From Kiritimatiellia bacterium (lineage in GTDB: Bacteria > Verrucomicrobiota > Kiritimatiellia > JAAZAB01), in the NCBI GenBank assembly GCA_040767085.1, contig JAXGPF010000003.1, forward strand, positions 128,001 through 192,000: DNA of 64,000 nucleotides. The letters run 5' to 3'. Below are positions 1 through 64,000 of this stretch, in pieces. Position 1 is the first letter of the stretch. The number at the start of each line of letters is the position of its first letter. The notes beneath the pieces are model-generated. The model saw nothing but the letters and a program-made list of their open reading frames with translations. It did not search any database and had not been told where the DNA came from. Made by a program: the position numbers and the translations under genes.

Positions 1-597
1 GCCGCATATAGCTGTGTCTTTTATAACCACAATGGTGGCCATTGTCATATATTTAATCTATTGACTATCAACTGATTATCCTGATCGCCTGCCTTCAAGA
101 TCGGCTTTATGCATATCCATGAATTAGGCTTTATGCCGACAAACATCATAATCTGGATCAATGTAATTCATAAAGACTACCTGGAACGCTTTCTCGAAAA
201 TATTTGATTATTTTAGGGATAGCTCCATTTTTTCAACACAGGCGCACACTGCTCGCAGTCAGATTACCTCAAAGCCATCCCCCATCTCAACGAAATGTCG
301 AATCGGCAGCGCAAAACCAACGTTCATAACGCAATCCTGATTTATATCATTCGAACCGGATTATTAATTTATAGGACTGACCCCCTCTGTCTGACAAACG
401 GTCATAGATGGGCTTGCCAGCGCGATAGTACGCCAAATGTTGGACAAAACTGACAACCAGTGGGTACTGGTTTCGGAATATGTCGGAATCGTATTTCATT
501 CTTTGACACAACGTCGCGAGTCACCGGACAGTGTAAGACGCGCTCCGGCGTAGCGCACAGGGTCACAGGCGCACATGGTCAGACCTCAAATTAAAAC

Positions 598-828
598 TTA
601 ATATCTCATCCGCCGTGCCGCTCCAATGAGTTTATGTCTAACAATCGCCCGGCTGCCGCCACCCAACGCGCCCGTGTTTGATATTCCAATCTGGAACATC
701 AAACGCGCAACATCTTGCTCGGGAATGGCGAACATATAATCTAGAGGGAACCGACCGCAGTTTCGTGCTACCGCTTTGTTGAGGTCTCCGTTGACTGCGT
801 CGATTTCCTCTGTGGTTTCGATCTTCAT
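598..828 (-). pseudogene. Truncated ORF6N-domain (phage antirepressor-like) remnant
   Basis: LNKAVARNCGRFPLDYMF...LMFQIGIS..GG resembles the ORF6N core (LNQAVKRN..RFP.DFMFQL), but the N- and C-terminal parts are missing; low-GC context. Confidence 0.55.
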
Positions 829-1000
829 CGCTCTGGCAGAACAACATTATCCAGCATTTTTTTAAATATAGATCAATCTCAGAAAATCGGCAATAAAATA
901 ATTTTGATAAGTTCATGGATAACAAGTAATTATTACTAATTAGCATTGGGTGTTAATAACTTTACCCGGGCGCAGATGCACGGTCATCCACAGAAGATTT

Positions 1001-1131
1001 ATCCGCAGATTACGCAGATTTTCGCAGATTATTTTCTGAGGATCCGGCATCTGCGTTAATCTGCGTAATCTGTGGATTATTTCTCTGCTTCATCCGGAAT
1101 GATCATCCGCAGATTACGCAGATTTTCACAG
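1001..1131. repeat. Palindromic CAGATTACGCAGATT repeat unit (~103 bp) plus partial second copy
   Basis: atccgcagattacgcagattttcgcagat ... atctgcgttaatctgcgtaatctgtggat; near-identical units at 2577-2758. Confidence 0.85.
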
Positions 1132-1141
1132 GCACGTGTGA

Positions 1142-1726
1142 TCACCGCCGCGGTTTACCGCGTACGCCGGATTTGCTTTTTTGCGCTTTTAATTTCAGAC
1201 GTTCCCGAATTTGTTTGAATTGGTCGCGCATGCCTTCGGCGACAGACCATCTTTCGATTTCTTTGATGTCTATCTTATTATTGCAGGCTACGGCAACCGC
1301 TTGGTCAAGGCACTGTCGATCATGATCGTGATAGAACCAAGTGAGTCTGTCTTTGACACAGTCGGTGGGCGATATGATCAGGAGCATTCCAGTGGCTGTT
1401 TTAATCTTTAGAATGTCCTTAACAGGTTCTTCCCCGACGGCTGGGGGGCCTTGAGGAAACTCGATAAACAGGTCGGTATCCGGGTGTTTGAAATATCGTC
1501 CGTTTTCGGAAAATCCCAGTTCCTGCATTGCCGCGCGAAGCTCGCTGCGCTTGGGTGCCATTAGCGCAGTGTGTATCAGGTCCAAGTCCATTGACAGATA
1601 TTTCCCCCGGCTGTAGATTGAGACACAGGCCCCGCCGGACAGCACCACGTCTATGCCTCTGACGCGCAGGCGCTCCTGTATGAAAGCGGCAAGTTCCGCT
1701 CTGTCCATTTCGCTGATTGACTTCAC
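1142..1726 (-). CDS. Putative nucleotidyltransferase (Pol-beta/AbiEii-like superfamily), possible toxin
   Basis: LSGGACVSIYS...SMDLDL (GG...DxD motif); GTG start overlaps the upstream stop (GTGA). Confidence 0.65.
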   Translation of the reverse strand: MKSISEMDRAELAAFIQERLRVRGIDVVLSGGACVSIYSRGKYLSMDLDLIHTALMAPKRSELRAAMQELGFSENGRYFKHPDTDLFIEFPQGPPAVGEEPVKDILKIKTATGMLLIISPTDCVKDRLTWFYHDHDRQCLDQAVAVACNNKIDIKEIERWSVAEGMRDQFKQIRERLKLKAQKSKSGVRGKPRR

Positions 1727-2052
1727 AATGGTTTTCCAAGACGCCTGGGCCTGCGCCTGTTCATAATAAGTTTTTCTTTCAAGTCTTCAGGACAGAACGT
1801 CATCACCTTGACAAGAAGATTTTTAAGCTCCGCCAGGAACGGACAACGAGGATTGAATGAATACAACCTTGTCCGTCCGACAGACCGGCTGCGGAGAATG
1901 CCTCCGATCTCAAGTCGATCAAGCTGGTTTCGAATAGGCTTGTAATCAACGCCGAAAAAACGTGCTATTTCGCGTGGATAACCCTCTCCGCGGGCTGAAA
2001 TGAACAACAAGACTTGTTCGCAACTTCTTGAACCAACCAAATATTCCAGCAT
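1723..2052 (-). CDS. Winged helix-turn-helix protein, possible antitoxin or regulator
   Basis: GYPREIARFFGVDYKPIRNQLDRLEIGGIL.SRSVGRTRLY wHTH pattern; AGGAG RBS; coupled to the NTase gene. Confidence 0.75.
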   Translation of the reverse strand: MLEYLVGSRSCEQVLLFISARGEGYPREIARFFGVDYKPIRNQLDRLEIGGILRSRSVGRTRLYSFNPRCPFLAELKNLLVKVMTFCPEDLKEKLIMNRRRPRRLGKPL

Positions 2053-2158
2053 TGGCCATACTCCTCAACCTTGCATTAATTGATGTCATGCATGCATCAC
2101 ATGATGCACTATTTACATCAATATACATCGGACATTTTTAACACGCAAGATTATTCTA

Positions 2159-2442
2159 CCTGAATTTTGCACCGCGCAAGTTTGGCGCAGGGCGCGGCGC
2201 GAGGGGTGCCGCTGTATAAATATACCGCAAATCCCCGAGCAACAAAGCCCTGCACCAAAAACTTGTCCGCCATAGTCGGACGGCGGCGGATCGCGCGGCT
2301 GGCTGCCGGCGAATATTGGTGTTTCCGGAAAATTTACTTGTGTAACCATATGGGTGATAGCAAATAACTGTGCAAATATTAATTTGCACTCGCTATGATT
2401 GCTTTAAATCATTTCAACACCAATATTCGTGCAAAATTCAGG
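2159..2442. mobile_element. MITE with 14-bp perfect TIR and 5-bp target duplication
   Basis: CCTGAATTTTGCAC (2159-2172) / GTGCAAAATTCAGG (2429-2442); TTCTA on both sides (2154-2158, 2443-2447); no credible ORF. Confidence 0.85.
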
Positions 2443-2576
2443 TTCTACAGAATTCCTGGTTCTGCCATTATCCTGGTTTTTAACCAGCCGGTCGTTGATG
2501 TATTTATGCAGGACGCTCGACAACAGCGTTTGGTACGGCATCCCTTTACAGGCGCACAGGGCCAGACTTCAAATTA

Positions 2577-2758
2577 GGATTACGCAGATTTTCGCAGATT
2601 ATTATCAGAAGATCCGGCATCTGCGTTAATCTGTGAAATCTGCGGATTATTTCTCTGCTTCATCCGGAATGATCGTCCGCAGATTACGCCGATTTTCGCA
2701 GATTATTATCAGAAGATCCGGAATCTGCGTTAATCTGCGTAATCTGCGGATTATTTCT
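2577..2758. repeat. Two tandem palindromic CAGATTACGCAGATT units
   Basis: Same unit and linker (tatttctctgcttcatccggaatgatc) as 1001-1131. Confidence 0.85.
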
Positions 2759-2893
2759 TCCCATTGGACGCGTGGCGGTCAAGAGCCTGACCGTTCTACC
2801 AAATTCAGGACAATTACGAAAATATTAATAAGTCGGAACAGACGGCTCACGGCACGTTCGCCCTCCAGCGGAAGCAGAGCGGGACGGGGGCCG

Positions 2894-2976
2894 GTCCTGA
2901 GCTTGTCGAATGGGCGTCCCGGCTCCAACGGGAACAGAGTGCGAAGAGGGCTTGTCCTGAGCTTGCCGAATGGGCG
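2894..2976. repeat. Two small hairpin repeats GTCCTGAGCTTG(T/C)CGAATGGGC
   Basis: Copies start near 2894 and 2954; a related inverted copy lies at 9124-9144. Confidence 0.7.
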
Positions 2977-4212
2977 TTACCGGTCCAGCCAGCGGCCGTC
3001 GAAGAGCAGATTGATGTCGCGCTGGATTTCCGCGCGCGTTACAAGCCAGCCGGCGCGGGCCAGGTCGAGGTATTTCTGGCTCAGGACGTCGCCGATGATG
3101 CCCCGGGAATGCCGCCATTTATAGATGAGCTGGTCGAGCACGCGGGCGTCGGAATGCTGGGGAATGAACGACAAACCGAGCATTTCCAGGCGCATGGCGG
3201 TAATCTCCCGGATGAGCGACGGGTTGTTCAGGAACCACCAGCAGCCGAATGGCAGCAGATTCTTGAACTTGCGCGCGGCCACGCAGAGCGCGTGCATGTT
3301 CTCGCGCGCCAGCATGGTCACCATGAACCGGACGTCGCCGAAATCCCGCGCCAGGTATTCCACCGTCTCCATCAGGGCGCAGCCCACGGAGTCGCCGGCA
3401 AGGACCAGGTCGGGGTTGACCAGTTTCCGGACGCCGATCATCATCGCCACGGGAATCCCGCGCTCGCGCGCGACGGGAATGGCCGCTTTGACCATGAGGT
3501 TTGTGATGCTGGATTCCACGTCGGGATAGCGGAAATCCGGCGGCAGACTGATGGCCAGGTAGCGCGCGTCCATTTTGTCGCACCACTCCATCAGGTACCG
3601 GCGCACTTCGGCCAGGGTCGGACCGGAAAGCGAGGTATCCGTCCGGTACCCCATCTGGCGCAGCCGCCCTGCCCCGGCCGGCCAGTTCATCAGGGCGCTG
3701 TCCAGGCGCAATACCGCCAGGAACCGGGAATCGCGCTGAAAGCCCCGCAGCCACACCGGCTGCTCCGCCGGATCCAGCGGATCGTTGGTCATGTAAACCT
3801 TGCGGATACCGGCCAAATCCAATACGCGGTCGGTATAGTCCCGGACATTCTGCCCGGCGAAATACTCGCGGTAGGTTTTCAGCGACCGCGCCGCGACATC
3901 CAGGCCCAGGGCGTCCAGCACCGTCAGCACCCCCCGGCAGGCTTCGGATACCGGCGAGCGTTTGACGAACAGTTCCTCCCAGACCAGTTCTGCCTGCCGG
4001 GCCTTGGGTTCCGCCAGGAAGTTCCGGCATTCCCAGTCCGGCCGGGCGCGCATGACTTCCGCCAGCAGGTAGTGATATGTCAGCAGTTCGTCAATCCCCC
4101 AGAGCAGCAACGGCCCCATGGCGGGATCGAAGGTATGGGTATGGATGTCGGTGATGGGCGTGGATGCCATTAATTCACTGACTGCCGCGCGTATTTCCGT
4201 TTCCTGGTTCAT
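2977..4212 (-). CDS. uxaC: Uronate (glucuronate) isomerase, divergent BH0493-like amidohydrolase type
   Basis: ITDIHTH metal motif, WGIDELLTYHYL, GCWWFLNNP, PQHSDARVLDQLIYKW. Confidence 0.85.
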   Translation of the reverse strand: MNQETEIRAAVSELMASTPITDIHTHTFDPAMGPLLLWGIDELLTYHYLLAEVMRARPDWECRNFLAEPKARQAELVWEELFVKRSPVSEACRGVLTVLDALGLDVAARSLKTYREYFAGQNVRDYTDRVLDLAGIRKVYMTNDPLDPAEQPVWLRGFQRDSRFLAVLRLDSALMNWPAGAGRLRQMGYRTDTSLSGPTLAEVRRYLMEWCDKMDARYLAISLPPDFRYPDVESSITNLMVKAAIPVARERGIPVAMMIGVRKLVNPDLVLAGDSVGCALMETVEYLARDFGDVRFMVTMLARENMHALCVAARKFKNLLPFGCWWFLNNPSLIREITAMRLEMLGLSFIPQHSDARVLDQLIYKWRHSRGIIGDVLSQKYLDLARAGWLVTRAEIQRDINLLFDGRWLDR

Positions 4213-4235
4213 ATATCACGCCCTCTCGTCTGTGT

Positions 4236-4443
4236 CATCCGCGGATTATTTTTTATCCACAGATTACGCAGATTTTCGCAGATTATTTTACCTGAATACG
4301 GCAAACGGAAAATCCTCTCACCCGCCTTCGTCAAGACTACGGTGGGCAAGCCCAAGCCACCAAGAAAGCACCAGCAGGAACTGCCGCATAGCAGCATGTT
4401 TTCCTTCACCGCTCGTCCTTCGTGGCTTAGTGTCTTTGTGAGA
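4236..4443. repeat. Intergenic repeat cluster: CAGATT repeat, 30-bp micro-hairpin and CTTCGTGGCTTAGTGTCTTTGTG-type repeat
   Basis: tatccacagattacgcagattttcgcagatt at 4255-4285; ccgccttcgtcaagactacggtgggcaagc at 4322-4351. Confidence 0.65.
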
Positions 4444-4483
4444 TAATAAAGCGGGTTTCCACGGGAAGTTACTGAACCTGAAT

Positions 4484-5860
4484 TTATTTCTTCCCGCCCA
4501 ATACTTCGTCAATCGCCTCTTCAAAGACCCGGATGGACTCGCGCAGCGCATCCCGGGTGATCGTCAGGGGCGGCGCGATCTTCAGGCATTCCCCGCCGAT
4601 GCCGACAGGCGCAAACATCAGCAAGCCTTTCTGGAAGCAGGCGACGTTGATCCGCTGCGCCAGTTCGGGATTAGGCTCCTTGGTGCCGGGTTTGACCACC
4701 TGGATGCCGGCCACCAGGCCCTTGCCCTGAGTGCAGCCCAGCACGTCCGGGTACTTCTGCTGGATGCGGCGCAATTCGGGTATCAGGATTTCGCCCATGG
4801 CGGCGGCATTGGCCGTCAGGTTATCGCGCAACAGCACCTGCAGGTTGGCCAGGGCGGCGGCCACCGGCAGGGGCGAACCGGAATGGGTGGAAGTCATCGA
4901 GCCGGGGGCGTACAATCCCTGGATATCGCGGCGGCCAATCACCGCCGCGATGGGCAGCGAGGAGGAAATGCCCTTGCCGCAGGCAATCAGGTCCGGCGTG
5001 ACGCCATAATGCTGATAACAGAACATTTTCCCGGTGCGGCCGAACCCGGCCTGGACTTCATCAAAGCACAGGACGATGTCATGTTCCCGGCAGAATGCCT
5101 CCAGTTTTTTGGCGTATTCCACCGGCAGGAAGTCCGGCCCGATGCCCTGGTAGCTTTCCGTCATCACCCCCGCGACTTCTTCGGGCTTGATGTTCCGGTC
5201 GCGCAGGGTTTGCAGGAACTGGTCAAACGACTGGTTGGTGTTCTTATAGCCGTCGGGGAACGGGGTCTGGATGAAAGTCTGGTCGCTTTCCCCAAGCCAT
5301 TTTTTCAGCTTGGCCATGCCGCCGGCCAGTTGGGCGCCCATGGTGCGGCCGTGGAAGGCATTGTTAAAGGAAATGAAGTAACGTTTCCGCGGGCCATGCT
5401 TTTCCATGGCGTAGGTCTTGGCAAGCTTGATGCAGTTTTCCGTGGCCTCGCTGCCGGAACTCAACAGGAAAACCGTGTAATCGGGGGGTTTCGGCGCCAG
5501 CGACTGCAGGAGGGCGGTCAGTTCCGCGCGCTGCTCATGCACGAAAACATAAGTGGAAAGCAGTCCCTGGTTGATGATCCGGAGCAGGGCTTCGCGGATT
5601 TCAGGGTGGTTATGCCCGACATTCGTGATCAGCACGCCGGAGGACCAGTCCAGCCAGCGGTTGCCCCAGCGGTCGCTGACGGTGATATCCTCGGCCTTAT
5701 GCCAGACGATCGGCGGCTGACCCATCATGGATTGCGGCTCGGTCTGGCGCAGTTTTTCGAAAATCGGCAGGGATTCAGGCACCGGTAGCTTGGTTTTGAT
5801 GGTGCGGTACTTCGTATTGACATGCGGAACATCCACCGGGGTAAGATCGTAAACAGCCAT
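4484..5860 (-). CDS. Class III PLP-dependent aminotransferase (GabT/ArgD-like)
   Basis: SGSEATE, AFHGRT, FDEVQAGFGRTG, ACGKGI, STHSGSP; GGAGG RBS. Confidence 0.9.
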   Translation of the reverse strand: MAVYDLTPVDVPHVNTKYRTIKTKLPVPESLPIFEKLRQTEPQSMMGQPPIVWHKAEDITVSDRWGNRWLDWSSGVLITNVGHNHPEIREALLRIINQGLLSTYVFVHEQRAELTALLQSLAPKPPDYTVFLLSSGSEATENCIKLAKTYAMEKHGPRKRYFISFNNAFHGRTMGAQLAGGMAKLKKWLGESDQTFIQTPFPDGYKNTNQSFDQFLQTLRDRNIKPEEVAGVMTESYQGIGPDFLPVEYAKKLEAFCREHDIVLCFDEVQAGFGRTGKMFCYQHYGVTPDLIACGKGISSSLPIAAVIGRRDIQGLYAPGSMTSTHSGSPLPVAAALANLQVLLRDNLTANAAAMGEILIPELRRIQQKYPDVLGCTQGKGLVAGIQVVKPGTKEPNPELAQRINVACFQKGLLMFAPVGIGGECLKIAPPLTITRDALRESIRVFEEAIDEVLGGKK

Positions 5861-5964
5861 GGCAAAACCTCCTATGATAGCATGATTGCCTCATTCCCGA
5901 GCGGAAAAGAGGTAATATTTCTTATAGCAAACTGCCCTGCTATGTCAAGCAATAACCGCCAATC

Positions 5965-7350
5965 TGTCGTAAACAAATGACTTGGCCGCATAATTAACAA
6001 ATGATTTGTCCGCTTAAAGCTGTCAGGATGGTGCATTCAAAGGGGGGTTATATGGATGAATATCCGAAGGCAGCACTGGAGCGGGCAATGAAGGTACAGG
6101 AAGTGATCTTGCGTGCGATTGAAGGGCGGTTAATGTGGTGGGAGGCGGCGGAGATACTAGGTGTGAGCTACCGGACCATGCGGCGCTGGAAAGGGCGCTA
6201 CGAGCGGTATGGTTACGACGGGCTGCTGGATCGTCGGCGGAAGATACCGGGGCCGCGGCGCGTGCCCCTTGCGACGGTGAAGCAGGTGCTGAGGTTGTAC
6301 CGAGAAGAATACATGGATTTCAATGTGAGGCATTTTCACGAGAAGCTGCAGGCGGAGCATGGGATCGAGCTCAGTTATCAGTGGGTCAAGAGCGCCTTGC
6401 AGACGGCCGGGTTGGTGGCGAAGGCCCGGAAACGAGGGCCGCATCGGCAGCAGCGGGAACGGCGACCAATGGCGGGGATGATGTTGATGGTGGATGGCAG
6501 CACCCATGCCTGGTTGCCCCTGCTGGCGGGCCAGAAGCAGGATCTGATCCTGGTGATGGACGATGCCACCAGCGAAGTCTACACGGCCTATCTTGTGCCC
6601 CAGGAAGGGACATTAACGGTGATGAAGGGGTTGAAAGAAGTCATTATTAAACATGGGGTTTTCTGCAGTCTGTACACGGATCGTGGCAGTCATTTCTTTT
6701 ATACGCCCAAAGAAGGCGGGGCGGTGGACCGGCGTCAATTGACGCAAATTGGACGGGCGTTGCAACAGTTGGGGATCGAACATATTCCGAGCTATAGCCC
6801 CCAGGGACGTGGGCGAATAGAGCGGATGTTTAAGACCTGGCAAGGGCGCCTGCCGCAGGAATTAAGGCAGGCGGGAATCCGGACGATGGCCGAGGCCAAC
6901 GTCTATATTCAACAACAGTTTCTGCCTTCCTTCAATCGCAACATGAAGGTGAAGGCGCGGGAAACAGGAACGTGTTTCGTGCCTTGCGGTGAGCAGGATT
7001 TGGACAGCATTTTCTGTGTGCAGCATGCGCGAGAGGTTCAAAATGACAATACCGTGGCTGTCGGGAGTCGCCGCTTGCAGATTGGACCATCAAAATGGCG
7101 TTTCAGCTTCGCCAAGTGCCGGGTTAAAGTCTGCGAGCACCTCGATGGCACGGTGTCCATCCGTTATGGCCCGCATGTGGTTGGCCGCTACCAAGGACCG
7201 TTGAACATTTCGGCGTCGCTGGAGGACGTCGCATAAACTTTTTCCTCCCCCGCGGGGGAGGAAAATCCTCACCCCAGGAGCAACAACACACAATAACAAA
7301 TCGGACAGATCACTTGTTACAAAAAGCGGACACTTGACTTGTTACGAACA
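5965..7350 (+). mobile_element. Complete IS of the IS1202 (ISNCY) type, 1386 bp, 16-bp target duplication
   Basis: TGT...ACA ends with imperfect IRs (TGTCGTAAACAAATGACTTGGCCGC / TGTTCGTAACAAGTCAAGTGTCCGC); GCAATAACCGCCAATC at 5949-5964 and 7351-7366. Confidence 0.9.
6052..7236 (+). CDS. DDE transposase, IS1202/ISNCY type
   Basis: N-terminal HTH (EAAEILGVSYRTMRRW); DGSTH, DDATS, YTDRGS, PQGRGRIER.F.TWQGRL; start uncertain (6052 or 6088). Confidence 0.9.
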   Translation: MDEYPKAALERAMKVQEVILRAIEGRLMWWEAAEILGVSYRTMRRWKGRYERYGYDGLLDRRRKIPGPRRVPLATVKQVLRLYREEYMDFNVRHFHEKLQAEHGIELSYQWVKSALQTAGLVAKARKRGPHRQQRERRPMAGMMLMVDGSTHAWLPLLAGQKQDLILVMDDATSEVYTAYLVPQEGTLTVMKGLKEVIIKHGVFCSLYTDRGSHFFYTPKEGGAVDRRQLTQIGRALQQLGIEHIPSYSPQGRGRIERMFKTWQGRLPQELRQAGIRTMAEANVYIQQQFLPSFNRNMKVKARETGTCFVPCGEQDLDSIFCVQHAREVQNDNTVAVGSRRLQIGPSKWRFSFAKCRVKVCEHLDGTVSIRYGPHVVGRYQGPLNISASLEDVA

Positions 7351-7375
7351 GCAATAACCGCCAATCCGGTGATGC

Positions 7376-7514
7376 TTGGTGTAGTAGTCCGGCTTTGCCG
7401 GACATCCCAGATTCCTGATGCGCCACGCAGTGGCGCTGCTACAACCGGAGCCGGATGCGCCACGCAGTGGCGTTGCTACAACCGGAGCCGGATGCGCCAC
7501 GCAGTGGCACCGCT
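7376..7514. repeat. GTAG-type REP cluster: one hairpin plus 2.7 tandem 37-bp units, flanked by a 23-bp direct repeat
   Basis: gatgcgccacgcagtggcgYtgctacaaccggagccg at 7417, 7454 and 7491 (partial); aataaccgccaatYcggtgatgc at 7353-7375 and 7515-7537. Confidence 0.8.
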
Positions 7515-7550
7515 AATAACCGCCAATTCGGTGATGCAGCATACTGGCGC

Positions 7551-8015
7551 TCATGGGGCAATGCCGTTGCGGCGGTCAGACGCGCGCAAGCGTTGGAAAA
7601 AATTCTGGAGCAGGGCGGCGCACTCGCCGGCCAGCACCCCGGCGCGCACTTCTACTCCCGGCGCGGCAAAATGGGTCTGCGGGTCGCTGGCGCCGAAAAC
7701 CACGCGGGAAATGCGCGCCAGCACGATGGCGCCGCCGCACATCGGACACGGCTCCTTGGTGACGTAAAGCGTGGTTTCGTTCAGCCGCCAGTCGCCCAAA
7801 GCCGAAGCCGCCTGGGTGATGGCGATCATTTCCGCGTGCGCGGTCGGGTCTTTCAGCAACTCCACCTGGTTATGCGCGCGGCCGATCACTTCCGCGCCGC
7901 GGACTATCACCGCACCCACCGGCACATCGCCCGCCTCGGCCGCCAGGGCGGCCTGCTGCAGCGCCAGGCGCATATAATTTTCATCCTGATCGGGCATATT
8001 TGTTGCGGAATCCAT
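7551..8015 (-). CDS. tadA: tRNA adenosine(34) deaminase
   Basis: VPVGAV, DPTAHAE, LYVTKEPCPMCGGAI. Confidence 0.88.
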   Translation of the reverse strand: MDSATNMPDQDENYMRLALQQAALAAEAGDVPVGAVIVRGAEVIGRAHNQVELLKDPTAHAEMIAITQAASALGDWRLNETTLYVTKEPCPMCGGAIVLARISRVVFGASDPQTHFAAPGVEVRAGVLAGECAALLQNFFQRLRASDRRNGIAP

Positions 8016-8088
8016 GCAGTTAAGGCATAATATCCGGAGCGGGAATCAACCGCAATTGTATTTTCCGCAAACCACGGGAGGAAACGCC

Positions 8089-8274
8089 ATGCGCTTTGGA
8101 TTCTGGGAAATTGTCGCCGTCGTCGCGGTCATTATCCTGCTGTTCGGCGCCCGGCGTCTGCCGGATTTGGCGCGCGCCCTCGGCCGCAGTTTGAGCGAAT
8201 TCAAAAAAGGGCGGGCGGAAGGCATGGCTCCGGACAAACACGAAGAGCAACCGGACGATAAATCCTCGTCATAG
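8089..8274 (+). CDS. tatA: Twin-arginine translocase subunit TatA/E
   Basis: TM helix followed by LLFGARRLPDLARALGRSLSEFKKG; GGAGG RBS before ATG 8089. Confidence 0.92.
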   Translation: MRFGFWEIVAVVAVIILLFGARRLPDLARALGRSLSEFKKGRAEGMAPDKHEEQPDDKSSS

Positions 8275-8353
8275 GCCGGCATCGGAACACGTCAGCGCGC
8301 CCGAATATGCCCCGCCGCGCCGGGGCGTGATAGCTTCCGCATCATCGCCCCGG

Positions 8354-8731
8354 TCAATCAACTTCCTCGGCATCGCTTGCAGCGTCAGGGGTAGATGTTT
8401 CCGCCGGCGGCTCATCCGTATCGGCGACAGCCGGCGCGTCCGCGGTTTCCGCCGCGGGAGAAGCCGGAGCGGCCGGCGCGCTGGATGGCAAAACGGAAGT
8501 TGTCGCGGGCGGCAAGGACAGGTTATGGGACACCGCGGGCGCCGCGGGCGTGCCGCTTGCCGGCGCGCCAGCCCAAACGGAAGGCGAAGCCTGGTAATAG
8601 CTGTGCTCGGCGTATTGCATGTACAGCACCGTACCCAACATCGCCAGGGCCAGCACGGCAAGACTGACAGTCAGCATTGCCTGTGCGCTCCCGGCGCGGG
8701 CGGCGTTTTTACTTTCGTTGATCTTTTCCAT
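8354..8731 (-). CDS. Hypothetical single-pass membrane protein with Pro/Ala/acidic tail
   Basis: One hydrophobic segment (MLTVSLAVLALAMLGTVLY) and a low-complexity C-terminus. Confidence 0.55.
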   Translation of the reverse strand: MEKINESKNAARAGSAQAMLTVSLAVLALAMLGTVLYMQYAEHSYYQASPSVWAGAPASGTPAAPAVSHNLSLPPATTSVLPSSAPAAPASPAAETADAPAVADTDEPPAETSTPDAASDAEEVD

Positions 8732-8923
8732 GGCGAAAACTCCGGTAACTGACCTCCAGCCGGCCGCCGGTGCAAGGCGGCATTCATAGCCCCGGAGTAT
8801 ATGCTCTTGCCTCGCGGCGGTCAATGGATTTCGTCATAAATTCCGCCTGGCGTTATCATTCTTGGGAGAGACGAACCGTCCCTGGCAAACCGCAAGAATG
8901 ATACCGTTCGCCCGCCGCAGCCA

Positions 8924-9303
8924 GGTATAAGACAAATTAGTTGGAGTAGTACGGCAGCAGGGATGCGTAGCGAATTCCGTTCGAAAAGAACGGCGGCCAT
9001 TTTGGGGCGTCTGTCCGCTGCGCGGACCCTGCGGGCGTGGTTGCAGGCGATGGCGCAATCAAGAGATTAGCGCCATCGCCTGCGCCCACGCATCCACCCC
9101 AAACTTGCCTTGTTTTTTCGAACCCCTCGACAAGCTCGGGGAGCGGAATTCGCAACGCGGTGGCCCAATTTCGGCCAGGATGGTGTAACCTGGCCGAAAT
9201 TACCGGAATTTACATGTTGTATCTATAACGGACTCATAAATCACACTGAAATCCACCGTGAATTTAAAGTTTATACAAATCACCAATAAAATTGTCTTAT
9301 ACC
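8924..9303. mobile_element. MITE-like element with 12-bp perfect TIR, ~11-bp target duplication and a long internal hairpin
   Basis: GGTATAAGACAA / TTGTCTTATACC; cgccgcagcca (8913-8923) versus cgccgcggcca (9304-9314). Confidence 0.75.
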
Positions 9304-9320
9304 CGCCGCGGCCAACACCT

Positions 9321-9480
9321 CAGGGCTGCGTTATGCTCAGAACAGACGGCTCGGTACGGAGACCTCGCCCTACCGTTTCATAAGCATTTGTCGTGGGTAG
9401 GGCGAGACCCCGCTTGAAGCGGGGTAAACCGCCGGTCCCGCTTGGCGCGGGAGCGAGCCGCCGAGAATGACGCAGCCGTG
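9321..9480. mobile_element. MITE with CAGGGCTGCG-type ends, family copy 1, carrying a GTAG REP pair
   Basis: cagggctgcgttatgctc / gagaatgacgcagccgtg; flanks gccaacacct / cccaacgcct (8 of 10 match). Confidence 0.75.
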
Positions 9481-9635
9481 CCCAACGCCTGCAACGTCGG
9501 TATTTTAAGCTTGCATGGCCGGGCATTTGTGCTAATAATTCATACAGTGGATGCAGAATTTGGAGGGGGCAGCCAAATAGGCCTATATTCTGAATTCTTT
9601 CACAACGAGAGTTTTGAAATCTGTTCCGGCGTAAA

Positions 9636-9686
9636 ACCTTAACACTCTAACACCTTAAAACTTTAAAACACCTTAAAACTTTGAAA
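9636..9686. repeat. AT-rich short tandem repeat (CCTTAAAACTTTAAAACA-type)
   Basis: caccttaaaacttt occurs twice; a related array lies at 42473-42541. Confidence 0.55.
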
Positions 9687-9719
9687 ATGTTCGAATTTTT
9701 TGCCAAATTCTGCCATTGC

Positions 9720-10013
9720 ATGAGAACTGCCGCCGCGGCGGTAAAAAGCGTTCCGGCAGCCGGCGTTGCCCGACGCGCGCAAGCCGGCAAAAACCGCCCC
9801 GGTGAAGCCCTGCTGTACAGCGAGCGCCTGCAGATTGAGCGCAAGCAATTTTACTTCGAATTGAAGGAAAACGCCAGCGGCCAGTTCCTGCGGATGACCG
9901 AAGATGTCGGCGGCCGGCGCGACACGATCATTGTGCCCGCCACGGGTTTGACGGAGTTCCGCGAGGCAGTCGCGCGGGCCGATGCCGCCCTCGGCCACGG
10001 CGACGCGCCTTGA
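9720..10013 (+). CDS. PUR-repeat (PurA/DUF3276-like) nucleic-acid-binding protein
   Basis: LYSERLQIERKQFYFELKENASGQFLRMTEDVGGRRDTIIVP matches the PUR-repeat pattern; start uncertain. Confidence 0.8.
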   Translation: MRTAAAAVKSVPAAGVARRAQAGKNRPGEALLYSERLQIERKQFYFELKENASGQFLRMTEDVGGRRDTIIVPATGLTEFREAVARADAALGHGDAP

Positions 10014-10065
10014 CCGACCTTAAAGCATCGCCGGCAGCCAGGGCGGCGGGCCGCCGCCCGCCGCA

Positions 10066-11748
10066 TCAGGGCAAGGGAAATTCCGCCGTCATGTCCAGCA
10101 CCTCGCTCCGGATGCTTTGCAGGAGCTGGGCATTCTTGTGATCGCGCACCACTGCGCCGATCCACGCGGCGATCCGGCGCATTTCAGGCTCTTTCATGCC
10201 GCGCGTGGTGACGGCCGGGGAGCCGACCCGGATGCCGGAAGTGACAAAGGGCGTTTTGGTGTCGAACGGGATCATATTCTTGTTCACGGTAATGCAGGCC
10301 GCGTCCAAGGCGGTGGCGATATCCTTGCCGCTTACCCCGGCGGGCGTCAGGTCCACCAGCATCAGGTGGTTATCCGTGCCCCCGGAAACAATCCGCAGTC
10401 CTTCAGCTTTCAGGCCTTCCGCCAGGGTCTGGGCATTGCGCACGACCTGTTCCTGGTAGGTCTTGAATTCCGACTGCAACGCCTGGTGGAAACAGACGGC
10501 CTTGGCGGCGATGATATGCATCAAGGGGCCGCCCTGCATGCCCGGGAAGATCTGCCGGTCAATATCCTGCGCAAATTGTTCGCGGCACATGATGATGCCG
10601 GCGCGCGGGCCGCGCAGGGTTTTATGCGTGGTGGAGGTGACAAAATGAGCGTGCGGCACCGGGTTGGGATGGTAGCCGGCCGCCACCAGTCCGGCGATGT
10701 GGGCCATGTCGACCATCAAATACGCCGAAACGCTGTCGGCAATCTGGCGGAACCGCTTGAAATCCAGGATGCGGGAATAGGCGCTGGCGCCCGCGACGAC
10801 GAGCTTGGGCTTGTACGCCTCGGCCAACCGGGCCAATTCGTCATAATCAATCTGCTCGGTCTCGCGGTTGACGCCGTAATGCATGACATTGTAATACTTG
10901 CCGGAAAAATTCACTTTCATCCCGTGGGTCAGATGCCCGCCATGCGCCGGATCCATGGCCAGCATGCGGTCGCCGGGCTTCAGCACCGCCAGGTAAACCG
11001 CCAGGTTGGCGGAGCTGCCGCAATGGGGTTGCACGTTGACGTGTTCGGCGCCGAACAATTCCCGGGCCCGGTCAATCGCCAGTCTTTCGGCATCGTCCAC
11101 GTAAGCGCACCCGTTATACCAGCGCTTGCCCGGGTAGCCCTCGGCGTATTTATTGGTCAAGAGCGAGCCGGCGGCCTCGCGCACGGCGCGGCTGACGTAA
11201 TTTTCCGAAGCGATCAGCTCCAGGTTTTCGCGCTGGCGCCGCGCCTCGTTGCGCAAGGCGGCGTAAATTTCCGGGTCCGTCTCGCCGATTTCCACCGGGT
11301 CAACCATGTTGCAGGTGTAAGCGTGGATTTTGTTCACCCGCCGCTGGTGCCGCTCGCTTTTGTCGAAATCCTCGTCCAGCCAGGCGGTCAGCACCGCGCG
11401 GGCCTCCTCGATGCTAATCAATTCGCCGCCCAACACCAGCACGTTGGCGTTGTTGTGCGCGCGGGCCATCTTGGCCATGCGCGGCGTCAGGCACAGCGCC
11501 GCGCGCACGCGCGGAAACTTGTTGGCGGTAATGCTCATGCCGATGCCGGTGGTGCAGATCAGCAAGCCCTGGTCCACCGCGCCCTGCGAAACCCGGTCCG
11601 CCACCAGCGCGGCGTAATCCGGGTAATCCACCGACGTCCGGTTGAAACAGCCCAGGTCTTCCGTCTGCATGCCGCGGGCCGCCAGCGATTCCAGCAGCGC
11701 CGTTTTCATTTCAAATCCGCCATGATCGCAACCTACCGCTATTTTCAT
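10066..11748 (-). CDS. rpiB-glyA: Fused ribose-5-phosphate isomerase B / serine hydroxymethyltransferase
   Basis: [22 protein letters not shown], then [29 protein letters not shown] in one open frame. Confidence 0.93.
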
Positions 11749-12227
11749 TTGGACCCCTTTTGTAGAAATAAAATCATATCCAGCAAGGCGGCGTCAATCT
11801 CGTCCCGGATTTCCCGGTAAACGGCCGCCGAACATCCGATCGGGTCGGCAATATCGCGGCCCGCGGCCGCCTTCCGCCCGAAACCGGCAAGCAGCCGCGC
11901 TTTACCGCCGGCGGCGGGAAACCACATCCGGATTTCCCGGATGTGCCCGTCCGTCATGGCCGCAATCAACTCCGCCCCGTCTGCCAGTTCCTGTGTCAGA
12001 AGCCGGCTGCGGTGCGGGGTCAAATCAATGCCTTTTTCCCGTAAAACTTCGATCGCCGCCGGGCTGGCCATCAGGCCCGGCACGGCATGCAATCCCGCGG
12101 AACTGACGGTATAATCCGCGCTGCCGCGCAGGTAATGGCGCAAAAGGTATTCCGCCATGGGGCTGCGGCAGACATTGCCGGTACAGACAAAAACGATACG
12201 CTTGGGTTCCTTCCCCCTCAAAATCAC
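11745..12227 (-). CDS. Low-molecular-weight protein tyrosine/arginine phosphatase
   Basis: [14 protein letters not shown] and DIADPIG; ATGA overlap with rpiB-glyA. Confidence 0.9.
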
Positions 12228-12230
12228 CTC

Positions 12231-13091
12231 TTATTGAACGGTGTTAACCTGCCGTCCCAGTTTTTCCACCGTCACTTCCACGGTGTCGCCGGGATGCAGG
12301 GTCAGCGGCGGCCGGTGCGCCGAACCGATGCCCGCCGGTGTGCCGGTGGCAATGACATCCCCCGGCAGCAAGGTGATCGTAGCGCTGATATAAGCTATCA
12401 GAAAGGGAATTTTGAAAATCATGTCCGCGGTGTTGGCGTTTTGCAGCACCACGCCGTTAATCCTGGATTCCAGCCGCAGGTTGCCCGGATCCCCGACCTC
12501 GTCCGGCGTCACCAGCCACGGCCCCATGGGGCAAAACGTGTCTGGACTTTTACCGCGGAACCATTGTCCATCCGCGCGCTGCGCGACGCGGTCGGTCACA
12601 TCATTCAAAACCATGTAGCCGGCAACGTATTCCAGCGCGCGCTCTTCCGCCACCCGGCTGGCCGGTCGGCCGATCACCACGGCCAATTCCGCTTCCAAAT
12701 CCACCACCTTGGCGCCGGGCGGCAGGCAAATCGGATCGCACGGCCCGGTCGCGGCAGTGGCGGCCTTGTCGAACAAAATGGGCAACCGGGGGACCTCGGC
12801 GTCGAATTCCCGGGCATGGTCGGCGTAATTCTTGCCCAGGCAGATGATTTTACCAGGGCGCGCCACCGGGGGGCCCAGGCGGACGCCGGCGGCCGGCACG
12901 AGCTTGCGGCCGCTTTCCGACAGCAGCCCCGGCAGCCGGGCCATGCCGAAACGGCGGAAGAAATCCTCGTTGTAATCTTCCAGGTCGTAGGCCATGCCGC
13001 GCACGTCCAAAATCATCGGCGCGGCGCCGGATTCCTCCACCAGGACCCCCGGCCTTTCACGGCCGGGCTCTCCAAAACGCACGAGTTTCAT
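12231..13091 (-). CDS. Fumarylacetoacetate hydrolase family protein
   Basis: KIICLGKNYADHA, DLEAELAVVIG, NDVTDR, PGDVIATGTPAG. Confidence 0.9.
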   Translation of the reverse strand: MKLVRFGEPGRERPGVLVEESGAAPMILDVRGMAYDLEDYNEDFFRRFGMARLPGLLSESGRKLVPAAGVRLGPPVARPGKIICLGKNYADHAREFDAEVPRLPILFDKAATAATGPCDPICLPPGAKVVDLEAELAVVIGRPASRVAEERALEYVAGYMVLNDVTDRVAQRADGQWFRGKSPDTFCPMGPWLVTPDEVGDPGNLRLESRINGVVLQNANTADMIFKIPFLIAYISATITLLPGDVIATGTPAGIGSAHRPPLTLHPGDTVEVTVEKLGRQVNTVQ

Positions 13092-13156
13092 TATTCACCA
13101 AACGCTTTCATGGCAAATGGAAGCGGTATTATCATTAATCCAGCCAAAAACACAAG

Positions 13157-15043
13157 CTAATCCGGAACTATATGCGCCGCCAGCGGACGCTCTTCCACAC
13201 GCCACTCGGTCAAAACCAGATTTTGCCGATACGCAACCGCGCACAGGCGCCGCAAAACATCCGGCTTCAGCCCGGCCACCACCACCACCTCCTTGACGCC
13301 ATGCCGCTTGGCCAGCCCCTCCAACCGATCAATCCCGCCGCGCACCGGATAACCGTACACCCAGCGTCCATGCAGGTTGGTGTCGTCGTCCAAAATCCCC
13401 ACAATCCGGCGGCAGTCGCCCGCGCCGGGATACCGGGCGCTGCGCTGCCGCAGAAAAAGCATCCCGCGCACCCCCGCCCCGTACACCAGGGTATTATGGC
13501 AATCCCGGTAAATCGCCAGGGACGGATGCCGGGCGCTTAAGGCCATGATATCCTGCAGGGTGCGCGAAACTATGCGCACGCCTGCCACCAGGGGCAGCCC
13601 CATGCCAAAATACAGCAGCGCCTGCAGGATTAAAGCGCGGTCCAGCAGATCGCCGCGCAGCACAGTAATTGCCACGCTGGCCAGGACGCCCATGAACATG
13701 GCGGCGCCCAGCAGCAGGATTTCCCCGATCCGCGCCCGGCTCCACACCCGCTGGTAGGTCCGCGCGAGAAACATGGCGATGAACGACACCCCCACCCAGA
13801 TCGGCGCCGCATGCAGCCAGGCGTATTTGAAGGTGGTCGGCGGAGTCTCCGGCCAGGTCAGCCAGAGCGCCGCCGCCAGGCAGCCCGCCAGGATCGCCGC
13901 GTCAAGCACCGGATACAGGATCACCGCCGCCACCTTGCCCGGGGGGCGGCGCAAGCCGTACAGCAAGGCCGATCCGCTGTCCCACAATTCCACCCGCGCC
14001 AGATGCCGCACCACCACGTAAGCCCCGGCGACAAACGCCGCCAGGTAGATGCCCACCGCGTGGGCCTGGTAAACCAATCCCAGCAAAGCCACGCCCACCA
14101 GGAAAGTCCCCAGGACATACAATACCGTCGCCACCCGCCGCTGCGACATCCCGGACTTGGACAGCCGGTGGTGCAGGTGTTCCATGTCCGCCTGCATGAT
14201 CGCCGCCTTGCCGCCGCCGGCCAGCAATCCCCGCACAAACCGCCGCCAGATCGCCAGCAGGGTGTCGAAAAGCGGCACGCCCACCGCCAGCAATGGCACG
14301 CCGATCGAGGCCATGGCGGCGCCCTTGGAACTGCTGCTGAGCGCGATCACCGCCAGGCTGAATCCCAGGAACATACTGCCGGAGTCGCCCAGAAATATGC
14401 TGGCCGGGTGAAAGTTATAACGCAAAAAACCCGCGCAGGCGCCCATCAGCCCCAGCAGCACCAGCACATCCGCCGGCATGTGCCGCAACAGCAACCCGCC
14501 GGCCATGCCCAGCGCGGCGATCAATGCCAGCCCCGCCGCTAAGCCGTCCATGCCGTCAATCAGGTTAAAGGCATTGGTGATGGCCAGAATCCAGAAAACC
14601 GTCATCGCCAAATCCAGCGCCGCCGGCAAGGGCACCCCCAGGGCAATGCCAAACCGCATGTTGCAGAAATACGCCAACACCGCGGCGGCAACCTGCCCCG
14701 CCAGCTTGATCCAGGGCCGGATGCCGCGCACATCGTCCAGCACTCCCACCCCGGTAATCCAAGAAGACAGCGCGAGAAATTTCAGCCACCAGGCCAGGTC
14801 CAGGTTGCCGGTGAATTCTTTCCAGGCCGGCAAAAACACCACCGCCGCCGCCGCATGGAACCCGGCAAAAACCGCCAGGCCGCCCAGGCGCGGCACCGGG
14901 CGGGTATGCACCCGGCGTTGATCGGGCAAGTCCACCAATCCCCGTGCCAGCGCCAGCCGGCGCACCAGCGGGGTCAACACCAGGGTTACCAGGGCCGCTG
15001 TGCTAAACGCCGCCAGATATTTTAGAATAAAATCGTAACTCAT
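13157..15043 (-). CDS. WecA/TagO-type polyprenyl-phosphate HexNAc-1-P transferase with extra TM and Rossmann-like C-terminal region
   Basis: PRLGG, GVLDD, NAFNLIDGMDGL, IFLGDSG, HLHHRL; C-terminal TLVYGAG...VGILDDD...G.PV.G. Confidence 0.85.
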   Translation of the reverse strand: MSYDFILKYLAAFSTAALVTLVLTPLVRRLALARGLVDLPDQRRVHTRPVPRLGGLAVFAGFHAAAAVVFLPAWKEFTGNLDLAWWLKFLALSSWITGVGVLDDVRGIRPWIKLAGQVAAAVLAYFCNMRFGIALGVPLPAALDLAMTVFWILAITNAFNLIDGMDGLAAGLALIAALGMAGGLLLRHMPADVLVLLGLMGACAGFLRYNFHPASIFLGDSGSMFLGFSLAVIALSSSSKGAAMASIGVPLLAVGVPLFDTLLAIWRRFVRGLLAGGGKAAIMQADMEHLHHRLSKSGMSQRRVATVLYVLGTFLVGVALLGLVYQAHAVGIYLAAFVAGAYVVVRHLARVELWDSGSALLYGLRRPPGKVAAVILYPVLDAAILAGCLAAALWLTWPETPPTTFKYAWLHAAPIWVGVSFIAMFLARTYQRVWSRARIGEILLLGAAMFMGVLASVAITVLRGDLLDRALILQALLYFGMGLPLVAGVRIVSRTLQDIMALSARHPSLAIYRDCHNTLVYGAGVRGMLFLRQRSARYPGAGDCRRIVGILDDDTNLHGRWVYGYPVRGGIDRLEGLAKRHGVKEVVVVAGLKPDVLRRLCAVAYRQNLVLTEWRVEERPLAAHIVPD

Positions 15044-15241
15044 TGAGGTATCCACAGAAAAACATATCCTTATTCTGCCGTAACTGCCGTAAAAAACAAG
15101 CAAATCCGGTGAAAATCCAGGCTGCATGCGCTACTGCGTGTCCCGCCGTAGTCCGACGGAGCGGGAATCCTGAACCGGCGATGAGATCAAAATGACGTAA
15201 CCCTGGCGGGGCACCGCGCAAGAACCGCCACACCCGGCAAC

Positions 15242-16696
15242 TCAGCCCAGCAGAATCTCCACCTGCTGGCCCCCCCGGGCATCCGCCGGCAGCCAGGGCT
15301 GGCCGCCAGTCCGGCCATTAATGCTGAATCGGACGATCCGGCCGCCATGGCCCGCGATGGAAATGCTGAGCGATGCTTGCCGATAGGCCAGTTGGGTGCA
15401 GTTTGCCGCGTCGAGTTCGGCCGGCAGCCAGGGATGAAAGCCTATGCCGTCAGGCTGAAAATCCATGCCCAGCAGCCCGCGCAATACCAGGCGGATGAAA
15501 CCGGTGGCGCACCAGGTCTGGCGCGGCTTGGAAGTATAGTTTACCTCCTGAACCCCGCCATAAATCTCGCCGGTCTCCGGGTGCAGCGTTTCCGCAAAAT
15601 GCCCGTCGCGCTCGGCATGTTGCGCCATCAACATGAATTCGCGCCAGAACAAATCCGGCCGGCCATTGCGCAAAGCGGCCTCGGCCCAGAAAACCTGCGC
15701 ATGCGGCCAGACCGGGCCGGATCCCCGGCCGTACTGATTGATGCCATACTTGGGGTCGCGGTACCGCGGGAAAGTCGGCCAGAGATACGGCAGCCCCGCC
15801 GGCGCCAGGTACTGATTGGCCATGACTTGTTGTTTCTGGGCGGCATCGGCAATGTCAAACAGCATCGCAAATCCATGGCCCAAAGCTTCCTGGTGGTCGC
15901 AGTGGCCCGGACCGAGGGGAATGCCGGCAAGGTAACGGTAATATTTTTTGTCATCCATCCAGAAATGCCGGTTGATGGCGGCTTTCAACGCTGCCGCCCG
16001 GGCCGGCCAATCCGGCGCCGGATTTACACCAAGCGGGCGGGCCATGTCCGTCAGGAGGCGGTAAGCCTGGTAATAAAGGCAATTGGTGGACAGGGCCTTG
16101 AAGGGAATCCCATCGCTGCCTGCTCCCTGCTGCTCGGGGGTGAACAGGCGTTTGCAGCCGCGGGCGCCGGCATAATCGCTCCGATCATGAATCGGATAGG
16201 CCAGTTCGTCCGGGTAAGCGGAGATGCAATCCATGCAGCAAGCCAGGCCGCGGAACAGCCCGTCGGCGGGATCGAATTCGGTTTCTTCGAAATACCCCAT
16301 GGTATTGCGCGCGGCATCGTAAGCCAATGCGAGAAATTCGCGATCGCCGGTGTAAAGGTAATGCTGCCAGAAGCCGATGACGGAAATAATGGCATCCCAG
16401 TAATGATCGCTCTTGTAGCCTACGCACCGGCCGATGGGCGTTGCTTCGATATTGGCCAGCAAGGTGTTCCGGGCGGCTTCCGGCGCCAGCAGGGACGCCC
16501 CGTTCCAGACGTTGAACGCCGCGTCGCGAATCCATGGTTCGATATAATGGATGCCGGCATAAATCACCGGGGCGGCTTCAGTCAACAAACCTTTCCGGAT
16601 AGGATGGATGTTGCCAAGCAAGTCGCCAACGGCCGTGCGGAAGGCCTTGTCAACTGTGCGGCTGCCGGTTTGCAGGAAAGGAAGGTTGATACGCAT
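15242..16696 (-). CDS. (alpha/alpha)6-barrel glycoside hydrolase, family undetermined
   Basis: WIRDAAFN, WQHYLYTGDREFL, ALSTNCLYY, QTWCATG; no signal peptide. Confidence 0.7.
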   Translation of the reverse strand: MRINLPFLQTGSRTVDKAFRTAVGDLLGNIHPIRKGLLTEAAPVIYAGIHYIEPWIRDAAFNVWNGASLLAPEAARNTLLANIEATPIGRCVGYKSDHYWDAIISVIGFWQHYLYTGDREFLALAYDAARNTMGYFEETEFDPADGLFRGLACCMDCISAYPDELAYPIHDRSDYAGARGCKRLFTPEQQGAGSDGIPFKALSTNCLYYQAYRLLTDMARPLGVNPAPDWPARAAALKAAINRHFWMDDKKYYRYLAGIPLGPGHCDHQEALGHGFAMLFDIADAAQKQQVMANQYLAPAGLPYLWPTFPRYRDPKYGINQYGRGSGPVWPHAQVFWAEAALRNGRPDLFWREFMLMAQHAERDGHFAETLHPETGEIYGGVQEVNYTSKPRQTWCATGFIRLVLRGLLGMDFQPDGIGFHPWLPAELDAANCTQLAYRQASLSISIAGHGGRIVRFSINGRTGGQPWLPADARGGQQVEILLG

Positions 16697-16728
16697 GGCG
16701 ATTGCCTTGTTTGAGCCGGACCGGCCGG

Positions 16729-19700
16729 TTACTTCTCGCCGGACGTGATCAGGGCCTCCGCGGGCGGCGCGGATGCCGCGCCCGTCAGAATGGACAGATC
16801 GCCGTTAAAGCGGCACAGCGCGCGGGTATGTTCGTCCAACTCCCATTCGCCGGCGCGCGGCGCGGGCGTGAAGGCGCCTTGATAGCGTTGCACATCCGAT
16901 ATGCGTAATTCATCCACTACCCCGTCCAGCGGGCCCAGCGCCAGATGGCTTGGCGCGCCCTTCGGCAAAACGCCGTCATGCCCGTTGGCAAACACGGTTT
17001 TGCGCACACTGCGCCCATTGCAAAAGATTTCCAGGTTCAGCAGGGATAGCGGTTCGCCATGCGGGCCGCGCGCCGGCCTTAAGCCCCAGACATACGCCAG
17101 GTGCACCCATTCTTCGCGTTCCATCAGCGTCTGCAACATCCAACAGCGCACCCAATACGGCTGACTGTTGGGCGTATCGGCGTAAATCCAGCCAAAGAGC
17201 GCATGCGACGCCGATATTGGCCCGCCCAGGATGGCGGTGCCGGCCGGGTCCACACGGTAGGTCAATCCCCAATCCAGGCCGCGGCCAGGCCCGGGCGACA
17301 GCCGCAGCAGGCACCGCTCCACGGCGCCCGTGCCCAGGTCGAATGTGCCCCACGCCGGCCGGAAGTAGAATTCGATCGTGCCGGCGCGTTGCGGCAGAAA
17401 CAGTCCGCCGTCGCCGCCGGGATGCGGCGGGCCGGCATCCAAAACCAGTTGTTCGTTGCCGCGCAGGACCGCCGCGCGATTGCCCGGCGCCGCTGCCAGC
17501 CGTCCTGGGGCAAAGCGCTCCCCCGCTGGCGCAAGGGCCGCGGCCGCGGACGGCGCCGACGGCAGCTCAGTCCGCCAGTCAATCGGCGGCTCGAAATAAA
17601 ATTCCGGCTCATGCATGGCGAAAAACGGCGGAAAGCCCTCCGCCCGGATCAAACGATTTTCCAGGGGCTCCAGCCGCCATAACCCCGGGCGATCGCCCGG
17701 CAATGACACCCAGCCCTGCGCGCCTTCCGCGCTGCCGAACAATTTTCCGGCCGGATCGTACAGGCGCCCCCGCCCTTCCAGGAAAATCCGGGCGCTTGCC
17801 GATTGCTGCGGCAGTTTGAAATACACATTCGCGGCCGGGACGATGTCCGGCAATTGCCAATATTCCGGCGCATACAACACCAGCGGCACGCGCTGGCGCG
17901 CCATGACAAACCAGCCGGTGAACTCGCGGCTGCCGGACCGGGGCGCATAACGCAAAGCATAGGCCCCGCCCGGCGCATCCCTGGGAATCCGGACCTGCGC
18001 GCGGGCAATTTCCCGCTCAGCGACCTGGTTCAAGTCCAAGCCCCAAGGCAATGCATGCCCCAAAGGCTGCACCGCGATGACGCCGCCAACCGTGCCAATC
18101 TGCTGGCCATCCCACGGCATTTGCACTTCCAGGTCAAGCTGCTGAAGATTTTCCTTCTGCGCCACGATGCGCGTCGGAAAGCCGTAATCCTGGAAGGCGA
18201 GCCAGGATGCGGGCCGCTGCCGCAAGGCGCCGGCGCGCGCCACCACGCTCATGGCGTACGGGAGCCCTTCAAAAAACGCCGCCACGGAGGAAGCGCCGCT
18301 GTCGCCGCTGTATGTGCCGGCCGCCGGGTTGTAGGCCGTCCCGGCGCGCCGGATGGCATATTCCATCGCCGCGGCCACGGACGGATCGCCCGTGGTCCGG
18401 TAGATATAGTCGCCGAGGTAGCCGAACGGATTCATGTAGCTCAGCGGCCAGGCAACGCCGGGCAGGCTGTCCCGCGCCCAGCTTAGGGATTCATGATAAA
18501 TCGGCGTGCCATAAATGCGCTCGGCCTCAATCAACCCGCGCACATCCACGCCCAGTTTGTAAGTGCTGCTTTTGTAGGGACGGTTGTCCTTGGTCAGGCT
18601 GACGGCGCTTTGCGGATCGTAAAAAGTTTGATACGTGGCATCCGCCAGCGCGCGCAATTCCGGGTCCCAGGTGAATCCGTAAGCCTGGGTCAGCACACGG
18701 AATACCATGAGCTTGCGCCAGGCATGCATCGCCGGCCGCCAGCCTTGTTTCAAGCCTGCGGCAAACTGTTCCAGCACATCGCCGGCGCGCCGGTACCCGG
18801 TCAACTGGTACATCCAGAGGAACTGGTTTAAATCCGTCGAGGAATCAATCTGAAAGGCCGTCTCCCCGCCCCAGAACAGCGGATACGACTCCAACTCGCC
18901 GCCATGCCGCAGGTAGACCCCGCGGACTTTCCCGGGCGCCTCCCAATGCGTCAGCCAGTTGTCCATGAAAGACCGGTTGATGCCGGCGGCAAACTCGCGG
19001 GCGGCGCGGCCGCCGGACCGCGCATAGACCAGCCAGGCTCCGGAACGCGTCCCGTAGGTGGAGCGGTAGCGCTTGCTGTAATTGGCCGGGCCGCTGTAGG
19101 TGGGGCCGGCGAAATAATTCACAAAGCCGTAATGACCCGGCGTCAGCGCCAGGTCCCCCCAGAACCGCAGACAGGCGTCAATAAGTTGCTCGGCGCGCGC
19201 GAAATTTTCCGGATCGCGGGGATGCAGCGGCCCCAGCGCGCCGGACCGGCAAATCCAGTCGGGCGCCGCTGCGGCGTAAACCGGCCGGGAATGCGCCGCC
19301 GCCAGCGCGGGCGCCAGCGCGGCGGCCCGGGGCGGCGGCAAGGGCGCGAACAGCAACTCGTGGGTCTTCGCCCATCCCGCCGCATTGCCGGGCGCCGCCT
19401 GCAATGCCAGCGCTTTTTTTGCGTCTAAATGCCATTTCTTTGCCAGGGTGGCCGGCCGGAAGTCCAACTCGTCCCCCGCGCGATGGCTGAACAATTTCAG
19501 CGAAAAACGGCCGGCACTGATTTCAAATTCCTTGGGATGCTGCCGGGCGACCTCCCGGCACACCGCCAGCCAGCCGCCGCGCGCGCCATGCAACATGGCC
19601 CAATCGCCGCATTCCTCGCCCTGGTGCAGCACCCGGTTGCCGGCCGCGATGGAAAAATGGTTGGTGCCGGCGCCCAGTTGAAAATGGGCATCCTGCAACA

Positions 19701-21096
19701 TGGAGGCCGCCGTGTCCGGCGCCAGCTCCTGCGCCACGACCTGCGCGGAATCAGCGCGCGCGGCATTGAAAACCGCCCGGACGCCGGCGCCGGCATCCAC
19801 GGCGAACTCCCAGCCGATTTCCCGGAACCAGACCTTTTGGGTATCTTCCGACAGCACCAGCGTGTGCGTGATCTTGGCCTGCGGCAGCCCGGCAAACGCC
19901 TCTACGCGGACGATGTAACGCGCCAGCGGCGTCCCATCCGCCGCGCGGTAAAAGCCCTCGCAGCGCACGCAGGCCGCCACCGGGCCGCGCGCTTCCACCC
20001 GCAGGCTGTTTTCATCCAATACCGCGGACGCCTCCCGCCCGGTCTGATCCACCACGTATAGCCCGCGCGCGCCGGCGGTGGTTGCCAGCCGGCGCTCCCC
20101 GAGCCAGACTTCGGCAATCGGCGAGTTGGCCCCGCCCAGCACATAACGCGCCGCGCCGGTATCCAGGATGATTTGCCCGTTTTGTTCGCTGACGGACACT
20201 CCCGCCGCCGGCGCCGCAGCGGACGGCGCCATTTCCAGATAATATTGCAGCGCCGGATCGACCAGGGCATCCACCCGCACCCACTGCACCGCGCCATCCC
20301 GGGCCCAGCGGCCGGTGATTTCGGTCTGCATGGCCGCCTCACCCCCGCCGTCATCCACCAGGCGCATCGCAAACCCGTCCCAGGCTGCGCCGGCCGGGAA
20401 CGGCACGCCGAAGGTTACGGGCACAATGCCGGCGCGCGACGATGCCGGCGGCACATCCAGCACCACCGGAATCCGCGTGTCGGGCGGCAGCGGCGCCGGG
20501 GGGTCCTCCGCCCGCAGGAATACCTCAAACACATCCGTGGTTTGCCCGTTTTCGATTAAATTCAGCGCCAACCGCCCGCGCCGCAGTCCATGCCGGCGCA
20601 AGTCCACCGACAGCCGGCCCCGGCAATGCTCCGGGACCGTCTCCAGCGCCGCCGCCGGCTTGGCCGCGCCCAAATCAATCAGCCGGGCCGCCAGGCGCGA
20701 CTTGGCCAAATCCACTTCCGGGCTGATGTGAAAACCGACTTCAATCCAGCGTTCCCATGGCCGCGCATCATCACGTTCAAGCTGGACCTGCCAGCGAGCG
20801 GACGCGGAGGCCGGCGCCGGGGGCGGCGCATTCGTGCCCTCCCGCCATGGGTAATGATCAAACGCAAATTCCAATCCGGCATCCGCCCGCGCCATGCCCG
20901 CCGCCAGGAGCAGCGCGCACAGCGAATGGCCGGCGCAACCGTGCATTCTGCGAGCCTGTTTCAAAAGTCCTGCCAGGAATGGTCGGGGTGGAACCCGCCC
21001 CTCCATAAAAGGGCGATATCTCAGATTTGGGATGAACAACTTCCACATCGTCCACGGCGTTTGAAACCGGCTCAGCCAATTCGTTTTTGCGCGCAT
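16729..21096 (-). CDS. Large secreted protein with YetA/exo-rhamnogalacturonan-lyase-like region and C-terminal LamG-like domain
   Basis: Signal-like LCALLLAAGMARA-DA; PVTFGVPFPAG, W..DG.VQW, GPVAACVR.EG; C-terminal GTIEFYF, WVHLAYVW, DGVVDELRISD. Start is 21096 (AAGGA RBS) or 20946. Confidence 0.65.
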   Translation of the reverse strand: MRAKTNWLSRFQTPWTMWKLFIPNLRYRPFMEGRVPPRPFLAGLLKQARRMHGCAGHSLCALLLAAGMARADAGLEFAFDHYPWREGTNAPPPAPASASARWQVQLERDDARPWERWIEVGFHISPEVDLAKSRLAARLIDLGAAKPAAALETVPEHCRGRLSVDLRRHGLRRGRLALNLIENGQTTDVFEVFLRAEDPPAPLPPDTRIPVVLDVPPASSRAGIVPVTFGVPFPAGAAWDGFAMRLVDDGGGEAAMQTEITGRWARDGAVQWVRVDALVDPALQYYLEMAPSAAAPAAGVSVSEQNGQIILDTGAARYVLGGANSPIAEVWLGERRLATTAGARGLYVVDQTGREASAVLDENSLRVEARGPVAACVRCEGFYRAADGTPLARYIVRVEAFAGLPQAKITHTLVLSEDTQKVWFREIGWEFAVDAGAGVRAVFNAARADSAQVVAQELAPDTAASMLQDAHFQLGAGTNHFSIAAGNRVLHQGEECGDWAMLHGARGGWLAVCREVARQHPKEFEISAGRFSLKLFSHRAGDELDFRPATLAKKWHLDAKKALALQAAPGNAAGWAKTHELLFAPLPPPRAAALAPALAAAHSRPVYAAAAPDWICRSGALGPLHPRDPENFARAEQLIDACLRFWGDLALTPGHYGFVNYFAGPTYSGPANYSKRYRSTYGTRSGAWLVYARSGGRAAREFAAGINRSFMDNWLTHWEAPGKVRGVYLRHGGELESYPLFWGGETAFQIDSSTDLNQFLWMYQLTGYRRAGDVLEQFAAGLKQGWRPAMHAWRKLMVFRVLTQAYGFTWDPELRALADATYQTFYDPQSAVSLTKDNRPYKSSTYKLGVDVRGLIEAERIYGTPIYHESLSWARDSLPGVAWPLSYMNPFGYLGDYIYRTTGDPSVAAAMEYAIRRAGTAYNPAAGTYSGDSGASSVAAFFEGLPYAMSVVARAGALRQRPASWLAFQDYGFPTRIVAQKENLQQLDLEVQMPWDGQQIGTVGGVIAVQPLGHALPWGLDLNQVAEREIARAQVRIPRDAPGGAYALRYAPRSGSREFTGWFVMARQRVPLVLYAPEYWQLPDIVPAANVYFKLPQQSASARIFLEGRGRLYDPAGKLFGSAEGAQGWVSLPGDRPGLWRLEPLENRLIRAEGFPPFFAMHEPEFYFEPPIDWRTELPSAPSAAAALAPAGERFAPGRLAAAPGNRAAVLRGNEQLVLDAGPPHPGGDGGLFLPQRAGTIEFYFRPAWGTFDLGTGAVERCLLRLSPGPGRGLDWGLTYRVDPAGTAILGGPISASHALFGWIYADTPNSQPYWVRCWMLQTLMEREEWVHLAYVWGLRPARGPHGEPLSLLNLEIFCNGRSVRKTVFANGHDGVLPKGAPSHLALGPLDGVVDELRISDVQRYQGAFTPAPRAGEWELDEHTRALCRFNGDLSILTGAASAPPAEALITSGEK
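20952..21073. mobile_element. 122-bp MITE-like element containing a GGAG-type REP hairpin
   Basis: GAGCCTGTTTCAAA / TTTGAAACCGGCTC (13 of 14 match); internal ggtcggggtggaacccgcccctcc. Confidence 0.65.
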
Positions 21097-21124
21097 CTTG
21101 TTCCTTGGATTGAGGCACATACGG

Positions 21125-22480
21125 CTATTGGAAACGAAACATGGTTCCGCGCAATTGGTATTCGTAACATCCCATGTCCGGCTTGCCGCCGAAATGGTCC
21201 ACCCGGCGGAATCCATCCAAATCCTGCGCCCCGGGCATCCAGGACAGGCTGAGCCCGGCATTAAGGCAGGGCGAGTCCGCCTGCAAATGATAATCGCCCC
21301 CGCCGGCAAACAGCGGCGGCCCCTCGATATTGCCGGCATCGGGAGTCGGCAATCCCGCAACCGGCGTGGTGCAGGTGTTGGAGACTACCGAGTTAGGGCT
21401 CGCAAAATTGTAATTTGCCGGGCTGTTGCTGTAAATTATACAGTTAAAAAAGTCGGCGGGATTGGCGTCCGCTCTGATATTAAACCCAGCCCCCGAACCG
21501 GCAGTATTCCCGGCAATAGTGCAATTAAAAACACTGATGCCGTAATAACCATAAACGCCTCCATACGAACCGCTGGCGTTATCAGCCACCAAGGTGTTGC
21601 GCAACACGCCGTAGTTGACTACCCAAATGCCACCAGCGCCATTGGTGGAAACGTTCCCCTGCACCCGGCAACGGTCCACCAGCGTAGCGGCCTGAATATA
21701 CATGCCGCCGCCCCGGTAGGCCGACGTGTTGGATTGCACGAGGCAGTCATAAAGTTCCACCGTCCCCTGGCTCCAGATGCCGCCGGCGGATGAACAAGAA
21801 TCGTTGCCGCTGAATTCCGTGTTATAAACTTTCGTGTTTTGCAGCCAGGCGCCGCCGGCAACGGCAGTGTTGGTGTTATACAGCGCCGCCCGATTGCCGC
21901 GCACAAAGCAATTGGAAACCGCAACCTGGAATCCGAGGGTGGCCAAGACATACGCTCCGCCTCCGCCGGCGGGGGAGATATTATTGATATTTTCGGCGGT
22001 GTTGCCGTCAATCGCGCACCGGTGAAGCTCCGCCGTGCCGGCGCCGGAAGCCACGACATACAGACCGCCGCCGCGCAAATAACTGTAACCGTTGGTCATG
22101 ATCAACCCATCCACCACAACCCGTAAAGACGCCACGCGGTTCACGCCCAGGCAGCGGTTGGATCCGCCGCCGTCAATCACCACTGTGCCGGGCCCGTTCC
22201 AGGCGCGCAGCGTCAATGAATTGGTGATATAAATCACATTCGTGCCATTCCAATCCACCGCCTGGGCATCCGCTTTGTAAACGCCGTTGGAAATCCAGAT
22301 GGTGGACCCGGTGGGCGCAATGCCGATGACGCCCTGGATGCTGCTGGCCGCATTCGCCCAACTACCCGCGCCATCACCCGTCCCATTGGTCGCCACGAAA
22401 TAATCGGCGCGGGCCGGCCCGCTCAACATCCACATGCCGGCCGCCAGCCACCCGATCACTACATACTTGAATGCCTTCAT
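21125..22480 (-). CDS. Secreted right-handed beta-helix protein
   Basis: Signal peptide (..GPARA-DYFV), repeated N.A..GGG.Y coils, DYHLQADSPCLNAG, DMGCYEY; GGAGG RBS. Confidence 0.85.
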   Translation of the reverse strand: MKAFKYVVIGWLAAGMWMLSGPARADYFVATNGTGDGAGSWANAASSIQGVIGIAPTGSTIWISNGVYKADAQAVDWNGTNVIYITNSLTLRAWNGPGTVVIDGGGSNRCLGVNRVASLRVVVDGLIMTNGYSYLRGGGLYVVASGAGTAELHRCAIDGNTAENINNISPAGGGGAYVLATLGFQVAVSNCFVRGNRAALYNTNTAVAGGAWLQNTKVYNTEFSGNDSCSSAGGIWSQGTVELYDCLVQSNTSAYRGGGMYIQAATLVDRCRVQGNVSTNGAGGIWVVNYGVLRNTLVADNASGSYGGVYGYYGISVFNCTIAGNTAGSGAGFNIRADANPADFFNCIIYSNSPANYNFASPNSVVSNTCTTPVAGLPTPDAGNIEGPPLFAGGGDYHLQADSPCLNAGLSLSWMPGAQDLDGFRRVDHFGGKPDMGCYEYQLRGTMFRFQ

Positions 22481-22513
22481 ATCAACCTCCTGTTGTTCCA
22501 CCGCACAATCGCC

Positions 22514-23632
22514 TCAACTTGCGCCCCCGCCGCCTATGTTGGCAATGGCCTGCGCCAGCGCTGGTGTATGACCCATCTTCAATTCGCCATGCTGCTCACC
22601 GCCGGCCTTGCCGGAAGCCAGGGCGGCGGACGATCCGCAAGATTCCCGCACGACCAATTCCGTCGGCACCAGCAGCCGGCGCCGCGGCGGTGTGCCGCCA
22701 TGAATCAGCGTATCCAACATTTCAACGGCCGCCCGGCCCAGTTCAGCGGGATTCTGCCGCACCGTCGTCAAGGCCGGGCGGATGCGGTCAAACAGGGGGA
22801 TATCGTCATAACTGACGACCGCCATGTCCCGGGGCACGCTGATGCCGCGCGCAGCCAGATGATCCAGCAATAAAAGCGTATAGCGGAATTCCGAGCAAAA
22901 CAGAGCGGTGGGCGGATTTTCCAGCGCCAGCATCGCGTCGCATAAATCCGCCGCCGTGCGCTTTACCAGGCTGCCGACCAGGGCCCGGTCGCGCGGAATG
23001 CCCAGCGAGCGCAAGGCGCTGTGATAACCCCGCAAACGCTCCCGGCCGGCATCGTAAGAATCCCGGACAATGGCCCCGATGCGCCGATGCCCCAGGGTTG
23101 CCAGGTGTTCGATCAAGCGCCGGCATCCGTTGTGATTATCTGAACATACCGCGTAAATGTCGTCCCGCTTGCCGCGGCAATCGAAAAACACCACCGGCCA
23201 TGCATGCTGCCTGGCCAGGTCCGCCATCCCGGCGGATACCGCGCCGGCTATGACAATCAAGCCGTCCGCCAGTCGTTGCCGGAGGGCATGCTCCAGGACG
23301 CGTTCCAGCGGCTCACCGGAATAGGTATAAAACAGCAGAGAATATTTCCGGCCCTCCGCTGCCCGCCCGATCCCGGCCAGGTTCTGAGCCACCACCACAT
23401 TGCTGATAAACCCAAAGGACGGCACAATCAATCCAATGCAGCCGGTTTTCCCCAGTACCAGCGACCGCGCAACATGATGCGGATGATATTTTAATTCATC
23501 CGCCACGCGCGCGACAGCCGCGCGGGTCCCCGGCGGAATCTGGCGGCTGTAATTCAGGGCGCGGGACACCGTCGAGTGATGCAGGCCAAGCCGGCGGGCA
23601 ATATCCTTGATCGTGGCCGGGGCGTTTGCCAT
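22514..23632 (-). CDS. LacI-family transcriptional regulator
   Basis: TIKDIARRLGLHHSTVSRALN, VPRDMAVVSYDD, LTTVRQ, ELVVRESC. Confidence 0.93.
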   Translation of the reverse strand: MANAPATIKDIARRLGLHHSTVSRALNYSRQIPPGTRAAVARVADELKYHPHHVARSLVLGKTGCIGLIVPSFGFISNVVVAQNLAGIGRAAEGRKYSLLFYTYSGEPLERVLEHALRQRLADGLIVIAGAVSAGMADLARQHAWPVVFFDCRGKRDDIYAVCSDNHNGCRRLIEHLATLGHRRIGAIVRDSYDAGRERLRGYHSALRSLGIPRDRALVGSLVKRTAADLCDAMLALENPPTALFCSEFRYTLLLLDHLAARGISVPRDMAVVSYDDIPLFDRIRPALTTVRQNPAELGRAAVEMLDTLIHGGTPPRRRLLVPTELVVRESCGSSAALASGKAGGEQHGELKMGHTPALAQAIANIGGGGAS

Positions 23633-23645
23633 GGCGGAAACTCTT

Positions 23646-23665
23646 TTGCGCACACGTTTGCGAAA
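23646..23665. promoter_or_regulatory. Candidate LacI-type operator
   Basis: TTGCGCACA-CG-TTTGCGAAA, a CG-centred palindrome (7 of 9 arm matches) 13 bp upstream of the LacI start. Confidence 0.6.
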
Positions 23666-23699
23666 CTGACAGTTTTGTAGCAGCCGCGCGCGCCGGAGG

Positions 23700-23802
23700 C
23701 AAGCAAAATAATGGGGGGATGCCCGGCGCGGACCGCCTGGATGGCCGCCACGGCGCCGGCGGTGCCGCCGCCGGCCACGATCACGTCATATGCCTGTTTC
23801 AT
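23700..23802 (-). pseudogene. N-terminal fragment of an FAD-dependent oxidoreductase
   Basis: AAGGA RBS then MKQAYDVIVAGGGTAGAVAAIQAVRAG; similarity is lost after about 30 codons. Confidence 0.75.
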
Positions 23803-23874
23803 CCGCGATTTTCCTTTTGATGGGCGACGATTTGAGTGGAAGCTATACCATCAGCTGGAATATTTTGGATTCTT

Positions 23875-24468
23875 TTATTTGTCTGCTGCCGCCGCCTTAA
23901 CAATTTGAATGCCGCCGCTCAGCACAACCGCCACGATGGCGAGCCCTATAACCAGGTCGGGATAACGGCTGCCCGACAACCAGACTAATGCTCCGGAAAT
24001 TATGACCCCCAGGTTGGCAATCACGTCATTCCTGGAGAAGATCGTTGACGCGCGCATATGTATGCCGCCTTGACGGTGCTTCGAAATAAGCCAGAGACAG
24101 ACAGAATTAGCCATCAATGCAACTATGCCGACGCCCATCATGAGACTGCTGACAGGTTCGCTGCCCATGACAAACCGCCGCAACACATCGCCAAGCACCA
24201 GTCCGGCCAGCAGGATTTGAGTGATGCCGCTCAATTTCGCGGCTTTGCATTTCAAGGCATGGCTTCCCCCGACAGCATATAGACTGATTGAGTACACGGA
24301 TGCATCCGCAAACATGTCCAGCGAATCGGCCAGCAACCCGGTTGATTCCGCCAGCAGGCCAAGCGCCAGTTCGAAAACAAACATGAAGGCGTTGATGCCA
24401 AGGACCACCAGAAGCGTTTTGCGCTCCTGCCTGGTCCGCGCTTCCATTTCACATCCGCATCCAGACAT
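23875..24468 (-). CDS. Cation diffusion facilitator (CzcD-like, no C-terminal domain)
   Basis: LLADSLDMFADA, MRASTIFSRNDVIAN, YPDLVIG. Confidence 0.85.
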   Translation of the reverse strand: MSGCGCEMEARTRQERKTLLVVLGINAFMFVFELALGLLAESTGLLADSLDMFADASVYSISLYAVGGSHALKCKAAKLSGITQILLAGLVLGDVLRRFVMGSEPVSSLMMGVGIVALMANSVCLWLISKHRQGGIHMRASTIFSRNDVIANLGVIISGALVWLSGSRYPDLVIGLAIVAVVLSGGIQIVKAAAADK

Positions 24469-24482
24469 AAGCAATCACACAG

Positions 24483-25142
24483 TCAGGCGATTCCGCTTGA
24501 CTCCAAACAGCCGGCTAGGTCGGCAAGCGACTGAAAAATCAAATCCGGACCGGCGCTTTCGATTTCCGCGCGGCTGCCATAACCATGCATCACGGCGGCG
24601 GTCGCAACGCCATTCTGTTTGCCCCCGATAATATCGCAATACCGGTCGCCCACCATGAGCGATGCCGCGGGATTCAAATCCTCGGCCTTGAGAATACAGG
24701 CCACCAGGTCGGTTTTATCCGTCAAACGTCCGTCGAGTTCGCTGCCATAAATGCCGTGGAAAAACGACCGCAGTTCGAAATGGTCGAGGATACGGCTGGC
24801 AAAGACCGTTGGCTTCGCCGTGGCGAGAAACACCCGGCAGCCGCCCGCGCCAATCCTGGCGAGCGCGGCGGCCGTCCCCGGATAGACGGCATTCTCATAA
24901 ATCCCGGTCGCGGCGAACCGCTCCCGGTAGTATTGCAGGGCTGTATCCATCAGCGCCTGGTCGTCGGAGCCCAGCAAACGGGCAAAAGACTGTTTCAGCG
25001 GCGGCCCGATACACCAGAGCAGTTCGTCGGCCGGCGGCGCCTCTCTGCCCAGCCGGCCGAGCGCGAATTGGATGCAGCGCGTTATCCCGTCCTTGGGATC
25101 GGTGAGCGTGCCGTCCAGATCCATTAAAACGTTGCGAATCAT
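24483..25142 (-). CDS. HAD-family hydrolase (phosphoglycolate phosphatase/5'-nucleotidase-like)
   Basis: DLDGTLTD, LATAK, MVGDR..D. Confidence 0.88.
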   Translation of the reverse strand: MIRNVLMDLDGTLTDPKDGITRCIQFALGRLGREAPPADELLWCIGPPLKQSFARLLGSDDQALMDTALQYYRERFAATGIYENAVYPGTAAALARIGAGGCRVFLATAKPTVFASRILDHFELRSFFHGIYGSELDGRLTDKTDLVACILKAEDLNPAASLMVGDRYCDIIGGKQNGVATAAVMHGYGSRAEIESAGPDLIFQSLADLAGCLESSGIA

Positions 25143-25184
25143 GGCTGACCCATCACGCCCCGGTTCTTACGCGGGCCAGTCTCA

Positions 25185-25967
25185 TCAGGCGCTTTTATCC
25201 GCCGGCAATGCGCCATGCGCGCCTTTTTTGAACACATAAATCGCCCAGCCCAACGTTTCCCGCCCCCACCGCAGGTACGCGGCCTTGCCTTTCCGCACCC
25301 GTTGCAGAACGGCCTCCACATCCGGGTCGTCCTGATGGTTAGCGGCCCAGCTTTCCACAGCATGCCACTGTAATCCTTCATAACGATCCCAGTCATCCTG
25401 GTTGCTTACGAGCGTATAAACTGCCTCCAAGCCCTGCTCGCGCCCGATCTCTACATTCTGGTAATGCGTTCCAAAGTCGGCCCGGGCCAGCCCGATTGCT
25501 TCCAAGTACTCTCGTTCCGGCTCATGCCGCCAGTACGGCTCTCCCACGACGATCAAACTTTCCGGGGCGGCCATCTTCCGCAGCGCGTTCAACGTCCCGC
25601 CATGCCCGCCATAAATCCAGCTCGCCCCGATGCAGGCTGCCAGGTTAAAGCTCTCCCAGGTCTCCGGGACATACTTCGCGCCGTCCATCTCCAGAAATTG
25701 GAGTTGGGCATCCGGAACACGTTCTTGATGCTTCTTGCGGACATCCGCAATGCAGTAAGGAGAGAAATCGACTCCTGTCCCGGTTATATCACGGTACCGT
25801 TCGGCAAGCCTGATGAGAAACTCGCCCTTGCCGCAGGCAATATCCAGCACGCGCGCCCCGGGTTGCAGGTAGAAAAGCGCGACCAGTTGTTCCAGTTTCT
25901 CTGGGCTCATCGGATTGCAAAGAACGTGTTCCCGATGCGTAATGTTAAAGAATTTCCACATGTCCAT
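25185..25967 (-). CDS. Class I SAM-dependent methyltransferase (YjhP-like)
   Basis: VLDIACGKGE, GVDFS, CIGASWI.GG, GEPYW; GGAG RBS. Confidence 0.85.
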   Translation of the reverse strand: MDMWKFFNITHREHVLCNPMSPEKLEQLVALFYLQPGARVLDIACGKGEFLIRLAERYRDITGTGVDFSPYCIADVRKKHQERVPDAQLQFLEMDGAKYVPETWESFNLAACIGASWIYGGHGGTLNALRKMAAPESLIVVGEPYWRHEPEREYLEAIGLARADFGTHYQNVEIGREQGLEAVYTLVSNQDDWDRYEGLQWHAVESWAANHQDDPDVEAVLQRVRKGKAAYLRWGRETLGWAIYVFKKGAHGALPADKSA

Positions 25968-25986
25968 GTTTCCATCTCCGGAAATT

Positions 25987-27098
25987 GGGGTCAGTCCCGT
26001 ATTCTAGTAATTTCATCCAGTTGCCTGCGCTTTTTTATGATCTGCCGATCCTGATTCATTTCAATCATACGCGGGTAACGCGAGAAGCAATCCACCCGCC
26101 CCATGATCAGCTTTTGACAAATCCATTGATTTGGCACCGCGGTCCGGCGGCGTATCAGCCAGGCGATCAAACATTTTTCGGCGTCAATGTGTTTTCTTGC
26201 CTGCATTTGAGCAAGTGGCACCCCAAAATGCTCTAATGCCCGCTTGAGCAGAATTTCCGCTTCCTGTTCGTCATGCTTGCGTGCAGCTTCCCCAGAGTAA
26301 GATTCGCGCTTCCCTGGAAGTCTTTCCATACGTTGCGCTAAAATACGCCGGAATGTTTCATTGCCATAATACCAACCCCGGCGGACCGCTTCCCATTCAG
26401 AAGCATCCTTTTGGGCGCCTTTTCTCGTGGATATTTCCGTAACACGCCTGTTTATATATATCTGGTAATCCAACCGCCCCCGTGGCGTCGCACTAAAACC
26501 CGAAGCGCTTAAAACACGTTTCGTTTCAAGCCAAGCCGGATGCTGGTGCTGGATATAAAACCGATAGCTGCTCCAGGGAAAAGCTTCCAACCCATTTTTC
26601 ATTACTTCCCGCAATCGGGCGCGTACGGGATTAAGGTGAATATACAAGCTTAACGCGGCAAAATAATGGCTGTCCACGCTAACCGGAATGGCCTTATAGC
26701 GCCCCTGGAATAAATGCCCGCAGGTGCCATTACGCAAATGGAAGCGTTGGGTATATGTTCCTTGGAGCCACTTCATCCCGGCCACCAGGTTGGCTTCCGG
26801 CGTTTCAAACAGCAGATGGTAATGATTGGGCATCAGCACGTAGGCATGGATTCGCCAACCGGTGCGCTCGCATGCCTCACCCAAAGCCGCAAGAAAGGCG
26901 TGCCTGTCACGGTCATTCAGAAAAATGAGATTGCGCCCGTTGCCACGGCTCATCACATGGTATACGGCGCCCTCATATTGAATGCGCAACTTTCTTGGCA
27001 TAGAACACTATTTATCAAAAAACAAAATGGACAACAAGATTTAAAAGCGGTTTCTGCACCAGAACGATGCAAATATACTATTATACGGGACTGACCCC
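25987..27098 (-). mobile_element. RAYT-type element bounded by a perfect 16-bp inverted repeat
   Basis: GGGGTCAGTCCCGTAT (25987-26002) / ATACGGGACTGACCCC (27083-27098); lower GC than its flanks. Confidence 0.8.
25991..27001 (-). CDS. REP-associated tyrosine transposase (Y1 HUH)
   Basis: YHVMSRG, YVLMPNHYHLL, GHLFQGRY, YIHLNPVRA, PWSSY. Confidence 0.9.
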   Translation of the reverse strand: MPRKLRIQYEGAVYHVMSRGNGRNLIFLNDRDRHAFLAALGEACERTGWRIHAYVLMPNHYHLLFETPEANLVAGMKWLQGTYTQRFHLRNGTCGHLFQGRYKAIPVSVDSHYFAALSLYIHLNPVRARLREVMKNGLEAFPWSSYRFYIQHQHPAWLETKRVLSASGFSATPRGRLDYQIYINRRVTEISTRKGAQKDASEWEAVRRGWYYGNETFRRILAQRMERLPGKRESYSGEAARKHDEQEAEILLKRALEHFGVPLAQMQARKHIDAEKCLIAWLIRRRTAVPNQWICQKLIMGRVDCFSRYPRMIEMNQDRQIIKKRRQLDEITRIRD

Positions 27099-27113
27099 TT
27101 TTTCTTTCTTTTC

Positions 27114-28424
27114 CTAAAACAACCCGGCGGCGGGGTGTCTTGATTCCAAAATTTCCCCGGCCAGGAAGAGCGAACCGGCGGCGCAGACGGCGCCCCGGCA
27201 CCCGGCCGCCCAGGCCCTCGCCTCGGCCAATGCCTCGGCGATGGAGGCCGCGGCGGCGGCTTCCCACCCCAGCGCGGCGGCGGCGGCGGCGATTTCCGCG
27301 GGCGGCCGGCCGCGCGGATTGCGCAACGGCACGGCCCAGCATCGTCGGACCAGGCCGTTGAATGGCCGGAGGAATCCCTGTAAATCCTTGTCATCGCATT
27401 GGCCGGCAACCAACCCCAGCGGTGTGCGCGCCGGCAGCAGTTCCTGCAGGGCGCGCGCGCAGGTGGCGGCGCCGGCAGGATTATGGGCGCCATCCAGGAT
27501 CAGCGGCGGCTTCTGTTCCAGCACTTGCAGCCGCGCCGGCCACCGTACCTGCTCCAAGCCCTCCCGCAACGCCGATTCCGGCAAATTCCCGCCGAATACC
27601 CGCTCCAAGACGGCGATGGCTACAGCGGCATTGCTCAGTTGATGGCGGCCGAGGAGCGGCAGACGCAGGCTGGTCTGCCAGCCGCCGGCGGTTTCCACAT
27701 GTATCCGCTGGCCTTCCAGCGACTGGCTCCGGCGCGCCACGCGCGCGATGGACGCCGCTTCGATCAGCGGCGCGCCCCGGCAACGGGCCGCGTCCCGCGC
27801 CACAACCTGGGCCTCCGGCGGCAGTTCGCCGATAACAACCGGCCGGCCAGGCTTGATGATGCCGCATTTTTCTCCCGCAATCTCCGCCAGGGTGCGGCCC
27901 AGGTAGGCGGTATGCTCAAGGCTGATATCGGTAATCACCGCAGCCAGAGGCATAACCACATTCGTGGCATCCAGCCGGCCGCCCATGCCAGTTTCAAGGA
28001 TCACCACGTCCGGCCGGGTGGATTCAAAATACTTGAAGGCCAGGGCCGTGACGATTTCAAAAAAGGTGGCGGCCCGGCCACCCGGCCCGGATTCCAGCCG
28101 CCGGCCCGCCTGCATGATTTCCGGCAGCAGGCCGGCCAGGATCTCATCGGGAATGCATTGGCCGGCGCAGCGGATGCGCTCGTTAAAGCGCACCAGATGC
28201 GGAGAAGTGTACAGACCGGTCTTCAGGCCGGCGGCGCGCAGGACGGATTCCAGCATAGCGCAGACCGAGCCCTTGCCGTTGGTGCCGGCAACGTGTATGC
28301 AAGGCAGGCGCTTTTCCGGGTTGCCCAGTTCCGCCAGCAGCGCCCGTTCGACTTCCAGGCCGGGCTTGATGCCCAACCTGGCCAGCGCATACAATTCATC
28401 CAGCAGCGGTTTGATCGGTCGCAT
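27114..28424 (-). CDS. folC: Folylpolyglutamate synthase / dihydrofolate synthase
   Basis: HVAGTNGKGS, YTSPHL, ETGMGGRLDATN, LDGAHNP. Confidence 0.95.
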   Translation of the reverse strand: MRPIKPLLDELYALARLGIKPGLEVERALLAELGNPEKRLPCIHVAGTNGKGSVCAMLESVLRAAGLKTGLYTSPHLVRFNERIRCAGQCIPDEILAGLLPEIMQAGRRLESGPGGRAATFFEIVTALAFKYFESTRPDVVILETGMGGRLDATNVVMPLAAVITDISLEHTAYLGRTLAEIAGEKCGIIKPGRPVVIGELPPEAQVVARDAARCRGAPLIEAASIARVARRSQSLEGQRIHVETAGGWQTSLRLPLLGRHQLSNAAVAIAVLERVFGGNLPESALREGLEQVRWPARLQVLEQKPPLILDGAHNPAGAATCARALQELLPARTPLGLVAGQCDDKDLQGFLRPFNGLVRRCWAVPLRNPRGRPPAEIAAAAAALGWEAAAAASIAEALAEARAWAAGCRGAVCAAGSLFLAGEILESRHPAAGLF

Positions 28425-29262
28425 CGGGCAACATGTATTCCAGCAGGAGGATGATGGTGTTTTTTAACTCGGAACGCGTGACGATCATGTCGATTAACCC
28501 ATGCTTGAGAACGAATTCCGAACGTTGGAACCCGGGAGGTATGTCCTGCTGGGTGGTTTCCTTGATGACGCGCGGGCCGGCGAATCCGATCAAGGCGCCG
28601 GGCTCGGCGATGATCACGTCGCCCAGGGTGGCGAAACTGGCCATGACCCCGGCGGTGGAGGGATGGGTCAACACGGAAATATACGGCAAACCAGCGGCGG
28701 CATGCCGGGCCAGCGCCGCGCTGGTCTTGGCCATCTGCATCAGGCTGAACATGCCTTCATACATGCGGGCGCCGCCGGAAGCGCACACCATCAGCGCCGG
28801 CAATCCAGCGGCGGTGCTGCGTTCAATCATGCGGGTGACTTTTTCTCCGACCACCGACCCCATGCTGCCGCCGAGAAAATTGAAATCCATGATGCCCAGC
28901 CCGGCGGCGTAAGGTCCGATACGGGCCTGCCCGCAGATAATGGCTTCGTTCAGCCCGGTTTTTTTGCGGTTTTCTTCCAGCTTGGAGGTGTAAGACAGTT
29001 TGCCTTCAAAGCGTAAGGGGTTGTCGCTGAGCATATTGGCATCCCACTCAACAAAGGAATCCGGCTCGGTCAACATCTGCAGACGCTCGCGGGAATTAAG
29101 CGGGAAATGCGCGTTGCACTTGGGACATACCCGGCAACTGGCTTCAATTTCATGCTTGTAGATTATCTCGTTGCATTCCGGGCACTTGAGCCATAGCCCG
29201 GCCGGCAAATCTTTTTTCCGAACCTTGATTGAAGTATATTGCCGTTGTCCAAATAATCTCAT
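28396..29262 (-). CDS. accD: Acetyl-CoA carboxylase carboxyltransferase beta subunit
   Basis: WLKCPEC..CPKC zinc finger, GGSMGSVVGEK, SGGARM, GFAGPRVI. Confidence 0.95.
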   Translation of the reverse strand: MRLFGQRQYTSIKVRKKDLPAGLWLKCPECNEIIYKHEIEASCRVCPKCNAHFPLNSRERLQMLTEPDSFVEWDANMLSDNPLRFEGKLSYTSKLEENRKKTGLNEAIICGQARIGPYAAGLGIMDFNFLGGSMGSVVGEKVTRMIERSTAAGLPALMVCASGGARMYEGMFSLMQMAKTSAALARHAAAGLPYISVLTHPSTAGVMASFATLGDVIIAEPGALIGFAGPRVIKETTQQDIPPGFQRSEFVLKHGLIDMIVTRSELKNTIILLLEYMLPDATDQTAAG

Positions 29263-29279
29263 CAGCAGCCCTTCCCATT

Positions 29280-30038
29280 TCAGCCGCGGGCCAAGGTCAG
29301 CACGTAAACCCGTGCCGCACCGGCTTGTTTCAGCGCCCGGGCGCATTCGTTAACCGTAGCACCGGTGGTCATAACATCATCCAGCAACAGCAAACTCAAT
29401 CCCTGCACATTCACACGCGGCCTGATTTGAAAAACACCCTTAACATTAGCGATTCGCCCGGCGGCTGTCAAATGCGTTTGCGTCCCAGTCGGCCGCTTGC
29501 GCCGCAGTGCGCCGATCACGGGCAACGGGGGCGAGCGGCGCGCCAGCCCCGCGCCAAGCACCTGCGCCTGGTTGAACGACCGGCGGCGCTCCCGGAAGGC
29601 ATGCAACGGCACAAACACAATGGCATCAATATGTTGCGCAGAGTAGTGCGCCGCCAATCCAGCCCGCAGCAGCAAGTGAAAATCGCGCCGCAACCACAAA
29701 GCCGAGTGGTACTTGAATTCCCGCACCAACTGTCCCATCGTGCCCTGGTAGCGGCAGATCGAACGGGCGCGATCGAATGCCGGCGGACATTCCCGGCAAT
29801 GGCTGCAAACGAAATCGCCAGTGCCGGCTGCCGCCGGTTGTCCGCAGATATCGCAAAAAGGCGGGGTGATCAATGGCAGGCGCGCCCGGCAGTTCCAGCA
29901 TAAATACAGGTATTCTTGAGCGGCCGGCGCGCCGCAGATGGCGCAAGCGCGGGGATAGACCAGGTCCAGCGCCAGGCTGGCGACTTGTCCGAGCCACCGG
30001 GCTGAACTCAAGGCTGGTATGGATACGGCATGGTTCAT
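29280..30038 (-). CDS. comF: ComF-family phosphoribosyltransferase-like protein
   Basis: Double Zn ribbon, VPLH....RRSFNQA, LLLDDVMTTGAT. Confidence 0.88.
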   Translation of the reverse strand: MNHAVSIPALSSARWLGQVASLALDLVYPRACAICGAPAAQEYLYLCWNCRARLPLITPPFCDICGQPAAAGTGDFVCSHCRECPPAFDRARSICRYQGTMGQLVREFKYHSALWLRRDFHLLLRAGLAAHYSAQHIDAIVFVPLHAFRERRRSFNQAQVLGAGLARRSPPLPVIGALRRKRPTGTQTHLTAAGRIANVKGVFQIRPRVNVQGLSLLLLDDVMTTGATVNECARALKQAGAARVYVLTLARG

Positions 30039-30126
30039 GACTGATTACCCGGCGCTCCCGCCCCACCCCGTCATCCGCGTCAGTTGCCCCGGTCGGCGCC
30101 CGGAAGAAAAGGCAGGATAAATCACC

Positions 30127-30156
30127 TTGCCATTTATTCCGCATAAAGTATATACT
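30127..30156 (+). promoter_or_regulatory. Candidate sigma70 promoter
   Basis: TTGCCA-18 bp-TATACT upstream of the L,D-transpeptidase/accA/aspS run. Confidence 0.4.
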
Positions 30157-30184
30157 GTCCGGGCTTAACCAATAAAGGCATTTT

Positions 30185-31240
30185 ATGTTATCTGACGACG
30201 AGATCAAGGAAAACCTGCTCAATCCCCGGCCTTCGCGCCGGGTTTTCTGGTGGAATATCGGGCTCCTGGTATTGGGTGTTATGGTCGCGGTTGTAATTTA
30301 CAATGGCGTCATGAAGCGCCGTCGCGCCCGGGAGCGGGATATTTTCCCGCGGGAAACCGCTGCCATGCAGGCAAAGCCTGCACCGGCTGCAGCGGCGGCC
30401 CCGCAGCCGGCGCCAATACCGGCGCTGGTCCCGCGGAAAACCGTGGACGCTCCCCCGTCTCCGACTCCCACGGCCCCAGCCGCGTCATCGGTATCCGCCC
30501 CGGCACTTGCGCCCGGAGCAGCCCAGGATATTTTAAAGCAAGTCCGCGATTTGCGCGATGCCGGGCAAAAACAAAAAGCCCGCGAGCAATGTTACGCATA
30601 TCTGGGCAAGTTGAAAGACCCGGCGGCCATCCGCGCCATGGAAGACCTGCTGGGTGAAATCAATCTCGACCTGCTCCTGACGCCGGCGGCGATGCCCGAG
30701 AAAACCGATTACGTGGTCAAGTCAGGCGATTCGCTGGCGCGCATTGCCAAGCAATTCGGCACCACGGTGGAACTGGTGCAGATGAGCAACCAGGTGCGCG
30801 GGCACATGATCCGGCCCGGCGACCGCATGCGGATTTTCAACACGCCTTTCTCACTGCGCATCAATAAGTCCCGCAACGAGTTGGAGGTTTACGCGGGCGA
30901 CCGATTTTTCAAGCGTTACAAGGTCGGCACCGGCAAACACGGCACAACGCCGGCAGGCATCTTCGTAATTAACGATAAAATTCCCGAGCCGCCCTGGTGG
31001 CGTCCGGATGGCCAGGTTGTGCCATTCGGCGACAAGGAAAACGTTCTCGGCACGCGCTGGCTCTCGCTCAAGCCCGTGGAAGGCACCGATCCGGTGCGCG
31101 GCTACGGCATCCATGGCACCTGGGAGCCGGAGACCATCGGCCAACAAGCCAGCGCCGGCTGCGTGCGCCTGTTGAACGAAGATGTCGAACAGTTGTACGT
31201 CCTGCTACCGCTGGGCACGCGCGTAGTTATCGAAGAGTGA
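30185..31240 (+). CDS. L,D-transpeptidase (YkuD) with LysM domain and N-terminal anchor
   Basis: YVVKSGDSLARIA LysM; YGIHGT....IG..ASAGCVRL. Confidence 0.92.
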   Translation: MLSDDEIKENLLNPRPSRRVFWWNIGLLVLGVMVAVVIYNGVMKRRRARERDIFPRETAAMQAKPAPAAAAAPQPAPIPALVPRKTVDAPPSPTPTAPAASSVSAPALAPGAAQDILKQVRDLRDAGQKQKAREQCYAYLGKLKDPAAIRAMEDLLGEINLDLLLTPAAMPEKTDYVVKSGDSLARIAKQFGTTVELVQMSNQVRGHMIRPGDRMRIFNTPFSLRINKSRNELEVYAGDRFFKRYKVGTGKHGTTPAGIFVINDKIPEPPWWRPDGQVVPFGDKENVLGTRWLSLKPVEGTDPVRGYGIHGTWEPETIGQQASAGCVRLLNEDVEQLYVLLPLGTRVVIEE

Positions 31241-31253
31241 TCGCAAACCGCTT

Positions 31254-32252
31254 ATGGCGCTGAAATACATTTTGCCTTTTGAAAAGCCGGTGGCCGAGTT
31301 GGAAGCCAAGCTCGAGGAATTGCGCGCGTTCAGCGAGTCGCACGACATTGATCTGACCCGCGAATTGCAGGAAATGGAGCGCAAGATCAAGGAAACCCGC
31401 CGGCGGGTTTTCGAAAACCTGTCGCCTTGGGACGAAGTGCAACTCGCCAGGCACCCCCAACGCCCGTACACTCTCGATTATATCCAGGCGATGTGCACGG
31501 ATTTCATCGAACTGCATGGCGACCGCCATTACGCCGACGACCGGGCAATCGTCGGCGGGTTTGCCCGCCTGGACGGCCGGAAGATCATGGTCATCGGCCT
31601 GCAAAAGGGGCGCGACGTTAGAAGCAATGTCGAGCGCAATTTCGGGATGGCCTACCCGGAGGGATATCGCAAGGCCTTGCGACTGATGAAGTTGGCTGCC
31701 CGCTTCCGCCGTCCGATCGTCACCTTGATCGATACCGCCGGCGCCTACCCCGGCATCGGAGGCGAGGAACGCCATGTGGCCGAAGCCATCGCCGTGAACC
31801 TGCGGGAATCCATCCTGCTGCCGGTGCCGATAGTGGTGGCGGTCATCGGCGAAGGCGGCAGCGGCGGGGCCCTGGGCATTGGCGTCGGGGATCGGATACT
31901 GGTGATGGAACACGCGTACTATTCCGTGATTTCCCCGGAAGGCTGCGCCGCCATTCTCTGGAAAGACCGCGCCTACGCCAGCCAGGCGGCGGAAGTGCTG
32001 CATTTGACCTCGCGCGCCCTGCTGCAAGACAAGCTGGTGGATGAAATCGTCGCCGAACCGGAAGGCGGGGCGCATCGCGATCCCGCGGGCGCGGCGGCCG
32101 GGTTAAAGGCGCGGCTGCTTGCCAACCTGGCGGATTTGAACCAATTGACCACGGATAGTTTGCTTGCCCAACGTTATGCCAAGTTCCGCGCCATGGGTGT
32201 TTACCATGAGGCGGAGCCGGCAGCCGAACCGGAACCGGGACCGCCTGCCTGA
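31254..32252 (+). CDS. accA: Acetyl-CoA carboxylase carboxyltransferase alpha subunit
   Basis: ARHPQRP, ELHGDR, PEGYRKALR, GEGGSGGAL, YSVISPEG. Confidence 0.96.
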   Translation: MALKYILPFEKPVAELEAKLEELRAFSESHDIDLTRELQEMERKIKETRRRVFENLSPWDEVQLARHPQRPYTLDYIQAMCTDFIELHGDRHYADDRAIVGGFARLDGRKIMVIGLQKGRDVRSNVERNFGMAYPEGYRKALRLMKLAARFRRPIVTLIDTAGAYPGIGGEERHVAEAIAVNLRESILLPVPIVVAVIGEGGSGGALGIGVGDRILVMEHAYYSVISPEGCAAILWKDRAYASQAAEVLHLTSRALLQDKLVDEIVAEPEGGAHRDPAGAAAGLKARLLANLADLNQLTTDSLLAQRYAKFRAMGVYHEAEPAAEPEPGPPA

Positions 32253-32301
32253 CGGCCCCCGGCCGACCTGACCCATGAATCGTAACTCGCAGAGTCCGAC
32301 T

Positions 32302-34140
32302 ATGCATCTCTATCGCACCCATACCTGCGGCGCCTTGCGCCGCGAACAGGCCGGCGCGCCAGCGCGCCTGTCCGGCTGGATTTACCGCAAACGCGACCAC
32401 GGCCACCTGCTGTTCATTGACCTGCGCGACCATTATGGACTGACCCAGGTGGTGATCCAGCCCGACCGCGAATTTTTCGAGGCCTGCTGCAAACTCCGGC
32501 TGGAAAGCGTGATTACCGTCACCGGCCAGGTCGTCCTGCGTTCGCCGGACACCATCAATCCCGAACTGCCCACCGGCGAAGTCGAGTTGGTGGCGGAAAG
32601 CGTGGCGGTCGAATCCGCCTGCGAGCCGCTGCCGCTGATGGTGGACAGCGAGGAAGACGGCCCGGAAGACACGCGGCTGCGCTACCGCTATCTCGATTTG
32701 CGCCGGCCGCGCCTGCACGCCAATATCATGCTGCGGTCGCAGGTGATCGCCTACATCCGCCGCCGGATGATGGAACTGGGCTTCTCGGAATTTCAAACGC
32801 CGATCCTTACCAGCAGTTCGCCGGAAGGCGCCCGCGATTACCTGGTGCCCAGCCGCATTCATCCGGGCAAATTTTACGCCCTGCCCCAGGCGCCCCAGCA
32901 ATTCAAGCAACTCCTGATGGTGGCGGGGTTCGACCGTTATTTCCAGATCGCCCCGTGTTTCCGGGACGAAGATGCCCGCGCCGACCGCTCGCCGGGCGAA
33001 TTTTACCAGTTGGACCTGGAGATGTCTTTCGCCACCCAGGAAGACGTCTTCGCCGTGGTGGAGGATGTCTTTGCCGGGCTTTTCCGGGAATACGGCAAAA
33101 TGCCCTGCAACGCGGCGCCCTTCCCGCGCCTGGCTTTCGCCGACGCCCTGGAACGTTACGGCACGGACAAGCCCGACCTGCGCATTCCGATTGAAATGCG
33201 CGATGTCACCGACACCTTCCGCAGCGGCAATTTCAAGATTTTCAGTTCCGCCATCGCCGGCGGCGCGGTGGCGCGCGCCATTCCGGCGCCGGGCGCCGTC
33301 GCCCAGCCGCGCAGTTTCTTCGACAAGCTTACCGCCTGCGCCCAGGAACTCGGCGCCAAGGGACTGGCCTACCTGACGTGGTCCAACGGCGCGGTCAAGG
33401 GGCCGGCGGCGAAGTTCCTGCATCCCGACCAGCTGGCCGCCCTGGCCCAGCAATGCGGCGTGGGTGAAGGCGATGCGCTGTTTTTCCTGTGCGACCGCCC
33501 CCGCGAAGTCAACCGCATCGCCGCCGAATTGCGCGTGAAACTCGGACGCGACCTGAACCTGATCGAGGAAAACACCTATCGGTTCTGCTGGGTGGTGGAC
33601 TTCCCCATGTTCGAGCAGGATGCTGAAACCGGCGCAGTCGTCTTCTCCCACAATCCCTTTTCCATGCCGCAGGGCGGCCTGCAGGCGCTGGAGGAAAAGA
33701 ACCCGCTGGAAGTGCTGGCTTACCAGTACGATTTCGTCTGCAATGGCTGCGAGTTATCCAGCGGCGCCATCCGCAACCACCGGCCGGAAATCATGTACAA
33801 GGCCTTTGCCATCGCAGGCTACTCCCGCGAGGATGTTGACCAGAAATTCTCCGGCATGATCAACGCCTTCCGCCTGGGCGCCCCGCCCCATGGCGGCATT
33901 GCGCCGGGAATTGACCGGATCGTCATGCTGCTGGCCGGCGAACGCAACATCCGCGAGGTTATAACCTTCCCCATGAACCAGAAGGCGCAGGACCTGATGA
34001 TGGGCGCGCCCGCGGAAGTCACGCTGAAGCAATTGCGCGAATTGCATATCAAGCTGAACGTTCCGCCGCCAGCTTCGGCGCCGGCAACAACGGCGCCGGC
34101 GGCTGCCGCGCCAACACCGCCGGCCCCGCCGGCGAATTAG
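32302..34140 (+). CDS. aspS: Aspartate--tRNA ligase, likely non-discriminating Asp/Asn type
   Basis: [57 protein letters not shown]. Confidence 0.96.
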
Positions 34141-34898
34141 CCCTGCCCGGCGGCGGGCCGCCAGGTCCAGAGCACGATGGCGACCGCGGTCGCGGCATTC
34201 AGCGATTCCACGCCGCGCTGCATGGGGATGGCCGCGCAATCCAGCCGGCCGCGCAGGTTGTCCGGCAAACCCGGCCCTTCCTGCCCGGGCAGCAACCCGT
34301 AGGCGCCGCGCGGTGTCTCCCAGTCATCCAGGGGCCGCCCGCCGGCATCCAGGGTAAACACTCGCCGGCCGGCCGGCCAGGTTAATTCCTCCAGGCGGCC
34401 GGCCTGCGCCAGCGGCAATCTCCAAACGGTGCCCGCCGCCGCGCGCAACGCGCGCGGCAGGAACGGGCAGGCGGCTTCCGCCGTGAGCACCACCCGCGCC
34501 GCGCCCAGCGCGGCGGCCGAGCGGATGACCCCGCCGACATTTTCCGGATCGCTGAAAGGCGCAAACAGGGTGCACCCGCCGGGCCACGGCGCCGCGGGAT
34601 CATAGGCCGGCAGGGCCGGCCGCCGCATCAGCAGCAGCGGACCGGGCGCGCCAAAGACATTGATGCTTTGGAACAGGCCCGCGGCCAGCATGTAGCGCGG
34701 CACACCCGGCGGGGAGGGAATGTCCGGATGATCCGCGGCGGCGATCACGGCCTCGATCAAGTCCGGCCGGTCGCGCAGCGCTTCCCGCACCAGCCGCGCG
34801 CCGCCGGCCAGGTAAACACCGTGCTTGCGGATGCCGCGGGCATCGTCCAGCGCCGCCAGTTTGCGGATCAAGGGATTCGCGCGGCTGGTGATGAGCAT
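34137..34898 (-). CDS. TrmH/SpoU-family RNA methyltransferase
   Basis: [28 protein letters not shown]...VESLNAA. Confidence 0.88.
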
Positions 34899-34957
34899 TG
34901 GTGATACAACCATGGGGCCGGGACCTTGGATGACTGGGTGGCGCGGAAGTTGACCGC

Positions 34958-35674
34958 TTAAGCTTTCCTGATGATTTCCGACTCGGCGGCGCACAAGGCC
35001 TCGAAAATCCCGGCAGCATCCGGCGCCTGGCGCATGGCGGAGATCAGGTGTGTGCGCCGGCACATCATGCAGATGCGCGCCAGCACGTGCAGGTGAATCC
35101 GGTCATCCTGGCAGCAGATCAGGAAAAAGGTGTCCGTTGTTGCCCCGTCCGGCGCGCCGAACGGCAGCGGATGGGCGGTGCGGCCGATGACGATAAACGA
35201 GTCCTCGAACATATACGGCTCGTGATTGCGGGGATGCAGGAGTGCGATGCCGTCAGCAATCGCCGTGGAGCATAAATTTTCGCGTTCCTCCAGGCTGGAC
35301 AGCAGGTCCGCCGCGGAAAACACCATCCCGGTCAGGTCCGCCAGGCGCGTCATCTCGCGCAACAGCGACGGCTTGGTACGGGCCGGCACGTCGGTATGCA
35401 CGAACTCCAACCGCGCCAATTCGGTGATAATAGCCGCATCGTGGGACAAATCGTGCTCCTTGCTGGTCACCTGGTGGTAGTCGGTGAGTTTCTTGTCCAC
35501 CATGCCGAGAATCCGGCGGGACGCCCAGACATCCAGTTCGCGCTGCCGGAAAACACAGCGGCCGCCCAGTGTTTCGCAGGGGATTTCCTGGCGACGCACC
35601 AACTGCTGGAGGTCGGCCGGTTTCAGGTGCAGGTATTCCGCCGTCTGATCTAGATTGAAAATACGGTGCGGCAT
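34958..35674 (-). CDS. Excisionase-like HTH fused to a PTS IIA (Ntr/Fru-type) domain
   Basis: FNLDQTAEYL...EIP HTH; ERENLCSTAIADGIALLHPR, PFGAPDG, HLHVLARI. Confidence 0.85.
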   Translation of the reverse strand: MPHRIFNLDQTAEYLHLKPADLQQLVRRQEIPCETLGGRCVFRQRELDVWASRRILGMVDKKLTDYHQVTSKEHDLSHDAAIITELARLEFVHTDVPARTKPSLLREMTRLADLTGMVFSAADLLSSLEERENLCSTAIADGIALLHPRNHEPYMFEDSFIVIGRTAHPLPFGAPDGATTDTFFLICCQDDRIHLHVLARICMMCRRTHLISAMRQAPDAAGIFEALCAAESEIIRKA

Positions 35675-35696
35675 ATGATCACAGCCTTGAATTTTA

Positions 35697-36788
35697 TTAT
35701 AACGCGTCCGCCGGCGGCTGCACCAGGATGGCCTGGAACACCCGGCGGCAGTAATCGCATTGATGGCACCGATGCCCGCAGGTCGAAGTCCGCTCGAACC
35801 AATCGGCGGGAAAACGCCGGTTATCCAGCATGGCGGGCGCCAGGGCCCGCGCAAAGCCGGGCTCAAACAGGTTCAACAGGTTGCCGTCATGCCGCCCGCC
35901 GGCATAGGCATGGATCACCAGGCGCGGCTGGGCGTGCATGCGGGTGGCAAGTTTGACCGTGCGGAAGAGGCCGGCGTAATGGCGCAAATCTTCCGGCCGG
36001 ATCCAATTCGCCTGCAGTAAAACATGGCGGCGGTCGGGCTGGCGCAGGTAATTCCAGCAGATGTGCGGCGTCCAGCCTTCCATGTTGGCGGTTTCGTCCA
36101 GTTCCTGTTCATGCGCCACCATGTTATCGTGAAAAATCTGCCCCGGGCAGTGATCCAGGCAGCCGCTGTTAGCCAGCAGGTGCAGGCGCTTGCCGGCGCC
36201 GTCCGCCCATTCCTTCAGCCGGGCCAGGTGCGCCAGGTCGCGATTGCATTCGCGGCGGACGTAAAAGCTGTCGAAGAGCTGCGCGGCGTATTCCATGCCG
36301 TTGACCGTCCCGATCTGCATGTTGACGGATGCGCGCGTTTCGATGGCCGGAAAATGCTTTTTAACGATGTGCGCGACGGCGGGGGATGCCGTCGTGACAG
36401 CATCCGCGCCGTTGACGATATCAGCCAAATGTTCCAGGATGGAGCAGACCTGGCGTTCCAGGCACCGGCTGACGGCCCGGCCGCCGTAGCAGTTCGCGTT
36501 AAGCAGCAAATCCAGCCGCACGCCCATCTCGCGGCAGGCCTGGAGATCTTCTTCCATCCTTTGCTGTCCGCTCCAATCGGTATAGCCCCGGCGCCGGGTC
36601 AACGCGGCGCGGCCGGAGGGCAGATCGGCCCAGGGGAAGTATATTTCTTCGATCGCCGGCCGGTAATCCTGGACGATGCCGGCGAAACTTTCTTCGTCCG
36701 GATCGGCCAGTTGATAACCGACGGCGAAGCGGATGCCATCGGCCGGCGCCGGGCGGGCGGGCGGGATGTTGTCTGGCGGGGATTGCAT
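35697..36788 (-). CDS. U32-family-like protein with Cys-rich C-terminus
   Basis: LLNANC, RASVNMQI, RECNRD, LLANSGCLDHCP..IFH, WIRPEDL, KLATR, CGHRCHQCDYC; start 36788 or 36809. Confidence 0.7.
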   Translation of the reverse strand: MQSPPDNIPPARPAPADGIRFAVGYQLADPDEESFAGIVQDYRPAIEEIYFPWADLPSGRAALTRRRGYTDWSGQQRMEEDLQACREMGVRLDLLLNANCYGGRAVSRCLERQVCSILEHLADIVNGADAVTTASPAVAHIVKKHFPAIETRASVNMQIGTVNGMEYAAQLFDSFYVRRECNRDLAHLARLKEWADGAGKRLHLLANSGCLDHCPGQIFHDNMVAHEQELDETANMEGWTPHICWNYLRQPDRRHVLLQANWIRPEDLRHYAGLFRTVKLATRMHAQPRLVIHAYAGGRHDGNLLNLFEPGFARALAPAMLDNRRFPADWFERTSTCGHRCHQCDYCRRVFQAILVQPPADAL

Positions 36789-36902
36789 GCCTAGACAAAT
36801 ATTCTCCATGCCCGGCCATGTCAAGCCGGAAATACGGAAATAAAAACCGCTGGACTTTGACAGGCGTCGCAGTATGCTAATAAAAACAAAAGGGAGCAAG
36901 GC

Positions 36903-37331
36903 ATGCGCAAACGACTTAAACCGGCCGACCCCGCCACGCGGGCGCGCCTGCTGGAGGAACTGCACCGCGATCTCGAGCGCCGCCAGGGCGGCTACCGCGA
37001 ACAGGCGCTGAACCTGCTGCCGCATGTCTGCGCCAGTTGCGGACGGGCCTTCGAGGGACGGCGCCTGCGCGAACTCACGGTCCACCACAAAGACCACAAC
37101 TGGAAAAACAATCCGCCCGACGGCAGCAACTGGGAATTGCTCTGCCTTTATTGCCACGACCATGAGCATGAAAAATACAAGATGGCGGATTACGCCACCG
37201 GCGCGCCGGAAAATCTTGAGCCGGCGCCGTCCATCTTCCAGCCATTTGCCAACCTGGGCCAACTCCAGGCCGCGCCGCCGGCCGGCGATCCCGCCCGGCC
37301 GCCGCCTGGCAGCGGCCCCCGGCCCGGCTGA
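36903..37331 (+). CDS. yajD: YajD-family HNH nuclease
   Basis: GYREQAL.LLPHVCASC, ELTVHHKDHN..NNPPDGSNWELLCLYCHDHEH. Confidence 0.88.
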   Translation: MRKRLKPADPATRARLLEELHRDLERRQGGYREQALNLLPHVCASCGRAFEGRRLRELTVHHKDHNWKNNPPDGSNWELLCLYCHDHEHEKYKMADYATGAPENLEPAPSIFQPFANLGQLQAAPPAGDPARPPPGSGPRPG

Positions 37332-37373
37332 CGCCGCCGGCAAAGCCGCGTTCGGCCTGGCATTACCGGGTGG

Positions 37374-39047
37374 ATGATGTATTACCTGATGACTTTTTTG
37401 CGGAAGGATATGGCGGTCCTGTCCAATGTCCTCCGCGCCGGCCGGCGGCAATCGCGGTTCAAGCAAATTTTCATCGGCTGCTTCGCGCTGGGACTCCTGG
37501 CCGGCTTATGGCGACTGTTCCTCGATGGATTCCGTTTCATCTCCGCCCTGGGCGGCGTGGGCACGCTGCTGATCCAGCGACTCTTTTCCCTGTTTTTCTT
37601 CAGCCTGGCCGCCATGCTGCTGGTTTCCAGCCTGATCACCGCCTATGCGGTGCTTTTCCGCGCGGCGGAAAACCCGCCGCTGATTTTATCGCCGGTGCCG
37701 CATGGCCGGCGCATTCTGCATCAATGGCTGGAAATCACACTGATCTCGGCCTGGGCGTTTTTTTTCATGATCGTGCCGTTTATCGGCGCGTTCGTCATGC
37801 ATGAGCGCCTGCCCCTGCCATTCATCTTCTGGACCGGCCTGCTTTCGGCGCCATTTGTGCTGCTATGCTGCGCGGGCGGCGTGTTGATCACCCTGGCGGC
37901 CGTCCGCTGGCTGCCGCGGCTGCATCCGGCCTGGCTCGGGCTGGTGCTGGCGGGCGCGGCGGGATGGTGGTGGTGGCGTTCCGCCGCTGCCGCGGCGCCG
38001 CCGCACGCGGATGAAGCCGTTTTCATGCTGGCGCGCCTGATCCCGGGCTTGCGCCTGGCAGCCTACCCGCTCTGGCCCAGCCATTGGGTGGCGGAAGGCA
38101 TCCTGGCACTCAGCCGCGGTGATTGGGCGCGCGGCGCCGGCTTTTCGGCCGTGCTGTGCGCCAACCTGCTCATGGCCGGGCTGCTGGTGGATCGCCTGGG
38201 CCAGGCCTGGTTTCAGCAAGCCTGGCAGCGCTCGCTGGCGCCGCGTCGGCGCCGGAACGGCCGGCGGCCGGCGGAGCGCGCCTGGAGCGAAAATCTGCTG
38301 CGTCCGCTCCGGCAGGACCACCGGGCGCTGGTCCTGAAAGATTGGCGGCAGTTGATGCGCGATCCGGTCCAATGGACGCAAGGCGCGGTTTTTTTCTGTC
38401 TGCTGGCGGTTTATTTTCTCAACCTGCGCAATTTGAATTACCATCAGCTTGACCCGGTCTGGCGCAACCTGATTGCCTTTTTGAATGTTTTCAGCCTGGC
38501 AGCCATCATGTGTTCCTTCTGCTCGCGGTTCGTCTATCCGCAGATGAGCCTGGAGGGGCATGGCTGCTGGATGATCGGGCTGTCGCCCGTCAGCATGGGG
38601 CGGGTCTTGCTGGTAAAATTCGCGGCCGCCTGGGCGGTCCTGCTCGCCGTCGGCGCCGGCCTGCTGCTGTTATCCAGCTCCCTGCTGAATGCGGCGCCGG
38701 GCATGCGCGCCCTGGCGGTGGCGCTGGCCGCGGCCATGTCGGCGGCCTTCTGCGCCCTGGCCACCGGGTTGGGCGCGATTTTCCTGAACTTGCGCCAGCG
38801 CAATCCGGTAATCATTCTTTCCGGGTTCGGCGGCACGCTGAACCTGGCGCTCAGCCTGGCGTATATGATCGCCGCCATCCTGCCTTTTGCCGCGCTGTAT
38901 CATTGGTTTTACCTTGGACGGCTGGATGCCCAGTCCCTGCAACGCGGCCTTTGGGCCGCAGGCGCCTGGCTGGCAGTCCTGACAGCGGCCGCCGCGGTCG
39001 TGCCGCTGGCCCTGGCCCGGCGCAGCCTGCAACAACGCGAGTATTGA
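37374..39047 (+). CDS. Putative ABC-2-type exporter permease
   Basis: About 12 TM segments in two halves; LVLKDWRQLMRDP, RFVYPQMSLEG. Confidence 0.75.
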   Translation: MMYYLMTFLRKDMAVLSNVLRAGRRQSRFKQIFIGCFALGLLAGLWRLFLDGFRFISALGGVGTLLIQRLFSLFFFSLAAMLLVSSLITAYAVLFRAAENPPLILSPVPHGRRILHQWLEITLISAWAFFFMIVPFIGAFVMHERLPLPFIFWTGLLSAPFVLLCCAGGVLITLAAVRWLPRLHPAWLGLVLAGAAGWWWWRSAAAAAPPHADEAVFMLARLIPGLRLAAYPLWPSHWVAEGILALSRGDWARGAGFSAVLCANLLMAGLLVDRLGQAWFQQAWQRSLAPRRRRNGRRPAERAWSENLLRPLRQDHRALVLKDWRQLMRDPVQWTQGAVFFCLLAVYFLNLRNLNYHQLDPVWRNLIAFLNVFSLAAIMCSFCSRFVYPQMSLEGHGCWMIGLSPVSMGRVLLVKFAAAWAVLLAVGAGLLLLSSSLLNAAPGMRALAVALAAAMSAAFCALATGLGAIFLNLRQRNPVIILSGFGGTLNLALSLAYMIAAILPFAALYHWFYLGRLDAQSLQRGLWAAGAWLAVLTAAAAVVPLALARRSLQQREY

Positions 39048-39081
39048 CCCGGCGGCGGCGGGGCAAACTGGGGGATGAACC

Positions 39082-39303
39082 CGGGGCTGCGTTATGTTCA
39101 GCGGCTCGCTCCCGCGCCTTGCGCGCCGTTCCGGATCGGAGGCGGCCAAGGGACCCAGGCTTTGCCAAGGCTACGCCGGGCAAGCTGGCCGCCCTACCGA
39201 AGCATGAATACAGATTCCGGAGGCAGGGCGAGGTCTCCCTGCGTGCTGCGCTATGCAGGGCAAGCCGTACCGAGCCGTCTTTTCCGAGAATGACGCATCC
39301 CCG
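39082..39303. mobile_element. MITE with CAGGGCTGCG-type ends, family copy 2
   Basis: cggggctgcgttatgttc / gagaatgacgcatccccg; flanks gggatgaacc / gggctgaacc (9 of 10 match). Confidence 0.8.
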
Positions 39304-39367
39304 GGGCTGAACCGGGAATGGAAAAGCGCGCTTGTGCGGACGGCGGCGCTATGTTAAGCTTGGCCCG

Positions 39368-40156
39368 ATGAGCATGAAAACACAAAGCGTGTTGATCCAG
39401 GACGAGATGGCCAAGTCCAAGTCCAAACTGGGGCATTACTGCGACTTGATCATCGGCCGGCGCGGCTGGCGCCATTTGCTGCGTTACGAATGCACCATCT
39501 GGCTCTGCGCCATGACGCCGGGCGCCCTGGGTCTGTACCTGCGCTCCAAACTTTATCCGCGCCTGCTGGGCAGTTGCGGGCGCAACGCGGTTTTCGGCGT
39601 CAATATCACCCTCCGGCATCCGCATAAAATCCATCTCGGCGACAACGTGATCATTGACGATAATTGCCTGCTGGACGCCAAAGGCCTGGACAACCAGGGC
39701 ATCCGCATCGGCAACGGGGTCTTCCTGGGGCGCAATTCCATCTTGAGCTGCAAAAACGGCGACATCGTCCTGGAAGACCGGGTGAATATCGGCTTCAACG
39801 CGGAGGTGTTTTCCGGCAACCGCGTCACCGTGGGCGCCGATACCCTTGTGGCGGCTTACTGTTACTTCATCGGCGGCGATCATGCCAGCGCCGATGCCGG
39901 CGCGGCCATTAACCGGCAGGGCACCACTGCCCGGGGCATCACCGTCGGTCCGAATTGCTGGTTCGGCGCGGGCGCCAAAATCCTGGACGGCGTGGCCGTC
40001 GGCAATGACAGCATCATCGGCGCGGGCGCGGTGGTCACCCGGGATGTGCCATCCTTCTCCGTGGCCGTGGGCGTGCCGGCCCGCGTAACGCGCAACCGGC
40101 GGAACGACGCGCAGCATGACTCCGCTTCCGCCGCGCCGGCGCCCGCAGCCGGTTAA
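39368..40156 (+). CDS. Hexapeptide-repeat (left-handed beta-helix) acyltransferase
   Basis: IHLGDNVIID, IRIGNGVFLG, IIGAGAVVTRDVP, VGVPARV. Confidence 0.88.
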   Translation: MSMKTQSVLIQDEMAKSKSKLGHYCDLIIGRRGWRHLLRYECTIWLCAMTPGALGLYLRSKLYPRLLGSCGRNAVFGVNITLRHPHKIHLGDNVIIDDNCLLDAKGLDNQGIRIGNGVFLGRNSILSCKNGDIVLEDRVNIGFNAEVFSGNRVTVGADTLVAAYCYFIGGDHASADAGAAINRQGTTARGITVGPNCWFGAGAKILDGVAVGNDSIIGAGAVVTRDVPSFSVAVGVPARVTRNRRNDAQHDSASAAPAPAAG

Positions 40157-40243
40157 TCAACCAACTTCCGGCGGGAGCATGCCCGCAGCCCGGATTGCAA
40201 TCGCAACCGAAGTACGATCCCCGCGGGAACAGGCGATAACATT

Positions 40244-42400
40244 ATGGCGAAGATGATTGAACAGCCGCTCCATTGCATCATCCAACGCATGGCCGGCGCC
40301 GCGCTGCCGGCGATCATGCTGACCCTGGCCGGCTGCGCGCCGGAATCCATGCCATCCCGTCCCGCGGCGCCGGCGCCCTCCGGCGCGGGCGGCGGCGGGG
40401 CGAATGTCGGCGCGAAATTACGGGAACTAACCGGCGCGCAGACGCGCGCGGTCTGGATTCAGGACTTGAGCGATGGCACGGACACGGGCCTGGAATCCGC
40501 CAATCTGCGGCTGATGGGATTGGATTCCGACGACGGCCGCGGCGAACGCGCCATCCTGGCCGAACCGGCCAATTATTCCCGGCCCTTGATCATGCCGCGC
40601 GGCGATCGCGTGGTGTTTTCGGACCGGCATACCCGCCGGATCATGCTGGCGCATTGGGATGGGACCAGCTTGCGAACCTTGCGGCCTGGATTGGCGCTGG
40701 CCGTCTGGGCGGATGACGCCGGACGGGAATGGATTTATTACGGCGAAGAGCACGGCATGCAGCGGCTGGTCCCGAAAATTTACCGCTGCCTGGCGGATCA
40801 CCCGGCGACGGTTGAGCCGGTCTGGGAACGGACGGCGGCGGGCTTGAACAATTTTCAACTATCGGCCGACGGCCGGCGCGCCGGCGGCGTCTTTCCCTGG
40901 CCGGAATGCGGCATCGCGGAATTGCCCGACCGCGGTCTGCGGATTTACGGCAAAGGCTGCTATCCGGCGCTGGCGCCGGACGATAGCGGCCTGCTCTGGA
41001 TTTTTGACGGAGCGCATCGCAACCTGTTGTTCTTCCGGGCCGGCACCGATGAGCGCTGGCAGGTGCCGATTAACACCGCCCCGGAGATTGGCGGATATGA
41101 AGTCTATTATCCCCGCTGGAGCAACCGGGCCCGGTTCATGGTCATGACCGGCCCGTTCAAGGTCGGCACCGGGGACAACCGCATCCGCGGCGGGGGCCTG
41201 GAAGTGGAAGTGTACGCCGGGCGGTTCAGCGGCGATTACCGGCGCGTGGAAGAGTGGCGCCGGCTGAGTTTCAATGACCGGGGCGATTTCTATCCCGATC
41301 TCTGGGTGGCGCCCGCGCCGGAGGCATCCGGCACGGCGGACCGCGCACCGGCCCCTCCTCCCGCGCCGGAGGCATCCGCTGAACCGCTGCCGCCCTGGCC
41401 GTCGGACCGCACCCGTTTGGAGTTCATCTGGGAGAACCGCGCCCGTCCGAATGAAGTCGCCGGCGCGGATGGCACGGCGTTGATCTGCGGGGTGGAACCA
41501 GCCGGACAAGCGCGTTACGGCCGGCATTACGAAATGCTGATTGCCCGCGGCGCTTTTGCGGCGCATCCCGCGCCGGCGCGCCGCGCGCTGGCGGCTTGCC
41601 GGGCGTCCGGCGCCATGACGCTGGAACTGGTCGCCATCCCCGCCGCCGGCGGTCCGCGGCCGCCGGGCATCATTTGCGCCATCGGCGCCGCCGGCCGGAC
41701 GTGGAGCCTGCTCCTGGGAGAACGCGATGCGCGTCTGGCATGCCTGCTGCGGCGCAAGGACGGCGCGCCGGGCGCGGAAATTGCGCTCGGCGCGCTGCCG
41801 GCCGGCCGGCCGGCGCACATCTCCTTGAGTTATGCCGACGGCGCTCTAACCTGCCGGCTGAACGGCGGGGAAATCCTACGGACCAATCTGCCGGATGCGG
41901 ATTTAGACGGCTGGGAATCGGAAATCCTGCGGTTCGGCGCGGCGCCCGACAAAAGCCTGAACTGGAGCGGTTTAATTGAAGGCGTAGCGTTGTTCAGCCG
42001 GGCGCTGACGGCGGAGGAAGCGGCCCGGAATTACCGGGCATACGCGGAAAAATTTGCACGCCGCGCGCCGGCGCCGCCCACGGTCATGGTGGACGCGCGC
42101 CTGACTGCCGCGCCGGACATTCCCGACCCGGCGGAAATCGCTCCTTACCGCCGCGCCCTGGCGGTCAACCGCTATCAGTTGGCCCAGGCACTCGACGGCG
42201 CGGAGTTCCCCGCGGAATTCCTGGCGGCCGAGTGGGTGATTATGGACGGCGCCGTGCTGTCCGACGCACGGCGGACGCCGGGCCGGGTTTACCGGCTACG
42301 CCTGGAGCGTTTTGACGATCACCCGGAATTGGAAGGCGAACGCCTGATCATGGAAGGCGACGCCTGGGATTTGCCTATGTATTATCCGCCGGACGCCTGA
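40244..42400 (+). CDS. Multidomain lipoprotein: propeller-like region, LamG-like domain and uncharacterised C-terminal domain
   Basis: Lipobox LTLAG-C; PRWSN and YPDLWV TolB-like motifs; G.IEGVALFSRALT.EE LamG end. Confidence 0.7.
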   Translation: MAKMIEQPLHCIIQRMAGAALPAIMLTLAGCAPESMPSRPAAPAPSGAGGGGANVGAKLRELTGAQTRAVWIQDLSDGTDTGLESANLRLMGLDSDDGRGERAILAEPANYSRPLIMPRGDRVVFSDRHTRRIMLAHWDGTSLRTLRPGLALAVWADDAGREWIYYGEEHGMQRLVPKIYRCLADHPATVEPVWERTAAGLNNFQLSADGRRAGGVFPWPECGIAELPDRGLRIYGKGCYPALAPDDSGLLWIFDGAHRNLLFFRAGTDERWQVPINTAPEIGGYEVYYPRWSNRARFMVMTGPFKVGTGDNRIRGGGLEVEVYAGRFSGDYRRVEEWRRLSFNDRGDFYPDLWVAPAPEASGTADRAPAPPPAPEASAEPLPPWPSDRTRLEFIWENRARPNEVAGADGTALICGVEPAGQARYGRHYEMLIARGAFAAHPAPARRALAACRASGAMTLELVAIPAAGGPRPPGIICAIGAAGRTWSLLLGERDARLACLLRRKDGAPGAEIALGALPAGRPAHISLSYADGALTCRLNGGEILRTNLPDADLDGWESEILRFGAAPDKSLNWSGLIEGVALFSRALTAEEAARNYRAYAEKFARRAPAPPTVMVDARLTAAPDIPDPAEIAPYRRALAVNRYQLAQALDGAEFPAEFLAAEWVIMDGAVLSDARRTPGRVYRLRLERFDDHPELEGERLIMEGDAWDLPMYYPPDA

Positions 42401-42731
42401 ATTAGACCGTTCCGTTTCGACTTAATATCCCATTGTATGGGACAAGCATTTTTGCATGGCATAATATTATCGTGGTTTTAAGGTGTTACGTTTTAAGGTT
42501 TCAGGCATAAAACTTTAAAACCATAAAACTTAAAACTTTAACGCGGCGCGGGAGTGAACGTTGGTAATTTGAGACTTGTCCTTCGTAGCCGAAGGCTAAG
42601 TAGGATTGCGGCCTGTGCGCCGCTTTGGGGTGAACCGAATTTATCGGCACTTAACAATAGTGAGGTGTGATATTGAGCGCATGCCGGCAGGGTGTTCAGA
42701 CTCTTGATCGCGTTGAGGCACAAGGAGCAGA

Positions 42732-44180
42732 ATGGTTTTCAGTTCGCATATCTTCATGTTCTATTTCCTGCCGGCGGCGCTGGCGCTTTACGCGCTGACG
42801 CCGCGACGGGGCCGGCACCTGCTGTTGACTCTGGCCAGTTACCTCTTCTACGGCTGGTCGAATCCGCTGTTTGTGCTGCTGCTGCTGTTTTCCACCGCGG
42901 TGGATTACGTCTGCGGCCTCGCCATCGCCTACGATGGATTCCGCTGGCACGGCGCAGCCCCGCAGCCCTCCGCCGGCGGTCCCCGCAGCCGTTTGCAGCG
43001 CCGCATGCTGATGCTTTCAATCGCCACCAACCTTGGCTTGCTGGGCTTCTTCAAGTATTTCAACTTCGCTTCAGACAATCTGGCAGCGCTGGCGCAATGG
43101 CTGGGCGCGCCGGGCCTGGCGCCCGTGCTGCGGATAACGTTGCCCCTGGGCATCAGTTTTTACACCTTCCAATCCATGAGTTACACGATTGACGTCTTCC
43201 GCGGGCAAGCCCGGGCCTTGCGCGATTTTATCGATTTCGCCTGCTTCGTTTCGATGTTCCCGCAACTGGTGGCCGGACCGATCATCCGGTTCTCGGAACT
43301 GGCCGACCAGTTGCGCCACCACCCGATCACCCTGGAAAAATTCGCGCGCGGCGCGGCTTTTTTCAGCCTGGGCCTGGCTAAGAAAATCCTGCTGGCCAAC
43401 CCGTGCGGCAAGGTGGCCGACACCGCCTTCGCCGCCGCCAGCTTGAGCGCGGCGGACGCCTGGTACGGCGTCACCGCCTATGCTTTCCAGATTTATTTCG
43501 ATTTCAGCGGCTATTCCGACATGGCCATCGGGCTGGGGCTGATGCTCGGTTTTGTCTTCGCAAAAAATTTCGATTCGCCCTACCTTTCCGAATCCATCAC
43601 GGAATTCTGGCGGCGCTGGCACATTTCCCTGTCGTCCTGGCTGCGGGATTATCTTTACATCCCGCTCGGCGGCAACCGCCATGGCGCCGGCCGGACCTAT
43701 CTTAACCTGATGCTGGTCATGCTGCTGGGCGGGCTGTGGCATGGCGCGGCCTGGAATTTTGTGGTCTGGGGCGCCATCCATGGCGCCTGGCTGGCGCTCG
43801 AGCGGCTGGCCGGCAAAACCAGTTTTTACCGGCATCTCCCCCGGCCGGCCCGGATTGGCGTGACTTTCCTGATTGTGCTGATCGCCTGGGTGTTCTTCCG
43901 GGCCGCGGACTTGCCGGCGGCCGGCCGGTACCTGGCCTGCATGTTCGGCGGAGGCGGCGGCCTGCCCAATGCCTGGCTGGTGCGCGGTGTCATCCGGCAA
44001 CCGTATTACCTGGGAGTAACTATCGCGGCGGCGCTGACCGTCTGGCTGGCCCCGCAAACCTGGGATTGGTCGCGCGCCATGGGCTGGGGCAAAGCCGCCA
44101 CGGCGGCGGCGCTGCTCCTGCTGGCCGCGGCCGTGCTGGCTACGCAGGCTTATAATCCTTTCATATACTTCATCTTTTGA
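42732..44180 (+). CDS. algI: MBOAT O-acyltransferase, AlgI/PatA type
   Basis: LPLGISFYTFQ, FPQLVAGPI, QIYFDFSGYSDMA, FWRRWHISLS, GLWHGA, C-terminal PFIYFIF. Confidence 0.9.
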   Translation: MVFSSHIFMFYFLPAALALYALTPRRGRHLLLTLASYLFYGWSNPLFVLLLLFSTAVDYVCGLAIAYDGFRWHGAAPQPSAGGPRSRLQRRMLMLSIATNLGLLGFFKYFNFASDNLAALAQWLGAPGLAPVLRITLPLGISFYTFQSMSYTIDVFRGQARALRDFIDFACFVSMFPQLVAGPIIRFSELADQLRHHPITLEKFARGAAFFSLGLAKKILLANPCGKVADTAFAAASLSAADAWYGVTAYAFQIYFDFSGYSDMAIGLGLMLGFVFAKNFDSPYLSESITEFWRRWHISLSSWLRDYLYIPLGGNRHGAGRTYLNLMLVMLLGGLWHGAAWNFVVWGAIHGAWLALERLAGKTSFYRHLPRPARIGVTFLIVLIAWVFFRAADLPAAGRYLACMFGGGGGLPNAWLVRGVIRQPYYLGVTIAAALTVWLAPQTWDWSRAMGWGKAATAAALLLLAAAVLATQAYNPFIYFIF

Positions 44181-44225
44181 CCTGAATTATGCTCCGCGCC
44201 AAACTTGCGCGGCGCAAAATTGCGG
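44181..44225. repeat. 45-bp ends-only derivative of the CCTGAAT MITE
   Basis: Right half reverse-complements to ccgcaattttgcgccgcgcaagttt, versus cctgaattttgcaccgcgcaagttt at 2159. Confidence 0.65.
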
Positions 44226-44235
44226 TTTGAACATT

Positions 44236-45942
44236 ATGGCCGCTGAACTTAAAATGCAATTGACCCGCGAGCAAATCGCCATACTGGAAGCCGGCCGCAC
44301 CCGGATTACGCCGGCTTGCGCGATGTTTCTCGCCGGCGTGTTCCTGGCGCTGATTTGCGCCGTGCCGCTGGCGCAGTTAGCGGCGGAATTAAGCGAACCT
44401 GGACTGCCGCACAGCCTATCGCTCGGCCACAGCCTGGCCGCCGCCGCGCAGGCGCAACCTGCCGGCAGCGCCGGTTGCCTGCAAAGCTTCCTGGCGGCTA
44501 ACCGGCGCCTGCTGCGTGAAATGCATGCCTGGGAGACTGCGCTGGAGGAAAATGCCATCGTGAGCCGCGCCATCAGGCCGCCTATCCAGTACCTGCTGGC
44601 GCGCTGGCTGGGCGCGGGCAATGAGCAAGCCTATTGCGGGCGGGGCGATTGGTTGTTTTTCCGGCCGGACGTGGATTACCTGACGGCGCCCGGATTCCTG
44701 GAACCCGCGGTCATGCAACGCCGCGCCGCAGCCGGTAAAGAATGGCAGACCCCGCCCAAGCCCGATCCGCGCCCGGCCATCCTGGATTTCCAGCGGCAAC
44801 TGGCGGCGCGCGGCATCCAACTGGTGCTGATGCCCACGCCGGTGAAGCCCATGATCCATCCCGACCGGTTGGCGCCGGCCGGCGCCGGCGCGCCGCTGCA
44901 AAATCCATCCTACCGCCGCCTGGCCGCCGACTTGGAAGCCGCCGGTCTGACGGTATTCGATCCCGCTTCCATGCTGGCCAGCGATTTCCACGGCGCCGGC
45001 CGGGAAGCCTTTCTCGCCACCGACACCCATTGGCGTCCGGAAGCCATGGAGCGGACGGCGGAAGACCTGGCGCAATTCATTACCACCCGCGGCTGGCTGA
45101 CCGCGGCACCCCCAACCGCTTGCACGACACACGCGATGACCGTCGAGCAACCGGGCGATACCGCCGCCATGCTGCGCCTGCCGGCCTGGCAGGATTTTTA
45201 CCAGCCGGAAGCTGTGGAAATCCGGCAAGTGCGGGATGCCGCCGGCAATGACTGGCGGCCGGCGCAGGATGCCGATGTGCTGGTATTGGGCGACAGTTTC
45301 TGCAATATTTATTCCCTGGAGGCCATGGGCTGGGGCGAAGCCGCCGGGTTGGTCGAACACCTCAGCCGGGCGCTGGCCCGGCCGGTAGACCGCATCCTGG
45401 TGAATGACAACGGCGCCTTCGCCGCGCGAGCGGCGCTGGCGCGGGAACTGGCGCGCGGACGCGACCGGCTGGCCGGCAAGCGGCTGGTAATCTGGCAATT
45501 CGCCGCGCGCGAACTGGCGGCCGGGGATTGGCGCCTGACTGACCTGCGCTTGGGCGCGCCGGCGGCGGCCGGATTCCTGCATCTGCCGGCCGGCGCCATG
45601 CTCAAGACGCGCGGCGTCGTAGCGGCCATCGCCCCTGCGCCGCGGCCCGGGAGCGTGCCTTATGCCGACCATATCATCGGTCTGCACCTGGTTGACCTGC
45701 AAGCGAATGGCGGCGGCGCGCAGGCGCTGGCCTATGCCTGGAGCATGCGCGACAACGTCTGGACGCCGGCGGCGCGGCTGCGGCCGGGCGAGACCGTGGA
45801 AGCGCTGTTGCGGCCGTGGCCGGACGTGGCCGGCAAGTTCGATGGCATCAACCGCACGGAACTGGATGATCCCGAATTGCTTCTGCAGGAGCCATGCTGG
45901 GCGGCGGAAATCGCCGGACTCGGATTCATCCCCCCGGAATAG
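44236..45942 (+). CDS. AlgJ/AlgX-like SGNH O-acetyltransferase with extra C-terminal domain
   Basis: N-terminal TM, G.GDWLFF, PTPVKP, TDTHW, VLGDSF. Confidence 0.85.
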   Translation: MAAELKMQLTREQIAILEAGRTRITPACAMFLAGVFLALICAVPLAQLAAELSEPGLPHSLSLGHSLAAAAQAQPAGSAGCLQSFLAANRRLLREMHAWETALEENAIVSRAIRPPIQYLLARWLGAGNEQAYCGRGDWLFFRPDVDYLTAPGFLEPAVMQRRAAAGKEWQTPPKPDPRPAILDFQRQLAARGIQLVLMPTPVKPMIHPDRLAPAGAGAPLQNPSYRRLAADLEAAGLTVFDPASMLASDFHGAGREAFLATDTHWRPEAMERTAEDLAQFITTRGWLTAAPPTACTTHAMTVEQPGDTAAMLRLPAWQDFYQPEAVEIRQVRDAAGNDWRPAQDADVLVLGDSFCNIYSLEAMGWGEAAGLVEHLSRALARPVDRILVNDNGAFAARAALARELARGRDRLAGKRLVIWQFAARELAAGDWRLTDLRLGAPAAAGFLHLPAGAMLKTRGVVAAIAPAPRPGSVPYADHIIGLHLVDLQANGGGAQALAYAWSMRDNVWTPAARLRPGETVEALLRPWPDVAGKFDGINRTELDDPELLLQEPCWAAEIAGLGFIPPE

Positions 45943-45952
45943 GAGGCAGATC

Positions 45953-47077
45953 ATGCTTGGCGCAATCCATTACATTTTAAAATCGTGGCCACGCCGGGTG
46001 TTTGCCGGAAGACGCTGTTTGATTGCCATGCTCTTGTTGACGTTGGGGCGCCCCGCCGGCCAGGCCGCCGCCGCGGATTGGCAGGCACGCTGCGGCCAAC
46101 TGGCGGATTTGGCCGCTCGGGATCATCGCGGCGCCATTGCCGGCGACAATGCCTGGCTGTTTCCGGCCGCGGATTTGCGGCACATTGCCGCCGGCGAATT
46201 CTGGGGCGCGGCGGCGGCGGATGCCGTCCGCACCGGCGTGAAGCCGGAATTCGCCGACCCCCTGCCCGCCATCCTGGATTGCCACGATCAATTACAGCAA
46301 TTGGGAGTTAAATTGCTGCTGGTGCCGGTGCCGCCCAAGGCCCGGATTTTCCCGGACGCGCTGCCGGCGCCAGCCGGCGCGGCGGTTCCTCTACCCGCGG
46401 AGTTGCCACTGGCGCCGGTGCATGCCGGATTTTACGAGCTTTTACGCAGTCGGGGCATCCAGGTGCTGGACCTGGCGGAATTATTCTGGCAGCACCGCGT
46501 GGATGCCAAAGGCGCGCCTTATTGCCGCACCGATTCGCACTGGTCCGGCAATGGCTGCGTCCTGGCCGCCCGCGCCATTGCTGAAATCATCGCCGATCCC
46601 GCGACGGCGGAGGCGGCCGCCGGGCTGGAGTCCGCCTGGAGCGAAGTGGAAATCCGCGGCGACTTGTCCCGCATGCCGGGAGGCGAGGGCGCGGCGCCGG
46701 AAAAAATCATGCTGCGGCGCGTCGGCCGGCGCGCCGGCGCTGCGCTCGAGCCGGCGGCGCCGGCTACGGACAGCCCCGTGATCCTGCTGGGCGACAGTCA
46801 TAACCTGGTCTTTCACGCCGGGGGCGATATGCACGCCGCGGGCGCCGGGCTGCCGGACCAACTGGCGCTGGAACTGGGTCAGCCGGTGGAACTGGTCGCG
46901 GTGCGCGGCTCCGGCGCCACGCCTGCCCGTGTCAATTTGTACCGCCGCGCCGCGCGCAATCCGGACTATTGGCGCAACCGGCGCTGGGTGGTATGGTGTT
47001 TTGCCGCGCGTGAATTTACCGAAAGCGACGGCTGGCGCAAAATCCCGCTGCAGCCGGCGGCGGCGGTAAAAAATTGA
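45953..47077 (+). CDS. Second AlgJ/AlgX-like SGNH protein, secreted
   Basis: AGGAGG RBS before ATG 45953; GDNAWLF, PVPPKA, RTDSHW, LLGDSH. Confidence 0.85.
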   Translation: MLGAIHYILKSWPRRVFAGRRCLIAMLLLTLGRPAGQAAAADWQARCGQLADLAARDHRGAIAGDNAWLFPAADLRHIAAGEFWGAAAADAVRTGVKPEFADPLPAILDCHDQLQQLGVKLLLVPVPPKARIFPDALPAPAGAAVPLPAELPLAPVHAGFYELLRSRGIQVLDLAELFWQHRVDAKGAPYCRTDSHWSGNGCVLAARAIAEIIADPATAEAAAGLESAWSEVEIRGDLSRMPGGEGAAPEKIMLRRVGRRAGAALEPAAPATDSPVILLGDSHNLVFHAGGDMHAAGAGLPDQLALELGQPVELVAVRGSGATPARVNLYRRAARNPDYWRNRRWVVWCFAAREFTESDGWRKIPLQPAAAVKN

Positions 47078-47114
47078 TCACTCCCCGCCAGGATGCGCGC
47101 GTTCGGGCGCCAGC

Positions 47115-47303
47115 CAGGGCGGCGTCATTCTCGGCGGCTCGCTCCCGCGCCAGGCGGGACAAGCCGGAGGTTGACCCCGCTTTGAGCGGGGTCTCGCCCT
47201 ACCCGGGGAATCTGCTGAAGGTAGGGCGAGGTCTCCCTGCGTCGCTGAAGCTATGCAAGGCAAGCCGTACCGAGCCGTCTGTTCTGAGAATGACGCAGCC
47301 GTG
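47115..47303. mobile_element. MITE with CAGGGCTGCG-type ends, family copy 3 (inverted relative to copy 1)
   Basis: cagggcggcgtcattctc / gagaatgacgcagccgtg; interior matches the reverse complement of 9321-9480; no target duplication seen. Confidence 0.75.
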
Positions 47304-47435
47304 ACCGCGGTGATGCGCGCCGGAATCACGGCTTGCACACCCCGGCGCAAACTGCTTTAATGATTCGAGTTGTATTGCGTCCGCGCAGCCAGGCGCTGAC
47401 CGGCGCTTTGCGTCCCTCCGACTCCCGCTGAAATA

Positions 47436-48632
47436 ATGACTTACTGGAAAAAAACTTTCGCATGCGCTTTTGCGGCGCAGGTGCTGTCAATCCTGGGATT
47501 CTCGTTCGCGTTGCCTTTTTTGCCGTTTTTCATCCAGGACCTGGGAATCACCGATAAAGCCCAGCAAGCCTGGTGGTCGGGTGTGCTGCTGGCAGCCTCC
47601 GGCTTCACCCTCGCGCTGTTTGCCCCGTTGTGGGGTTTGCTGGCTGACCGGTTCGGACGCAAGAGCATGGTGGTGCGCTCGATGTTCGGCGGCGCGGTGA
47701 TCGTGTTGCTGATGTCTTATGCGCGCAACATGGGCGAACTGTTGATTTGCCGCCTGCTGCAGGGTATGTTTACCGGCACGGTTTCCGCCAGCATCGCCCT
47801 GGTGGCCAGCGTTACCCCGCCGAAGCGCAGCGGATTCGCGCTGGGCATGATGCAGGCTGCCGTGTTTGTCGGCTCGGCCATCGGCCCGCTGCTGGGCGGC
47901 ATGATGGCGGATTACTACGGCTACCGTATGTCTTTCCGGGTCGGCGCGGCGGTCATCCTGCTGGGCGGTTTCCTGATTTATTTCGGCGCCCGCGAATCCC
48001 TGGCCCAGGAAGACGAATCCATGGCGCGGCCGATGAGTTTTTGGACTTTACTCAAAACCAGCGGGTTTGTCTTTGCGATCTTAACCCTGCTGGCCGTGCG
48101 CTTCGCCAACACCATCGTCAATCCTTCCTTCCCGCTGGTCATCAAGGATATCCTTACCTCCACCGCGAAGTTGAACAGCGTCACCGGCATTATCATGGCC
48201 TGCGCCGGACTGGCCGGCGCCGTTTCCGCCGGACTGCTGGGCTATATCGGCGACAAGTATGGACACCAGCGGGTGTTGATCTTCTGCAGTTCGGGCGCGG
48301 CGTTGACGGCGGCGGCCCATGCCCTGGCGCACACCATTCCCGCGCTGACGGTGATTCATCTGAGCTTTGGCATGATGATTGCCGGCATCCTGCCGTCCAT
48401 CAACAGCATCATCCAGCGCTCAACCGATCAGCGCCACATCGGGAAGGCCTACGGACTTTCCTCCTCCATCAGCATGCTGGGCCTGGCGCTGGGTCCGCTG
48501 GCCGGCGGATACCTGGCCCGGGATTGGGGCATCCGCACGCCTTTCCTGGCCGCCGGCGTCTGCCAGCTACTGGTCACAGCGATCGCATGGCGCTGGTTTG
48601 CCAAAAGCCGCCCTGAAGACTTCCGCGCCTGA
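47436..48632 (+). CDS. MFS transporter, DHA1/MdtG-like
   Basis: WGLLADRFGRKSM, RLLQG, GSAIGPLLGG; 12 TM. Confidence 0.9.
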   Translation: MTYWKKTFACAFAAQVLSILGFSFALPFLPFFIQDLGITDKAQQAWWSGVLLAASGFTLALFAPLWGLLADRFGRKSMVVRSMFGGAVIVLLMSYARNMGELLICRLLQGMFTGTVSASIALVASVTPPKRSGFALGMMQAAVFVGSAIGPLLGGMMADYYGYRMSFRVGAAVILLGGFLIYFGARESLAQEDESMARPMSFWTLLKTSGFVFAILTLLAVRFANTIVNPSFPLVIKDILTSTAKLNSVTGIIMACAGLAGAVSAGLLGYIGDKYGHQRVLIFCSSGAALTAAAHALAHTIPALTVIHLSFGMMIAGILPSINSIIQRSTDQRHIGKAYGLSSSISMLGLALGPLAGGYLARDWGIRTPFLAAGVCQLLVTAIAWRWFAKSRPEDFRA

Positions 48633-48660
48633 GATTGCCGGACGCCGGCTCATTCAACAT

Positions 48661-49431
48661 CTACAATCGCACGGTCAGGCCGTCGTACGGAATAAAAATG
48701 CCCGGCGGCAGCCGCCGGCGGACCTGGTCGTAGTCCAGGTCGTGCCCCATGTGGGTGATATAGGCCCGGCGGGGACGCAGCGCCTGCAGCATGGCAATGC
48801 TTTCATCCAGGCAAAAATGGGTAGGATGCGGAGTGCGTTTCAGGGCGTCCAGCACCAGCACATCCATCCCGCGCAAGGCCGCCTGCGCGGCCGCGGGCAT
48901 GGTGTGGCAATCCGGGACATAGCCGATTTTAACCCCTTCCGCCGCCAGCCGGTAGCCATAGGTGGCGATCCCGGCATGTTCCACGGGCAAGGGCGTCACC
49001 CGCGCCGCGCCGACACGGAACGGCCCGGTGCATTCGGTGAAAATGACCCGGGGATACGAAAGGCCGGGCTGCGCGCGCCTATGCACGTAGGGGAAGAACC
49101 GGTTCAAGTCGCGCACGGTGTCCGGCGCGCCGAAAACGGGAATGGCCTGATCCTGGATATCGCAAAAGCGCCGGATATCGTCAAACCCGAACACATGGTC
49201 GGCATGCGCATGGGTGAACAGCACGGCATCCACCCGCGGCACGCGGAAGGCCAGGACCTGTTCGCGGAAATCCGGCGGAGTATCAATGACAATATGCCGG
49301 CCGGCGGCCTCCACGTACAGGCTGGCGCGCCGGCGGCGGTTGCGCGGATTGGCGGACCGGCACACCGGGCATTGGCACCCGATGGCCGGCACGCCAATGG
49401 AAGTGCCGGTGCCCAGGAAGACGATTTTCAC
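48661..49431 (-). CDS. MBL-fold metallo-hydrolase (PhnP-like)
   Basis: LGTGTS.GVP, C.CPVC, IDTPPD, THAHADH, THMGH. Confidence 0.9.
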
Positions 49432-49450
49432 CGGCGTCCTTCCGGGACGA

Positions 49451-51844
49451 TTATTTCGTCACCAATCCCAGCCAACCCTGGATGACCGGCGAAAGCTTGA
49501 TGAATACGGGCGTAAAGACGATGCACACCATGCTCATCAGTTTGATCAGGATGTTCAGCGACGGGCCGCTGGTGTCCTTGCAGGGATCGCCGACGGTATC
49601 GCCGATCACGGCCGCGCCATGGACGGGATTCTTCGTGCCATCCGGCAGTTTCTTGCCGCCTAAATTCCCCTTTTCGACAAACTTCTTGGCGTTATCCCAG
49701 GCGCCGCCGGCGTTGTTCAGCATGGTGGCGAAAACGAACCCGGTGGCCAGGCCGCCGGCCAGCAGACCGATTACACCGCCTATTCCCAGCACCAGACCGG
49801 TGACAACCGGCACCACAATAGCCAGCAGCGACGGAACCATCATTTCCCGTTGAGCGCCGGCGGTGGAAATGGCCACACAGGTGGCGTAATCGGGCTTGTC
49901 CTTGCCTTCCATGATCCCGGGCTTCTCCCGGAACTGGCGGCGCACTTCATTGACCATGGCGCCGGCGGCGCGGCCCACCGCCTTCATCGTCAGGGCGCAG
50001 AACACGAACACCATCATGCTGCCCATAAAAATACCGCACAGCACCAGTGGATTCATGAGATTGATATCGTAGGCATCAACAAAATACCGGATATCTTCAC
50101 GCGCGGCCGCGGCGGCATTCACGGAAACCTTGCCGATCGAAAACCCTTCCGCGCCAGCGGCATACTTGCCGATCCACATTTTAACTTCTTCCAGGCAGGC
50201 GGCCAGCAGCGCCATAGCCGTCAACGCCGCGGAACCGATGGCAAAGCCCTTGCCTGTCGCGGCGGTGGTGTTGCCCAGGGCGTCCAGGGCGTCGGTGCGC
50301 TGCCGCACTTCCGGCGGCAATTCCGACATCTCAGCGTTGCCGCCGGCATTGTCGGCAATCGGCCCATAGGCGTCGGTCGCCAGCGTGATGCCCAGCGTGG
50401 AAAGCATGCCGACCGCGGCGAAGCCGATGCCGTACAAGCCCATGGTGAAGTTGCTGAATCCGCCGGAAAGCCCGAAGGCGAACAGAATGCCGATGGCAAT
50501 GATCACCACCGGCGCGGCCGAGGAAAGCATCCCCGTAGCCAGGCCCTCGATGATCACCGTCGCCGGGCCCATCTTGGCCTGTGTAGCGATTTCCCTGGTG
50601 GGCTTGTATTCATCGGAAGTATAATATTCCGTCGCCTGCCCGATCAGCACGCCGGCGAACAACCCGGCAATCACCGCGCCGAAAATGCCCCACGGCACCA
50701 CGCCTGTGGCCGCCAACACCGCCATGGCCGCCACGATCAGCACTGAACTGCCAAGCGTCCCCGTCAGCAGGGCCCGCAGCAGGTTCTTCTGGCTGGCGCC
50801 TTCTTTGCACCGCACCATGAACATGCCGATGATCGAAAGGACGATGCCGATGCCGGCCACCACCATGGGCGCGGTAATGTACTTGATGGCCAGAGCAGGA
50901 TTATGCGCCTGGATGCCGACGGAGGCGCCCAGGGCGGCGGTGGCCAGGATCGAGCCGCAGTAGGATTCGTAAAGGTCGGCGCCCATGCCGGCTACGTCGC
51001 CGACATTATCGCCGACGTTGTCGGCAATGGTGGCCGGATTGCGCGGGTCGTCTTCCGGAATGCCCGCTTCCACCTTGCCCACCAGGTCGGCGCCGACGTC
51101 GGCCGCCTTGGTGTAAATGCCGCCGCCGACGCGCGCAAACAACGCCTGGGTGGAGGCGCCCATACCGAAGGTCAGCATGGTGGTGGTGATATGCACCAGT
51201 TTTTCATCCACGGTGCAGCCCGCATGCACCAGTTCCAGGCCCAGGAAATGCAGTCCGTTGGCCATGTTGGCCGTGGTGAAGACCAGCTTATCGAGAATCA
51301 GGTACCACAGGCAGATATCCAGCAGGCCGAAACCTACTACCACCAACCCCATAACAGCGCCGGAGCGGAAGGCCACCTGCAAGCCGCGGTTGAGGCCTTC
51401 GCTGGCGCCCTGCGCCGTGCGCGAGGAGGCATGGGTGGCGGTTTTCATTCCCAGGAAACCGCACAACCCGGAGAAAAAGCCGCCCGTCAGGAAAGCGACC
51501 GGCACAAACGGATTCTGAATGCCGATTTTGGCCAGAACCGCGAACACCGCCACCAGGGCCACGAACACCCAGAGCACGACCTTGTATTGGCGGAACAGGT
51601 AGGCCATGGCGCCTTCGCGCACATACCCGGCAATCTCAATCATCCGGGCATTGCCGGGATGGGCCGCCATCATCAGCCGGTAGAAATATACCGCAAACAC
51701 CAGGGCGATGACCGCGGTCACCGGCGCCAGCCACCAAATGCCCGGGGTTAAGTTAAGGTTGGCCTCGCTGGCAGCGGCCCAGGGGGCCGTCGTCAACAAC
51801 AATCCCGCCACCGCCATCAATCCTGCCCAAGCGTTTTTCATCAT
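49451..51844 (-). CDS. hppA: Membrane ion-translocating pyrophosphatase, K+-dependent type
   Basis: [49 protein letters not shown]. Confidence 0.96.
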
Positions 51845-52018
51845 CCTCCCTTTACCTTGCGCCGCTGCCGTCCGTGTTCAATCGAACACAAAAAACATTG
51901 GCAAATAAAAAAACGGCCATTATCATAGCGGTTTATCGGTGGAGGTCAATTAATTTCGGCAAATCCGGGCGCCAGTGCGATCGGCATCCGCGGCATTGCC
52001 GGGCAGGCTGGAGAAAAC

Positions 52019-52417
52019 ATGCGCCATCATAAGGTCATTGAGTGGGAACAACGTCTGCAGTCGGCCTTCGAGCGCGTGGACGAGCGCCTGGAAGCCAGGT
52101 ACGGGAAACTCTTCCCGCGGCACCCGGCGCGCCCGGACCATGGCGCCGCCGCCCGGCGCGAACACGACGGCTTATTCAACCTGGGGGCGGCGTTCTCCGC
52201 CGGATACGGCTCGCGCCACGGCCCGAATTACGCCGTGGAAATCCGGATCATGACCCTGTCGGATATCCCCGCGGATACCCGGCGCCGGATCGAGCAAGAC
52301 GCCATCGGCATGCTGCGCGAAGAATTGCCGAAGTTTTTCCCGGACCGCGACTTGCAGGTAGTGCACGAAGGCAAAATGTATCGCCTCGTCGGCGACCTGA
52401 GTCTGGGCCGGGCCTGA
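52019..52417 (+). CDS. Hypothetical protein
   Basis: GGAG RBS, host-like codon usage, fills the gap between hppA and ftsW. Confidence 0.7.
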   Translation: MRHHKVIEWEQRLQSAFERVDERLEARYGKLFPRHPARPDHGAAARREHDGLFNLGAAFSAGYGSRHGPNYAVEIRIMTLSDIPADTRRRIEQDAIGMLREELPKFFPDRDLQVVHEGKMYRLVGDLSLGRA

Positions 52418-52421
52418 CCGC

Positions 52422-53561
52422 TCAATAGCCGTCTTCGACATCCGGAGCGGCCTTGCGCCAAGGCGGACGGGCATTTCCGGCGCCGGATTGCTGGGCGATG
52501 TTCAACAGCACCGCCACCGCCGCCAGGGACATCATCAGGCTCGATCCGCCGAAACTGATGAACGGCAGCGTCAGCCCCTTGGTCGGCAGGCACCCGGTAA
52601 CAACGCCGATGTTGAACATGGCCTGCATCGTGATCAACATCGTCAATCCGAAGGCCAGCAGCCGTCCGAACAAGTCCGGCGCCTTGAAACTGATGCGCAG
52701 GCCGCATCCGCAGATGCCGGCGAACAGCAGCACCACGCCCAGGGTGGCCAGCATGCCTAATTCCTCGCCGATAATGGCGAAAATAAAGTCCGTATGCGCC
52801 TCGGGCAGGTAGAAATGCTTCTGCACGCTGGCGCCCAGTCCCACGCCCCGCCAGCCGCCGGCCACAAAGGCGTTAATGGCATTGATCAGCTGGAAGGAAT
52901 AAGTCTGCGCGTATTTTTCCGGGTCCAGGAATGCCAGCACACGGCTGCGCCGGACCTCGTTGTGCATGACGGCTACGCAAAACAGCGTAAAACCGGAACC
53001 GGCAAACAACACCAGGTAACGCAGCAGCGCCCCGCCGGCAAACATGACCGCCATGCCCACCAGCCCGCAGAGCATGGTGGTGCCGAAATCCGGCTCGATG
53101 AAAATCAATCCGGCGATCAAGCCCAGCATCGCCATGGGCGCCAGGACGCCTCGGCCGAATTCCCGGGAACGCATCCGCTCCCGCGCCATCCACCACGCCA
53201 GCGCAACCACCATCGCGAACTTGGCGAGTTCGGATGGCTGAAGCTGCATCGGACCCAGGCGCAACCAACGCCGGCTGCCGCCCACCTTGGCGCCGATGCC
53301 GGGCACCAGCACCAGCACCAACAGGATCACGCTGACGATGAAGATGGGCGCCGCCAGGGTCCGCCACCAGTGATAATCAATCCGCGAGATGACGCCGGCA
53401 GCCAGCACGGCCAGGGCCAGCCATAAGAGCTGGCGCTTGACGAAAAACATTGGATCGCCGCAAAGCTCGATCGCCTTGACCCCGCTGGCGCTGGCCAGCA
53501 TGACCAGTCCGAAGGCCGTCAAAACGGCTACGATCAGCAACAGCAGGGTGGTAACACGCAC
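52422..53561 (-). CDS. ftsW: SEDS peptidoglycan glycosyltransferase FtsW
   Basis: GSRRWL, QPSELAK, EPDFG, YLPEAHTDFIF, PTKGLTLPFISFGGSS. Confidence 0.93.
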   Translation of the reverse strand: MRVTTLLLLIVAVLTAFGLVMLASASGVKAIELCGDPMFFVKRQLLWLALAVLAAGVISRIDYHWWRTLAAPIFIVSVILLVLVLVPGIGAKVGGSRRWLRLGPMQLQPSELAKFAMVVALAWWMARERMRSREFGRGVLAPMAMLGLIAGLIFIEPDFGTTMLCGLVGMAVMFAGGALLRYLVLFAGSGFTLFCVAVMHNEVRRSRVLAFLDPEKYAQTYSFQLINAINAFVAGGWRGVGLGASVQKHFYLPEAHTDFIFAIIGEELGMLATLGVVLLFAGICGCGLRISFKAPDLFGRLLAFGLTMLITMQAMFNIGVVTGCLPTKGLTLPFISFGGSSLMMSLAAVAVLLNIAQQSGAGNARPPWRKAAPDVEDGY

Positions 53562-53579
53562 ATCACGCTTCGCTTGTCA

Positions 53580-54527
53580 TCAGGGAATGCGCAAGCGTTG
53601 TCCAAGCTGCACCTTGGCTTCCGGCAGGTTGTTCAGTTTAACGATATCGTTTACCGATACCACGTACAGGCGCGCGATGTATTCCAAGTCCTCATTGGCC
53701 TGCACCACGTGAACAATTTCCTGGCCGGCGGCGGGCGCGGCGGCTTCGGGGCCTTCAGCCGGGGCTTCCGGGGCGGCCGCAGCGGCGGGCGCGCTGACTG
53801 CCGGGGCGGCCGGAGCGGGCTCCTGCGCGGCGGGCGCCGCCGGCGCGCTGACTGGTGCGGGCGCCGCCGCAGGCGCGGTTTCCGCGGTAGCAGACGCAGG
53901 CGATGCCTTATGCGCCGCCGGCGCCGAACCGGCAACGGTCAGTTTCTGTCCAACCTTGATCAGGTCGCCGTCCAGCTTATTCAATTCGCGCAAGGTGCTG
54001 ACCTTGGTCTGATAACGGTGGGCGATGCCGCTGAGGGTATCGCCCGCCTGCACCACGTATTCGTTCGGCCCGGCGGCTGCCGCGGCGGATTTCGCGGAGC
54101 CCGCGGCCTTGGCCTTGGGCTTCTCAGGCTGATGCAAGGTCACGCCCGGGCGCACCGGGATAATCAGCTTCTGGCCAACACGAATCTTGTTGGGCTCGCT
54201 GATCTTGTTCAAATCCATGATTTGTTTGACGGACACCTTATGGCGCGCGGCGATCTTGGACAGCGCATCACCGGACTTCACGACATATTCCACCGTTTCT
54301 ACCGGCGCGGCCGGGGCCGGCGCGGGACGCTTGACCACGGGCTTGGGCGGCGGCGGCAATTCCTCCGGGGGGAGCGCCGGCTGGTCAATCACCGGCTCCG
54401 GCATAACGGGCGGAGTCGGCGGCATGGTCGTATCCCTGGTGGTTCCGCAACCCTGGATGAAAAACAGCGATCCAATCGCAGCCGCGTGCAACAACACCAC
54501 AATAACCACCAAAACCGGCGTTTTCAT
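53580..54527 (-). CDS. LysM-repeat protein (3 LysM), probable lipoprotein
   Basis: FFIQG-C; YVVKSGDAL, YVVQAGDTL, HVVQANEDL. Confidence 0.88.
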   Translation of the reverse strand: MKTPVLVVIVVLLHAAAIGSLFFIQGCGTTRDTTMPPTPPVMPEPVIDQPALPPEELPPPPKPVVKRPAPAPAAPVETVEYVVKSGDALSKIAARHKVSVKQIMDLNKISEPNKIRVGQKLIIPVRPGVTLHQPEKPKAKAAGSAKSAAAAAGPNEYVVQAGDTLSGIAHRYQTKVSTLRELNKLDGDLIKVGQKLTVAGSAPAAHKASPASATAETAPAAAPAPVSAPAAPAAQEPAPAAPAVSAPAAAAAPEAPAEGPEAAAPAAGQEIVHVVQANEDLEYIARLYVVSVNDIVKLNNLPEAKVQLGQRLRIP

Positions 54528-54663
54528 TCGCTGACTCCTTTTTTGCTGAAACGAACGACCAGCATTATAAACTGGCAGGTATCACCCAAAAAAAAGTTGC
54601 CGCATGCCTGCGGGGCTACCCCCGCTTCTTTTTTTGGAAATATCGCCTTGGTGCGCGCAATTG

Positions 54664-55341
54664 TCAAGCATTTTTTACCGGCGTTTTCACCGGCGCATGC
54701 AGGTAGATCGGCCGCACCGGCTCCGAGGCCACGGCATCGGCCAGGCGCATCGCCGCCAGCCGCGCCAGCGCGGCAGCCGTCGGATAAACAGCGGATTGGA
54801 TCAACTCCGTTTGCCCCGGCGCCGCGGCCTGTAGCAGTGCGCCAAGACGCGGCCAATCGGAAGTCGCGGCCACCAGGCCGGGGCGCCAGGGTAAGGCATC
54901 GGGCGCGCATAATTCCCAGCCGGTTTCTGTAATTAACGGCGCCAGGCCGCGGGAACGAAACACGCGATACCACAAATGGCCGCGGCGCGCGTCGCCCACG
55001 ACCATGATCGGCAAGCCATTATACTGCGGCGCCAACTGCCAGGCCAGCGCCTCGGCGCTGCTCAAGGCGTACAGCCGCTGGCGGCCGGGCAAGGCGCAAG
55101 CCGTCACCAGCGCGATGGCGCTGCGCAAGCCGCTGTAAGCGCCCGGACCTACACCCAAAACAAAACAATCCACCCGCGCCAGGTCCAAGACGCCTGCGGT
55201 CTGCAGCGCGGTCAATTCCCGCGCCAGCGCCTGGTTGGCGCCGGCGCCATCATCCCAGGCGCGTTCCGCCGTTAATTCCGTGCCGCGCATGACCGCCAGG
55301 CTGCCGCGGGAAGTTGACTGATCTACCGCCAAGTACAACAT
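54664..55341 (-). CDS. tsaB: t6A biosynthesis protein TsaB
   Basis: LAVDQST..GSLA, GVGPGAYSGLR, DARRG, P.YL. Confidence 0.85.
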   Translation of the reverse strand: MLYLAVDQSTSRGSLAVMRGTELTAERAWDDGAGANQALARELTALQTAGVLDLARVDCFVLGVGPGAYSGLRSAIALVTACALPGRQRLYALSSAEALAWQLAPQYNGLPIMVVGDARRGHLWYRVFRSRGLAPLITETGWELCAPDALPWRPGLVAATSDWPRLGALLQAAAPGQTELIQSAVYPTAAALARLAAMRLADAVASEPVRPIYLHAPVKTPVKNA

Positions 55342-55459
55342 TGCATTTTCCCTTTGTTTGGGCATTATACCTGATGCCGCCAGCCGCCGCAACCATGGAA
55401 ATCGGCCGGCGGTTATGATACCGTCTTTTTAAATTTACCTGAGTTGCTTTTAAAAGTCT

Positions 55460-55484
55460 CGGACGACGTGGAAGTCGTCTCTCC
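55460..55484 (-). repeat. GGAG-type REP hairpin
   Basis: Minus strand ggagagacgacttccacgtcgtcc; same architecture as 20982-21004. Confidence 0.6.
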
Positions 55485-55550
55485 AAAACAGGCAAGGCGG
55501 CCTGGGACCACAGTCCGGCAACCACCTGACCGCCGTCGCTTAACACCATC

Positions 55551-57431
55551 ATGATCCCCGTCCCCAAAAAAGCCGTCATCCTGGCCGCCGGACTCGGCAC
55601 GCGCATGCGCCCGCTGAGCTTCGATACGCCCAAACCGTTGATGCCGCTCTGGAACGAACCCCTGCTTGACCTCGTCCTGGCGCATGTCCGCGACTGGGGC
55701 GTCCGCGACATCCTGATCAACCTCCATCACGCTCCGCAGGCCATTCTGGAACACCTGCGCCGCCGGCCGCCCGCGGGCTTGCGGGTTAATTTGTCCTTCG
55801 AACCGGAAATTCTCGGCACCGGCGGCGCCCTGCGCCGCGCCGCCTGGTTCCTGGACCAACATCCCTTCTGGATGGTCAATGCCGATATCGTCTTCAACGT
55901 GGATATCCGCCCGCTGCTGCGCTGCATGCGCCGCGCTCAACCGCTGGCAACCCTCTGGCTGACCGACCGCGCCGGACCGCGCACGGTGGCCATGCAACGG
56001 GGCTGGATTCACAACTTCCGCAGCCGGACCCCGGGCGCGCCGGATACTTTCACCTTCACCGGCCTGCACCTGTTGTCGCCGCGGATTCTGCAATTCCTGC
56101 CGCCGGCCGGTTATGCTTCCATTGTTGATGCCTATGAAAAAGCCCTGGCCGCCGGCCGGCGCATCGCCGGCATCTGCCCGTCCGGCGCATATTGGAGCGA
56201 CCTGGGCACCCCCGCGGCTTACCTGGAAGCGCATGCGGCAAGCGCCCCGCGCCGGCCGGGAGCGTGTCCGCCGCAGCTTTTCACCGCGGCGGCGTCGGAC
56301 GCTCAAATTGTTCCGGGGGCGGATACGGCACGCGCCGTCATCTGGAGCGGCGCGCGGCTGGGGCCGAACGCCGTTGCGCATGACGCCATTATCGGGCGGG
56401 GCTGCGCCGTCAACCATCATGTGCCCAGCCTGGCCGTCAGGGCCGATTGCCTCCCCCGCGATCCCGCCATCCAAACAGCGTTGTCGCAATTGGGGTGGCC
56501 GGCGGCAGACACCGCCGTGATTCCGCTGGAACCGCGCGGCTCAGCGCGCGTCTTCACGCGCCTGGCCCGCGGCCACCGGAGCGTCATCATGATCCAATAC
56601 CGGCTGGAGCGCGCGGAAAACGGCTGGTACGCCCGGCATGCCCGGCTGCTCGAGTCGGCCGGAGTGGATGTGCCGCGCCTCATCTACGATTGCCCGCGCC
56701 GCAAAATAATACTGCTGGAAGACCTGGGGCGGGAGACGCTGGAAGACCGGGCGAACCAACTCCGCGCGCGCCGGCCGGCCGACATCCGCCGGCTGTATCA
56801 GCCGGTGCTGGACAACCTGCTGCGGCTGCACGCCCTTGGCGCGCGGCCGGCCAGCCGGCGCCATGTCAGGATGGCCGGCGGCTTCACCCCACGGCTCTAC
56901 AAATGGGAACGCGGGTTTTTCGCGCGGCAGTTTCTGCGCCGGCACTCCGCCTGCGGGGAATCCGTTATCCGGGGCATCCTTGCGGAACTCCGGCAGTCCG
57001 CCGCCATCCTGCGCGCCAGTCCATACACCCTGGTTCATCGCGACCTGCAATCCACCAATGTCCTCTACCGGGGGCGCACGCCATGCTTCATTGACTTCCA
57101 GGGGATGCGGCCCGGCCCGGCCGCATACGACCTGGCATCCTTGCTGTGCGATCCCTACGTGGAATTACCCGCCGCCTGCCTGCCCGAACTGCTGGCATAC
57201 TACAACCGGCATCTGCCGGCCCGCCGCCGCATCGGTGAAAAGATTTTCTGGCATGCCGCCGTGGAACGCCTGGCGCAGGCGCTGGGCGCCTATGGCCGGC
57301 TCGGCGCCGAACCGGCCACCCGGCGCTTCCTCCGCTTCATCCCGCCGGCACTCCGCCGGATGGACGCCGCCTTGCAGCAACTGCAGGCGCACCCCGTCCT
57401 GGCTGACGCAGTACGGCAAATGCTGGCGTAA
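55551..57431 (+). CDS. Fused MurU-like nucleotidyltransferase and AmgK-like sugar kinase
   Basis: AVILAAGLGTRMRPL...PKPL, LGTGG, WSDLGT; then GSARVFTRL, LLEDLG, HRDLQSTN, IDFQG, YDLASLL.DPY. Confidence 0.8.
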   Translation: MIPVPKKAVILAAGLGTRMRPLSFDTPKPLMPLWNEPLLDLVLAHVRDWGVRDILINLHHAPQAILEHLRRRPPAGLRVNLSFEPEILGTGGALRRAAWFLDQHPFWMVNADIVFNVDIRPLLRCMRRAQPLATLWLTDRAGPRTVAMQRGWIHNFRSRTPGAPDTFTFTGLHLLSPRILQFLPPAGYASIVDAYEKALAAGRRIAGICPSGAYWSDLGTPAAYLEAHAASAPRRPGACPPQLFTAAASDAQIVPGADTARAVIWSGARLGPNAVAHDAIIGRGCAVNHHVPSLAVRADCLPRDPAIQTALSQLGWPAADTAVIPLEPRGSARVFTRLARGHRSVIMIQYRLERAENGWYARHARLLESAGVDVPRLIYDCPRRKIILLEDLGRETLEDRANQLRARRPADIRRLYQPVLDNLLRLHALGARPASRRHVRMAGGFTPRLYKWERGFFARQFLRRHSACGESVIRGILAELRQSAAILRASPYTLVHRDLQSTNVLYRGRTPCFIDFQGMRPGPAAYDLASLLCDPYVELPAACLPELLAYYNRHLPARRRIGEKIFWHAAVERLAQALGAYGRLGAEPATRRFLRFIPPALRRMDAALQQLQAHPVLADAVRQMLA

Positions 57432-57456
57432 ATGTGCGACGCCCCCGGCGGAAAAA

Positions 57457-58482
57457 TCACGCCTTCTGGCCGGCCAATGCCTCCAGTTGCCGAACCAGGT
57501 CCGCAGACAAGGGCGGGGCTTGCAGCGCCGCGATATTCTCGCGCATGTGCTCCCAGCGGCTGGTCCCCGCAATCACGGTGGAAACCGCCGGATGCCGCAA
57601 GACATACAACAGCGCCAGTTGCGCGGTCGTATAAGTTCCGCCGGCCAGGGCTTGCAAAGCCGCGCCTTTCGCGGCCAGCGCGCGCTTGCCGGCCAGGTCC
57701 TGCCAACTGCGCCGGTCGTCGGCGGCAAAGGCGCTGTCCGCCAACAGACTGCCGGCCAGGAATCCCGCGCCAAACACGCCGCGAGCCACGATCCCCACCC
57801 CGTTTGCCGCAGCTACCGGCAGCAATTCAGCGATCGCCGCCGGCGTCTGCAGGCTGATGGACTGCTGCAACACATCCACCGCGCCCTGGCGGATCAGAGC
57901 GCAACCGAGGTCGTTCGGGCCCAGCGACACGCCCACGAAACGCGCCTTGCCCATCCGGCGGATTTCCTGCAGGGCTTCCAGGCATTCGCCGCGCTCGATG
58001 TCGGCGCGGCTGGGGCCGTGCAGCAAATAAACATCCACCGCATCCATCCGCAGCCGCCGCAGGCTTTCGTCCGCCTGCGCCAGGATGCGCACCCGGCTGA
58101 AATCCGACCAAGCCCGGCCATGCTCCGCACCATGCCCGCCCTTGGTGCAGACGATCCAGGCGTCGCGGCAGCCGCGCAAGGCGCGGCCAACCAGCTCCTC
58201 GCTGTGCCCATCGCCGTAAATCGGCGCGGTGTCAATGAAATTCACGCCCGTGTCCCGGCAGCGGCCGATTAAATCCAGGGAAACGCGATCGTCCGTGCGC
58301 CCCCAGCCGTGCGCAATCGTGCCCAGCTTGTCGAAAGTCAGATTCACCGCGCCGCCGATTTCCCACGCGCCCAGGCTGACGGCGGAAACCTGCAATCCCG
58401 TCCGGCCGAGCGGACGGTATTCCATGCCGGCGGGCCGGCCGCCATCCTGCTTTTGAACATTCACATCTGTTTGATTTGCCAT
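57457..58482 (-). CDS. Aldo/keto reductase
   Basis: YRPLGRTGLQVS, FIDTAPIYG, SLRRL..D.VD.YLLH; start could be 58425. Confidence 0.9.
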   Translation of the reverse strand: MANQTDVNVQKQDGGRPAGMEYRPLGRTGLQVSAVSLGAWEIGGAVNLTFDKLGTIAHGWGRTDDRVSLDLIGRCRDTGVNFIDTAPIYGDGHSEELVGRALRGCRDAWIVCTKGGHGAEHGRAWSDFSRVRILAQADESLRRLRMDAVDVYLLHGPSRADIERGECLEALQEIRRMGKARFVGVSLGPNDLGCALIRQGAVDVLQQSISLQTPAAIAELLPVAAANGVGIVARGVFGAGFLAGSLLADSAFAADDRRSWQDLAGKRALAAKGAALQALAGGTYTTAQLALLYVLRHPAVSTVIAGTSRWEHMRENIAALQAPPLSADLVRQLEALAGQKA

Positions 58483-58554
58483 GCTTTTCCCTTATTGCTG
58501 TTACCGTATAAAATCATGAAAATTACCGTATAATCTGAATTGCACAATTTAATT

Positions 58555-59640
58555 TCACTTCAATATCCGCGCGGTTTCTTCCAACTGGTCCATGATCGGC
58601 AGTTTATTCGGGCATTTCGGCTCGCAGGCGCCGCAGCGCCGGCAGGCATCGGCCCGCTTCCCGGGTTCCAGCGCCGCATACTGCGCGCGCGCCCAGTCCT
58701 GCATGCCGTATACCTTATGATGATTGTAGAGGCGGAAGTTGCCAGGGATATCCACGCCATGAGGGCATTCCATGCAATAGCCGCACATGGTGCAAAACTT
58801 AGCGCCCAGCGCCTGAAACTCATCCAGGATCGCATCCATCCGCCGCCAGTCCTCCGCGTGGGCGCCGCGGAAATTTTCGGCCGTTTTCAGGTTCTCCCGC
58901 AGCATCGCCAGCGTATTCATGCCGGAGCAGGCGGTGCTGACATCCGGGTTGGCCAGCACAAACCGCAAGGCCGCGCCGGCCATGGTTTGCGCGCCGCCGG
59001 GGATGAGTTGCTGCAACCGGGGCGCGGGGCTGGACAGCATCCCCCCCGCCACCGGGCACATAGCGACGACACCCATGCGCAACTCGCCCGCGCGCTTGAT
59101 CACCGGGGCATAGGCGCGGTTCAGCATGTTGTAGGGCACGGTGATACTGTCAAAAATCCCGGTCTCGATGCATTGGATGAAATTTTCCGCCGTATCGTGC
59201 CCCGTGAAGCCGATATGGCCGACGAGGCCTTCGCTGCGGGCCTGGTTCAAGGCCTCCAGCGCGCCGCCCTTTTTCGTCAGCAATGCCAGCTTGGCCAGGC
59301 TGAACCAGCCGACCTGGAAAAACTCCAGGTAGTCCACGCCCAAAATCCGCATTTGCAACTCAATCTCGGCGCGGTAGCTCGCGGCGGTGGTTGCTTCGTT
59401 GACGCCCGCTTTGCCGGAAACAATCAAGCCGCGGCTGCGGCCTTTCAATCCGGGCGCGGTCAGGTGCTGGCACCGGCCGCCGATGTATCCGCGCGTGGTT
59501 TCGAAATAATTGATGCCGGCGGCAATCGCCTCGTCCACAATCCGCGCCGCCAATTCCGGCTGTTCCGGATCAAACCGCATGCAGCCCAAGGCGAGCGAAG
59601 ATACCTTCAGTCCTGTCCGGCCCAAATCGCGATATTTCAT
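58555..59640 (-). CDS. Aldo/keto reductase with C-terminal Fe-S domain
   Basis: YRDLGRTGLKVS.LALGCMR; CTMCGYCMECP and CRRCGACEPKCP. Confidence 0.9.
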   Translation of the reverse strand: MKYRDLGRTGLKVSSLALGCMRFDPEQPELAARIVDEAIAAGINYFETTRGYIGGRCQHLTAPGLKGRSRGLIVSGKAGVNEATTAASYRAEIELQMRILGVDYLEFFQVGWFSLAKLALLTKKGGALEALNQARSEGLVGHIGFTGHDTAENFIQCIETGIFDSITVPYNMLNRAYAPVIKRAGELRMGVVAMCPVAGGMLSSPAPRLQQLIPGGAQTMAGAALRFVLANPDVSTACSGMNTLAMLRENLKTAENFRGAHAEDWRRMDAILDEFQALGAKFCTMCGYCMECPHGVDIPGNFRLYNHHKVYGMQDWARAQYAALEPGKRADACRRCGACEPKCPNKLPIMDQLEETARILK

Positions 59641-59690
59641 TAAATTTCCTGACAATTAAAGCCATGCGTTATCGCCAGCCAAGTCTATTG

Positions 59691-59923
59691 CCTGAATCCG
59701 TGATGAGGTCAGTATGCCGCGGATGCGAGGCGCGAAGGATGAAGCTGTATAAATATACCGCGAATCCTTCGCAACAAAGCAGATGCGGCATAATGGCCTC
59801 ACCCGCAGGGCGGTCTTTTCCGCCAAACAACGCCGTGTGTTTTTGGTGATATTTTAAAATGACATAAATTGTTGTTGGTACGCACATTATCTTGACAACA
59901 TAAAATTCCGTCACGGATTCAGG
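59691..59923. mobile_element. MITE with 13-bp perfect TIR and 5-bp target duplication, related to 2159-2442
   Basis: CCTGAATCCGTGA / TCACGGATTCAGG; TATTG at 59686-59690 and 59924-59928. Confidence 0.85.
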
Positions 59924-59994
59924 TATTGCCTATGATTTATACAGGATTCCAATGAATATTTCGACTTTTTTCGTTTATTTCTGTGGTTTATTTC

Positions 59995-60024
59995 TTGACA
60001 ATTTACCAGCAAGAAACATATTAT
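59995..60024 (+). promoter_or_regulatory. Candidate sigma70 promoter
   Basis: TTGACA-18 bp-TATTAT upstream of 60182. Confidence 0.5.
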
Positions 60025-60181
60025 AAATAATAAGAATGCGGCAAGTGCCGGATAAGTGCCGTACGCGGGGCTGAAAAATCTTTTTGCGCAAACGGCGCGG
60101 GATGAATTTTGCCGGATGGCATAGCCCTGATTAACAAACTCGCCGTGTATTCGCGCGGCGCAAACACAAGGAGAATGCCGA

Positions 60182-61951
60182 ATGAAAAAATGCTTGAAAC
60201 TGCAATGGGCGCTCGCCGCCGCGCTGGGCGCGGCCGCCTGCTTTGCCACTGCCCAAACACCCGCGGACGAGCAAGCTGCGCAAACTCCGGTTAAAGCCGT
60301 CGTCGACGCCGGCAAGGAAATCGGCGGCGCTGCCGCTGAAACCACCCGGGGTGTGGTGCGCGGTGTAGGAGAAGCCGGCAGCGAGATCGGAGGAGCGCTG
60401 AAAAGCGGCGGCGGCACAGTCGTGGAACAGAGCCAGAGCATCTGGCGGGAAACCGTCATTCCGGCGCTGGAACGCACTTCCAGCGCGCTGCCCGGGGTGA
60501 TCAAGGCCATTATCCTGCTGGTTGCCTTCTGGATTGTCGCCCGGCTCGTCGGCGGCTTGGTGGCCAAGCTGCTGGGGATGACCCGGCTGGACAACCGGGC
60601 CGCCAAGGAACTCGGGTTGGAAAAGATGCTGCAAAAGCCCGACGGCACCCGGCGCTCCCTGGAGGCCATGGCCGGCAGTCTGGTCAAGTGGGTGATCCTG
60701 CTGTTTGGCTTCATTGCATTCTTCAATGCCCTGAACCTGCAGATGGTGGCCGGACCGCTGCAGAACATCGTTGATAAAATCGTGGGAGTCATCCCTAATC
60801 TGCTCAAGGCGGCTGTGATCCTGTTTGTGTACTGGGCCGTAGCCACGCTGGTGAAAATTGGCTTAACCAAGGGGCTGGGCGCGTTGAAATTCGATACCCG
60901 GGCAGCCAAATATTTCCCCGCGCGCGAAATCAAGGGCGAGCAGGTCGGTCCCAGCGCCATGCTCGGGCGGTTGCTGTTTTACGTGATCCTGCTCTTCGGC
61001 ATTCCGCCGTTCCTGGATGCCCTGGGACAACAATCCCTGGTCGCCCCCTTGCAGGAAATGCTGGCCAAGACCCTGGCCTTCCTACCCAACATCATCGCCG
61101 CCGCCATTATCGTGTTTATCGGCAGCATCGTGGCTACAATTGTCCGCGAATTGACAACTAATTTCCTGGCGACGGTCGGCGCCGATGAAGGCGCGCGCAA
61201 GCTGGGCTTTGACAAGATGGCCGGCGGGAAAAAACTTTCCGGTATCATCGGGCTGATCGCCTATTTCTTCATCCTGGTGCCGATCATCATTTCCGCCGTG
61301 GATGCTTTACAGATCAAGGCGATAGCCGATCCCGTCAAGACCACCCTGGAAGCCGTGCTGGCGGCCGTGCCGGCCGTCATCGTGGCTGCGGTGATCGTTA
61401 TTATCGGATACGCCATCGCCAAGGTGGTGCGCGGCCTGGTCGCGTCGCTGTTGAGCGGCATCGGGTTCGACGCGCTGCCGGACAAGGTCGGCCTGGAATT
61501 CCTCAGGCCCAAGGGCCAGGCAACCCTCTCCGCCATTGCCGGGACGGTCGTAATGGCGGTTATTTTGCTGCTGACGGCGCAACAGGCGCTGGACAGCCTC
61601 GGATTCGCGCAATTGGCGGCATTGGCAGACAGCATTGTGCGCTACCTGCCGCATCTCGTGGTCGGCCTGGTAATCCTGTTTGCCGCCTTGAGCCTCGGCA
61701 AATACGTCGGCGGCCTGGTGGCGCAAGCCGCTTCCGGCTCGCCACACGCTAAACTGCTGGCCATCATCGCACGCTACGCGATCATCTTCCTTGGCGCCGG
61801 CATGGCTTTGGATCAGCTCGGGGTGAGCGAACAAATCGTCATCACGGCTGTCAGCGCCGTGCTGGGCGGCGCGGCCCTGGCGCTGGGGCTGGCTTTCGGC
61901 CTGGGCGGCAAGGACAAAGCCCGGGAAATTATCGAAAACTCCAAACAATAA
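60182..61951 (+). CDS. CmpX/MscS-related membrane protein with tandem TM-helix repeats
   Basis: Five P(N/G/A/H)-hydrophobic-A repeats; C-terminal LALGLAFGLGGKDKA; AGGAG RBS. Confidence 0.8.
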   Translation: MKKCLKLQWALAAALGAAACFATAQTPADEQAAQTPVKAVVDAGKEIGGAAAETTRGVVRGVGEAGSEIGGALKSGGGTVVEQSQSIWRETVIPALERTSSALPGVIKAIILLVAFWIVARLVGGLVAKLLGMTRLDNRAAKELGLEKMLQKPDGTRRSLEAMAGSLVKWVILLFGFIAFFNALNLQMVAGPLQNIVDKIVGVIPNLLKAAVILFVYWAVATLVKIGLTKGLGALKFDTRAAKYFPAREIKGEQVGPSAMLGRLLFYVILLFGIPPFLDALGQQSLVAPLQEMLAKTLAFLPNIIAAAIIVFIGSIVATIVRELTTNFLATVGADEGARKLGFDKMAGGKKLSGIIGLIAYFFILVPIIISAVDALQIKAIADPVKTTLEAVLAAVPAVIVAAVIVIIGYAIAKVVRGLVASLLSGIGFDALPDKVGLEFLRPKGQATLSAIAGTVVMAVILLLTAQQALDSLGFAQLAALADSIVRYLPHLVVGLVILFAALSLGKYVGGLVAQAASGSPHAKLLAIIARYAIIFLGAGMALDQLGVSEQIVITAVSAVLGGAALALGLAFGLGGKDKAREIIENSKQ

Positions 61952-61961
61952 TCGACGGAAT

Positions 61962-62006
61962 GAAATGGAGGGGCCGGGCAGTAATGTCCGCGCCCCGCTC
62001 CATTTC
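61962..62006 (+). terminator. Stem-loop after the cmpX-like gene, possible terminator
   Basis: gaaatggag...ctccatttc stem; weak U tract. Confidence 0.35.
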
Positions 62007-62139
62007 CTGTAAGGCGGCTAGATTCCTGGCCGCCTTCCCCGTTACGGTACACTGTTTGTTTTTACCCGCCGGAGGCTAACGCCGGCGAGACGCCTGCCTG
62101 TCATTGCCAATCCGGCAACGTCACAATCCGCAGACCGGC

Positions 62140-62199
62140 TGCCGCACGCAGTGCGGCACTACAGGAACGGGCCGGATGCCGTCGCAGTGCGGCACTGCA
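62140..62199. repeat. Two GTAG-type REP hairpins related to 7417-7514
   Basis: tgccgcacgcagtgcggcactaca and tgccgtcgcagtgcggcactgca. Confidence 0.65.
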
Positions 62200-62408
62200 T
62201 TGATCTTCTATCCCGTCTGACGCTGGACACCCGCGCGACGCACCAATTCCGGCGGGGATGGTTTTAGCACCCTGCCGGAATTAACCGGAAATATAAAGGA
62301 TATATTGGATTTTATGCAATTTTAGTGAGAGAATTCAATGAAACAACAAAATCCTTTTCTGATCAACAATTTTATCCTATAATTTTACGTCCGCGAAAAA
62401 ATCCGCGC

Positions 62409-62436
62409 TTGACCATTCCGCCGGCCCGGCTACAAT
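62409..62436 (+). promoter_or_regulatory. Sigma70 promoter of tRNA-Gly
   Basis: TTGACC-16 bp-TACAAT, 15 bp upstream of the tRNA. Confidence 0.6.
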
Positions 62437-62450
62437 GAAAAGAATCTTAC

Positions 62451-62522
<72 letters not shown>

Positions 62523-62708
62523 CCCTTAAAACCCTTGTAAAACAAGCCTTTTCTCGTGTTTCCCTGTTTCCCGGCAGCCCTGTAATTGCCATTTAGGGTA
62601 CAATTAGGGGAATTGTTTTCTTGACCGGCGCCCGGCATTGCCTTAGATTGCCCAGTGTAGCCCGGGAATGTTGGTTCCCCTTTTTGTACCCTGATCGGGA
62701 GGCTGGCC

Positions 62709-64000
62709 ATGGCGCTGGAAATGAAACTTACATCCCGCTGGTGGTACGCGCGCTTCCTGGTGAACGGCAAGTTGCGGCGCTTTCCCCTGATGGAACGGCG
62801 CGGCGGGCAAGAACAGCGGGTTGAAATCAAAGGCCGCCGGCCGGCCAGCCTGAAGCATCCCGAGCAAGGCGATGCGGCCTTCCTCGAATCGTATCACCGC
62901 GCGCGCGCCGCGCATGACCGGCTGTCCGAGGAAGAACTGACGCGCCACTCTGTCGAAGACCTGGCGCAACGGATTGTCGAGGCGAAGACCGGCACGCGGC
63001 TTGATTTTGTGAAGGTTGAATCGGTTCCGGATGCCTGGGCATCCCTACCACGTAAACGCCCGCCTTCACCGCAATATCTTGAGACCGGCAAATCCAAATT
63101 GCGGTGCTTTACCACCTTTATGCGGAAAAACTATCCCGCGGTGGAAGACCTGGCCGCTATCCGCACGGAGCATGTCCGCACATTCCTGGACACGGAATCC
63201 GCGCGCGGCGTTGCGCCGCGCACCTGGAACATTACGCTAAAACTGCTCAAAACCGTCTTCGCAAAGTTGGAGCCGAATGCGGACGCATACCGTACTTTCC
63301 TGAAGAATGCGGCCTTCAAGGACGAAGACACCATACACCGGGAGCCGTTCAACGACGAGGAACTGGACGCAATCCTTGTTGCGACGCGTGAGGATGAGAT
63401 TCTGCGCGGACCGCTGGTGACCGCACTCTGCACGGCCATGCGGCGTGGAGATTGCTGTTGCTTGAAATGGGAGAGCGTGGACCTTGGCGCGGGCTTCATC
63501 GAAGTCTGCACCAGCAAGACCGGCGAGACGGCGGAAATCCCCATCCTGCCGTTACTGCGCCAGGAGCTTTTAACTCTGTCGCAGACCGGCGGCGAATATG
63601 TGTTTCCCAAGGCCGCAGCATTGTACCAGACCGATCCGCGTGCCGTTGACCGGCGCCTGCAGGTAATTCTGGCCCGGGCCGGGTTCGTGGATGTCCCGGC
63701 GCCGCCGGCCACCGGAAACGCGGGCGGCAAAAATCCGGAACCAAAACCGCCGATCCCGGAAATCCCACGGGACGAACTTCGCCAACGTGGACTGGACGCG
63801 ATTACCGCCACGGACATGCTTGAGGCAAAACGCCAGCGAATGAAAGTTGTTTTCACGGCCTATTTGGACGGAAAAAGCCTGCCGGCAATTGCCCGTGAAT
63901 TTGGTTTAAGCAAGAGCACCGTATCGCTGCACCTGCATGAGATTGAAGATATGCTCGGCCTGGCCGTCTTCCGCCGTCCAGCGCCGCCGGCGATCCCCGC
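62709..64000 (+). CDS. Tyrosine recombinase/integrase, runs off the window end and is absent from the ORF track
   Basis: Manual translation from GGAGG-ATG 62709 is open to the end: WWYARF.VNGK arm-like start, APRTWN core, HREPF..EEL, TAMRRGD..LKW.SVDL, TSKTG, YVFP. Confidence 0.9.
   Translation, partial: MALEMKLTSRWWYARFLVNGKLRRFPLMERRGGQEQRVEIKGRRPASLKHPEQGDAAFLESYHRARAAHDRLSEEELTRHSVEDLAQRIVEAKTGTRLDFVKVESVPDAWASLPRKRPPSPQYLETGKSKLRCFTTFMRKNYPAVEDLAAIRTEHVRTFLDTESARGVAPRTWNITLKLLKTVFAKLEPNADAYRTFLKNAAFKDEDTIHREPFNDEELDAILVATREDEILRGPLVTALCTAMRRGDCCCLKWESVDLGAGFIEVCTSKTGETAEIPILPLLRQELLTLSQTGGEYVFPKAAALYQTDPRAVDRRLQVILARAGFVDVPAPPATGNAGGKNPEPKPPIPEIPRDELRQRGLDAITATDMLEAKRQRMKVVFTAYLDGKSLPAIAREFGLSKSTVSLHLHEIEDMLGLAVFRRPAPPAIP

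Follow-up and report, generated by a model that had tools for sequence, protein, structure and literature searches.

A small, dispersed REP-like hairpin module within a long palindrome of a Kiritimatiellia bacterium

A short hairpin module, referred to here as M, is lodged in a long palindromic repeat of this bacterium and constitutes a discrete, dispersed and REP-like unit that recurs far above chance. The DNA covered comprises a stretch of 64 kb that was analysed as a whole (the window) together with about 21 kb of related DNA, and in both the palindrome occurs with M as well as without it. An earlier note on the window had proposed a very small mobile unit; a discrete and dispersed unit, present also in unrelated intergenic contexts, is indeed what we find, although recent movement of it is not indicated.

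Filled and empty sites in the palindromic repeat

The sequence GTAGGGCGAGGTCTCC directly abuts GTACCGAGCCGTC at 9345-9373 on the minus strand, which is the empty site, whereas the same two blocks are parted by 30 nt (47237-47266) at 47221-47279 and by 28 nt (39239-39266) at 39223-39279, both on the plus strand. The left block has three matches in the window against 0.34 expected, a number that none of 100 shuffled sequences reached. Both inserts break the repeat at the identical point, with a placement that is ambiguous by 2 nt (CC). The sequences and positions given in the earlier note (9346-9373, 47237-47266 and 39239-39266) and its common break point are all correct. If the ambiguity is set as T^CC, the insert begins precisely with the 5' arm and ends with the CAAG tail, i.e. 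47235-47264 (+) for the 30-nt module (CCCTGC...GCAAGG followed by CAAG) and 39237-39264 (+) for the 28-nt module. The insert limits resolved in this way are the unit limits that the other copies of the M family define. In the junction alignment M shows neither a target duplication nor terminal inverted repeats, a combination that fits HUH-type rather than DDE-type chemistry; the junction overlap is 2 nt.

The interrupted repeat, which the earlier note had regarded as a REP hairpin in itself, turned out to be one arm (the right one) of a long imperfect palindrome of 121-230 nt with terminal inverted repeats CAGGGCTGCGTCATTCTC / GAGAATGACGCAGCC.., of which the window holds three copies and which a Kiritimatiellia MAG has at two loci. 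The first window copy, c47k (47115-47303, plus strand), consists of modules A, B and M and folds at -58.5 kcal/mol (z -5.3). The second, c39k (39080-39305, plus strand; single-strand fold -60.1 kcal/mol, z -2.5), has a variant of A and an enlarged B region holding an M copy, in addition to M in the right arm; M is thus present there in two different copies, each at a site of its own. The third, c9k (9321-9480, minus strand; -46.6 kcal/mol, z -4.9), contains A without CAAG, and B, and has no M. BLAST comparison of the palindrome with plasmids gave no match.

The MAG copies were located by scanning genome contigs with both anchors separated by a gap of 0-60 nt, which returned six loci. Three of these (L002, L003 and L005) were discarded as chance matches with no likeness beyond the anchors, and the remaining three (L001, L004 and L006) all derive from one Kiritimatiellia MAG, L001 and L006 being counted as one locus because 59 identical bases overlap at the contig ends. 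The L001/L006 locus is empty, and L004 is filled by 54 nt of module M at the same site. The empty MAG palindrome is the simplest form observed, i.e. an almost perfect hairpin of 121 nt (-43 kcal/mol, z -8.5) whose one internal loop places CC opposite TAC. Two inverted GG(A/G)GGTCTCGCCCTACC units make up the palindrome, which as such a dimer is REPIN-like or TIR-dimer-like.

With regard to genomic setting, the suggestion that the palindromes always lie sense-downstream of genes was dropped, c9k being situated in a divergent region by a PurA-like gene, and GC skew, which tracks gene strand, yields no replication direction. Several other features were recorded, most of them around c9k: a strong isolated hairpin, GCAGGCGATGGCGC ... 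GCGCCATCGCCTGC, lies at 9041-9089, about 230 nt from the repeat; arrays of an AAAACYTT-like 8-nt unit occur in AT-rich intergenic DNA at 9618-9684 and at 42480-42542, the former just upstream of the PurA-like ssDNA/RNA-binding protein gene (9681-10013); and an ORF of 560 aa at 10066-11748 on the minus strand combines an RpiB/LacAB isomerase domain (residues 3-141) with a complete serine hydroxymethyltransferase domain (156-530).

Alignment of the five palindromes (c47k, c39k, c9k, L004 and L006; alignment A3) indicates that the presence of M reflects a single old event. Of the 123 columns that all five copies share, two, columns 11 and 14, split the copies exactly as M does, with c47k, c39k and L004 filled and c9k and L006 empty; the two subfamilies, with and without M, exist in both genomes. 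At column 14 the empty copies have a base that is probably derived, because with it the terminal stem contains a C.C mismatch. Since M is linked to two substitutions, a single old event is enough, either an insertion or a deletion; the two explain the pattern equally well, five copies being too few to give the direction. The contrast of filled and empty sites drawn in the earlier note stands, with three filled and two empty copies in all, although it fits one old deletion also. Comparison of c47k with L004 gave four substitutions in 30 aligned columns of M against three in 36 columns of the right arm; M is thus no more diverged than its flanks, which argues for co-inheritance, and independent insertions are not indicated. 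The pattern is likewise consistent with the earlier suggestion that the two filled window copies descend from one insertion.

A second, genome-specific partition, formed by A, B and columns 40 and 111, conflicts with the partition given by M. This conflict can be explained if A and B were gained or lost more than once, or if the copies within each genome evolved in concert. A four-gamete reading, under which gain and loss would have recurred at the M site itself, was rejected, as M travels with two linked substitutions.

The M family and its companion modules

The 14-nt core of M, CTAYGNNRGRCAAG, has six exact matches in the window (2262-, 4337+, 39171+, 39251+, 42575- and 47251+) against 0.04 expected, and in none of 100 shuffles was this number reached; allowing one mismatch added no further match in the window. 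The unit, of 21-31 nt, starts with a 5' arm rich in C; its loop ends in (R)RCTAY and is followed by the G-rich 3' arm, GNNGGR, and by CAAG(CC) as a tail. In addition to the two right-arm copies, the family includes stand-alone copies at 4321-4350 (+), 2262-2290 (-) and, with a short loop, 42575-42595 (-), a copy in the left arm of c39k (39154-39184, +) that occupies the position of module B inside an 8-bp inverted repeat GGCGGCCA/TGGCCGCC, and a degenerate copy, CTACGGCGGGACA, at 15139-15165 (-). The relatives named in the earlier note are accordingly real as far as the six exact cores are concerned, while the one near 15138 is degenerate and without CAAG; their placement mostly within other hairpins, as the note had it, holds only for the three copies inside palindromic repeats. 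All seven copies are intergenic, with flanking genes that are supported by Pfam.

An nhmmer profile built from the seven copies, with which the window and the six contig loci were searched, recovers all seven (E 0.0015-0.59) and no eighth window copy better than E 4.4; the L004 copy scores E 2.7 and is outranked by one unrelated match in L002 (E 1.8). The counts of M are seven copies in the 64-kb window and, for the related MAG, one copy over about 21 kb. Copies from different loci are strongly diverged and have little in common beyond the 14-nt core, so that recent transposition is not indicated; the activity appears to be old and not ongoing.

The upstream arm of each copy complements its own GNNGGR, 37 of 42 positions being Watson-Crick paired in a joint test of seven copies, of which two share ancestry. 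Shuffled upstream sequences gave a mean of 29.6 pairs (sd 1.6), with none of 5000 reaching 37, and swapping of upstream partners among the copies gave at most 35 pairs, with none of 1854 arrangements reaching 37; stem pairing is consequently copy-specific. Taken singly the stems are unremarkable, the observed pairing being reached by 108-1348 of 2000 shuffles in the six valid copies. The same applies to folding energies: six of the seven hairpins fold no better than shuffles, including the copy at 47235-47264 (z +0.59) and those around 2262, 4337 and 15138 (z -0.49, +0.96 and -0.42, respectively). The sole individually significant hairpin is that at 42575 (z -5.2), where the hairpin extension amounts to only 4 bp.

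These data refute the view that the resemblance among M copies is a product of chance in GC-rich intergenic DNA. Such a view could point to the single stems of 5-6 bp, which are not significant, and to the generic combination of a 5-bp hairpin followed by CAAG, which is common (46 entries, overlapping registers and several genuine family copies included). It is, however, irreconcilable with six exact cores where 0.04 are expected, with the joint stem test and with the same insert at the same site in a second genome.

A further alternative is that the core is a functional cis element, i.e. a host-protein site or a hairpin of untranslated RNA, which is retained by selection through compensatory stem changes and whose presence in the palindrome is either incidental or itself selected for. 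The conserved 14-nt core, the fixed spacing and the covarying stems are in keeping with this, as is the retention of pairing in copies that are old and diverged, and REPs are described as lying mostly downstream of genes, where they may act as RNA (PMC3733652). Five of the seven M copies are sense to both flanking genes and two are antisense to both, an arrangement that neither supports nor excludes a role as RNA. We nevertheless consider a cis element improbable: comparison with 4227 Rfam families returned nothing at the repeats, either at gathering score or at E<=1 (the sole match at gathering score in the window being a tRNA), the hairpins are thermodynamically weak, the copies have no shared position relative to gene starts or ends, and a T-run follows only one of the seven (2262).

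M is accompanied by other hairpin modules. Module A (47143-47163, +; TCCCGC-GCCAG-GCGGGA-CAAG, z -3.2) follows the stem-loop-stem-CAAG plan of M minus the CTAY loop, and module B (47172-47192, +) is a 21-nt hairpin GACCCCGC-TTTGA-GCGGGGTC (z -7.1); both occur in the window palindromes and in neither MAG copy, and taking A out restores the MAG sequence with zero junction overlap. A is situated within the CC/TAC internal loop of the basal hairpin, M lies at most 1-3 nt from the opposite side of that loop, and B sits at two G.T stem positions. A-type hairpins also stand alone, at 42428-42446 (+; TCCCA-TTGTA-TGGGA-CAAG) in the window and at 9703-9723 of L004. The module in L004 consists of M plus 24 nt in its loop, and the hairpin of this extra piece matches, at 16 of 17 positions, a window hairpin, H2 (7387-7403, +; GTCCGGC-TTT-GCCGGAC); the MAG locus therefore displays nesting at three levels, i.e. 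H2 within M within the palindrome. Junction microhomology, read from the five-copy alignment, is 0 nt for A, A' and H2, 3 nt for B and 2 nt for M.

These observations bear on an alternative in which M, A and B are not mobile and are simply optional side hairpins of the palindrome, the short form being a one-off deletion; precise loss, by polymerase bypass or slippage at the hairpin base, would be combined with recombination or gene conversion among copies. A single event would indeed be enough for M, since the empty copies share two substitutions of which one is probably derived, the distribution of A and B (in both window subfamilies and neither MAG one) is the signature of concerted evolution, and there is microhomology of 2-3 nt at the M and B junctions. 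We consider this explanation possible but rather unlikely, as there is no such microhomology at A, A' or H2, as two different M copies occupy two sites of c39k, and as hairpins of the M, A and H2 types stand alone at 4337, 42575, 2262, 15139, 42428, 7387 and L004 9703; the first origin of the modules at these positions is, moreover, left unexplained. Unit-like behaviour is in fact better supported by the stand-alone M, A and H2 hairpins and by the nesting than by the contrast between filled and empty sites.

Other small repeats and features of the window, away from the palindromes, were noted in passing. GATTACGCAGATTTTCGCAGATTAT and its inverted partner form a repeat family (998-1153, 2568-2760 and 4229-4303) at the left end of the window, where GC is low (0.52 in 1-4000) and where two tandem 60-nt units of 78% identity (2863-2982) also lie just downstream of the 3' end of an ORF at 2977-4212 on the minus strand, for which there was no family match. 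A third small repeat, with centre GCTGTATAAATATACCGC, is intergenic at 2192-2234, 51680-51706 and 59725-59767. Towards the right end, a weak phage-integrase-like ORF (62709 to the end of the window) comes after a tRNA gene at 62452-62522, and 62452-63998 may mark the border of an integrated element.

A candidate mobiliser and a proposed route

A gene for a Y1 HUH transposase of RAYT/TIRYT type is present at 25991-27001 on the minus strand. The 336-aa product matches Pfam Y1_Tnp (5.2e-12) and, at 8.4e-16 and 58 bits, i.e. below the cutoff of 80, NCBIfam REP_Tyr_transpos; the gene is intact, and H60-Y61-H62 and Y102 are invariant in all 12 aligned homologues. E values of 1e-10 or better were obtained for 7645 of the 8000 candidate homologues scored; the homologues include names from Pontiella, Kiritimatiellales and Kiritimatiellota, in agreement with the Kiritimatiellia origin of the related MAG, and some are titled 'REP element-mobilizing transposase RayT' by one source. 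A phmmer search of PDB sequences with the protein gave no match. The gene is bracketed by a perfect 16-nt inverted pair of GGGGTCAGTCCCGTAT, one repeat (25987-26002, +) overlapping the stop codon and its partner (27083-27098, -) lying upstream; a degenerate third copy was seen at 369-384 (-).

The earlier note had suggested looking for an HUH/RAYT gene flanked by the inserted motif, and here the result is divided, as a Y1 gene is present and its flanks are not M. None of the six exact M cores is at this gene, and GGGGTCAGTCCCGTAT matches the core of the palindrome at only 9 of 16 ungapped positions, so that nothing but its enzyme class makes 25991-27001 a candidate mobiliser; the 64 kb yielded no gene cognate to the palindrome.

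The window also encodes an ISNCY-family DDE transposase (6001-7236; 352 bits against a cutoff of 250), and this enzyme gives some substance to an explanation of M as a classical MITE moved by a DDE transposase such as this one. We disfavour this explanation as highly improbable, given that M has neither the terminal inverted repeats (15-30 bp) nor the target-site duplication of a MITE, that its 21-31 nt are below the 70-300 bp reported for MITEs (PMC3733652), and that no M core lies beside the ISNCY gene. As a separate observation, AATAACCGCCAAT recurs as a direct repeat on both sides of the ISNCY transposase gene, near 5951, 7353 and 7512.

The explanation that we tentatively favour is that M is a family of short REP-like hairpins which entered the palindrome once, having been moved as single-stranded DNA by a Y1 HUH enzyme. 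M would have entered the right arm of a REPIN-like or TIR-dimer-like palindrome without target duplication, at or beside the internal loop of the folded palindrome, and would thereafter have been inherited as the mark of one of the two palindrome subfamilies. M, A and H2 would be non-autonomous single-strand elements, whose folded single-stranded DNA may be recognised, cut and joined in trans by a RAYT/TIRYT-type Y1 HUH enzyme, for example that encoded at 25991-27001, and the accessible targets would be the unpaired positions of extruded palindromes. The family, its boundaries and junctions, the nesting and the presence of this enzyme class are matters of observation; from these we infer an insertion, a single-stranded route and an enzyme of the Y1 type. 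The earlier idea that the unit targets structured DNA draws its support from no more than three module sites in one palindrome.

A stronger form of the proposal, in which M, A and H2 are true mobile elements of 17-30 nt that a TIRYT-type Y1 enzyme inserted, with no target duplication, at unpaired positions of palindromes folded as single strands, and in which composite repeats would grow by recursive nesting, we consider unlikely. If it were true, these modules would be among the smallest mobile elements proposed in bacteria. Should the modules move, they would reveal the stepwise assembly of REP/BIME-like mosaics, would identify loops and bulges of extruded palindromes as entry points for single-strand transposition, and would offer concrete candidate substrates for TIRYT-type Y1 enzymes, the substrates of which are poorly known. 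Should they not move, the locus would simply illustrate, in an ordinary way, how a palindromic repeat forms subfamilies and evolves in concert. Literature searches, made without naming the phylum, met no description of such repeats in Kiritimatiellota.

Comparison with known repeat systems

IS200/IS605-derived palindrome-associated elements carry distinct subterminal hairpins at both ends, whereas each M unit has one hairpin. REPs are described as palindromes of 20-40 bp with an unpaired GTAG or CGTC end, often arranged as inverted dimers (PMC3733652), and REPINs as inverted REP doublets that are thought to be mobilised by RAYTs (PMC3116915, PMC5581495); in vitro, the TnpA-REP protein of E. 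coli cleaves and recombines REP/BIME DNA that is folded as a single strand (PMC3333891, PMC8266576). The repeats studied here resemble REPs, BIMEs and REPINs, as portrayed in those reports, in being short extragenic units with a GTAG-like tag, arranged in mosaics or doublets, in forming long hairpins and in lacking target duplication (PMC3333891, PMC8266576, PMC3116915, PMC3733652). The palindromic unit of M, at 21-31 nt, is of REP size, and the host palindrome in its 121-nt basal form is, like a REPIN, an inverted pair that folds as one long hairpin. M copies, in contrast, are singletons and not inverted doublets, their stems differ between copies, the CTAY (complement of RTAG) is internal, between the loop and the 3' arm, and the unpaired end is CAAG in place of GTAG or CGTC. 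In addition, the Y1 gene is flanked by GGGGTCAGTCCCGTAT and not, as in a REPtron, by the repeat in question. M is therefore REP-like in behaviour and departs from REPs in two defining features, namely the position of the tag and a cognate, flanked transposase. Units of canonical GTAG-plus-hairpin REP architecture are also present in the window, as three tandem 37-nt units at 7414-7524 (hairpin GCGCCAC-GCA-GTGGCGC then TGCTAC, the canonical form being read on the other strand) and as similar hairpins at about 62140-62200.

The transposase gene itself is closer to the TIRYT genes, for which Di Nocera et al. (2013) reported flanking repeats with GGGGWSAS, such TIRs being in some cases moderately abundant families organised as dimers (PMC3733652). 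The gene at 25991-27001 has the Y1 HUH domain and catalytic tyrosine of this class, and its inverted pair, which starts with GGGGTCAG and overlaps the 3' end of the gene with one member, fits GGGGWSAS; the difference from a TIR system lies in the palindrome, whose core agrees with the repeat of the gene at so few positions.

REPs within palindromes provide a second parallel. In the families described in PMC3733652, GTAG-23 units of T. roseum lie inside small palindromes CCGSSCC(n3,4)GGSSCGG, GTAG-15 dimers of A. variabilis and CGTC-1 dimers of H. neapolitanus lie inside longer palindromes, and some REP loops hold further self-complementary segments of up to 27 bp. The picture of a hairpin within a hairpin is alike, but the guests in those examples are tagged REPs of defined families, whereas here a REPIN-like host has received three different guests, untagged or internally tagged, with nesting three-deep in the MAG. 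REP hairpins are also known as preferred targets of insertion sequences (Tobes and Pareja 2006, PMC1525189); the guests in that account are full elements of the IS110, IS3 and other families encoding a transposase, while the guest in the present case is non-coding and of 21-54 nt.

The nearest precedent for mobile units as small as these is provided by the small dispersed repeats (SDR) of the cyanobacterial Nostocaceae, which have been proposed to be mobile and of which SDR5 uses the HIP1 palindrome as its insertion site (PMC5861425). These belong to another phylum, and their likeness to M is one of behaviour. The SDR units of Elhai et al. (2008) are reportedly 21-27 nt long and were found, as is M, in filled and empty versions of otherwise similar sequences. 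Our best reading is that the repeats of this Kiritimatiellia bacterium resemble the known mosaic repeats of REP/BIME type, and that M is a putative old single-strand element.

Follow-up and report, generated by a model that had tools for sequence, protein, structure and literature searches.

Our main reading, to which we assign a probability of about 60%, is that a tyrosine integrase directed to a tRNA-Gly gene carries, nested within its catalytic domain, a helix-turn-helix (HTH) domain that serves as an accessory DNA-binding module beside the recombinase's own sites in the att region. The integrase gene begins near the end of the window, by which we mean the whole stretch of 64,000 nucleotides analyzed (part of contig JAXGPF010000003.1 of a Kiritimatiellia bacterium, abbreviated C22), and continues beyond it. 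Coordinates without a prefix refer to the window, and those with a prefix refer to contigs.

Integrase gene and catalytic residues

A sequence-only reading of the window had placed here a tRNA-linked integrase with an HTH inside its catalytic domain and had suggested that the frame be followed past the window end, that HMM searches and structure prediction be run, and that homologs with and without the insert be surveyed. The integrase ORF and the domains within it are as follows.

62709..64000, + strand: integrase ORF of 552 aa, open at the window end, with its stop at C22:192367 (= window 64367); translation of the contig
62709..62990, + strand: N-terminal domain with a beta sheet (its strands in aa 2-37) and a long helix (aa 56-94); DSSP on the model
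63015..63296, + strand: core-binding (SAM-like) helical domain, aa 103-196; model helices and a sub-cutoff PF02899 match
63354..63686, + strand: first part of the catalytic domain, aa 216-326; PF00589 stretch
63441-63443, + strand: R245, invariant
63516-63518, + strand: K270, invariant
63687..63767, + strand: Pro-rich flexible linker into the insert, aa 327-353; AlphaFold2 model
63768..63956, + strand: four-helix HTH domain, aa 354-416; AlphaFold2 model
63957..64000, + strand: in-window portion of the segment (aa 417-454) that returns to the HxxR helix and ends beyond the window; model

The succession that had been noted, namely, TAMRRGD (aa 242-248), TSKTG (aa 268-272), and YVFP (aa 297-300) followed by a Pro-rich linker, an HTH, and a second Pro-rich stretch, was found throughout at the positions given for it. 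Neither an HxxR box nor a catalytic Tyr occurs in the in-window part of the ORF, up to 64000, as had been observed correctly; just beyond it, the ORF reads WHSFRVTF (H456 and R459), GHT (H482), and KHY (Y492). Since the HxxR box, H482, and Y492 come after the HTH, the catalytic set R245-K270-H456-R459-H482-Y492 is complete, and all six residues are invariant in 34/34 aligned homologs. The possibility that the ORF would stop soon after the window, with the HTH stemming from an adjacent gene joined by a frameshift or an assembly error, was not borne out: on the genome contig the frame is unbroken across the window end, the ORF extends to 552 aa, and the same single-ORF architecture recurs across hundreds of independent assemblies.

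PF00589 matches the protein in two stretches with the insert between them (E value of 5.9e-11; 42.9 bits against a cutoff of 27.1), the first of which (aa 219-327) covers profile positions 8-124 of 172. Because this score exceeds the cutoff, the integrase motifs represent more than chance resemblance. In a Foldseek search, the AlphaFold2 model (mean pLDDT of 90.1) had 30 PDB matches at E values of ≤1e-3, and the matches listed are tyrosine recombinases. The top match was full-length lambda Int (1z1b_B; E value of 1.9e-7), in an alignment spanning 510 columns. A profile search with the integrase family retrieved Xer, Tn1549 Int, and lambda Int, and sequence identity to solved integrases is 12 to 20%. 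The PF02899 match to the core-binding domain (E value of 1.1e-3) is under its cutoff. No Pfam arm-binding family matches the N terminus, which, going by the model, is a putative arm-binding domain. The gene probably encodes a functional tyrosine integrase of the lambda type, with arm-binding-like, core-binding, and catalytic domains.

A complete HTH domain nested in the catalytic core

The insert comprises about 110 residues that separate the ARAGF helix from the HxxR helix and consists of the Pro-rich linker, a four-helix sigma-region-4/LuxR-like HTH, and a return strand. In a profile alignment with the archaeal Xer structure 4a8e, chain residues 48-217 correspond to profile positions 142-312 and chain residues 216-276 correspond to positions 424-485; about 111 profile positions are therefore inserted at a contiguous point, approximately 10 residues before the HxxR histidine. 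The linker has no secondary structure in the AlphaFold2 model, the pLDDT is <50 for aa 334-339, and both linker sequence and linker length differ between homologs in the 34-sequence alignment. The four HTH helices (354-367, 372-386, 391-398, and 402-416) were modeled at pLDDT values of 95 to 98, and identical helices were obtained when the insert was modeled alone. Y385 and S406 of the HTH are invariant in the 34 sequences. The segment in which the HTH had originally been recognized, VVFTAYLDGKSLPAIAREFGLSKSTVSLHLHEIE, corresponds to aa 380-413 (window positions 63846-63947), and the second Pro-rich stretch follows it. The return segment was modeled at pLDDT values of 80 to 95 in the full-length protein versus 49 to 64 in the insert-only model, a drop that would be expected if it packed against the catalytic domain.

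That the HTH resembles sigma region 4 had been proposed from the letters alone, and structural and profile comparisons point the same way. Several HTH families in Pfam match aa 375-415 at E values of 8e-5 to 3e-3, all under their curated cutoffs (Sigma70_r4_2, 22.7 versus 25.7 bits; HTH_23, 22.6 versus 24.6; GerE, 17.6 versus 23.5; Sigma70_r4, 13.0 versus 24.1), and a precomputed HTH-family Pfam match is present in 18 of the 120 homologs listed. In Foldseek, the HTH was matched best by region 4 of ECF sigma factors, by KorA, and by LuxR-type domains (E values of 0.07 to 0.4; probabilities of 0.98 to 1.0), and the matches include sigma-E region 4 bound to −35 DNA. VIA-align superposed 50 to 60 residues of the HTH on region 4 of SigF, SigA, and SigR and on EL222, VpsT, DegU, NarL, and GerE, with root mean square deviations of 1.3 to 2.9 Å and Z scores of 6.0 to 7.2, in a range (Z < 8) that can reflect a common helical arrangement; sigma-4 and LuxR-type domains make up most of the top rows. 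Atlas neighbors of the HTH are small Sigma70_r4/GerE proteins (scores of 0.91 to 0.93). The models portray the insert as a complete sigma-region-4/LuxR-like HTH that folds independently and hangs on flexible Pro-rich tethers, and we infer from its fold that it binds DNA. A search for stand-alone relatives of the insert, 59 to 189 aa in length, returned one protein, encoded on a 1,161-bp contig and probably a gene fragment.

Target gene, att repeats, and arm motifs

The features between the tRNA gene and the integrase start codon, together with attR, are as follows.

62452..62524, + strand: tRNA-Gly(TCC), the integration target; ARAGORN
62482..62524, + strand: attL, 43 bp, spanning the anticodon loop through the 3' end of the tRNA; whole-genome exact-match search and extension
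62592..62614, + strand: type A arm site TTTAGGGTACAATTAGGGGAATT, two TTAGGG half-sites 11 bp apart; repeat search
62621..62649, + strand: promoter-like TTGACC-17-TAGATT upstream of int, a consensus match only; consensus scan (1 found versus 0.1 expected in shuffles)
62647..62661, + strand: second arm motif ATTGCCCRGTGTRGC; two occurrences genome-wide, one per arm
62675..62692, − strand: inverted type A copy, 89% complementary, 17 bp upstream of the int start codon; repeat search
C22:233234-233276, outside the window: attR, a perfect 43-bp repeat of attL, 42,752 bp downstream of it

The tRNA linkage that had been suspected holds, with the tRNA-Gly gene on the same strand as the integrase. The DNA between the repeats has a GC content of 52.9% versus 61.0% for the genome, and this tRNA-Gly-bounded, 42,752-bp low-GC element is an anti-phage defense island; from the arrangement of its ends, it is the integrase that evidently inserted this 43-kb island into the tRNA-Gly gene. 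A paralog in the same genome is associated with a 46-bp repeat, with four mismatches, around approximately 50.1 kb of low-GC DNA, and in the source genome the integrase family apparently moves defense islands.

Similar target use was found elsewhere in the family, whose islands measure 13 to 68 kb and occur in PVC-group bacteria. The tRNA repeats of four further insert-bearing islands begin at position 30-33, and three insert-less islands have 45-bp att repeats that start from tRNA position 32-33. A tRNA flanks 16 of the 61 insert-bearing loci with enough upstream DNA, and any tRNA was found in 19 of 80 loci. The idea that the HTH is a universal reader of the tRNA T-arm is weakened both by this count (16/61) and by the insert-less relatives, which share the same tRNA sublocation.

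The other arm contains an identical type A site (C22:233079-233101), and the degenerate type A 18-mer has three occurrences in the 4.08-Mb genome, every one of them in island arms. Tandem half-site motifs are common to both arms in seven of nine islands, including all three insert-less ones; the arms of the remaining two, whose presumed attR falls on a different contig, have no type A motifs in common. Because the insert-less islands have them too, these tandem motifs would belong to the N-terminal arm-binding domain.

The other copy of ATTGCCCRGTGTRGC, at C22:233123-233137, overlaps the −35 element of an outward promoter-like TTGCCC-16-TATAAT. In arm-to-arm alignments, this second class of motif was detected only in the two islands of the source genome, where on its own it is not significant (E values of 0.82 and 0.14); none was detected in four other insert-bearing islands, and an insert-less island has a comparably weak one. 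A role of the HTH as the reader of a second arm-site class is neither supported nor refuted by these alignments. The consensus scan found no promoter-like site in either arm of the paralog's island, so that the overlap between the second motif and a promoter, present in the tRNA-Gly island, was not replicated there. Outward TTGACA-like promoters were also noticed by eye in three insert-less right arms.

Conservation of the family and repeated loss of the insert

The survey of homologs showed the insert to be present in 173 of 214 full-length relatives and, without exception, in the 73 complete genes found in named PVC-group genomes, 72 of which have the catalytic set RKHRHY and one of which has RKQRHY. 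The insert-less relatives are nested in the tree: the state of the insert requires 14 changes, at least 9 of which are forced by well-supported branches, and the deletion boundaries differ between insert-less relatives. RKHRHY is kept in 20/20 insert-less genes from genomes, 7 of which lie directly downstream of a tRNA gene, and the tRNA sublocation used is the same as that of insert-bearing relatives. These comparisons show that several losses of the insert left the catalytic residues and tRNA targeting intact. The nesting of the insert-less relatives, their differing boundaries, and their retention of catalytic residues and target site argue that the HTH is an accessory module, and its repeated loss argues that recombination does not need it.

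The integrase family is large, conserved, and apparently active, and its hosts are PVC-group bacteria, known almost only from metagenomes. A viral origin was considered for the family and discarded, as 2.9 million viral contigs contained three relatives only. The natural pairs of integrases with and without the HTH amount to a ready-made experiment on a nested DNA-binding domain in a recombinase.

Proposed role of the nested HTH and alternative explanations

According to our main reading, the integrase would target the part of tRNA-Gly(TCC) from the anticodon loop to the 3' end, carrying the defense island with it, and the HTH would contact att-region DNA adjacent to the sites that the recombinase itself binds. 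By analogy to zinc fingers in the equivalent loop of Cre, this contact could add affinity or specificity or could tie catalysis to the flanking sequence. Sigma-4-like folds are also able to bind proteins, which counts against a DNA-binding role. The main reading is likewise weakened by the equal occurrence of the tandem arm motifs in insert-less islands, by fold-match scores that are each weak, and by the dispensability of the module that its repeated loss implies. A bolder version, which we regard as possible yet doubtful, is that the nested HTH keeps the catalytic domain dormant until it has docked on a particular sequence adjacent to the core, making these "licensed" integrases. If so, strand cleavage would be gated by a second DNA readout, as in zinc-finger Cre 278/279, and the lineages without the module would have reverted to ungated enzymes.

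The promoter-like sites in the arms raise another explanation, which we consider unlikely: the HTH may be mainly a transcriptional autoregulator that binds promoter elements in the arms and controls int without any part in synapsis, with int either repressed when the island is integrated or boosted after excision. The second arm motif does overlap the −10 element of the TTGACC-17-TAGATT site upstream of int (0.1 such sites expected) and, in the other arm, the −35 element of the outward TTGCCC-16-TATAAT site, which after excision would read across attP toward int; in addition, the nearest folds of the HTH are those of promoter −35 readers and LuxR-type regulators. However, there is no promoter-like site in either arm of the paralog's island, the outward promoters seen by eye in the insert-less right arms make the outward-promoter feature independent of the insert, and consensus scans are no evidence of function. 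The presence of sigma region 4-anti-sigma complexes among the top fold matches (3hug, 8jzt, 6dxo, and 3vep) could point instead to a protein-interaction module without DNA binding of its own that, as sigma region 4 does, engages a protein and thereby controls assembly or directionality. Its partner might be an excisionase, a second protomer within the tetramer, or a protein of the host, such as RNA polymerase or one resembling an anti-sigma factor. Where the last HTH helix (the presumed recognition helix) starts, the sequence SKGTVS is conserved despite different tRNA targets and arm motifs, and a common partner fits this conservation better than divergent DNA sites do; the variable positions of the helix are 407, 408, 410, and 411. 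A conserved turn and helix start are nevertheless typical of many DNA-binding HTH families, and no partner gene is conserved beside int, HTH_17 being the only recurrent domain among 108 downstream ORFs (7 of 48 loci); we accordingly hold this explanation to be quite improbable.

The same HTH_17 genes bear on whether the nested HTH acts as a recombination directionality factor built into the integrase, in place of a separate excisionase. Excisionases are small proteins that bend DNA by means of an HTH or winged helix, and a tethered bender of this kind could act in cis. This explanation was rejected as very improbable, since the insert and HTH_17 genes are found together. Of the insert-bearing loci, 5 of 26 have an excisionase-type HTH_17 ORF in the 1.5 kb downstream of int, versus 2 of 22 for the insert-less loci; 108 ORFs out of 126 candidates were surveyed, the omitted ones being 4 from the source island's locus and 14 of 50 to 65 aa. 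Each of the two islands of the source genome has an HTH_17 candidate of its own, at C22:231673-231825 (25.8 bits, under the cutoff) and C28:147399-147551 (33 bits). The sequence-only reading had left a choice between an extra DNA-binding domain looped into the catalytic core and conversion of the integrase into a regulator; the former stands, at least for a domain of DNA-binding type, and the latter is not supported. That the integrase is a regulator without recombinase activity, or that its HTH was joined on by a frameshift or an assembly error, now seems barely credible. Recombinase-fold repressors do exist, and this integrase shares the tyrosine recombinase fold with one described as serving in gene regulation, MrpR (YopR) of phage SPbeta (PMC10516654). 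Unlike MrpR, however, it has kept all of its catalytic residues, a hexad invariant in the 34 aligned homologs, and its gene bounds a freshly delimited island that is compositionally foreign and surrounded by perfect att repeats. An artifact is contradicted by the single ORF found in hundreds of independent assemblies and by the frame that continues past the window end.

Comparison with known systems

The integrase resembles lambda Int and the tRNA-targeting arm-binding ("complex") integrases in its apparent three-domain layout and its RKHRHY set, in its fold matches to full-length lambda Int (1z1b and 1z1g) and Tn1549 Int, in the tandem arm-type repeats in both arms, and in an att block that takes in the tRNA from its anticodon loop through its 3' end. 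It differs from lambda-type integrases in having approximately 110 extra residues, a whole HTH domain, before the HxxR helix. Tyrosine integrases are thought to gain specificity via terminal add-on domains and accessory proteins. In the models, the inserted domain appears to have the four helices and the topology of sigma-70 region 4 and of the LuxR/GerE tetrahelical HTH; unlike in those proteins, it is nested in an enzyme rather than C-terminal, and its Pfam scores are under the cutoffs.

The closest analogue of the nested HTH is an engineered one. As described in the text of PMC11631766, inserting Zif268 at position 278/279 of Cre-type recombinases makes activity dependent on a zinc-finger site near the lox half-site, at a distance of 5 bp, the optimum for these fusions; the point of insertion was picked for its tolerance of insertions and its proximity to DNA, in constructs such as Brec1-278-Zif268 and D7-ZF. 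Those enzymes and the integrase have in common a domain of DNA-binding type nested in the catalytic domain by two flexible linkers. They differ in that the present case is natural and has an HTH rather than a zinc finger, and in that dependence on a flanking site was shown there and is hypothesized here. Cre reads YGA(275)KDD/SGQRYLAWSG-H289 and the integrase reads ARAGF326-VD/...-H456, which places the loop (slash) between the same two helices. An hhalign comparison of the family with Cre aligned aa 119-261 with Cre residues 37-189 only (probability of 12.7), and because it covered only the N-terminal half, the equivalence of the loops rests on motif positions and on the Xer alignment. The natural insertion point coincides with the empirical one of these programmable Cre derivatives, and the family could therefore inform, or give parts for, recombinases that depend on flanking sequence.

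A systematic classification of tyrosine recombinases (Smyshlyaev et al. 2021; PMC8138268) describes natural insertions in the catalytic domain of integron integrases, the Arch2/SNJ2 type, IntTn916 and IntBPP-1 (a beta-insertion), and lambda Int (two extra strands). Like the nested HTH, they are lineage specific, and those described there shape or recognize DNA; unlike it, they consist of a helix or a few strands, and none in that account is a separate DNA-binding domain. In the text of that article "helix-turn-helix" occurs 0 times, and "HTH" is shown once, among Pfam names for excisionases. We found no whole DNA-binding-type domain nested in a tyrosine integrase catalytic domain in the literature searched, including passages of PMC8138268, whose supplementary figures may bear on the point. 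The integron integrase IntI differs from the present enzyme in having a short helix rather than an approximately 110-aa domain and in serving a cassette array rather than a tRNA-flanked island; the IntI4 structure 2a3v is a weak profile match to the family (E value of 3.5e-5).

A tyrosine integrase with a nested helix-turn-helix

The source genome amounts to 4.08 Mb in 28 contigs, and the window spans positions 128001 to 192000 of contig C22. The features at its right end are as follows (window coordinates).

60182-61951, plus strand, ORF of 589 aa just upstream of the tRNA gene
62452-62524, tRNA-Gly(TCC)
62709 onward, plus strand, integrase ORF (here called int), starting 184 bp downstream of the tRNA gene and still open at 64000

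The sequence-only reading described int as carrying TAMRRGD, TSKTG, and YVFP, then a Pro-rich stretch, a helix-turn-helix (HTH), and a second Pro-rich stretch. All are present, with the HTH sequence VVFTAYLDGKSLPAIAREFGLSKSTVSLHLHEIE exactly at 63846 to 63947. The reported absence of the HxxR box and catalytic Tyr holds for the window and not for the protein, as both lie just past its end: the ORF continues behind the HTH through WHSFRVTF (H456 and R459), TGHT (H482), and KHY (Y492). It is 552 aa long and does not stop soon after the window, as a frameshift or misassembly would have had it. The match to the Pfam integrase model is split into two stretches (42.9 bits versus a cutoff of 27.1), and several Pfam HTH models match aa 375 to 415 with E values of 8e-5 to 3e-3, all below their own cutoffs. 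The 589-aa ORF has a signal-like N terminus and many hydrophobic segments and probably encodes a multipass membrane protein of the host backbone.

The insert is genuine and conserved among relatives. In a word-indexed search that scored 8,000 candidates, 918 relatives had E values of ≤1e-3; the best 120 of these are mostly 520 to 580 aa long and cover the whole query. The few of the 120 that have names are annotated as tyrosine recombinases from Verrucomicrobia, Kiritimatiellae, or Lentisphaerota, and a precomputed HTH-family Pfam hit exists for 18. An exhaustive search found 4,033 representatives at ≤1e-3 and 312 at ≤1e-30. Across an alignment of 34 spread members, the catalytic residues R245, K270, H456, R459, H482, and Y492 (RKHRHY) are invariant. 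Every member has the insert, in which Y385 and S406 never vary and K374, G388, S401, K402, L409, E413, and R422 are conserved in at least 90%. When Pyrococcus Xer (4a8e) was aligned to a 100-member profile, its residues 48 to 217 fell on positions 142 to 312 and its residues 216 to 276 on positions 424 to 485; as the chain is contiguous where the profile jumps, about 111 positions are inserted, some 10 residues before the HxxR histidine.

Predicted structure and fold of the insert

An AlphaFold2 model of int, built from a 100-sequence alignment (mean pLDDT, 90.1; pTM, 0.74), placed the HTH between two pieces of the catalytic domain.

Domains of int in the AlphaFold2 model
aa 2-37, strands of an N-terminal beta domain, followed by a long helix at 56-94
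aa 103-196, core-binding helices
aa 216-323 and 455-546, catalytic domain in two pieces
aa 327-353, linker (pLDDT under 50 at 334-339)
aa 354-367, 372-386, 391-398, and 402-416, four helices of the HTH (pLDDT 95-98)
aa 417-454, return segment (pLDDT 80-95)

The best fold match of the whole model is full-length lambda Int (1z1b_B; E = 1.9e-7), followed by Tn1549 Int, XerA, IntI4, XerH, and Cre. Modeled alone from an alignment of insert segments only (28 genome-derived segments), the insert gave the identical four helices (pLDDT of about 96 to 98) with a floppy tail. Its best Foldseek matches (E values of 0.07 to 0.4; probabilities of 0.98 to 1.0) are region 4 of ECF sigma factors (3hug, and 2h27 on -35 DNA), KorA, and LuxR/FixJ-type domains. 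A Foldseek-independent aligner ranked SigF region 4, EL222, VpsT, DegU, RhlR, KorA, SigA region 4, BldN, NarL, SigR region 4, and GerE, with modest Z scores of 6.0 to 7.2 that fall under the value of 8 below which the aligner itself advises caution. The Atlas neighbors of the insert are small Sigma70_r4/GerE proteins (0.91 to 0.93). Based on the agreement of the two aligners, the subthreshold Pfam hits, and the Atlas neighbors, the modeled insert is best described as a tetrahelical HTH of the sigma-4/LuxR type.

Distribution of the family

In a same-phylum sample, 55 of 401 genomes and 38 of 184 genera had a match at E values of ≤1e-40, and 308 loci with a relative were found among 185,579 species genomes. 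The best 80 of these 308 loci, nearly all titled metagenome-assembled genomes, are labeled Verrucomicrobiota (several orders, including Akkermansia-labeled MAGs), Kiritimatiellae, Lentisphaerae/Victivallales, or "PVC group" or are unlabeled bacteria. Among these 80, the ORF is complete in 73, and every one of the 73 carries the insert (101 to 126 aa), with the catalytic set RKHRHY in 72 and RKQRHY in 1. The integrase gene sits immediately downstream of a tRNA gene in 12 of 31 loci of a first set and in 16 of 61 loci with enough upstream DNA in a second; the tRNA-flanking loci belong to clades nearer the query, and such tRNA neighbors are absent from the deeper insert-bearing clades. A search of 2.9 million viral contigs yielded just 3 relatives. 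The closest genome homolog outside the source genome (G035:C52:19369-20991) has one in-frame TAG and a longest ORF of only 457 aa; the gene may have been inactivated recently or contain a sequencing error.

Genomic islands bounded by the integrases

A perfect copy of the final 43 nt of the tRNA-Gly gene, covering the anticodon loop through the 3' end, lies at C22:233234-233276, 42,752 bp downstream, and the GC content between the repeats is 52.9%, versus 61.0% for the genome. On this sequence evidence, int is apparently functional and appears to have acted as an integrase, and the predicted cargo is that of a defense island.

Cargo of the C22 island (coordinates within loci L008, L009, and L011 in parentheses)
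C22:193039-206746 (L008:1039-14743), complete Hma system (HmaA, E = 2.3e-192; HmaB, 5.9e-122; HmaC, 5e-107)
C22:209419-212557, with its neighbor (L008:17419-19020), pAgo/PIWI-like protein, 534 aa (PADLOC pAgo, E = 4.6e-13; no Pfam hit)
After the pAgo-like gene (L011:49-1554), NsnB/AriA/GajA-like ATPase, 502 aa
C22:218185-219987 (L009:6185-7984), DRT UG39 reverse transcriptase (E = 6.8e-114)
C22:226695-230423 (L009:14695-18420), near attR, rve-family transposase (574 aa), AAA_22 ATPase (276 aa), and AAA_25 protein
Also in the island, PDC-S11, PDC-M16B, and AbiEi

HmaA is an SNF2 helicase with a NOV_C nuclease-like end, HmaB a DUF1156 methylase, and HmaC a DUF499 ATPase, and a 772-aa Schlafen/NB-ARC STAND gene sits between HmaA and HmaB. 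The pAgo-like and NsnB/AriA/GajA-like genes may form a short-pAgo-type defense pair. The UG39 gene is flanked upstream by genes matching PDC-M16B and downstream by an HTH_3 gene. The transposase group may represent a Tn7- or Mu-like element that sits within the island. Immediately downstream of int, an 81-aa remnant on the minus strand (C22:192511-192756; L001:3012-3257) resembles, by eye, the C terminus of an IS21-type IstB ATPase, which hints at a decayed IS where the island begins.

An HTH-bearing paralog (48% identity) adjoins tRNA-Pro(CGG) on contig C28 and bounds a low-GC island of about 50.1 kb (C28:108675-158886) ending in a 46-bp tRNA 3' copy with 4 mismatches; its first gene downstream of the integrase encodes an ankyrin-repeat protein. 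Partial tRNA repeats of 45 to 48 bp, starting at tRNA position 30 to 33, mark four more insert-bearing islands from other genomes; for two of these islands the repeat is on the same contig (about 68.5 and 13.3 kb). In one other genome, a shorter second tRNA-Pro 3' copy (G317:C56:46786-46816; positions 47 to 77, 97%) lies 4.4 kb beyond attR and may have been left behind by an earlier integration or a tandem one.

Relatives without the insert

Of 258 fetched proteins that were aligned, 214 are full length; 173 of these have at least 90 residues in the insert segment and 41 have at most 55. A FastTree phylogeny of 141 rows (all 41 insert-less and 100 insert-bearing proteins, 73 near relatives having been thinned out) was built after removal of the insert columns, solely from columns common to both forms. 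Insert-less proteins branch within groups of insert-bearing ones, and insert presence changes 14 times, at least 9 of these changes being forced by branches with support of ≥95, on a tree that is unrooted and thus formally cannot separate gain from loss. The gap boundaries differ, P0056 retaining the linker and tail and P0116 and P0124 losing more; in P0168, a short stretch that aligns with the HTH may be what is left of the insert. Together, these patterns point to repeated loss or exchange; that homologous domains were acquired independently at least nine times in the same loop appears far less plausible.

RKHRHY is kept in all 20 insert-less genes taken from genomes, 7 of which lie directly downstream of a same-strand tRNA and one more of which is adjacent but divergent. 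A single complete genome has three islands bounded by insert-less integrases (about 48.5, 33.9, and 55.8 kb), and their 45-bp att repeats start at tRNA position 32 to 33. Because insert-less relatives retain the catalytic set, in some cases adjoin tRNAs, and can bound such islands, the comparison indicates that the insert is an accessory module, dispensable for catalysis and for choice of the anticodon-loop sublocation in tRNA genes. We conclude that the family is genuine and conserved, that its integrases are apparently functional, and that they carry a nested sigma-4/LuxR-like HTH; both the architecture and the accessory status of the HTH are well supported.

Possible role and DNA targets of the HTH

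The main text of a systematic tyrosine recombinase classification lists only short CAT-domain insertions, namely, those of integron integrases and Arch2, the beta-insertion of IntTn916/IntBPP-1, and lambda's extra strands, and the term helix-turn-helix is absent from it (PMC8138268). The full-text literature searched yielded no natural recombinase with a nested DNA-binding domain. An engineered parallel exists: pentapeptide scanning of Cre, Brec1, D7L, and D7R is described as revealing insertion-tolerant regions in common, and Zif268 placed in such a region on (GGS)8 linkers abolished activity on plain lox, which was restored with a zinc-finger site 5 bp away (PMC11631766). In translated phage P1 cre, LIYGA(275) is followed by KDD, the engineered site, SGQRYLAWSG, H289, and SAR, so that the site lies 3 residues past the helix ending in YGA and 10 ahead of the HxxR histidine. 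Likewise, the natural insert starts 1 to 3 residues past ARAGF(326) and returns about 10 residues ahead of H456; by motif position the two thus occupy the same loop, direct profile alignment of the family to Cre covering the N-terminal half only. By analogy with these fusions, the tethered HTH would reach DNA just outside the core-type site, where, we infer, it could contribute affinity or specificity or act as a gate on catalysis. Naturally occurring pairs, one member with the module and one lacking it, provide a clear experimental route to its target and role.

Two further roles were considered. Replacement of an excisionase is rejected, as HTH_17 genes also occur beside insert-bearing integrases: of the loci compared, 5 of 26 with the insert and 2 of 22 without it have an HTH_17 ORF just downstream, and each of the source genome's two islands has its own HTH_17 candidate. 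A universal reader of the tRNA T arm is unlikely, since insert-less relatives use the same tRNA sublocation.

In both arms of the C22 island (the island DNA inside attL and attR) there is a 23-bp motif in which two TTAGGG half-sites are separated by 11 bp. The motif recurs as an inverted copy (89%) 17 bp ahead of the int start codon, and a degenerate 18-mer of it occurs nowhere else in the genome. In the C28 island, the motif common to the arms is 21 bp long and contains two TGTGTTGG half-sites separated by 12 bp. Seven of 9 islands, all three insert-less islands among them, have such tandem motifs common to both arms, and the motifs are therefore best assigned to the N-terminal domain, which both forms share. 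A second motif lies 13 to 33 bp downstream of the first in both arms of both source-genome islands (ATTGCCCRGTGTRGC in C22, with two occurrences genome-wide; TGTAAAGSCATGTMAT in C28); alone it is not significant (E = 0.82 and 0.14), and arm-to-arm comparison found no counterpart in four other insert-bearing islands. In C22 it overlaps the -10 element of a promoter-like TTGACC-17-TAGATT upstream of int and, in the far arm, the -35 element of an outward promoter-like TTGCCC-16-TATAAT; a scan found no promoter-like sites in either arm of the C28 island. The outward site of C22, near attR (C22:233124-233151), points across the junction and would, after excision, read toward int. By eye, sites of the TTGACA/TTGACT-N17-TATATT/TATCAT type are also seen in three insert-less right arms of another genome, G203 (L062 to L064).
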